NCBI RefSeq assembly: GCF_053078305.1 | Contig: NZ_CP166879.1 | Direction: 5' to 3' (one strand) | DNA: 64,000 nucleotides | In this document: piece after piece, positions 1 to 64,000 of the stretch | How positions within the stretch are numbered: position 1 is the first letter of the stretch | Layout: every line of letters starts with the position of its first letter | Notes under the pieces: generated by a model | Told to the model about the DNA's origin: nothing | Databases searched by the model: none | What the model saw: the letters and a program-made list of their open reading frames with translations, nothing else | Position numbers and translations under genes: made by a program

Positions 1-20561: not shown

Positions 20562-22210
20562 TTGGGACGATACTGAATCAGCACCAGACGCTCCTGACGA
20601 TCGATGGCATCTGCGGGCGGAATGGCGAGACTGTTGATATCTTCATCGCGGTCAACCGAAAGCACGAGTGTAATAATCCCCTCCTGACGATGTTGATTAA
20701 GCCAGTTTGCGAACTCATCACCGCTGACAAATCTCCCTTTCGCATCCGGATAATTAAGGCCGTATTTCAACTCACCTGTCTGGCGATACATGATGATGTC
20801 ATCGCGTTGCAGGCTCCATGCCAGACCTGCGGCAACACCGACGCTATCAGTAAGAATATAGCGGCTTGGCTGAAGTGATTCTTGTGTCATCTCGACAAAA
20901 AATTGCGGATGTTTTCCTTCCATGACTCTGTCAGGAATTGAAAATCCTACCAGCAACGCCAGCCCCAGCGGGCAAAGCGCGGCAAAAGACCAGGTCTTTT
21001 CGACGTTTGTTAAGGTGTACCAGCCGAAAAATGCCCATAGCGAAAAAATCGACCAGGCACAAAAGACTTTATAGCTCTCGAAGGTTTGCCACACCGGCGT
21101 GTTCATTGGTCCCCAGGGGGAGACCACAAATGTGGCAATAATGCCAGTGACGCCAAAAGCGATGTTAATCCAGCCATTAATCCGCAGCGCCAGAGGATTA
21201 TTTTTTGCTGCCAGCAAAGCGTAATGCGCCATCAGCATTGCCAAAGGTGCAAAGCAAGAAAGAATATAGGTGGGCAATTTACCCTTAGCAACGGAGAAAA
21301 ACAGCAGCGGCATTATCGTCCAGCTCAACAAATAGACGGTTGCGGAATGCTTGCGGTTTTTCCAGCCTGTGTATAGTGCACCGGGGAGTAATCCCAGCCA
21401 CGGCAGGCTACCGGCAATGATGACCGGCACGTAGTACCAGAACGGAGCTCTATGTTGGGCATCATCCAGTGCAAAGCGTTGAATATGCTCAACCCAGAAA
21501 AAATAGTGCCAGAAGTCAGGCTCCCGCTGCGCTATCGCCAGTCCCCAGGGGAGAACCGTCAGTACGCAACTGATAACCGCCAGCCAGCCGTAAATAAAGA
21601 GATCTTTCCAGCGTTTTTGTGTCGCTACCCATGGCAGCACGCTTAATACCGGCACGGCAAGGGCGAGAAAACCTTTGGTCATCACCCCCATGCCGCAGGT
21701 GATTCCCAGCAGTAAAAATCCTGCGCTTTTGCCTTTCCACGTCTGTGCCTGCATTGCCAGCCAGAAGCTGCACATTCCCGCCACCAGCCAGAAGGCAATA
21801 AACGGATCGAGCACGGCATAAGTGCCGATGGCATAGACAATAAACAATGAGAGATAAATTACTGTGGCGAGTAGAGCCAGACGTTTATCGCGCCATAAGC
21901 GCAGAGTAAACCAGGTCACCAGCGCGGCAGTTAACAGGGTCGCAAAGATAACGCCTGCCCGCACACCAAAGTTATTCGCGCCAAATAGCCATTGCCCAAT
22001 GCTGTTAATCCAGTATCCGGCAATGGGTTTTTCGAAATAACGTAGCCCTAACAGATGGGGCACAATCCAGTCGCCGGATGCCAGCATTTCTCGACTGATT
22101 TCCGCATAACACGTTTCATCGGGTTGCCATAGCAGACGCGTGCTGATCGGTAACAGGTAATAGCAGGCAATAAACGCGAAGAGGCCGATAAGGTAACGTA
22201 CCGATTTCAT
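20558..22210 (-). CDS. arnT: undecaprenyl phosphate-alpha-L-Ara4N transferase (lipid A modification)
   Basis: 550-aa polytopic membrane glycosyltransferase [21 protein letters not shown]... Confidence 0.95.
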
Positions 22211-23100
22211 CAGCGACTACCCGCAATTTGTTGGCAACCCAGCCAGCCTTCACGTCCGGCAATATTTCCGCGAACAACTTGTCCGAGCGGCAACGTCTCT
22301 GATAACAGTTCGCTTAAAGGGCAAAATGTCACGCCTTCCTGAGCTGCGCGTTTGAGGAGATCCACAAAATTATGCTGATAAGCGCAGCCTTCAACTTCTG
22401 CATGAATGGTATAAACCGGCGTGCCTTTATCTCGCAGGATGCGGTTGAGTAACCAACCGTTAAAATCTTCTGCTTTCACATCCCGACCAATCACTTCATC
22501 CCAGGTGGGTAAGGTCACCGGAATTTGCGCAGTGCCAGGGTTTCCTGATTCGAGCAGTGGACGGAACGGCATGGCCCCACGACAATCGCTGTTGTAGCGC
22601 AAATGGAACGCTTCTTTTGCTTCGATCACCTGCTGGTCGGCACGCCAGCCCGCAGCGGCAGAACAGGTTACCGGTTGACCGATAATCTCTTCCAGAGTGC
22701 GAAGGCCGCGTGCAATATCGTCGATCATTGTTTGCCGATCCCAGTTACCGCTACGGGCTTGCCAGGCATGGTGATCCCAGGCGTGCAGGCCGACTTCGTG
22801 ATGTTTAGCCGCTTCACGAATGATATCGGCATTGGCATGACCAATCTCTTTACCTGGCCAGGCCGTACCTGCCAGTAAAATATCCCAGCCATAAAGCGAT
22901 GCCGCGTTTGAGCGCAGCATCTTCCACAAAAACTGTGGCTTCACCAGTCGCCAGAGATGACGGCCCATATTGTCCGGGCCGACGCTGAAAAAAATGCTGG
23001 CCTGAATATTATGCTTACTCAAGATTTCCAGCAGACGCGGCACGCCTTCACGGGTGCCACGAAAGGTATCGACATCAATGCGTAAGCCTACTTTGGTCAT
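22210..23100 (-). CDS. arnD: 4-deoxy-4-formamido-L-arabinose-phosphoundecaprenol deformylase
   Basis: 296 aa, polysaccharide deacetylase-like; operon context. Confidence 0.93.
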
Positions 23101-25078
23101 GATGGTTTATCCGTAAGATCAACGGTGCGCAGGAAGAAATCCAGCGTTTCGTCGATGGTTTCCTGCATATCAATTTTCGGCTCCCAGTCCAGGCAGCGGT
23201 GGGCATTGCGGATGCTCGGTTTACGATGCTCTACGTCCTGATATCCTTTGCCGTAGTAGCTGCTACTTTCGACAACGCGAAAGCCCGCAAACGGTGGGAA
23301 ATGATGGCGCAGCGGATGTTTTTCGAAGCTCGCCAGCAGCATCTCGCCCAGTTCCTCAATGCTCGCTTCGTTCTCAGGATTGCCAATGTTGATAATTTCG
23401 CCGTCGCAGCGATTTCCCGCATTTTCGATAATGCGGTATAACGCCTCGATACCATCGCGAATATCAGTAAAGCAGCGTTTTTGTTTTCCGCCATCAATTA
23501 GCTTAATCGGTGAACCTTCTACCAGATTGAGAATGAGTTGCGTAATCGCGCGGGAGCTGCCAATTCGCGCTGCATTAAGGTTATCCAGTCGTGGTCCCAT
23601 CCAGTTAAACGGGCGGAAGAGGGTGAACTGTAAACCCTCTTTTTCGCCATAGGCCCAGATCACCCGATCAAGTAATTGTTTTGACACCGAATAAATCCAG
23701 CGTGGTTTATTCACCGGGCCGACGATTAAATTAGAATGGTCCTCATCGAAGTATTTATCGCTACACATTCCATAAACTTCTGAAGTTGATGGGAAGATGA
23801 TTCGCTTACGGTACTTCACGCAGTAGCGGATAATGCGCAGATTCTCTTCAAAATCGAGTTCAAATACGCGCAGCGGATTGCGGGTATATTCAATCGGCGT
23901 GGCTATCGCCACCAGCGGCAAGACGACATCACATTTTTTGACGTGATACTCAATCCATTCGGAATGAATACTGATATCGCCTTCGACAAAGTGAAAATGC
24001 GGATGATTCAGAAAACGGCTTATCGCATCGCTGCCAATATCCAGACCGTAAACTTCATAATGATCTTCGCGCAGCAGGCGTTCTGTCAGATGGTTGCCAA
24101 TAAAGCCATTCACCCCGAGGATGAGTACCCGGGTACGGCGTCGGGCGGCACAGGCAGGCTGGCTATTCAAGCGTGAACCTTGCACCAGGCCCAGCGTCTG
24201 CGCTAATTGCGAGCCCTGCATAGTAATGCCGTCGCCCGCCTGTCCGGTGACGATTTCCAGCGCGCCATCGCCACAGGCAATCAGCAGTGGCGCAACAGAA
24301 ATCACGCTCCCCGGCTGTGCTTTGCTGGCATGAGGATGAACACGCGACGACCAGACGGTGAATTTCTGATTGCCAACATAGCTGAAGGCACCCGGCCACG
24401 GATCGGCAACGGCACGTACCATGTTGTGCAGTACGGATGCCGGCTTATGCCATTCGATGAAACTGTCATCCGGCGTTCTGCGACCAAAACAGGTGGCTTC
24501 GTTTTCGCGCTGGGCGATTTCCAGAATATTACCGTGTTTAATGGCGGGTAATGTCTGTTCCAGTAGCTGGCGCGCGGCATGGCACAATTTATGATGCAGC
24601 GTAATAGCGATATCGTCTGGCGCAATGGCAACGCGCAGTTGCGCCACAATGGCCCCGGCATCGGCACGTTTTACCATTCGGTGCAATGTAACGCCAGTTT
24701 CTGTTTCACCGTTCACCAGCACCCAGTTCAGCGGCGCGCGACCACGATATTTTGGTAACAGCGAACCGTGCAGATTAAATGCACCTGCGGGAGCGAGCTG
24801 CAAAATCTCGTCGCAAATAAGATGGCGATAATAAAAAGAGAAAATCACCTCTGGTGAGAGTTGGGCAATGCGTTCCACCCACAGCGGATGATTAACGTTA
24901 TCCGGCGCATAAACCGGAATGCCTCTTTCCGCCGCCAGACGAGCCACCGAACCATAAAAGGCTTTTTCACCGGGATTATCGGTATGGGTAAAAATGGCGC
25001 TAATTTCGTAACCGGCAGCCAGCAGGGCTTCAATACCGAGGCATCCCATATCGTGGTAGGCAAAAACGACGGTTTTCA

Positions 25079-25079
<1 letters not shown>
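23097..25079 (-). CDS. arnA: bifunctional UDP-glucuronic acid decarboxylase / UDP-Ara4N formyltransferase
   Basis: 660 aa; N-terminal formyltransferase and C-terminal SDR decarboxylase domains ([11 protein letters not shown]ossmann motif). Confidence 0.95.
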
Positions 25080-26050
<971 letters not shown>

Positions 26051-27208
26051 TTATTGTCCTGCGAGTTGCTGAAGGGCTGTGATGACACGGTCGGCATCGG
26101 CGGTAGTCATATCCGGGAACAGCGGCAACGAACAGATGCGTTCGCTATTCCATTCGGTATTCGGTAACGACAGCGTGGGAAAACGCTCGCGATAATATTT
26201 TTGTGTGTGAGCGGCGCGGAAATGTAACCCGGTACCAATACCTCTTTCTTTTAACGCTTCCATCAACGCATTTCGACTGATACCACAACGTTGTTCATCG
26301 ACACGAATAATAAACAGATGCCAGGCGTGAACGTGCGACCAGGCGGGAAGGCTTAATGGCTGAAAGGGGAGAGCTGCCAGTGCTTGCTGATATTGCTGGG
26401 CAATTTCGCGCCGACGGGTGTTGAGGTGCTCTAATTTAGCTAACTGTGTCAGGGCAATCGCGGCGTTAATATCGGTCAGATTGTACTTATAGCCCGGTGT
26501 TAAGACTTCAGCCTGCGGTGCACGGCCCCAGGTTTGTCTGTCATAGGCATCGACACCCAGACCGTGAAATTTCAGCATCCGTAGCTGGCGGGCAAGATTT
26601 TCATTATCAGTAACAATCAGGCCACCTTCCGCACAGGTAATATTTTTGATGGCGTGAAACGAAAAAATAGCGGTACCTTTTGCGCCAATATGTCGCCCTT
26701 TGTAATACGTACCGACGGCATGGGCTGCATCTTCGATAACTGCGATGCCGTAACGTTCGCCAATGGCGCGAATGGCGTTAATATCTGCTGGCGCACCGGC
26801 ATAATGCACCGGAATGATGGCTTTAGTGCGTGGCGTAATGGCTGATTCGATCGCTTCAGGCGTGACCATCAGCGTATCGCGATCGACATCCACCATTACC
26901 GGCGTTGCACCCTGCAAGGAAATCATATTGAGGGTTGAAACCCAGGTCAGGGAAGGCGTAATCACTTCATCGCCCTTGCCAATTTCCAACGCCATTAGCG
27001 TGATATGCATTCCGGCGGTGGCTGAACTGACCGCGATGGCATGCTGATTTCCTGTCAACTGGCAAAAGGCTTGTTCAAGCGCCTGATTCTTCGGACCGGT
27101 TGTGATCCAACCGGATTCGAGAACCTCTTTAACTGCAGCGAGTTCCTCCACGCCCATTGCTGGTCGCGAAAAAGGCAAAAATTCTGACATTGCTTTTCCT
27201 TCCGCCAT
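26051..27208 (-). CDS. arnB: UDP-4-amino-4-deoxy-L-arabinose--oxoglutarate aminotransferase (PLP)
   Basis: DegT/AHBA-synthase-type aminotransferase; likely start [10 protein letters not shown] (track ORF has 5 extra codons). Confidence 0.93.
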
Positions 27209-27288
27209 TGAATACCTGTCCACTTATATTTTCTATAAAGAGTGTTGTGTATATTTTGCCATTTGGAGCGAAATTTTAAGGATAGAAT

Positions 27289-27305
27289 ATTAACTTAACC
27301 TTAAG
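27289..27305 (-). promoter_or_regulatory. PmrA (BasR) box upstream of arn operon
   Basis: On the arn strand reads CTTAAG-gttaa-GTTAAT, matching the YTTAAK-N5-YTTAAK direct-repeat consensus, about 80-100 bp upstream of arnB start. Confidence 0.6.
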
Positions 27306-27497
27306 AAACTAATATTAGACGTAAATATTGAAATTTTTATATTTTTTCTTATTTAGGCTTTGCATTTGGCAAAATTTTGAGGCATTTTGCCAGCATCGCA
27401 GGATTTTTAATATTACACCAACTGCTAATTATCGCCAGAAATGTCGCTCAATTTCACGGTAATTGTCTGGTTGCGCTTGTCTATAGGTGGAGTTTAC

Positions 27498-28100
27498 GTG
27501 TTAGCTTTTTGCCGCTCTTCGTTGAAGTCAAAAAAATATTTCATCATTTTACTGGCGCTCGCTGCAATTGCCGGACTGGGTACTCATGCCGCCTGGAGTA
27601 GCAATGGTTTGCCACGTATCGACAATAAAACACTGGCCAGACTGGCACAGCAGCACCCGGTTGTCGTTTTGTTTCGCCATGCTGAACGTTGCGATCGTTC
27701 AACCAATCAATGCTTGTCAGATAAAACAGGTATTACGGTCAAAGGTACCCAGGATGCCCGAGAACTGGGCAACGCTTTTAGTGCTGATATCCCTGATTTC
27801 GATCTCTATTCCAGTAATACCGTCCGGACCATTCAGTCGGCGACCTGGTTTTCAGCGGGTAAAAAATTGACGGTAGATAAACGACTTCTTCAGTGCGGTA
27901 ATGAGATTTATAGTGCAATTAAGGACTTACAAAGCAAAGCGCCTGATAAAAATATCGTTATTTTCACCCATAATCATTGCCTGACATATATTGCTAAAGA
28001 TAAGCGTGATGCGACATTTAAACCTGATTATCTGGATGGTTTAGTCATGCATGTGGAAAAAGGCAAAGTTTATCTGGATGGGGAATTCGTTAACCACTAA
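27498..28100 (+). CDS. ais: PmrA-regulated LPS core heptose(II)-phosphate phosphatase (Ais/PmrG), GTG start
   Basis: 200 aa from GTG ([31 protein letters not shown] signal peptide); histidine phosphatase RHAER motif (VLFRHAERC). Confidence 0.88.
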
Positions 28101-28138
28101 ATTTTCAATCTGACAGCCAGTGATGGCTGTCATCATTG

Positions 28139-28564
28139 TTACAGAAGACCTTTCAAACGTAACGTTTTTCGGGTGGCAACATTCAAATCATAATGCACCA
28201 GATCTTCAGGTTTTACCCACGCGTAGTCCTGAAACTCTTCGTTTATTTTCACTTCTCGGTTGGCAGAAACGCAGTCAAAAATCAGGTAAATCATATAAAT
28301 CTCTTCCTTGCGACCATCTGCATACGTCTTGGTGCGAATATCATCGCTGAAGGTCCACGGCTTGATTTCTGTCAAAAGCAGCTGTTCTCCCAGTTCTTCG
28401 CGAATTTCGCGGCGTAGTGCCTCTTCAATTCGTTCGTCGGGCTCCACGCCGCCACCCGAAAGCGCCCATTGACCGGGGAAAACGCCGCGATCGTCGGCCA
28501 TTTTACACAGCAAATAAGCACCATCATTTTGAATCAAAGGGCATACAATAGTCCGTTGTCGCAC
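28139..28564 (-). CDS. nudI: Nudix nucleoside triphosphatase NudI, GTG start
   Basis: 141 aa from GTG ([19 protein letters not shown]); Nudix box [23 protein letters not shown]. Confidence 0.88.
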
Positions 28565-28843
28565 AGGGGTATTCCTTATAAATAAATAGAAACCATGAGA
28601 ATACGGTAACTCAGAAATATGTGAAAGTGACAGTAATCTCTTTTGCGATGATAACTGCACTTATTATTATTTTTGTGTGTATCGGTAAAGTGTGTTTATT
28701 TTTTTCGGCGTTTAATTATTTAAGAAGTATTTAGTTACAATAAGTGACTAGATCCCTTTTTTCGCTCATTGAATCCTCTGCGCCAGGCAGTACAATCCCG
28801 CAGCTTTGGGAATTTTGATTAATTGCTTGTGGGAAAGGGGATA

Positions 28844-29386
28844 ATGAAAAAAATTGCGCTAGCAGGTCTGGCCGGAATGCTGTTGGTTTCTGCATCGGTC
28901 AATGCAATGAGCATCAGCGGCCAGGCGGGTAAAGAATACACCAATATTGGTGTCGGTTTTGGGACTGAATCGACGGGCCTGGCTTTAAGCGGTAACTGGA
29001 CACATAACGACGACGACGGTGACGTCGCGGGCGTGGGGCTGGGGTTGAATCTGCCTCTCGGGCCGTTAATGGCGACCGTTGGCGGAAAAGGCGTTTACAC
29101 CAACCCGAATTACGGCGATGAAGGTTATGCCGCAGCGGTAGGAGGTGGTTTGCAGTGGAAAATTGGCAACAGCTTCCGTTTGTTTGGCGAGTATTACTAC
29201 TCTCCGGATTCACTCTCCAGCGGTATTAAAAGTTATGAGGAAGCGAATGCTGGCGCGCGTTACACCATTATGCGTCCAGTCAGTATTGAGGCGGGTTATC
29301 GCTACCTGAATCTGTCGGGTAAAGACGGTAACCGCGACAACGCCGTGGCTGACGGCCCGTATGTTGGGGTTAACGCCAGTTTCTGA
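28844..29386 (+). CDS. yfaZ: outer-membrane beta-barrel protein YfaZ
   Basis: Signal peptide MKKIALAGLAGMLLVSASVNA, Gly/Tyr-rich beta-barrel-like body ending in F. Confidence 0.85.
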   Translation: MKKIALAGLAGMLLVSASVNAMSISGQAGKEYTNIGVGFGTESTGLALSGNWTHNDDDGDVAGVGLGLNLPLGPLMATVGGKGVYTNPNYGDEGYAAAVGGGLQWKIGNSFRLFGEYYYSPDSLSSGIKSYEEANAGARYTIMRPVSIEAGYRYLNLSGKDGNRDNAVADGPYVGVNASF

Positions 29387-29485
29387 TCCCTTCCGGCGCG
29401 GCATTCTGTCGCGCCATTCAGTTTCTTACTACGCCTTATCTCCCTTTGCGTTATAGTGATTCGATAACAAAAGCAGGAGATAACC

Positions 29486-30688
29486 ATGTTAAAAGTGGAA
29501 ATGCTATCCACCGGGGATGAAGTGTTACACGGGCAAATCGTTGACACTAACGCTGCCTGGCTGGCCGATTTTTTCTTTCATCAGGGGTTGCCATTATCTC
29601 GCCGCAATACGGTGGGGGATAACCTTGATGACTTAGTCACCATTCTTCGCGAACGTAGTCAGCACGCCGATGTGCTGATCGTTAACGGCGGGCTGGGGCC
29701 GACCAGTGATGATTTAAGCGCACTCGCCGCTGCGACAGCAAAAGGTGAAGGCCTGGTGCTGCATGAAGCCTGGCTCAAAGAGATGGAACGCTATTTCCAC
29801 GAACGTGGACGAGTAATGGCACCGAGCAACCGTAAACAAGCGGAGCTGCCTGCCAGTGCTGAATTTATCAATAACCCGGTAGGCACCGCCTGTGGTTTTG
29901 CCGTGCAGCTTAATCGTTGCCTGATGTTCTTTACTCCCGGCGTACCGTCAGAATTTAAGGTGATGGTCGAGCACGAAATCCTGCCGCGCCTGCGCGAGCG
30001 TTTTTCTTTACCACAGCCGCCGGTTTGTCTGCGTTTAACTACCTTTGGTCGTTCGGAAAGCGATCTGGCACAAAGCCTGGACACTCTACAACTGCCGCCG
30101 GGCGTAACAATGGGCTATCGCTCCTCAATGCCGATCATCGAACTGAAACTCACCGGACCGGCAAGCGAGCAACAGGCGATGGAAAAACTGTGGCTGGACG
30201 TTAAACGTGTTGCCGGACAGAGCGTGATTTTCGAAGGCACCGAAGGACTGCCCGCGCAGATCAGTCGCGAATTGCAAAACCGCCAGTTCAGCCTGACGTT
30301 GAGCGAGCAATTCACCGGCGGTTTATTGGCTTTGCAACTTTCTCGCGCAGGTGCTCCACTGCTGGCGTGTGAAGTGGTTCCTTCACAGGAAGAAACCCTG
30401 GCGCAAACTGCGCACTGGATTACAGAACGGCGGGCCAACCATTTTGCCGGGCTGGCACTGGCTGTTTCGGGTTTCGAGAACGAGCATCTCAACTTTGCGC
30501 TAGCCACGCCAGATGGCACTTTCGCTCTGCGTGTGCGTTTCAGCACTATACGCTACAGCCTGGCTATCCGTCAGGAAGTGTGCGCAATGATGGCACTGAA
30601 TATGCTGCGCCGTTGGTTAAACGGCCAGGACATTGCCAGTGAGCATGGCTGGATTGAGGTTGTTGAGTCCATGACCTTATCCGTCTGA
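29486..30688 (+). CDS. yfaY: CinA-like competence/damage-inducible protein (MoCF-binding domain)
   Basis: 400-aa ORF MLKVEMLSTGDEVLHGQIVDTNAAWLADFF, typical CinA N-terminus. Confidence 0.88.
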   Translation: MLKVEMLSTGDEVLHGQIVDTNAAWLADFFFHQGLPLSRRNTVGDNLDDLVTILRERSQHADVLIVNGGLGPTSDDLSALAAATAKGEGLVLHEAWLKEMERYFHERGRVMAPSNRKQAELPASAEFINNPVGTACGFAVQLNRCLMFFTPGVPSEFKVMVEHEILPRLRERFSLPQPPVCLRLTTFGRSESDLAQSLDTLQLPPGVTMGYRSSMPIIELKLTGPASEQQAMEKLWLDVKRVAGQSVIFEGTEGLPAQISRELQNRQFSLTLSEQFTGGLLALQLSRAGAPLLACEVVPSQEETLAQTAHWITERRANHFAGLALAVSGFENEHLNFALATPDGTFALRVRFSTIRYSLAIRQEVCAMMALNMLRRWLNGQDIASEHGWIEVVESMTLSV

Positions 30689-30711
30689 TTCCGCCACTCT
30701 GTGCCGGTTTA

Positions 30712-30735
30712 CTGCACCGGCACATTCCCCCTCCG
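30712..30735 (+). terminator. hairpin downstream of yfaY
   Basis: gtgccggt ttactgc accggcac inverted repeat shortly after the stop codon; no clear T-run. Confidence 0.4.
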
Positions 30736-30907
30736 GCAAAATTTGTCCAACCTGTTGTACTCAATAAGAAAAAATCCGTGCGCTGATTCACAAATTTGTG
30801 CGTAATTTCTCCAGTCCGTTGGACGAGGAGCGGGATTTGATGCGCTTCACAATTTTACTCCCCCTGAGCAACGAGACTGATTCCAGTATCTAAGACTGGA
30901 GTCCAGT

Positions 30908-31690
30908 ATGTTGGAATCAAGCAAAGTTCCCGCCCTGACACGGGCTATTGATATTCTCAATTTGATTGCCCGCATTGGCCCCTGTAATGCTGCGACGATC
31001 ATTGACACATTGGGGATCCCTAAAAGCACGGCCTATTTGCTGCTTAATGAACTCAGGCGTCAGCGTTTTCTTAGCCTTGATCACCAGGAAAAATTTTGTT
31101 TGTGGACCAAGCTGGTGGAGCTTTCCGGTCATGCGTTAAGCAAGATGGATCTCCGGGAACTGGCTCGACCGCGTTTGACGCAACTGATGGATACCACCGG
31201 GCTGTTATGTCACCTGGGGATTATTGATAACGGCAGCGCTTATTACATTTTGAAAGTGGAGTCATCAGCCACTATCAGCGTGCGTTCACATGAAGGAAAA
31301 AGCCTTTCGCTTTATCGCTCCGGAATAGGTAAATGCCTGCTTGCCTGGCAACCTGCAACTGTACAGCAAAGTATTATCGAAGGGCTGGTCTGGGAGCAGG
31401 CGACACCCACAACGATTACTCATCCACAGCAACTTCACGAAGAACTGGCGCGTATTCGCCGTCAGGGCTGGAGCTATGACAACGGCGAAGATTACGCCGA
31501 TGTCCGTTGTGTCGCTGCGCCGGTGTTTAACGCCAATAACGAGCTTACCGCTGCGATCTCGGTGGTCGGTACCCGCTTACAAATCAATGAAGAATACCGT
31601 GATTATCTGGCGGGCAAGGCCATTGCCTGCGCCAGGGATATTTCACGTCTGTTGGGATGGAAAAGTCCCTTTGACTTACAAGCCTCATAA
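30908..31690 (+). CDS. rhmR: IclR-family transcriptional regulator of rhamnonate utilisation
   Basis: 260 aa; IclR-type N-terminal HTH, upstream of rhmD-rhmT-rhmA. Confidence 0.88.
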
Positions 31691-31704
31691 CAATGGAGAA
31701 CATC

Positions 31705-32910
31705 ATGACCCTACCAAAAATTAAACAGGTTCGCGCCTGGTTTACTGGCGGTGCGACAGCAGAAAAAGGCGCTGGCGGCGGTGATTATCACGACCAGGGG
31801 GCGAATCACTGGATAGACGATCATATTGCCACCCCGATGAGTAAATACCGCGATTATGAGCAGTCACGCCAGTCATTTGGCATTAACGTTCTTGGCACGT
31901 TGATTGTTGAAATCGAAGCAGAAAACGGCCAGACCGGATTCGCCGTTTCGACAGCCGGTGAAATGGGCTGTTTTATCGTCGAAAAACACCTTAACCGTTT
32001 CATTGAGGGTAAATGTGTCAGTGATATCAAACTGATCCATGATCAAATGCTCAATGCCACCCTGTATTACTCCGGCTCTGGTGGCCTGGTGATGAACACG
32101 ATTTCCTGTGTCGATCTGGCTCTGTGGGATCTGTTCGGCAAAGTGGTCGGGCTTCCGGTTTATAAACTTTTAGGCGGCGCTGTTCGTGATGAGATTCAGT
32201 TCTACGCCACAGGTGCGCGTCCGGATCTGGCAAAAGAGATGGGCTTTATCGGTGGCAAAATGCCGACGCACTGGGGGCCACATGATGGCGATGCGGGGAT
32301 CCGCAAAGATGCCGCTATGGTCGCGGATATGCGTGAAAAATGCGGTGAGGATTTCTGGTTAATGCTCGACTGCTGGATGAGTCAGGACGTGAACTATGCG
32401 ACCAAACTGGCCCACGCTTGCGCGCCCTATAACCTGAAATGGATCGAAGAGTGCCTGCCGCCACAGCAGTATGAAGGTTATCGCGAACTGAAACGCAACG
32501 CGCCAGTCGGAATGATGGTCACCAGCGGTGAGCACCACGGCACACTGCAATCTTTTCGTACGCTTTCAGAAACCGGTATCGACATTATGCAGCCGGATGT
32601 TGGCTGGTGCGGTGGCTTAACCACGCTGGTGGAAATTGCCGCAATCGCCAAATCCAGGGGGCAACTGGTGGTGCCGCACGGTTCGTCTGTTTACTCCCAC
32701 CATGCGGTGATCACCTTCACTAATACGCCATTCAGCGAATTCCTGATGACCAGTCCGGATTGTTCAACGATGCGTCCGCAGTTTGACCCGATTCTGCTCA
32801 ATGAGCCGGTTCCGGTGAATGGTCGTATTCATAAATCAGTGCTTGATAAACCCGGTTTTGGCGTCGAACTCAATCGTGACTGCAATTTGAAACGCCCCTA
32901 CAGCCACTAA
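31705..32910 (+). CDS. rhmD: L-rhamnonate dehydratase (enolase superfamily)
   Basis: Start [16 protein letters not shown]; mandelate racemase/muconate lactonizing enzyme-like fold. Confidence 0.9.
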
Positions 32911-32966
32911 TCACTCCGGGCGTTGCTGTGACAACGGTAACGCCCACATATTCTAAGGAGCTTTTT

Positions 32967-34256
32967 ATGAGCACCGCTTTGCTTGACGCCGTGGTGAAGA
33001 AAAACCGTGTGCGTTTAATTCCGTTTATGTTGGCGCTGTATGTGCTGGCGTTTCTCGACCGTTCGAATATCGGTTTTGCCAAACAGACCTACCAGATTGA
33101 TACCGGGTTGAGTAATGAAGCTTATGCGCTGGGAGCAGGCATTTTCTTTGTGGTATATGCGTTTCTGGGTGTTCCGGCGAATCTTTTGATGCGCAAACTG
33201 GGGGCCAGAACCTGGATTGGTACGACAACACTGCTGTGGGGATTTCTTTCGGCAGCCATGGCATGGGCCGATACTGAAGCGAAATTTCTGATAGTTCGCA
33301 CTCTGCTTGGTGCTGCGGAGGCCGGATTTTTCCTTGGTATGATTTATCTCACCTCGCAATGGTTTCCGCAGCGTAATCGCGCCAGCATTATGGGGCTGTT
33401 CTATATGGGCGCACCGCTGGCGTTAACACTGGGATCACCGCTTTCCGGCGCGCTGCTGGAGATGCATGGATTTATGGGGCATCCCGGCTGGTTCTGGATG
33501 TTTGTGATTGAAGGATTGTTGGCAGTCGGCGCTGGGGTATTCACATTCTTTTGGCTTGATGACACACCGGAGCAGGCACGTTTTCTGAGTAAACAAGAAA
33601 AAACGTTGCTTATCAATCAACTGGCAAGTGAAGAACAACAGAAAGTGACTTCTCGGCTGAGCGATGCGCTGCGTAATGGGCGAGTCTGGCAACTGGCGAT
33701 TATCTACCTGACCATTCAGGTGGCGGTTTACGGATTAATTTTCTTCCTGCCGACCCAGGTTGCGGCATTGCTGGGAACAAAAGTGGGCTTTACAGCGTCG
33801 GTGGTCACCGCCATTCCGTGGGTTGCGGCCTTGTTTGGGACCTGGCTTATTCCGCGCTATTCCGATAAAACCGGCGAACGGCGTAATGTCGCAGCGCTGA
33901 CATTACTGGCGGCGGGCATTGGTATTGGTCTGTCCGGGCTGCTTTCTCCAGTACTGGCGATCGTAGCGCTGTGTGTTGCAGCCATCGGGTTTATTGCCGT
34001 GCAGCCGGTGTTCTGGACGATGCCGACACAACTGCTTTCCGGTACGGCGCTGGCTGCGGGGATTGGTTTTGTAAACCCGTTTGGTGCAGTGGGCGGGTTT
34101 ATTGCCCCGATTCTGCGCGTGAAAGCAGAAACGTTATTTTCCAGCGATGCGGCGGGATTACTGACGCTGGCAGCGGTGGCGGTCATCGGTTCGCTGATTA
34201 TTTTCACTCTGCGTGTAAATCGCACCATTGCGCAGACCGACGTGGCACATCATTAA
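32967..34256 (+). CDS. rhmT: MFS transporter (putative L-rhamnonate transporter)
   Basis: 12-TM MFS protein, start [39 protein letters not shown]. Confidence 0.88.
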
Positions 34257-34273
34257 ATAGGTTAAGGAACACG

Positions 34274-35077
34274 ATGAACGCATTATTAACCAATCCCTTT
34301 AAAGAACGTTTACGCAAGGGCGAAGTGCAAATTGGTCTGTGGTTAAGCTCAACGACTGCCTATATGGCAGAAATTGCCGCTACTTCCGGTTATGACTGGT
34401 TGCTGATTGACGGGGAGCATGCGCCAAACACCATTCAGGATCTTTATCACCAGCTACAGGCGGTAGCCCCCTATGCCAGCCAACCCGTGATCCGTCCGGT
34501 GGAAGGCAGTAAACCGCTGATTAAACAAATCCTGGATATTGGCGCGCAAACTCTACTGATCCCGATGGTCGATACTGCCGATCAGGCACGTCAGGTGGTG
34601 TCTGCCACGCGCTATCCTCCCTACGGTGAGCGTGGTGTCGGGGCCAGTGTGGCACGGGCTGCGCGCTGGGGACGCATTGAGAATTACATGGCGCAAGTTA
34701 ACGATTCACTTTGTCTGTTGGTGCAGGTGGAAAGTAAAACGGCACTGGATAATCTGGACGAAATCCTCGACGTCCAAGGGATTGATGGCGTGTTTATTGG
34801 ACCTGCGGATCTTTCTGCGTCGTTGGGCTACCCGGATAACGCCGGGCACCCGGAAGTGCAGCGAATTATTGAAACCAGTATTCGGCGGATCCGTGCTGCG
34901 GGTAAAGCGGCTGGTTTTCTGGCTGTGGCTCCTGATATGGCGCAGCAATGCCTGGCGTGGGGAGCGAACTTTGTCGCTGTTGGCGTTGACACGATGCTCT
35001 ACAGCGATGCCCTGGATCAACGACTGGCGATGTTTAAATCAGGCAAAAATGGGCCACGCATAAAAGGTAGTTATTGA
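34274..35077 (+). CDS. rhmA: 2-keto-3-deoxy-L-rhamnonate aldolase (HpcH/HpaI family)
   Basis: 267 aa from ATG at 34274 ([24 protein letters not shown]); the track ORF from 33971 is an over-extension. Confidence 0.9.
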
Positions 35078-35117
35078 TATCAAAGGCCCATGGGGATCGG
35101 CTGTGGGCCTGTGTTAA

Positions 35118-35342
35118 TTAGTGGTTATTCGCTGCCAAATCGGCTTCGCTTAGCTGGGTGGCCGCGAGCACCTGGTCACGATCAATGCCCTGTTCCAGCA
35201 TGCGCAAAGCAATTTTAATGGCTTGTTCATGCATACCTTCCTGCAAACCTTCTAATTTACCTTGCTGCAAACCTACTAATTTACCTTCTTGCCAGCCAAT
35301 TTGATGTCCTTCCTGCCGTAGCCGTTCAGCAATAGTCATCAA
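35118..35342 (-). CDS. ypaA: YpaA: stand-alone copy of the Rpn C-terminal domain
   Basis: 74-aa [25 protein letters not shown]...[11 protein letters not shown]... nearly identical to the C-terminus of the adjacent rpnB. Confidence 0.75.
   Translation of the reverse strand: MMTIAERLRQEGHQIGWQEGKLVGLQQGKLEGLQEGMHEQAIKIALRMLEQGIDRDQVLAATQLSEADLAANNH
35241..35288. repeat. 24-bp coding tandem repeat x2 within ypaA (GKLEGLQ units)
   Basis: ctgcaaaccttctaatttaccttg / ctgcaaacctactaatttaccttc. Confidence 0.8.
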
Positions 35343-35351
35343 TCTCTCCTT

Positions 35352-36323
35352 TTAATGACAGTTCGGAATATCAGCATCAGTGAGTTGGGTTGCCGCCAGC
35401 ACAATCTCACGTTCAAAGCCCTGCTCCAGCATGCGCAAGGCAATTTTAATGGCTTGCTCATGCATGCCTTCCTGCAAACCTTCTAATTTACCTTTCTGCA
35501 GACCCTCCAATTTACCTTGCTGCAAACCTTCTAATTTACCTTCCTGCCAGCCAATTTGATGCCCTTCCTGCCTCAGCCGTTCAGCAATAGTCATTAATCT
35601 CTCCTTTTGTAGTGGTGAACGTTCGGCAATCTCCTGAATAAAACGGGTGAAACGGGAGGTATCGCCGCATTGCAGCAGATAATTAAACAGTGTTTGTAGC
35701 TGGCTGTCATTAGTGAAGCCTCTAACCAAAAGCGTGGTGATCCTGTCGACCATACCGATTAAATCGCGGTCGCGAATATGCTTTTGAATCAGTTCAAGCA
35801 GAGCTATACGCCGATGTTGCATGATCTCATCGTCAGGTACGATGGTAATATCCACCAACGGAAAAGCTTCGGTGTACAACTGCCGGGCAAGTTGCGGATC
35901 GTCAAACTCATCCAGCCAGTTGAGTGAGTACGGGTAGGGCGAGGTTTCGCCATGATAAAACAGCAACGGCACCACCAGCGGGACTCTGTCATAGCCTTTG
36001 TCCAGGTGACGCTGCATGGCGGCAGTGGCATAGCGCATTAGCCGAAAAGCCATATTCTTTTCTGCAGAGCTTTGATGTTCAATCACGCAGTAGATATAGC
36101 CGTCACCGTCGCTGGTTTCCACGGACCACAAAACATCCGAGTAGTAAGCGCGTAAACTTTTTTCAATAAAACTAGTGGGTTCCAGGCGTAAGGTTTGCAG
36201 GTTGCAAAGCTTGCGCAGTGGTTCTGGTAAATGTATTTCGAGAAAATCCCGTGCGGTTTCGGGTGTGAACATAAAGGTTTTAAATACTGCATCATGCGGG
36301 GAGGAGGTTGTTGATTCGGTCAT
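35352..36323 (-). CDS. rpnB: recombination-promoting nuclease RpnB (YhgA-like, PD-(D/E)XK, transposase_31 family)
   Basis: Rpn-family N-terminus ([10 protein letters not shown]...), C-terminal repeat domain duplicated in ypaA; exact start not verified. Confidence 0.8.
35472..35543. repeat. 24-bp coding tandem repeat x3 within rpnB 3' region
   Basis: ctgcaaaccttctaatttaccttt / ctgcagaccctccaatttaccttg / ctgcaaaccttctaatttaccttc, encoding [22 protein letters not shown]. Confidence 0.85.
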
Positions 36324-36470
36324 GGTTGTCCGTCACCTGATATTTATGATGACGCGACATTACGGTTATCCCAGGCCTTTGACATCTGCCAGTTTCAGCC
36401 TTTGCGAGACGTTTTCAGAGGAATTTTCACTGCGTTGCAACGCATACATTGGGCACGGAATCGTGTACGC

Positions 36471-36504
36471 AAAAATGCCCGGTAACCACATGCTTACCGG
36501 GCAT
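36471..36504 (-). terminator. rho-independent terminator of glpACB
   Basis: On minus strand: hairpin gcccggtaagcatgtggttaccgggc followed by ttttt, just downstream of glpC stop. Confidence 0.75.
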
Positions 36505-36515
36505 CAGAAAGGAGT

Positions 36516-40580
<4,065 letters not shown>

Positions 40581-40852
40581 TGTTATCCCTCTGAAGTTCG
40601 TTTTTTACCATTTAGCCATAGTAAAAACATGAATTGTTTGATTTCGCGCATATTCGCTCATAATTCGAAAGTGAAACGTGATTTCATGCGTCATTTTGAA
40701 CATTCTGTAAATCTTATTTAATAATGTGTGCGGCAATTCACATTTAATTTATGAATGTTTTCTTAACATCGCGGCAACTCAAGAAACGGCAGGTTCTCTC
40801 ACTGAATCAGGCTGTTAATCATAAATAAGACCACGGGCCACGGAGGCTATCA
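40581..40852. promoter_or_regulatory. divergent glpACB / glpTQ control region (expected GlpR operators and CRP site)
   Basis: 272-bp AT-rich spacer between divergent starts; contains TGTTC-type half-sites (e.g. aatgttcaaaatgacgcatgaaatcacgtttcac on the glpA strand); individual operators not mapped. Confidence 0.6.
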
Positions 40853-42211
40853 ATGTTGAGTATTTTTAAACCAGCGCCACACAAAGCGCGCTTACCTGCC
40901 GCGGAGATCGATCCGACTTATCGTCGATTGCGCTGGCAAATTTTCCTGGGGATATTCTTTGGCTATGCTGCTTACTATTTGGTTCGTAAGAACTTTGCGC
41001 TTGCTATGCCTTATCTGGTTGAGCAGGGATTCTCACGCGGTGATTTAGGTTTTGCCCTTTCGGGGATCTCGATTGCTTATGGATTTTCGAAATTCATCAT
41101 GGGTTCGGTATCGGATCGCTCGAATCCGCGCGTTTTCCTGCCCGCAGGTTTGATTCTGGCGGCGGCAGTGATGTTGTTTATGGGCTTTGTGCCATGGGCG
41201 ACGTCGAGCATTGCGGTGATGTTTGTACTGTTGTTCCTCTGCGGTTGGTTCCAGGGGATGGGGTGGCCGCCGTGTGGTCGTACTATGGTGCACTGGTGGT
41301 CGCAGAAAGAACGTGGCGGCATTGTGTCAGTGTGGAACTGTGCGCACAACGTCGGTGGTGGTATTCCGCCGCTGCTGTTCCTGCTGGGGATGGCCTGGTT
41401 CAATGACTGGCACGCGGCGCTCTATATGCCCGCTTTTTGCGCCATTCTGGTGGCATTATTCGCCTTTGCGATGATGCGCGATACCCCGCAATCCTGTGGC
41501 TTGCCGCCGATCGAAGAGTACAAAAATGATTATCCGGACGACTATAACGAAAAAGCGGAACAGGAGCTGACCGCGAAGCAAATCTTCATGCAGTACGTGC
41601 TGCCGAACAAACTGCTGTGGTACATCGCCATCGCCAACGTGTTCGTTTATCTGCTGCGTTACGGCATCCTCGACTGGTCACCGACTTATCTGAAAGAGGT
41701 TAAGCATTTCGCGCTGGATAAATCCTCCTGGGCCTACTTCTTCTATGAGTATGCGGGTATTCCGGGCACCCTGCTGTGCGGCTGGATGTCGGATAAAGTC
41801 TTCCGTGGCAACCGTGGGGCAACCGGCGTTTTCTTTATGACACTGGTGACCATCGCGACTATCGTTTACTGGATGAACCCGGCAGGTAACCCAACCGTCG
41901 ATATGATTTGTATGATTGTTATCGGCTTCCTGATCTACGGCCCTGTGATGCTGATCGGTCTGCATGCGCTGGAACTGGCACCGAAAAAAGCGGCAGGAAC
42001 GGCAGCGGGCTTTACCGGTCTGTTTGGTTACCTGGGCGGTTCGGTGGCGGCGAGCGCGATTGTTGGCTACACCGTGGACTTCTTCGGCTGGGATGGCGGC
42101 TTTATGGTAATGATTGGCGGCAGCATTCTGGCGGTTATCTTGTTGATTGTTGTGATGATTGGCGAAAAACGTCGCCATCAGGAATTACTGCAAAAACGCA
42201 ACGGAGGCTAA
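40853..42211 (+). CDS. glpT: glycerol-3-phosphate:phosphate antiporter (MFS)
   Basis: 452-aa 12-TM MFS protein [48 protein letters not shown]. Confidence 0.95.
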
Positions 42212-42215
42212 TGGC

Positions 42216-43292
42216 ATGAAATTGACGCTGAAAAACCTTAGCATGGCGATCATGATGAGCACTATAGTCATGGGAAGCAGTGCAATGGCGGCGGACAGCA
42301 ACGAAAAAATAGTCATCGCCCATCGCGGTGCCAGTGGATATTTGCCGGAGCATACGCTGCCAGCAAAAGCGATGGCGTATGCGCAGGGAGCGGATTATCT
42401 GGAACAGGATTTGGTGATGACCAAAGACGACCATCTGGTTGTTCTGCATGACCATTACCTCGATCGTGTTACTGATGTTGCCGATCGTTTCCCGGATCGG
42501 GCGCGCAAAGACGGTCGTTACTACGCGATAGATTTCACGCTGGATGAAATTAAGTCGTTGAAATTTACCGAAGGTTTCGATATTGAAAACGGTAAAAAAG
42601 TGCAGACTTATCCAGGGCGTTTCCCAATGGGTAAGTCCGACTTCCGGGTGCACACATTTGAAGAAGAGATTGAATTTGTTCAGGGGTTAAATCACTCTAC
42701 CGGGAAAAATATCGGTATCTATCCAGAAATCAAAGCGCCGTGGTTCCATCATCAGGAAGGGAAGGATATTGCGGCAAAAACGCTGGAAGTGCTGAAGAAA
42801 TATGGTTACACCGGTAAAGACGATAAAGTTTATTTGCAATGTTTTGATGCTGATGAGCTGAAGCGTATTAAGAATGAGCTGGAACCCAAAATGGGCATGG
42901 ATCTCAATCTGGTACAGCTGATTGCCTATACCGACTGGAATGAAACGCAGCAGAAACAGCCGGACGGAAGCTGGGTTAATTACAACTACGACTGGATGTT
43001 TAAGCCGGGTGCCATGAAACAGGTGGCGGAATATGCAGATGGTATTGGTCCGGATTACCATATGTTGATTGAGGAGACATCGCAGCCGGGTAATATCAAA
43101 CTCACTGGCATGGTGCAAGATGCTCAGCAGAACAAGCTGGTAGTGCATCCTTATACCGTGCGGTCAGATAAACTGCCTGAATACACAACTGATGTGAATC
43201 AGTTATATGATGCTCTGTATAACAAAGCGGGTGTAAATGGGTTGTTTACTGATTTCCCTGATAAAGCGGTTAAATTCCTTAATAAAGAGTAA
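42216..43292 (+). CDS. glpQ: periplasmic glycerophosphodiester phosphodiesterase
   Basis: 358 aa from MKLTLKNLSMAIMMSTIVMGSSAMA signal peptide; GDPD motif IVIAHRGASGYLPEHT. Confidence 0.93.
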   Translation: MKLTLKNLSMAIMMSTIVMGSSAMAADSNEKIVIAHRGASGYLPEHTLPAKAMAYAQGADYLEQDLVMTKDDHLVVLHDHYLDRVTDVADRFPDRARKDGRYYAIDFTLDEIKSLKFTEGFDIENGKKVQTYPGRFPMGKSDFRVHTFEEEIEFVQGLNHSTGKNIGIYPEIKAPWFHHQEGKDIAAKTLEVLKKYGYTGKDDKVYLQCFDADELKRIKNELEPKMGMDLNLVQLIAYTDWNETQQKQPDGSWVNYNYDWMFKPGAMKQVAEYADGIGPDYHMLIEETSQPGNIKLTGMVQDAQQNKLVVHPYTVRSDKLPEYTTDVNQLYDALYNKAGVNGLFTDFPDKAVKFLNKE

Positions 43293-43301
43293 TGCTGCTA
43301 C

Positions 43302-43332
43302 TGCAGGATGGCGTTCATGCGCCATCCTCTGC
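43302..43332 (+). terminator. hairpin downstream of glpQ
   Basis: ggatggcgc atgaacgc gccatcc inverted repeat; weak T-run. Confidence 0.45.
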
Positions 43333-43515
43333 TAAAGCGAAATAATGCTACTACCGGTTATTCTTTTCATTAACCGGTGCGTCCTGTAAAAAAGATGCCA
43401 ACATAATTTTCGTAAAACTCATTCGTTAAAAAAGCTAACACTGGGCATTGTTATTCTTTAAACAGTATGAATAGGTCTCAATAATAAATTGTAATGCAGT
43501 TTATACTGTAAAGTA

Positions 43516-44622
43516 TTATTCTAATTTCGGAAAGGTAAAGAAAATATTAATGTATCTTATTAATTTATCATATTGTTCTTGGGTGAATGCTGTTTGCACA
43601 CCTTCAGGGCAATATTTACCAGTAATAACCAGTTGCCCATTGCTGTGTTGTACCATTAAACCTTCTTTTTCCTTTGGATCTACAAACTTAGAATTATCAA
43701 ATGTGAAGATATTTTTTTCCTGTTTTGAGTAAGCAAAGAAATCTCGTGTATAGCTGAAACTATCATTTATTAATGGTGCTAACTTTTTGTCGGTGATATC
43801 GATAAGCTCACCACTTAATTTATTGATGTATTTCATTTGGTTCAATTTTTTCTGCGCTTGTACAATTTGCTTGTAGGTATTTTTAATTTCCTTAGAAGAA
43901 TTCTTGAATTTATCATAGCGTTCCTCGGAGGATGCGTATTTGTACCATTCTGTATTTTTTCTCAGAATGTAGTAGCAGGTCTGTATATTTTTTTGATCGC
44001 TGTAAAGTTGACTTTTAATACTTTCCTTACTGCTGGTTTTATAAGGTTTATCAGAGCTGTTTATTTTTGAAATGTCTTTTTCTGTCGGTGACTGGACCGT
44101 GTTGTGGATATTTTCTTTTATAACATGTTCATTGATGATGTTAATTGCAGTTTCATATTCATTTAAGTTTATTGTTCTTTGTGAAATAAACCCTTCTTTG
44201 CTTTCGACACTCAAAATACCTTCGTTGTTTTCACCTCGGGTAAAGGTAAGGGTATAGGGTTCATAATCCGCTGCAAATTCATTTTTATACGTTATGACAT
44301 GTTCGACAAAATGTCTTATTGGTACGAAACCATAACTGTGAACGTCAATTTTTTGGGTCTTGATACTATCAATTGCATCTGAGGCTTTCGTGAAAAAAGC
44401 CAATAAATTAGCTATGCTGTCTGTTGAGGTTGATAACCCGTATCTACTTTGAGATATTTTTAGAAACTCATCGCAAAAAAACTCAAGTTTGGCGGTTTGT
44501 TGTGATTCTTTGTAAATTTCTGCTGGTTGCAATTTATTATTTTGTAAAATATTATAGCGAGATAAGTGAATAGATGTATCTGGCATAAATGATTCCTTGT
44601 ATTGTGAGTTAACAAGATACAA
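43516..44622 (-). CDS. hypothetical protein, 368 aa, strongly low-GC, no recognisable domain
   Basis: Long uninterrupted ORF in DNA of roughly one-third GC by eye; Lys/Asn/Ser/Tyr-rich, no signal peptide or TM segment; absent from my recollection of the K-12 glpQ-inaA interval. Confidence 0.55.
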   Translation of the reverse strand: MYLVNSQYKESFMPDTSIHLSRYNILQNNKLQPAEIYKESQQTAKLEFFCDEFLKISQSRYGLSTSTDSIANLLAFFTKASDAIDSIKTQKIDVHSYGFVPIRHFVEHVITYKNEFAADYEPYTLTFTRGENNEGILSVESKEGFISQRTINLNEYETAINIINEHVIKENIHNTVQSPTEKDISKINSSDKPYKTSSKESIKSQLYSDQKNIQTCYYILRKNTEWYKYASSEERYDKFKNSSKEIKNTYKQIVQAQKKLNQMKYINKLSGELIDITDKKLAPLINDSFSYTRDFFAYSKQEKNIFTFDNSKFVDPKEKEGLMVQHSNGQLVITGKYCPEGVQTAFTQEQYDKLIRYINIFFTFPKLE

Positions 44623-45049
44623 TTTAATCTTTGCAGAATATATTCACTATCAAATTTAGCTCATTTTATTACGAAGACCTTTACGCATGTTAGAAAGTAT
44701 CATTATTGTTAATAAATACGGTAATAAGTAACAAACAGATATTGATAGCTTCCCTGACAAGTTATTAGGTATCCCACTTGAAGATTGAGAATGGCTCCAG
44801 AGTAAACTGTGTACTGTTCGCCGGAGTGTCATTACTCTCAACAATCGGATTTGACAGTGAGTCGGGCGCTTCATACCGGTTTCTACCTGGAGTCATTGTC
44901 ACTTCTCCCAACTGGATAAATATATCGCCAATTCACAAAGTGGGCCAAAATCAGGTGAAAACGAATTATTACGCCTGGTAAAGGCTATAGTACAACTAAG
45001 TGTGGCGAATCAGGCAGTCTTGCATTTGTCATCAATCTCATGTCTTACA

Positions 45050-45928
45050 TCAAATTTTTCCACTCACCACTAGTTGTTCCGTACACATTTGTAGTAAAAA
45101 CAGTGGACTGCCTTCTACCGGCTTTTCTTTAGCCAGCAACGAAATCTGTCGATAGAAGGTTGGTTCGAGAGGAACGGAACACAATTCATCTGCAATGGTT
45201 TTCAGCGTTAACTCTGGTAATAAGGCGATGCCTAATCCCTGTCGAATAAAACTGATCGCTGTATCCGGGTGATTAAATTCATATTTTATCTGTGGGGTAA
45301 TATTCTTTTCTTTAAATAGTGCCATAATGCTTAATTCATAGCGTCCTTTACTAATGATTAATGGTTCACCCATTAATTCTTCCACTGTAATAGTGCTGTT
45401 TTTTGCCAGAGCATGGTTGGGCGGTAACACTACGGTGAATTTATCCTGATAAATGGGCACGGAGTACATTCCGCTCACCGGAAAATGAACAAAACCGGCA
45501 TCAATGGATTCATTCTGAAGCGAATCAATAATCGCTGTGCTATTTTCCTCAAAAGGAATAATTTTTATATTCGGATGATGAATTTCAAAGTAGCGAATCA
45601 CAACCGGTAAGATACAGGCGCAGACGCTGGGGAAACAACCAAGTCTCAGCGTTCTTTGAGGGTTCTGCTTTTCCTGCTCGGCTATCTCTTTTACTGCGTT
45701 AACTTCCCGATTAATGGCGCGCAGATGTTGCACAATGCGATGACCTGCTGTGGTCAGTTGTATAGCTTTACGGCGATCGCGTAACAGTATATTCACACCA
45801 AGTTCTTGTTCGAGGGCAGCAATTGCCTGACTTACCGCCGACTGCGTCATGAACAATCGCTTGCTGGCTTCAGTAAAGCCACCGTAATCCAGCACGGCGA
45901 GTAAAGAATTTATTTGGGTAAGAGTCAT
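45050..45928 (-). CDS. yfaH: LysR-family transcriptional regulator (intact counterpart of K-12 yfaH pseudogene)
   Basis: 292 aa; N-terminal LysR HTH MTLTQINSLLAVLDYGGFTEASKRLFMTQSAVSQAIAALEQELG; divergent from an MFS transporter gene. Confidence 0.75.
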   Translation of the reverse strand: MTLTQINSLLAVLDYGGFTEASKRLFMTQSAVSQAIAALEQELGVNILLRDRRKAIQLTTAGHRIVQHLRAINREVNAVKEIAEQEKQNPQRTLRLGCFPSVCACILPVVIRYFEIHHPNIKIIPFEENSTAIIDSLQNESIDAGFVHFPVSGMYSVPIYQDKFTVVLPPNHALAKNSTITVEELMGEPLIISKGRYELSIMALFKEKNITPQIKYEFNHPDTAISFIRQGLGIALLPELTLKTIADELCSVPLEPTFYRQISLLAKEKPVEGSPLFLLQMCTEQLVVSGKI

Positions 45929-46079
45929 TAGAGTTTGCTAATCAATAATATTAAAACGATTAATTTCTCTAATAGCATGCCGCCATTTATACTTCTGTTC
46001 TGCAAAGTACATCACAATTTGACGCAACCGCAGTAACGGGAGTGTTGTCTGCGTGCGTCATCCTGACAGGCGGTAGGGT

Positions 46080-47270
46080 ATGAAAGAGAAGTTATGGACG
46101 AAAGATTTTTGGGCAATCACCATTATTAGCTTTATTATCTTTTTCGTCTTTTATGTGTTGCTGACCTTATTACCTATTTATATCTCCGATCGTCTCCATG
46201 CATCCCCTGATAAAGCTGGTCTGCTGGTGACATTATTTTTAATTGCGGCGATTGTTATTCGACCCTTTGCCGGGCAATGGGTGGGTAAATATTCGAATAA
46301 AACTATTCTGGTGCTCTCTTCTCTGGCCTTTTTGGTGGTCACTGCGCTGTATCCTTTTTGCCACTCAATAGAATCACTGCTTTTTATTAGGGTGCTTCAT
46401 GGTATTACCTTCGGGGTTATCACAACGGTAAAGGGAACGATTTCCGCGCGGCTGATCCCGGCCTCCCGACGTGGGGAGGGCATCAGTTTTTTCTCTCTGG
46501 CAATGGGGCTGGCAATGGTGGTCGGGCCGTGGATTGGCCTGAATATGGCGCGCTGGGAGGCCTTTAATATGGCTTTCTGGTTATGTACTGGCGTTGCGGC
46601 GGTGGGGATTATCCTGTCGCTGATTATGACCGTGCCGCCGGTTATCAGCCATGCCGACGGTTCAAAGCCAAAGATGGGCTTCGCCGCCATGTTCGATCGC
46701 GCGGCGTTGCCATTTGCGATGGTCACCTTTTTTATGACCTTTTCGTATGCCGGGGTTTCTGCTTTTCTGGCGCTTTATGCTCGCGAACTTAACCTGATGT
46801 CGGCGGCCAGTAATTTCCTGCTTTGCTACGCCATCTTCCTGATGATCTGCCGTACCTTTACCGGCAATGTCTGCGACAAAAAAGGACCGAAATATGTGGT
46901 TTACCCTTGCCTTGTGTTCTTTACGGTAGGACTGGTGGTTCTCGGCTACACCCAGGGAAGCATAATGATGGTTGTTTCTGGCGCGTTGATTGGTATCGGG
47001 TATGGTTCCGTGACGCCAGTTTTTCAGACGCAGATTATCAGTTCAGTGGAACCCCATAAAATTGGTGTCGCAAACTCCCTCTTCTTCAATGCGATGGATG
47101 CAGGCCTGGCGCTGGGAGCCTGTGTGATGGGGATGATGGTTGCACATACTGGCTACCGAATGATTTATCTGCTGGGCGCACTATTAGTGGTAGTGGCTGG
47201 TGGAGTCTATGCGCTGCAAATGAAGGGTAAAAGCGGTGTCGTGCTAGTAGTGGCAAAAGAAATTCATTAA
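46080..47270 (+). CDS. MFS-type transporter (12 TM), substrate unknown
   Basis: 396-aa hydrophobic ORF with MFS signature GQWVGKYSNK-type loop; divergently paired with the LysR regulator. Confidence 0.75.
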   Translation: MKEKLWTKDFWAITIISFIIFFVFYVLLTLLPIYISDRLHASPDKAGLLVTLFLIAAIVIRPFAGQWVGKYSNKTILVLSSLAFLVVTALYPFCHSIESLLFIRVLHGITFGVITTVKGTISARLIPASRRGEGISFFSLAMGLAMVVGPWIGLNMARWEAFNMAFWLCTGVAAVGIILSLIMTVPPVISHADGSKPKMGFAAMFDRAALPFAMVTFFMTFSYAGVSAFLALYARELNLMSAASNFLLCYAIFLMICRTFTGNVCDKKGPKYVVYPCLVFFTVGLVVLGYTQGSIMMVVSGALIGIGYGSVTPVFQTQIISSVEPHKIGVANSLFFNAMDAGLALGACVMGMMVAHTGYRMIYLLGALLVVVAGGVYALQMKGKSGVVLVVAKEIH

Positions 47271-47350
47271 TACGACACGTTTCATTAAGATTTTTCGCAG
47301 GTAACCACCTATAGTCATTGTCGTTAATAAAAAATGACAGGCGATAGGGT

Positions 47351-48001
47351 ATGGCAGTTTCAGCAAAGCACGACGAATTTAATCACTGGTGGGCAACAGA
47401 GGGCGACTGGGTTGAAGAGCCTAACTATCGCCGTAATGGTATGAGCGGGGTGCAATGCGTCGAGCGCAACGGCAAAAAGCTATATGTAAAGCGCATGACG
47501 CATCATCTGTTTCATTCCGTACGTTATCCTTTCGGCCGACCAACGATTGTCCGTGAGGTTGCGGTAATTAAAGAACTGGAACGGGCCGGTGTCATCGTGC
47601 CGAAGATCGTTTTTGGTGAAGCGGTGAAAATTGAGGGTGAATGGCGAGCGTTGCTGGTGACTGAAGATATGGCGGGGTTCATCAGCATTGCTGACTGGTA
47701 TGCCCAGCATGCAGTATCGCCTTATTCTGACGAAGTACGGCAAGCCATGTTGAAAGCAGTGGCGCTGGCGTTTAAGAAAATGCATAGCATTAATCGTCAG
47801 CATGGCTGTTGTTATGTTCGCCATATCTATGTGAAAACAGAAGGTAAGGCAGAAGCTGGTTTTCTTGACCTGGAGAAAAGTCGTCGCCGCTTGCGTCGCC
47901 ATAAAGCGATCAATCATGACTTCCGCCAGCTGGAAAAATATCTGGAGCCAATTCCCAAAGCGGACTGGGAGCAGGTAAAAGCGTATTACTACGCCATGTA
48001 A
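47351..48001 (+). CDS. inaA: acid-inducible Kdo/WaaP-family kinase-like protein InaA
   Basis: 216-aa ORF MAVSAKHDEFNHWWATEGDWVEEPNYRRNGMSGVQ... Confidence 0.88.
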   Translation: MAVSAKHDEFNHWWATEGDWVEEPNYRRNGMSGVQCVERNGKKLYVKRMTHHLFHSVRYPFGRPTIVREVAVIKELERAGVIVPKIVFGEAVKIEGEWRALLVTEDMAGFISIADWYAQHAVSPYSDEVRQAMLKAVALAFKKMHSINRQHGCCYVRHIYVKTEGKAEAGFLDLEKSRRRLRRHKAINHDFRQLEKYLEPIPKADWEQVKAYYYAM

Positions 48002-48004
48002 TCG

Positions 48005-48050
48005 TTGTAGGCCAGATAAGACGCATAAGCGTCGTATCTGGCACTACAAC
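48005..48050. repeat. REP-like palindromic element between inaA and yfaE
   Basis: gtaggccagataagacgcataagcgtcgtatctggcactac imperfect palindrome of REP type. Confidence 0.6.
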
Positions 48051-48054
48051 CAAT

Positions 48055-48309
48055 TCACATCTCGATTTCAATATCGCCTTTTGCCCGGCAACAACAGGGC
48101 AAAATTTCCCCCGGCTGAATAAAGGCTAACGGTTCGGCAATCCAGTCCACCTGACCTGCGACCAGTCGGGTGCGACAGGAGCCGCAGTAACCTTCGCGGC
48201 ACTGGTACTCAACCGCCACATTGTGGGATTCCAGCGCCGCCAGAAGGGAAGGGTGTTCATCCTGGCACAGCAGTTGTGTGCCAGTGATGCGCAGGGTAAC
48301 GCGAGCCAT
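48055..48309 (-). CDS. yfaE: 2Fe-2S ferredoxin YfaE (NrdB diferric-tyrosyl radical maintenance)
   Basis: 84 aa with Cys ligands (CREGYCGSCRTRL ... CCC); immediately downstream of nrdB. Confidence 0.9.
   Translation of the reverse strand: MARVTLRITGTQLLCQDEHPSLLAALESHNVAVEYQCREGYCGSCRTRLVAGQVDWIAEPLAFIQPGEILPCCCRAKGDIEIEM

Positions 48310-64000: not shown

Follow-up and report, generated by a model that had tools for sequence, protein, structure and literature searches.

A PmrA/BasR box in the arnB-ais spacer of Escherichia coli as the likely activator site of the arnBCADTEF operon

The promoter of the arn operon is the switch for modification of lipid A with Ara4N, which is the principal chromosomal route by which enterobacteria become resistant to polymyxin and colistin. 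In the DNA examined here, a stretch of 64,000 nucleotides referred to throughout as the window, arnB and ais are read in opposite directions from a common intergenic spacer. The question raised by this arrangement is whether the spacer contains a site through which PmrA (BasR) would activate the arn genes, how such a site would be placed relative to the arnB promoter, and whether it might also serve ais.

The region at positions 27100..27600 was matched in 5418 of 5426 complete E. coli genomes, with identities of 95 to 99.6%. The arn open reading frames were mapped onto the RefSeq annotation, using the near-identical locus of ATCC 8739. The window ORFs agree with the annotation of this locus in ATCC 8739 and K-12, where the gene order from left to right is menE, pmrD (plus strand), arnF-E-T-D-A-C-B (minus strand), ais (plus strand), nudI and yfaZ (Table 1). 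Searches with NCBIfam profiles gave 734.6 bits for ArnB (cut-off 631), 392 bits for Ais (cut-off 142) and 174 bits for PmrD (cut-off 96). The genes from arnC through arnF (19840..26047) are the remaining operon genes driven by the arnB promoter. A preliminary description of the window had put pmrD immediately downstream of arnF; the two genes are indeed adjacent, but pmrD lies on the opposite strand and is convergent, its 3' end overlapping that of arnF by 7 bp (19840..19846). It is a separate gene outside the arn transcript, and read-through of the operon past arnF would run antisense to it from this overlap. A scan for a PhoP box upstream of pmrD gave nothing convincing. The same description credited the window with a complete module for resistance to polymyxin and cationic peptides, which proved too broad: arnBCADTEF, pmrD and ais are present, but ugd, basR, basS, eptA and pmrR are absent, as the K-12 ugd and eptA-basRS-pmrR regions, used as blastn queries, found no match there.

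Table 1. Coordinates of genes and promoter features at the arn-ais locus (positions in the window)
Feature	Position	Strand	Basis or remarks
pmrD	19580..19846	+	ORF, annotation, NCBIfam; convergent with arnF
arnF	19840..20226	-	ORF and ATCC 8739 annotation
arnE	20226..20561	-	ORF and ATCC 8739 annotation
arnT	20558..22210	-	ORF and ATCC 8739 annotation
arnD	22210..23100	-	ORF and ATCC 8739 annotation
arnA	23097..25079	-	ORF and ATCC 8739 annotation
arnC	25079..26047	-	ORF and ATCC 8739 annotation
arnB	26051..27208	-	ORF and NCBIfam; ATG 27208 (K-12 annotation) or ATG 27190 (PGAP annotation)
arnB -10 hexamer TAAAAT (predicted)	27273..27278	-	Exactly 10 bp after the box
PmrA/BasR box	27289..27305	-	Half-site 1, 27305..27300; half-site 2, 27294..27289
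AT-rich stretch upstream of the box	27306..27330	-	TAAATAT-like block at 27322..27328 conserved (12-species alignment)
ais core promoter (predicted)	27360..27388	+	TTGCAT 27360..27365, 17-bp spacer, CATTTT 27383..27388
ais	27498..28100	+	GTG start; divergent from arnB; ORF, annotation, NCBIfam

The divergence of ais from a spacer shared with arnB was as originally described. The spacer measures 289 bp (27209..27497) with the K-12 start of arnB and 307 bp with the PGAP start, and has a GC content of 31.8%. The former start gives a product of 385 aa and the latter one of 379 aa. The sequence GAAGGA, 7 to 12 nt 5' of the ATG at 27190, resembles a ribosome-binding site, and the alignment with the NCBIfam ArnB profile begins at residue 7; the shorter form is probably the correct one. 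No Rfam family was matched within 27000..27700, even at an E-value of 1.

On the strand of the arn genes, the spacer contains the PmrA box CTTAAGGTTAAGTTAAT at 27305..27289 (plus strand, ATTAACTTAACCTTAAG), which reads CTTAAG-GTTAA-GTTAAT and confirms the CTTAAG-N5-GTTAAT element of the preliminary description. Whether this is a consensus box, as was then stated, depends on the definition used. The verified boxes of Salmonella consist of CTTAAG, 5 bp and NTTAAT (PMC3973317), and the box in the window is an exact fit to this pattern. With respect to the alternative pattern YTTAAK-N5-YTTAAK, it deviates at one base, having G rather than C or T at the first position of half-site 2, a difference which the authors of PMC10729948 termed 'a slight modification'.

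An AT-rich spacer might be expected to produce such a motif by chance, with no regulatory role, and the more permissive pattern (YTTAAK-N5-YTTAAK with one mismatch) is indeed not enriched, as it was found six times in the window against 3.7 expected, a result which is not significant alone. The strict pattern CTTAAG-N5-NTTAAT, on the other hand, occurs once in the 64 kb (both strands) against 0.04 expected. Given the low GC content of the spacer, the spacer was also shuffled separately; the strict pattern was present in only 0.105% of 20,000 dinucleotide shuffles, and a relaxed box followed after 10 bp by TANNNT in 0.19%. A weight matrix, a tool already recommended in the preliminary description, was built from 40 distinct sites, comprising the boxes upstream of arnB in other genera and the K-12 ugd, pmrR and eptA boxes, with the window and E. 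albertii left out. The box in the window scored 27.5 bits (training median 26.0, minimum 13.2), while the second-best of approximately 128,000 window positions reached 10.9 bits, which is under the weakest training site. Moreover, the 43-nt core is present in 5412 of the 5426 complete E. coli genomes and identical in 4196 of them, and K-12 is identical to the window over the box and the -10 hexamer.

The layout of the promoter was compared across the Enterobacterales. A scan for ArnB among species-representative genomes provided 80 loci from Escherichia, Salmonella, Citrobacter, Klebsiella, Enterobacter, Kosakonia, Erwinia, Pantoea and other genera, or 81 with the window. A relaxed box was found no more than 300 bp upstream of arnB in 77 of these 81 loci. 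Among the sites recovered was the Klebsiella box CTTAATATTATCCTAAG, already known from a published footprint, at about -170 relative to the start codon (PMC3973317, PMC2565834), which validates the approach. The boxes preceding arnB in Salmonella and Klebsiella correspond in position to that of the window. Among 74 distinct arnB upstream contexts, 69 have the sequence TANNNT at exactly 10 bp after the box, and none of the other gaps between 0 and 24 bp rose above 9 counts. The results from this comparison supply a precise definition of the promoter, namely the box, exactly 10 bp, and a -10 hexamer. The arnB coding start, in contrast, is found anywhere from 98 to 234 nt away from the box, depending on the species; the earlier statement that the box lies at the expected distance upstream of arnB is therefore better put in terms of the fixed gap to the -10 hexamer than in terms of the start codon. 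With its position and orientation so widely conserved, a constant gap to the -10 hexamer, an identical core in thousands of E. coli genomes and published functional evidence for orthologous sites, a chance origin of the box is effectively refuted by the comparative data.

The constant spacing of 10 bp implies that the box stands in for the -35 element, in line with PmrA promoters described in the literature. In K-12, the same 10-bp gap separates the boxes at ugd, at eptA and beside the basS end, on its pmrR side, from TATTCT, GAGCAT and CATACT, respectively, although these -10-like hexamers are weaker. Counting from the predicted -10 hexamer, transcription of arnB would start at approximately 27264..27268, and the box would occupy approximately -39 to -23. 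This is within about 2 bp of the position implied for the Klebsiella box, approximately -37 to -21 (PMC10570014). In both sequence and orientation, the box and its spacing are those of a PmrA/BasR-activated promoter, the -35 position being deduced from the -10 hexamer. The AT-rich stretch upstream of the box may be an UP-like element of the arnB promoter; the scaffold used for cryo-EM of PmrA also contained an upstream AT-rich sequence (PMC10570014).

Several further features of these promoter regions were recorded. An ATG is located 11 nt past the predicted -10 hexamer, only a few nt from the predicted arnB transcription start, and opens a frame (27233-27262, minus strand) encoding MAKYTQHSL*. 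Very short frames from the ATG after the hexamer were also seen in E. albertii (MAKYT*), Citrobacter (MK*) and Salmonella (MR*). Such a frame could be a signature of the start site or a minimal upstream ORF. Two PmrA-like boxes are present upstream of arnB in Phytobacter (L017, L019) and Buttiauxella (L053, L059); those of Phytobacter are 32 bp apart, and TANNNT follows after 10 bp at the proximal box only. In Citrobacter tructae (L086, 1-1350), a box-N10-TACTCT promoter beside ais directly drives an ArnT-like gene of the PMT family, and the usual arnB is missing from the position behind this promoter.

On the basis of the observed motif, its significance, its conservation, the fixed spacing to the -10 hexamer and the lack of a second box in the spacer, the best explanation, which we hold with high confidence, is that this element is the BasR activator box of arnBCADTEF, most likely shared with ais. 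A phosphorylated dimer of BasR (PmrA) would bind the 17-bp element at the arnBCADTEF promoter, its two DNA-binding domains being accommodated head to tail by two direct-repeat half-sites 11 bp apart. Bound at the -35 location (about -39 to -23), 10 bp from TAAAAT, BasR would recruit and position the sigma-70 RNA polymerase, thereby substituting for a -35 element. The operon for Ara4N modification of lipid A would thus be expected to rise with Fe3+, Al3+ or mild acid via BasS and, under some conditions, low Mg2+ would also raise arn transcription via PhoPQ and PmrD.

PmrA binding to orthologous boxes, the mechanism of activation and the dependence of arnB and ais on BasR are taken from the literature. 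Binding of PmrA has been shown for the Klebsiella box and is cited for that of Salmonella (PMC2565834, PMC3973317). A cryo-EM structure of the activation complex of PmrA with RNA polymerase is available, in which the pmra-box replaces the -35 element (PMC10570014). The activity of arnB reporters depends on basS/basR or pmrA (PMC8151780; bioRxiv 10.1101/2020.05.05.080051). An arnB-lacZ fusion was up 31- to 72-fold in a constitutive basS A20D mutant, with similar activation by basR G53V (PMC8151780), and the rise of P_arnB-gfp in mild acid required phoP, pmrD and pmrA (bioRxiv 10.1101/2020.05.05.080051). The PmrA/BasR activation of the arn operon suggested in the preliminary description is thus supported by the statistics, by the comparative layout and by the literature. 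The box itself is already known and is textbook material; a 2023 study of enteropathogenic E. coli (EPEC) draws the identical motif in the arn promoter of its strain (PMC10729948).

Results from that same study suggest a rather different role for the site, in which PmrA would repress at the box by occluding RNA polymerase and QseB, phosphorylated by PmrB, would be the true activator of arn. Loss of both pmrA and qseC in EPEC made expression of arnB and eptA constitutively high, phosphorylated QseB shifted a 60-mer EMSA oligonucleotide which matches 27270..27329 of the window but for one base, and the sigma-70 site predicted by BPROM falls inside the box (PMC10729948). However, the 60-mer spans the entire PmrA box, so that a QseB site is not separated from the box by this experiment. 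Moreover, the reporter and mutant data described above require pmrA/basR for arnB expression, the arrangement of box, 10 bp and -10 hexamer is an activator layout common to ugd, eptA, pmrR and the great majority of arnB contexts, and the structure of the activation complex was solved on the orthologous promoter. Repression by PmrA, with QseB as the activator, is therefore considered very improbable, while cross-talk of QseB at or near the DNA of the box is possible.

The activator box leaves the regulation of ais to be accounted for. The mRNA of ais is down 2.64-fold in a basSR deletion, and binding of BasR to the ais promoter is cited in the same report from an earlier study by its authors (PMC12419081). 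Transcriptome data also show ais expression changing in parallel with that of arn, eptA, ugd and basR (PMC13405929, PMC4145685). The earlier remark that ais is PmrA-regulated in E. coli is in agreement with these three reports, in which ais follows BasSR. Since ais is divergent from arnB in only four of the 81 loci, more ais loci were fetched by means of Ais homologues, giving 15 ais-bearing species in total. In all 15, a box in the arn orientation precedes ais. A second box in the spacer that would serve ais, for which the preliminary description had advised a search, was not found: apart from the arnB box read in reverse (9.9 bits), the rest of the spacer scored no higher than 3.4 bits with the weight matrix. 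Twelve ais-bearing species were searched on both strands, and 11 of them lack a forward box facing ais; in the twelfth (L088), a near-symmetric arn-facing box also matches in reverse. In the three further ais loci, the scan covered only the arn-facing box.

The ais side of the spacer does contain a conserved element. The hexamer CATTTT is present upstream of ais in 15 of 15 species, and in 14 of them TTGCnn is located exactly 17 bp 5' of it. This element, TTGCnn-17-CATTTT, is probably a weak sigma-70 core promoter of ais, to judge from its conservation and form. Transcription of ais would then start near 27395, and the centre of the arnB box would be near -98. From the box to TTGCnn there are 54 bp in seven species, 44 bp in six, 46 bp in one and 41 bp in another. 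One helical turn thus separates the two main classes, a spacing which suggests dependence on helical phase.

Alternatively, ais might have its own degenerate PmrA site, TTTGAG-GCATT-TTGCCA at 27376..27392, for a BasR monomer or a weakly bound dimer. The hexamer at 27376..27381 reads TTTAAG in most relatives and, as part of a conserved TTTAAG-GCATTTT, is shared by E. albertii, E. marmotae, Salmonella and several Citrobacter, and low-affinity half-boxes have been reported at the pbgP promoter of Klebsiella (PMC2565834). The weight matrix, however, gave no match at 27376..27392, where scores remained within the low range of the rest of the spacer. The hexamer also varies between species (TTTGAG, TTTAGG, TTTCAG, TTTGGC, GTTAAG), and the form found in E. 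coli (TTTGAG in the window, K-12 and ATCC 8739) breaks the TAA core that is contacted by PmrA (PMC10570014). What is invariant instead is TTGCnn and CATTTT, 17 bp apart, which resemble a core promoter enclosing the hexamer in its spacer. For these reasons, the second conserved block was dropped as a TTTAAG half-site for ais following comparison of 12 to 15 species. Because the hexamer varies and its TAA core is broken in E. coli, a separate degenerate half-site is the weaker alternative to a shared box, and we regard it as improbable.

Other candidates in the spacer were also set aside. An inverted repeat, TGGCAAAAT-N8-ATTTTGCCA at 27367..27392, is not conserved in Salmonella and was taken as incidental. 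A scan for consensus promoters returned TAGACG-16-TATATT and a minus-strand match inside the ais leader, neither of which was retained as a main candidate. The same scan pointed to TTGCCA-16-AATATT (27387..27414), which is not conserved in the relatives examined and was likewise not taken as a main candidate; as an E. coli-specific candidate, it competes with the conserved core promoter.

Four ais loci have no adjacent arn genes, namely those of Intestinirhabdus alba (L085), of a genome labelled C. freundii (L088), of C. rodentium (L089) and of L093. All four retain the box and, 10 bp after it, a good TAnnnT hexamer (TAGAAT, TATATT, TAATAT and TAATAT, respectively) facing away from ais, while the sequence of the gap itself has diverged. 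The boxes are located at 1334-1350 in L085, at 1332-1348 in L088 and at 1381-1397 in L089, and that of L093 is 164 nt upstream of ais. These orphan promoters face the 3' end of pmrD or menE, with no gene behind them. Retention of the box where arn is missing is consistent with selection for ais too.

Returning to the shared box, the single site would act from about -98 on the weak, conserved ais core promoter TTGCAT-17-CATTTT. In favour of such a role are the lack of a second site in the spacer, the 44- or 54-bp gap found in 13 of 15 species and the box kept at the four loci without arn. Against it, a site centred so far upstream is distant for an activator of the OmpR/PhoB type, and the E. 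coli-specific promoter candidate mentioned above would compete. The chance that the arnB box also serves the divergent ais as its only BasR site appears roughly even, or slightly better. More speculatively, the box together with the arn-facing promoter might activate ais in a manner dependent on helical phase, by coupling through divergent transcription or supercoiling, or by bending of the DNA by BasR some 90 to 100 bp upstream. Alternatively, the orphan promoter might make an undescribed BasR-dependent short RNA or an RNA antisense to pmrD or menE. We consider these proposals rather unlikely. A phase-dependent model of the shared box would nevertheless explain both the two gap classes and the retention of box-N10-TAnnnT at the loci devoid of arn. 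The single box in the spacer therefore raises a small, testable question, that of co-regulation of ais from about 100 bp away, and the observations on the ais side constitute a modest lead.

Among known systems, the pbgP (pmrH/arnB) promoter of Salmonella enterica is close in design, with the same gene pair in the same orientation, ais being represented by the divergent pmrG. The first base of the Salmonella box is 115 nt upstream of arnB codon 7, exactly as in the window. The 10-bp gap to TANNNT is also the same, and TTGCnn-17-CATTTT is present on the ais side. The box itself differs (CTTAATGTTAATTTAAT in Salmonella, CTTAAGGTTAAGTTAAT in the window), as does the gap from the box to the ais element, which is 44 bp in Salmonella compared to 54 bp in the window. 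The original footprint of the Salmonella pbgP box is reportedly the work of Wosten and Groisman in 1999 (J Biol Chem 274:27185).

The pbgP promoter of Klebsiella pneumoniae likewise has a 17-bp direct-repeat box which replaces the -35 element and is followed by 10 bp and TACATT (PMC3973317, PMC10570014). Its pmra-box has been footprinted, and crystal, NMR and cryo-EM structures have been obtained. The Klebsiella box, CTTAATATTATCCTAAG, differs in sequence from CTTAAGGTTAAGTTAAT and is located some 170 nt away from the start codon. Klebsiella also has a PhoP box and a second promoter downstream of the PmrA box (PMC2565834), neither of which was seen in the window, and has no ais gene upstream of arnB. 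As an aside, box and TACATT are 10 bp apart in the natural promoter of Klebsiella (L043), whereas the scaffold of PMC10570014 combines natural sequence to -13 with a consensus -10 element, which leaves a spacing of about 8 bp if the box ends at -21. Such a reduced spacing might explain part of the 3-bp upstream displacement reported for the DNA-binding domains (PMC10570014).

Within E. coli, the K-12 boxes at eptA, at ugd and on the pmrR side conform to CTTAAG/T-N5-CTTAAT and, like that of arnB, are followed by 10 bp and a -10-like hexamer; their half-site 2 begins with C, that of the arnB box with G, and they are located at other chromosomal loci. A more distant parallel is provided by the pho-box promoters of PhoB, such as pstS, at which a regulator of the OmpR/PhoB family binds a direct repeat of 11-bp periodicity replacing the -35 element and contacts region 4 of sigma-70 (PMC10570014). 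The half-site sequence of the pho box is different, and it is positioned about 4 bp further upstream than the pmra-box (PMC10570014).

Follow-up and report, generated by a model that had tools for sequence, protein, structure and literature searches.

The rpnE (yfaD)-ypaA locus of Escherichia coli is a toxin-antitoxin-like module in which one gene lies within another, and by analogy with RpnC its free-standing downstream product, YpaA, is probably not the antidote of the adjacent full-length nuclease, RpnE_L. The locus was analyzed here in the window, the whole 64,000-nucleotide stretch of contig NZ_CP166879.1 (NCBI RefSeq assembly GCF_053078305.1), and in related genomes. With moderate confidence, we read YpaA as an insulated spare C-terminal module, to which recombination would re-fuse the nuclease domain of its neighbor. 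The arrangement is already known, having been published in 2023, and is nothing new in itself; what is added here is a census of the two-copy form, the mismatch in repeat number within genomes, the assignment of the ancestral tail, and the apparent recurrence of re-fusion.

RpnS proteins, which are made from internal starts, are antitoxins of the full-length Rpn nucleases (Zhong et al., 2023, PNAS 120:e2307382120, PMC10400941). RpnS blocks the toxicity, the SOS induction, and the nuclease activity of RpnL (PMC10400941; PMC10400984), and this neutralization has been shown for RpnA, RpnB, and RpnC (PMC10400941). The idea invoked in the original prediction, made from the letters of the window, that a short C-terminal product antagonizes the toxic full-length nuclease, is correct and published (PMC10400941). 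In K-12, translation from the internal start of rpnE was reported from ribosome profiling and SPA tagging, and an internal promoter in rpnE from dRNA-seq (PMC10400941; 10.1101/520783). The similarity between the RpnE C-terminus and YpaA was already noted by Meydan et al. (2019; 10.1101/520783), and ypaA was subsequently named rpnE_Ss as a second, free-standing, translated copy (PMC10400941). For RpnC with or without one unit, neutralization occurs only with an RpnS of equal repeat number (PMC10400941, Fig. 4D).

Identity and Annotation of the Locus

The upstream gene had been called rpnB in the original prediction, a name that does not hold. It is rpnE (yfaD), according to: (i) its synteny (glpC, rpnE, ypaA, yfaU); (ii) the RefSeq gene name rpnE in syntenic genomes; and (iii) its match to the NCBIfam equivalog NF007418, which is the rpnE model of PGAP (721.7 bits against a cut-off of 583). 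Orthology to rpnB (yfcI) is ruled out by the same evidence, and ypaA was also paired with rpnE by Zhong et al. (2023; PMC10400941). RpnE belongs to the Rpn (YhgA-like) family, as it scores 178.7 bits against TIGR01784 (cut-off 52.1), and its residues 8-209 match Pfam PF04754 (Transposase_31) with an E-value of 8.8e-88. Asp63 and the Glu82-His-Gln84 motif are candidate catalytic residues, read from the sequence alone.

In RefSeq, the product of rpnE is named "ISNCY family transposase" and ypaA is labeled a pseudogene fragment. Neither label fits. ypaA is both conserved and translated. In 5420 of 5426 complete E. coli genomes, glpC and yfaU are the neighbors of rpnE, which is always chromosomal; this fixed position, with no sign of mobility found, does not fit an insertion sequence or ISNCY transposase. 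The sole pair of inverted repeats bracketing the locus is 13 nt long with one mismatch, which is about the chance expectation. Zhong et al. likewise conclude against an insertion-sequence identity (PMC10400941). A search of positions 30-40 kb of the window against Rfam gave no match.

Duplication of the rpnE 3' End and Its Translation Signals

The last 80 codons of rpnE recur, Shine-Dalgarno sequence included, 12 nt past its stop codon as ypaA (Table 1). In a DNA alignment of ypaA with the 3' end of rpnE, the duplicated stretch opens 13 nt upstream of the ATG (AAAAGGAGAGATT), ends at the stop codons, and is interrupted by a single 24-nt gap, and a repeat search returned a 179-nt direct repeat at a spacing of 231 nt. 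Both results uphold the tandem duplication of about 80 residues of the rpn 3' end that the original prediction had described. Its description of ypaA as a near-copy is accurate for the 54-nt head and for the 51 nt that follow the repeats, with about four differences in each (~92-95% identity), and fails for the first 60 nt of the tail, in which there are 23 differences (~60% identity). In the proteins, the first 18 residues of YpaA and RpnE_S are identical and the following helix is nearly so, whereas the last two helices are only ~55% identical.

Table 1. Features of the rpnE-ypaA locus, with positions in the window.
Feature	Position	Strand	Basis
rpnE (yfaD), RpnE_L, 323 aa: N-terminal PD-(D/E)XK-type YhgA-like nuclease domain and C-terminal helical RpnS module	35352..36323	-	ORF, Pfam, NCBIfam, RefSeq name
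Shine-Dalgarno AAGGAGAG for rpnE_S internal start, 5-nt spacing to ATG	35600..35607	-	sequence
rpnE_S, predicted 80-aa product from in-frame internal ATG at codon 244	35352..35594	-	ATG at 35594 preceded by AAAAGGAGAGATTA
rpnE repeat array, six 12-nt units (three 24-nt super-units)	35473..35544	-	Tandem Repeats Finder, sequence
12-nt spacer AAGGAGAGATTG, rpnE stop codon to ypaA ATG	35340..35351	-	sequence
ypaA (rpnE_Ss), free-standing 73-aa RpnS-type ORF	35118..35339	-	ORF list, sequence, fold and profile matches
ypaA repeat array, four 12-nt units	35238..35285	-	Tandem Repeats Finder, sequence
G+C-rich hairpin between convergent yfaU and ypaA, candidate two-way terminator	35084..35110		10-bp stem, 6 G-C pairs

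Upstream of the part of rpnE that encodes the C-terminal domain, a search for an internal start with a ribosome-binding site, as had been suggested, located the ATG of codon 244 with its AAGGAGAG. The same signals stand before the second copy: the TAA stop of rpnE abuts the spacer AAGGAGAGATTG, inside which lies the duplicated Shine-Dalgarno sequence. ypaA therefore has what defines an RpnSs, that is, a downstream ORF with its own start signals that is homologous to the S module of rpnE. A longer frame of 74 aa with a TTG start, on which the original prediction was based, does exist (35118-35342, minus strand), but the likely start of ypaA is the ATG at 35339 and its likely length 73 aa, because AAGGAGAG lies 5 nt upstream of this ATG, and this ATG and the internal rpnE start are homologous. 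More than 100 related loci were examined, and nearly all of them keep the AAGGAGAG of the internal rpnE start; strain E2348/69 (L111/L112) has GGAGAT instead, and an assembly-suspect contig (L093) has ACAGGAGAG. A scan of the locus with the sigma-70 consensus found no convincing promoter, and a relaxed scan gave weak candidates only. Neither a promoter nor a terminator of its own lies in the gap of 12 nt, so YpaA is most likely made from the transcripts that serve RpnE_S.

YpaA as an RpnS-Type Protein

YpaA resembles the published RpnS proteins in sequence, profile, and fold. Its sequence matches RpnA-S (PDB 7th0) with an E-value of 2e-4 over two stretches, one on either side of the repeat insert, and 7th0 is also the best PDB match to its fold (probability 1.0; TM-score 0.76, normalized to the target). 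The AlphaFold model of YpaA, which is of moderate confidence (mean pLDDT 71), places the repeats in a long helix of residues 15-49. YpaA matches positions 244-308 of NCBIfam NF007418, and a precomputed Pfam assignment gives PF27070 (HTH_Rpn_C); direct Pfam-A scans of the C-terminal module with a library that lacks PF27070 yielded only weak Yae1_N matches to the repeat motif. YpaA has two marks of an RpnS, namely the three-helix HTH_Rpn_C module and 4-aa repeats starting 8-20 residues past the initiating Met; in both RpnE_S and YpaA they begin at residue 19.

ypaA is not decaying. Each of the 21 DNA alleles seen, among them that of E. fergusonii, retains an open frame together with its ribosome-binding site and ATG. 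Outside the repeat, 11 polymorphic codons of ypaA have synonymous changes only and 7 have amino-acid changes, in spite of a roughly threefold excess of replacement sites. Together with the detection of YpaA protein in K-12 by SPA tagging (PMC10400941), these observations make it improbable that ypaA is the functionless remnant of a rearrangement at this site, with a frame still open solely on account of its short length, its youth, or the translation signals that it carries. Such a leftover would agree with the PGAP flag "incomplete; missing N-terminus" that ypaA bears in nearly every genome, with the lack of any defence-system match in PADLOC, and with the absence of a separate ypaA from ~42% of E. 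coli genomes, which has no obvious consequence. Repeat changes in ypaA always preserve the frame, which would count against a leftover, yet slippage of a 12-nt unit would do likewise.

Repeat Arrays and Their Mismatch within Genomes

Tandem Repeats Finder reports arrays of period 24 in both copies, with 3.4 copies in rpnE (35467-35547) and 2.5 in ypaA (35234-35292), as well as a period of 12. The 24-bp repeats of the original prediction (three in rpnE and two in ypaA) are thus confirmed as arrays of that period, but the unit that varies is 12 nt, or four residues of a GxxxGxxx pattern, and 24 nt is its super-period. The tract between the residues QE and GMHEQ measures 24 residues in RpnE and 16 in YpaA. 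A comparison of repeat number across strains, also suggested at the outset, found it to be variable: the rpnE array has 0 to 8 units among strains, and the strain-variable counts observed are 0, 1, 2, 3, 4, 5, 6, and 8. Variation of this 4-aa repeat was described by Zhong et al. (PMC10400941).

The two-copy form, as judged by its junction, is present in 3133 of 5426 complete E. coli genomes. Of 59 two-copy loci (26 haplotypes), taken from complete genomes or large contigs, none has equal repeat numbers, and the 21 two-copy genomes of two spread samples were all mismatched. At least 14 different combinations of units occur when all sampled loci are taken together. Matched strains are rare and came from targeted searches: E2348/69 and ECO20 have four units in each copy (4/4), and GDSC2239PM has two (2/2). 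Synthetic queries for matched 0/0 and 1/1 forms gave no clean one-piece match, in a ranking that mixes in multi-piece matches and so does not prove absence. In a scan of metagenomes, the exact junction pattern turned up at only two loci, which are too few for a census.

Active avoidance of matching is rejected, since independent variation in the two slots predicts ~7% matched haplotypes, or about 1.7 of 26. Zero of 26 is therefore not evidence of avoidance; it indicates that matching is not enforced.

The original prediction had proposed YpaA as a trans-acting antagonist of the adjacent nuclease, and the data argue against this. In the window, RpnE has six units and YpaA four, which is not the equality that the RpnC rule asks of a cognate antitoxin. 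Given this mismatch and the rule that only equal numbers pair, YpaA is probably non-cognate to its neighbor. The contrary reading, that YpaA is a working second antidote of RpnE_L which adds antitoxin dosage in trans and for which repeat number is not decisive, appears unlikely to us. It gains from the conserved ypaA ORF, from the identity of the two proteins over the first 18 residues and near-identity over the next helix, and from the position of ypaA 12 nt downstream of rpnE, by which the two are probably co-expressed; moreover, K-12, whose copies are likewise unequal (0 vs. 1 unit), produces YpaA (PMC10400941). Against it stand the unequal repeat numbers in 59 of 59 two-copy loci, the loss of RpnC cross-neutralization on addition of a single unit (PMC10400941, Fig. 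4D), the divergence of the last two helices, and the many E. coli genomes that do without a separate ypaA. The repeat rule has been shown only for RpnC and for one added unit, and RpnE may for this reason tolerate mismatches.

If the mismatch insulates YpaA from its neighbor, YpaA might instead act as an orphan antidote or decoy against incoming plasmid or phage Rpn nucleases of matching repeat number, or against a phage factor that targets RpnS. rpn genes do occur on plasmids and are horizontally mobile, and phage have been proposed to drive the variation of their repeats (PMC10400941). No partner was identified, however, the head and helix sequences of YpaA are specific to RpnE, and the matches of the rpnE-ypaA queries in E. 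coli genomes are all chromosomal, with none on plasmids. We therefore regard such a role as very improbable.

Ancestry of the Tail and Re-Fusion

A single rpnE with a ypaA-type tail is found in E. albertii, E. whittamii, two other Escherichia species, and Phytobacter. As these outgroup species carry a single gene that ends in this way, their sequences show the ypaA-type tail to be the ancestral 3' end of rpnE. Within E. coli, the single-copy allele of O157:H7 (L009) is identical over 729 nt of nuclease-domain sequence to the two-copy allele of the window, and another single-copy allele (L012) is likewise identical in its nuclease domain to a two-copy allele (L008). Single-copy strains thus appear to arise recurrently, with the nuclease domain re-fused to the ypaA module.

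Two other forms of exchange between the copies were considered. Concerted evolution or gene conversion finds no support in the shared 105 nt, as the copies differ by 5.04 nt within genomes and 4.97 between them (permutation fraction 0.69). A swap of identical 5-unit arrays between the slots, (5,0) vs. (0,5), was rejected as evidence, because (0,5) occurs only in non-complete, probably short-read assemblies and because both orders give the same k-mers below the length of the shared flanks, so that the assembler cannot tell them apart.

Proposed Mechanism

From its family membership, RpnE_L would be a DNA endonuclease of the PD-(D/E)XK type. Translation from the ATG at codon 244, led by the internal ribosome-binding site, would yield RpnE_S, a helical protein of 80 aa with the same sequence as the C-terminal domain of RpnE_L. 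RpnE_S may, by analogy with RpnA, RpnB, and RpnC, bind RpnE_L through its long first helix and hold it inactive. The recurrence of the ribosome-binding site and start 12 nt past the rpnE stop would then produce YpaA, of 73 aa. The first helix of RpnE_S and YpaA carries a hypervariable GxxxGxxx tract, which changes in 12-nt steps. The second module was presumably added upstream of the original ypaA-type tail, and YpaA would have become an insulated spare of the C-terminal module. Homologous recombination between the modules may repeatedly delete the internal one and re-fuse the nuclease domain to the ypaA module. A single such step would leave nuclease and antidote self-consistent as a pair, with repeat number and tail both new. 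Since re-fusion by deletion is irreversible, the role of spare module may be a by-product rather than a selected one.

More tentatively, the two-module locus may be a device for diversification, in which YpaA, as the displaced ancestral C-terminal module of rpnE, is functionally uncoupled from its neighbor, is kept translated, and varies independently in repeat number; we find this possible but doubtful. If it is true, recombination between the modules (deletion, perhaps conversion) would give nuclease and antidote a new matched specificity in one step, and the locus would be akin to a system of expressed "cassettes" for the interface of toxin and antitoxin. The locus is in any case a natural test of the published rule of repeat-number specificity. 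If repeat number sets the pairing of RpnS with RpnL, most E. coli strains translate a small protein that is unable to act on the neighboring nuclease, and its purpose then comes into question. Strains with equal numbers, E2348/69, ECO20, and GDSC2239PM, are ready-made controls.

Comparison with Known Systems

The closest relative is the rpnE_L/rpnE_S/rpnE_Ss locus of K-12, which shares with the window the synteny, the codon-244 start with its Shine-Dalgarno sequence, the downstream copy, and the 4-aa tract. In the K-12 allele, RpnE has 0 units and YpaA 1 (299 and 61 aa), in contrast to 6 and 4 in the window (323 and 73 aa). The account of the K-12 locus by Zhong et al. (2023) contains neither a comparison of repeat number between the copies within a genome nor an assignment of the ancestral tail.

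RpnA_L/RpnA_S and RpnC_L/RpnC_S, toxin-antitoxin pairs that have been characterized by experiment, are like rpnE in their N-terminal YhgA-like PD-(D/E)XK domain, in the use of an internal start to make the C-terminal three-helix module as the antidote, and in repeats inserted in helix 1. RpnA_S (crystal structure PDB 7TH0) and YpaA share a stretch of 11 residues. Unlike rpnE, K-12 rpnA has no free copy downstream, and RpnA_S lacks the repeat insert, around which the match to YpaA splits. Toxicity, neutralization, and nuclease activity have been shown for RpnA, RpnB, RpnC, and RpnP2, whereas those of RpnE and YpaA would follow by analogy.

As in classical type II toxin-antitoxin operons, in which orphan antitoxin-like genes also occur, a small protein neutralizes a toxic enzyme by direct binding in the Rpn systems. 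On the other hand, the antidote of rpnE lies in the toxin's own reading frame, the 3' end of the toxin gene is the source of its extra copy, and repeat number would set specificity.

The RpnE tract itself gives weak matches to the Pfam Yae1_N and NCBIfam FliH models. Tracts of G-x-x-x mediate helix-helix association, and in FliH the length of the tract varies between species. Like the GxxxG/AxxxG repeats of FliH and YscL and the deca-GX3 motif of Yae1/Lto1, the RpnE tract is a G-x-x-x run on one face of a helix. These proteins have no homology to RpnE outside the repeat and are not nuclease regulators, so that the resemblance is one of motif only.

Identity of the Locus

The long gene lies between glpC and yfaU, carries the RefSeq name rpnE in every syntenic genome opened, and scores 721.7 bits on the NCBIfam equivalog NF007418 (cut-off 583) vs. 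417 bits on the RpnA model. ypaA is paired with rpnE (yfaD) by both Zhong et al. (2023; PMC10400941) and Meydan et al. (2019; 10.1101/520783). By position, RefSeq name, model score and literature pairing the gene is rpnE, and the name rpnB used in the original prediction has to be dropped; that this is the rpnE-ypaA locus is close to certain. The N-terminal 200 residues of RpnE match Pfam PF04754 (YhgA-like, Transposase_31; E-value 8.8e-88). The RefSeq product name, "ISNCY family transposase," does not fit the evidence, and no sign of rpnE mobility was seen in the loci examined.

Features of the rpnE-ypaA region (positions in the window)
Feature	Position	Strand	Remark
yfaU/rhmA	end at 35077	plus	flanks ypaA side
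G+C-rich hairpin	35084-35110		between convergent genes ypaA and yfaU
ypaA ORF, TTG start	35118-35342	minus	74 aa; mechanical ORF list
Repeat tract, ypaA	35238-35285		G-x-x-x run
rpnE	35352-36323	minus	323-aa ORF
Repeat tract, rpnE	35473-35544		G-x-x-x run
glpC	from 36516	minus	flanks rpnE side

YpaA aligns to positions 244-308 of the NCBIfam rpnE model, has a precomputed Pfam assignment (PF27070, HTH_Rpn_C), and matches the sequence of the RpnA-S crystal structure (PDB 7th0; E-value 2e-4) in two stretches either side of the repeat tract. Its AlphaFold model (mean pLDDT 71) places the repeats within a single long helix spanning residues 15-49, after which come two short ones, and 7th0 is also the best PDB fold match of that model (probability 1.0; TM-score 0.76 normalised to target); RpnA_S is a dimeric three-helix bundle (PMC10400941). 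The tract itself gives weak matches to the Pfam Yae1_N (deca-GX3 motif) and NCBIfam FliH models, which were rejected as homology because they reflect a common G-x-x-x helix motif. They point to a helix-helix contact of the glycine-zipper type, and the tract resembles the variable GxxxG tracts of FliH/YscL.

The Duplicated Module

The rpnE/ypaA duplication is real and well above chance. When the ypaA region is aligned with the rpnE 3' end, the duplication starts 13 nt ahead of the start codon (AAAAGGAGAGATT) and spans the coding sequence up to the stop codons with a single 24-nt gap; a repeat search recovers it as a direct repeat of 179 nt with 231-nt spacing, so that ypaA is, as had been predicted, a near-copy of the adjacent gene's 3' end. 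Starting at the ribosome-binding site and reaching ~50 nt beyond the repeat, rpnE and ypaA are ~92-95% identical, but over the last 60 nt (within 35352-35430 and 35118-35200, respectively) identity is only ~60%. The 54-nt head has four differences, the 51 nt past the repeat four, and the initial 60 nt of the tail 23. This contrast of conserved 5' part and diverged tail was seen in 26/26 haplotypes.

The predicted 24-bp repeats are likewise present in both copies. Tandem Repeats Finder reports period-24 arrays of 3.4 copies in rpnE and 2.5 in ypaA, as well as period-12 arrays in both. Translated in 12-nt steps, rpnE reads ...QIGWQE [[24 protein letters not shown]] GMHEQ..., which is six four-residue units, and ypaA reads ...QIGWQE [[16 protein letters not shown]] GMHEQ..., which is four. 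A 13-nt inverted repeat (35076-35088/36374-36386; GATATCAAAGGCC/GGCCTTTGACATC, one mismatch) flanks the whole module, and is probably meaningless, since chance alone would yield about one pair of this kind in 1.8 kb.

Translation and Transcription Signals

A search of the long gene for an internal start, as originally suggested, found an ATG at codon 244 (35594) with AAGGAGAG upstream at 5-nt spacing. An identical signal precedes ypaA, where the rpnE TAA stop is followed by AAGGAGAGATTG and then an ATG. Because the signal recurs ahead of this ATG (35339), YpaA is most likely a 73-aa protein starting there, and a start at the upstream TTG, which would give the 74-aa ORF, is unlikely. The gap between rpnE and ypaA is 12 nt and contains nothing that could serve as a promoter or terminator, so ypaA would be read from the rpnE_S transcripts (those of the C-terminal product made from the internal start). 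A consensus scan of 35000-36600 found no sigma-70 site, and a relaxed scan gave weak candidates only; the internal rpnE promoter is therefore taken from a published dRNA-seq statement (PMC10400941). The weak candidates, both scoring under the consensus threshold, are AAGGCA-16-TAAAAT (35443-35470, minus strand), which lies inside rpnE_S ~100 nt upstream of ypaA and is also duplicated inside ypaA, and TTACCA-16-GATCAT with a TG extension (35821-35848, minus strand), which precedes the internal start by ~225 nt.

ypaA as a Translated Gene

The rpnE-ypaA arrangement and its general meaning are already known. ypaA (rpnE_Ss) has been described explicitly as a second RpnE_S copy downstream of rpnE (PMC10400941), and the similarity of the RpnE C-terminus and YpaA was noted by Meydan et al. 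(2019; 10.1101/520783). The model put forward in the original prediction, in which a short C-terminal product antagonizes full-length Rpn, is essentially right and published: full-length RpnL is toxic, induces the SOS response and acts as an endonuclease, all of which RpnS blocks, and a plasmid-borne Rpn protects against phages (PMC10400941).

In almost every E. coli genome, PGAP labels ypaA [quoted passage not shown] that is, as a pseudogene fragment, and only one sampled genome (L101, among related loci L001-L017 and L097-L104) has it annotated as a normal CDS. The label does not fit the evidence: all 21 ypaA DNA alleles collected keep the ribosome-binding site, ATG and open frame; outside the repeat, 11 polymorphic codons are synonymous only vs. 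7 with amino-acid changes; E. fergusonii shares the two-copy form, with 5/2 units (RpnE/YpaA); and YpaA has been detected in K-12 by SPA tagging (PMC10400941). The small ORF ypaA is both conserved and translated.

Repeat Number in the Two Copies

Zhong et al. describe the four-residue repeat of helix 1 as highly variable among members of a species, "including RpnSs proteins" (PMC10400941). A comparison across strains, as originally proposed, agrees: both modules were extracted from 114 related loci (two spread samples of complete genomes, look-ups of six YpaA variants, and two outgroup/variant proteins), in which RpnE has 0 to 8 units and YpaA 0 to 6, and YpaA homologs reach 89 aa (8 units) in the protein database. 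At least 14 different unit combinations occur when extracted modules and CDS lengths of all sampled loci are pooled.

Matching of repeat number between RpnE and YpaA is not enforced. Unit numbers were equal in none of 59 two-copy loci (26 distinct haplotypes) from complete genomes or contigs >1 Mb, and all 21 two-copy genomes in the two spread samples were mismatched. There is no evidence of active avoidance, as independent variation of the observed marginal distributions predicts only ~7% matches, or ~1.7 of 26 haplotypes. Targeted searches did find rare matched strains, EPEC E2348/69 and ECO20/21 (4/4) and GDSC2239PM (2/2). Identical 5-unit arrays also seemed to have changed places between the slots, but this was not counted, being confined to non-complete, probably short-read assemblies: three such loci (L069, L070, L080) have (0,5), the mirror of the common (5,0) seen in L011, and the two arrangements would have identical content for k-mers shorter than the ~55-67-nt common flanks, so draft assemblies can misplace repeat arrays here.

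For RpnC, RpnL is neutralized only by RpnS of the same repeat number (PMC10400941), and a commentary likewise reads this experiment as mismatch preventing the RpnL-RpnS complex (PMC10400984). By extension from this paralog, YpaA of the window (4 vs. 6 units) is predicted not to pair with the adjacent RpnE, and the specificity rule as published makes it an unlikely antagonist of that nuclease.

Origin and Re-fusion

Single rpnE genes with a ypaA-type C-terminus (...IDRDLVL...SEADLAA...) occur in E. albertii, E. whittamii, two further Escherichia species and Phytobacter massiliensis. Since these outgroup genes end in this tail, ypaA is the original rpnE 3' end, still in its original place by the downstream hairpin, and the module now within rpnE (...FEREIVL...TDADIPNCH tail) is the newcomer. 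The contrast between the conserved 5' part and the diverged tail could stem from nucleotide-level constraint around the internal start (locally enhanced synonymous-site conservation has been reported in yfaD; Meydan et al., 2019; 10.1101/520783), or from an unequal crossover in which the partner was a diverged allele of foreign origin. Among the 26 haplotypes, the two copies within a genome showed no trace of continuing gene conversion.

RpnSs copies can be lost via deletion or fusion to the rpn N-terminal domain (PMC10400941). In E. coli, the single-copy alleles fall inside two-copy lineages, so the modules have recombined, and re-fusion has taken place, both recently and repeatedly. For instance, the O157:H7 allele L009 (single-copy; 2 units, ypaA-type tail) is identical over 729 nt of nuclease-domain sequence to the two-copy allele of the window, and single-copy L012 is likewise identical to two-copy L008, both having unusual GMR residues. 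Each re-fusion changes the repeat number and tail of the nuclease and its in-frame antidote together. We lean, with some reserve, towards a mechanism in which YpaA would be a spare C-terminal module, insulated but still translated, that remains available for re-fusion to the nuclease domain.

Distribution and Local Variants

Of 5426 complete E. coli genomes, 5420 have the rpnE locus, always on the chromosome. The two-copy form is present in 3133 (58%), as detected with a 92-nt query that is specific to the junction plus the rpnE-type tail, and most remaining genomes have a single rpnE ending in the ypaA-type tail. One complete genome among the 3133 has two junctions of rpnE tail and ribosome-binding site, which suggests a three-module array; three modules on a tiny draft contig (L093) are probably an assembly problem. 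In strain UTME-10 (L018), IS2 cuts rpnE short past the internal start region, and the C-terminal modules are gone. A 5-unit ypaA-like ORF on metagenome contig OEQM01000798.1 (L020) continues into unrelated sequence after ...LEQGI, suggesting an insertion or rearrangement within ypaA. The downstream neighborhood of ypaA is itself polymorphic, as the rhamnonate operon is partly deleted in four loci (L016, L026, L046, L084), with yfaU truncated and a MoCF_biosynth gene adjoining, and is absent from this position in E. fergusonii (L089/L090).

Follow-up and report, generated by a model that had tools for sequence, protein, structure and literature searches.

In the PunR/PunC (ydhB/ydhC) and YnfL/YnfM systems of Escherichia coli, a LysR-type regulator gene and one MFS gene are divergent, and the short spacer between them holds a T-N11-A dyad. 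A regulator–transporter pair at the same locus and in the same gene order as the one analyzed here is found in O-island 97 of O157:H7 EDL933, as z3495 (LysR) and z3494 (MFS). The regulator gene z3495 has been studied by knockout, EMSA and ChIP-seq (Wang et al. 2024; PMC10819331). In its knockout, LEE transcript levels, adherence and colonization of mice are reduced, Z3495 gives an EMSA shift on the rcsF promoter, and activation of rcsF and LEE was reported; knockout of z3494 showed no such phenotype (PMC10819331). The same study treats O-island 97 as laterally acquired, whereas the evidence presented below favors ancestral genes that were deleted in K-12. The initial annotation of our sequence presented the module as one of unknown substrate; since the regulator has already been published as Z3495, calling it unknown overstates how open the question is.

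The glpQ–inaA interval and the K-12 junction

In the window (the whole 64-kb stretch of DNA analyzed), glpQ (glycerophosphodiester phosphodiesterase; 42216..43292, plus strand) ends at 43292 and inaA (47351..48001, plus strand) starts at 47351, so the interval between them spans 43293–47350, or 4,058 bp. Both borders were taken from the ORF list and RefSeq annotation, for glpQ that of matching records. A terminator-like hairpin of glpQ, GGATGGCG-N6-CGCCATCC, was read from the sequence at 43306..43327 on the plus strand; it is also present in K-12 and in strain EC11 (L002), and in both the 3′ end of the LysR gene follows directly. The interval contains a LysR regulator of 292 aa, a divergent MFS transporter of 396 aa and an orphan ORF of no known family. 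The annotated interval of about 4 kb with an intact LysR gene and a divergent MFS gene was borne out, with the ORFs at exactly the positions given. The nucleotide best match of the window is strain PapM-32-1 (99.5%), and O157:H7 matches at 98.7% DNA identity over 4.8 kb, which agrees with the non-K-12 lineage proposed at the outset. The window differs from the host of O-island 97 in not being O157; nevertheless, the regulator is identical to that of O-island 97 in 292/292 residues, the transporter in 393/396 (99.2%), and the knockout primers of the z3495 study (PMC10819331) match the window sequence. The annotation of O157:H7 Sakai (ECs3121–ECs3123) covers all three window genes, with ECs3122 named yfaH, and the arrangement is already known, being annotated in both Sakai and EDL933. 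Between the window and O157 alleles, dS is 0.18 for the transporter versus 0.005 for the regulator; therefore, the locus is mosaic.

In K-12 MG1655, the glpQ–inaA spacing is 462 bp and the intact genes that the window has in this interval are missing. These 462 bp contain a 243-bp C-terminal fragment of the LysR gene (yfaH) and a 105-bp C-terminal fragment of the MFS gene; alignment to MG1655 confirmed the short yfaH remnant named in the initial annotation and added a second remnant to it. K-12 yfaH (b2238; NCBIfam PRK09729) corresponds to the C-terminal 68–80 codons of the window's regulator. The PRK09729 (YfaH) model matches residues 226–292 of the regulator (4.1e-43), and yfaH is 92.7% identical to the window DNA over 260 bp. 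Compared with the window, K-12 lacks about 210 N-terminal regulator codons, the spacer and 362 transporter codons. The segment missing from K-12-type genomes, located by BLAST breakpoints and junction sequences, is 1,879 bp long (45293..47171) and is bounded by copies of TTTATCTG at 45285–45292 and 47164–47171, an 8-bp microhomology. The EC11 interval minus that of K-12 gives the same length (2,341 − 462 = 1,879 bp). Both deletion edges are still present in K-12, with the junction within the microhomology. Because K-12 keeps both gene ends, in the correct orientation and joined at the microhomology, the site carries the signature of a deletion and not that of an empty site. A single deletion between the two copies produced the yfaH stub and the 105-bp transporter stub. 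The K-12 deletion suggested earlier thus holds for the LysR/MFS pair and fails for the 368-aa gene, which lies outside the deleted part. Very probably, the glpQ–inaA interval combines two unrelated histories: an ancestral LysR/MFS module lost in K-12 and, separately, an insertion carrying the orphan gene.

The AT-rich insertion and its orphan gene

The orphan gene is carried on an AT-rich insertion of 1,713 bp (43329..45041; 33.7% GC), whose junctions were placed by comparison with EC11 (L002) and K-12 (L001). The insertion begins 1 bp past the glpQ hairpin and occupies the region between this terminator and the regulator stop codon. With a single orphan ORF and no terminal repeats, it does not qualify as a mobile element or integrative island; it has neither an integrase nor an IS, a repeat scan and inspection of the sequence at 43329/45041 revealed no terminal inverted repeats and no target duplication, and no copies were found on plasmids or phages. 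Among 5,426 complete E. coli genomes, 1,052 carry the insertion, always on the chromosome and as a single copy, and all carrier loci that were examined have it at one and the same site. The site is the same even for alleles of 80–83%, including that of the cryptic-clade strain TW10509. The divergence between alleles reaches a dS of 0.13, which indicates long residence and not recent mobility. K-12 and EC11, the latter a strain that keeps the pair, cleanly lack the insertion, and some strains with the K-12 deletion (L010, L011, L013) contain it; all four combinations of insertion presence and K-12-type deletion occur. Judged from these sequence comparisons, the insertion is separate from the K-12 deletion, and K-12 would never have had it. 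The 1.7-kb segment, for which there is no literature, can hence be set apart from the pair.

The gene itself (43516..44586, minus strand) encodes 356 aa from an ATG and is ECs3123 of Sakai and, by numbering, Z3496 of EDL933. The length of 368 aa in the initial annotation is correct for the ORF 43516–44622 read from a TTG at 44622, but in the RefSeq and Sakai annotations the protein starts at the ATG at 44586 and has 356 aa. There is no Pfam or NCBIfam match, and no PADLOC or PHROG profile matches at E up to 1. The relatives are confined to Escherichia. When 1.84 billion representative proteins were searched, no convincing homologue emerged outside the family; the only further matches were a fragment of 161 aa (42% identity, E 1.9e-5) and, at E ~1e-4, two long proteins of repetitive sequence. 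With a pLDDT of 40, the AlphaFold2 model cannot be relied on, and a literature search on ECs3123 and Z3496 found none.

A dN/dS of 0.5–0.7 would suit the reading that the 356 codons form no working gene, but a decaying or never-functional frame on AT-rich, horizontally acquired and probably silenced DNA; however, the ratio is below 1 in 13/14 allele pairs where it is computable, and most amino-acid changes are concentrated in the central third of the protein, with both ends nearly invariant. The same reading would account for the lack of homologues, domains, literature and a confident model. Yet, at 32% GC, about 7.6% of codons would be stops and 356 open codons would arise by chance at ~5e-13 (base-composition calculation), and the frame is open in 5/6 other alleles compared despite up to 7% nucleotide divergence. 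Some strains do carry a disrupted gene (L010 has a true frameshift, L008 an IS1 insertion), and the O157/window allele tolerates a 12-codon out-of-frame stretch, although here the frame is restored. In an alignment of seven alleles, this compensated double frameshift (43960..43994, minus strand) combines a gap of 1 nt (column 593) with an insertion of 1 nt (column 628), giving NIQTCYYILR in the window/O157 allele versus KYTDLLLHSE in the others. On balance, a non-functional frame is possible though doubtful, and we regard the orphan gene as probably translated and weakly constrained. Its dN/dS, the tolerated frameshift, the many pseudogenes and the low pLDDT would all suit a gene of little effect.

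The regulator, the transporter and the divergent spacer

The full-length regulator (45050..45928, minus strand; 292 aa), assigned by Pfam and by identity with O157, is Z3495/ECs3122 and the intact counterpart of the pseudogene yfaH in K-12. It shows the features of a LysR-type transcriptional regulator, with an N-terminal winged-helix HTH (Pfam HTH_1, residues 3–63, 1.4e-17), a LysR_substrate domain (residues 88–267, 5.7e-36) and a T-N11-A dyad in the divergent promoter region, and it gives full-length matches to the CysB, BenM and OxyR structures. In measurable E. coli comparisons, dN/dS is 0.05–0.18 for the regulator and ~0.03–0.09 for the transporter, indicating strong purifying selection where the genes are retained.

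The transporter (46080..47270, plus strand; 396 aa; Z3494/ECs3121) was assigned with Pfam and NCBIfam. The MFS_1 match covers residues 14–342 (1.2e-45), with an additional match in the second half, and places the protein in the major facilitator superfamily by its fold over two six-helix halves. Its hydropathy profile has eleven peaks above 1.5 and a weaker one near residues 330–350, which fits 12 transmembrane segments. The best named families, both aligned over the full length, are PRK05122 (YfcJ; 3.3e-32) and PRK12382 (YhhS; 3.4e-24), and the CDD assignment cited in PMC10819331 is MFS_YfcJ_like. However, the scores stay far under the curated NCBIfam cut-offs (111.7 versus 374 bits for PRK05122, 85.4 versus 364 for PRK12382); therefore, the protein is a distant relative of YfcJ and YhhS and a member of neither subfamily. 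Among solved structures, NorA comes closest (6e-14), with the match limited to the N-terminal half. In a comparison with drug:H+ antiporter-type exporters (DHA1), TM5 is GLAMVVGPWIGL, in which the GP core of the antiporter motif C (G-x3-G-P-x2-G-G) is present and the flanking glycines match partly. Orthologues in Salmonella, Klebsiella and Kluyvera are 86% identical. Since the transporter falls below every named NCBIfam subfamily cut-off, its probable role as an exporter is a guess from the distant relatives NorA, CntE and YhhS.

The spacer between the two genes is 151 bp long (45929–46079). The LysR box sought there was found as a candidate, ATTAAAACGATTAAT at 45950..45964, with the canonical T-N11-A dyad ATTAA-N5-TTAAT upstream of both genes, 22 bp from the regulator ATG and 116 bp from the transporter ATG. 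The dyad occurs once in the 64-kb window versus 0.08 expected; in each of the retrieved loci whose pair is intact, across three genera including Salmonella and Klebsiella, it occurs once and within the spacer, where it is nearly invariant in the alignment. Around it, (A/C)TAAT / ATTA(A/G) half-sites in conserved columns run at ~10-bp spacing (45927, 45938, 45950, 45960, 45969; 45927..45973), with a one-mismatch dyad at 45959–45973, and we infer this run to be a candidate extended footprint of the regulator. A promoter scan of the spacer detected no good sigma-70 promoter. With its divergent genes, its conserved dyad and its retention from Klebsiella to E. coli, the pair looks like the substrate-responsive module that had been predicted. 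A regulator tetramer may bind the dyad and the flanking half-sites, from which it would repress its own gene and, with a small-molecule ligand, activate the transporter gene; the transporter would then most likely export the ligand compound. The transporter promoter is the obvious candidate for the native target of the regulator.

The phenotypes of the z3495 knockout, the rcsF shift and the lack of phenotype on loss of z3494 can also be read to mean that the regulator mainly serves global or virulence control, from rcsF through the Rcs phosphorelay to LEE, and has no functional tie to the transporter. We consider this unlikely. The ChIP-seq table of PMC10819331 lists mostly highly expressed genes at a log2 enrichment of 1.18–1.80 throughout, and we read these genome-wide targets as weak; its coordinates are K-12-scale and therefore leave no room for a score at the spacer beside the regulator itself. 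In addition, conservation of the pair, together with its dyad, extends to Salmonella and Klebsiella. Neither genus is known to carry LEE; therefore, LEE control is not the ancestral function. With an ancestral pair, the reported effects of Z3495 on LEE would reflect either an old regulator that was co-opted or an indirect effect. We would give still less weight to a more far-reaching proposal, in which the orphan gene is a working, Escherichia-born protein with a new fold and an accessory role such as host interaction or defence, kept at one fixed chromosomal site since before E. coli sensu stricto arose, and in which, separately, full-length YfaH is an ancestral metabolite or toxin sensor whose loss in most E. 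coli changed Rcs/envelope regulation.

Ancestry of the pair and states of the locus

The pair is present at the same site in Salmonella (80/70% amino-acid identity; order glpQ-LysR-MFS-yfaE-nrdB) and Klebsiella (86/86%; glpA-LysR-MFS-yfaE-nrdB). Its synonymous divergence from Salmonella (pS 0.66–0.76) is similar to or slightly higher than that of the flanking core genes (0.49–0.63), and no mobility genes or repeats flank it. The pair is accordingly very probably a vertically inherited enterobacterial module, which most E. coli have lost. Among the 5,426 genomes, 1,217 (22%) keep the pair, 3,132 have the K-12-type junction and 1,058 have the interval replaced by ~100 bp, together 5,407; the full arrangement of the window is found in 710. 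IS insertions or stop codons within the module occur in scattered strains. In ~100 genomes the regulator is merely 84% identical at the protein level; these and the mosaic alleles indicate that recombination moves DNA of the pair between lineages.

Regarding the emptied state, no similarity of its ~80-bp spacer core to the two genes is detectable and its glpQ terminator differs as well, as might be expected if this were the ancestral Escherichia arrangement and the pair had re-entered through recombination. This is very unlikely, since the outgroup genera carry the pair at this site and the emptied allele rejoins the common sequence exactly at the transporter stop codon, as expected from deletion or replacement of both genes. 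In these genomes, the whole interval would instead have been swapped for ~100 bp of unrelated sequence. Finally, a lateral island gained independently by O157/O55 and some extraintestinal lineages, with K-12 as the original state (PMC10819331), would fit the presence of the pair in only 22% of genomes and in two separate clades of the published tree, the mosaic and 84%-identical alleles and the regulator GC content of 42.8%, which is below the E. coli average and alone could suggest foreign origin, but it is extremely improbable, being largely refuted by the two truncated gene ends in K-12 and opposed by the core-like divergence of the pair beside yfaE-nrdB in Salmonella and Klebsiella and by the lack of mobility genes and repeats.

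These results correct the literature on one point: instead of a virulence island of lateral origin, O-island 97 is an ancestral enterobacterial pair, lost by K-12 and ~78% of E. coli. The practical value of the finding is small; the multi-state polymorphism of the locus is a possible lineage marker. Compared with known systems, the insertion resembles lineage-restricted orphan genes in AT-rich islets in its low GC content (32%), single gene, genus-limited distribution, weak constraint and frequent pseudogenization, but differs from such islets in its fixed site in every carrier examined and its lack of mobility machinery. The regulator–transporter pair is similar in architecture to PunR/PunC and YnfL/YnfM, a likeness that we offer as a lead and not as a claim of sequence orthology.

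Gene content of the glpQ–inaA interval

The interval between the end of glpQ (43292) and the start of inaA (47351) is 4,058 bp long and contains three ORFs. The ORF list and Pfam domains agree with the initial annotation, which had described a LysR-type regulator, a divergent MFS transporter and a gene of 368 codons. The regulator (45050-45928, minus strand) comprises 292 aa with HTH_1 and LysR_substrate domains. The transporter (46080-47270, plus strand) is transcribed divergently from it and comprises 396 aa, with a full-length MFS_1 match and a hydropathy profile compatible with 12 transmembrane segments. The third ORF (43516-44622, minus strand) reads 368 codons from a TTG and is annotated in RefSeq and in the Sakai genome as 356 aa from the ATG at 44586; we refer to it as the orphan gene. 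Upstream of it lies a 72-aa ORF (44656-44874), whose comparison with other alleles is offset by a 2-nt indel. The GC content is 31-35% over 43250-45000, compared with 41-53% over the regulator and transporter. No credible RNA family was found in 43000-47600, the sole match being to a fly lncRNA model (E 0.06). Beyond the interval, the mechanically called nrdB ORF (48309-49670, minus strand) opens about 77 codons before the annotated initiation codon and includes an arginine-rich repeated peptide (…LIRPTAR… twice); these extra codons are probably noncoding and represent REP-type repeats in the nrdA–nrdB intergenic region.

In MG1655 (K-12), glpQ and inaA are 462 bp apart, and the spacing retains the C-terminal ends of both genes, 243 bp from the LysR gene (yfaH) and 105 bp from the transporter gene. 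The expectation that K-12 has a short yfaH remnant here was therefore right, and the gene content of the 4-kb interval is indeed not that of K-12. The NCBIfam YfaH model matches residues 226-292 of the window regulator (4.1e-43).

Breakpoints and locus states in E. coli

The orphan gene lies in an AT-rich segment of 1,713 bp (43329-45041), which starts 1 bp past the hairpin of the glpQ terminator and reaches to within 8 bp of the regulator stop codon. In strains that lack this segment, both flanks join exactly. A repeat scan and reading of the junctions gave no sign of an integrase or IS at the segment, nor of terminal inverted repeats or a duplicated target site. The 1,879 bp lost from K-12 are bounded by two TTTATCTG copies (45285-45292 and 47164-47171), and this size also follows from the difference between the intervals of strain EC11 (2,341 bp) and K-12 (462 bp). 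The AT-rich insertion and the K-12 deletion are separate events; the 368-codon gene, first counted as part of the DNA deleted from K-12, belongs to the insertion with its own breakpoints.

We counted locus states in 5,426 complete E. coli genomes. The regulator/transporter segment is present in 1,217 genomes (about 100 with a divergent allele), the K-12-type deletion junction in 3,132, and in 1,058 the entire interval is swapped for about 100 bp of unrelated DNA; together these three states account for 5,407 genomes. The AT-rich segment is present in 1,052 genomes and the full arrangement seen in the window in 710. Subtracting these counts leaves about 340 genomes that have both the AT-rich segment and the K-12-type deletion (for example loci L010, L011 and L013), and about 500 that carry the pair without the segment (for example EC11).

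Window positions 43333-43357 resemble 43283-43307, the last glpQ codons and downstream bases (25 nt, 76%), and the left end of the insertion is nearer to the 'CTACCGG' version found in emptied-interval genomes; this glpQ-like end may reflect the donor context, or the resemblance may be due to chance. EC11 (L002 1913-2812) differs from the window (45050-45060) by a 1-nt length change in a T-run just before the regulator stop codon, which makes its regulator 7 residues longer (299 aa), with the frame entering the glpQ terminator hairpin.

The locus is also mosaic. Over 45050-47270, the window regulator is nearly identical to that of O157:H7 (dS 0.005), whereas the transporter has diverged (dS 0.18) and is nearer to the O145 allele (dS 0.09); this contrast between the two genes indicates that recombination has occurred, with a breakpoint close to the divergent spacer. 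In O145 RM9467 (L009 1441-2319) and about 100 other genomes, the regulator shows 84% protein identity with saturated synonymous sites, and the adjoining transporter is 98% identical. This divergent regulator looks, by its sequence, to have been imported from a distant relative.

The orphan gene

The orphan protein has no match in Pfam, NCBIfam, PHROGs or PADLOC. No convincing relative outside Escherichia emerged when 5.8 billion proteins were searched with a word index and 1.84 billion representatives exhaustively with HMMER; both searches returned Escherichia alleles and fragments, and the HMMER search three weak extra matches. One of these is a 161-aa fragment with 42% identity (P0154), in our reading a copy of the orphan gene that has diverged or decayed; the others (P0155 and P0156) are long repetitive proteins whose matches are most likely composition-driven. 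No plasmid or phage copy of the segment was found; a single 'plasmid' match was rejected, since its record size of 4.9 Mb marks it as a mislabelled chromosome. Protein divergence among alleles reaches 20%, and every allele examined, including that of the cryptic-clade strain TW10509, occupies this same site.

The 356-codon frame is open in five of the six other alleles compared, the chance of such an open frame in 32% GC DNA being about 5e-13 as calculated from base composition. Amino-acid changes are concentrated in the middle third, and both ends of the protein are nearly invariant. The open frame and invariant ends argue for a real gene. Other features argue that it does little: dN/dS is 0.5-0.7, in the window/O157 allele two frameshifts compensate each other and alter the 12 codons between them, the gene is disrupted in other strains by a true frameshift or by IS1, and an AlphaFold2 prediction from a 15-sequence alignment is unreliable (pLDDT 40, pTM 0.24). 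Thus, the orphan gene is probably a real, weakly constrained and genus-restricted gene.

Ancestry of the pair and its relation to O-island 97

Transporter orthologues with 84-86% identity occur in Salmonella, Klebsiella and Kluyvera. The gene order is glpQ-LysR-MFS-yfaE-nrdB in Salmonella and glpA-LysR-MFS-yfaE-nrdB in Klebsiella, so the pair occupies the same place in other genera. Its pS against Salmonella (0.66-0.76) lies in or just above the range of flanking core genes (0.49-0.63). In genomes that retain them, the two genes evolve under strong purifying selection: in those E. coli comparisons that could be measured, dN/dS is about 0.03-0.09 (transporter) and 0.05-0.18 (regulator). This shared site, core-like divergence and selection, together with the two K-12 stubs, show that the pair is ancestral and was deleted in K-12. 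The proposed K-12 deletion is thereby upheld, and its junction is mapped. In Salmonella (L005) and Klebsiella (L006 and L007), inaA (47351-48001 in the window) is missing between the transporter gene and yfaE; its presence at this position therefore looks like an addition on the Escherichia side.

The module looks dispensable in E. coli, having been damaged independently on many occasions, whether by insertion of IS1 or IS5, by an internal stop codon or by further deletions. In HS13-1 (L003 1894-1996), representative of the 1,058 emptied genomes, the interval is about 100 bp and the glpQ terminator hairpin has also diverged; BLAST of this spacer against the E. coli, Salmonella and Klebsiella loci detected no remnant of the pair, only chance matches of 9-14 nt. 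GDSC2227PM (NZ_CP135595.1, around 1549505-1551056) is a further independent loss: all that it keeps is 388 bp from the start of the insertion and 397 bp from the end of the pair segment, 767 bp apart, a gap of about IS1 size (IS1 is 768 bp long). In MFDS1022581 (L014 1056-3467), glpQ itself is split by IS2, adjoining the orphan gene and a K-12-type deletion.

A T-N11-A LysR box was to be looked for in the 151-bp divergent spacer, and a canonical dyad, ATTAAAACGATTAAT, is found there at 45950-45964. This sequence is unique in the 64-kb window (0.08 expected by chance), and each fetched intact-pair locus of E. coli, Salmonella and Klebsiella has a single copy, placed in the spacer. The dyad lies inside the best-conserved block of the spacer alignment and is flanked by half-sites with a spacing of about 10 bp across 45927-45973. 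A promoter scan found no convincing sigma-70 promoter in the spacer. In the simplest model, that of a standard LysR circuit, a regulator tetramer would occupy the dyad and half-sites, repress its own gene and, when bound to ligand, activate the transporter gene. The nearest named relatives of the transporter are YfcJ-/YhhS-like proteins, CntE and NorA, all with scores far under family cut-offs; they favour export, and with modest confidence we suggest that the transporter exports the compound sensed by the regulator.

This gene arrangement has been described before. The O157:H7 Sakai genome annotates the genes as ECs3121 ('antibiotic efflux protein'), ECs3122 ('yfaH, transcriptional regulator') and ECs3123 (hypothetical); in EDL933, where glpQ is Z3497, z3494 and z3495 constitute 'O-island 97'. 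The window regulator is identical to Z3495 (292/292), and the knockout primers of PMC10819331 match the window sequence. The initial observation holds, and its interpretation is mostly right, except that the single event has become two and that the locus had been annotated, and characterised in part, as O-island 97. In the study of Wang et al. 2024 (PMC10819331), a z3495 deletion strain shows reduced LEE expression, adheres less and colonises mice less well, deletion of z3494 is without such effects, and Z3495 produces an EMSA shift with the rcsF promoter. The ChIP-seq peaks for Z3495 are listed at K-12-scale coordinates (ompA 1,019,229; glpQ 2,351,168; Supplementary Table S4), so the O-island cannot appear in such a table and by our reading the regulator's own spacer could not be scored; every peak has a log2 enrichment of 1.18-1.80, and highly expressed genes (dnaJ, ompA, ompC, pflB, ptsH) account for most of them (PMC10819331). 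We found no literature on STM2280/STM2281 or ECs3121-ECs3123.

Nothing here would surprise a specialist, and our additions are few: breakpoints mapped to the base, the frequency of each locus state in the population, a conserved LysR box as a candidate native target of the regulator, and the separation of the unstudied orphan-gene insertion from the pair. Finally, the gene was called laterally and independently acquired (PMC10819331); synteny, divergence, selection and the K-12 stubs contradict this view and correct it to an ancestral pair.
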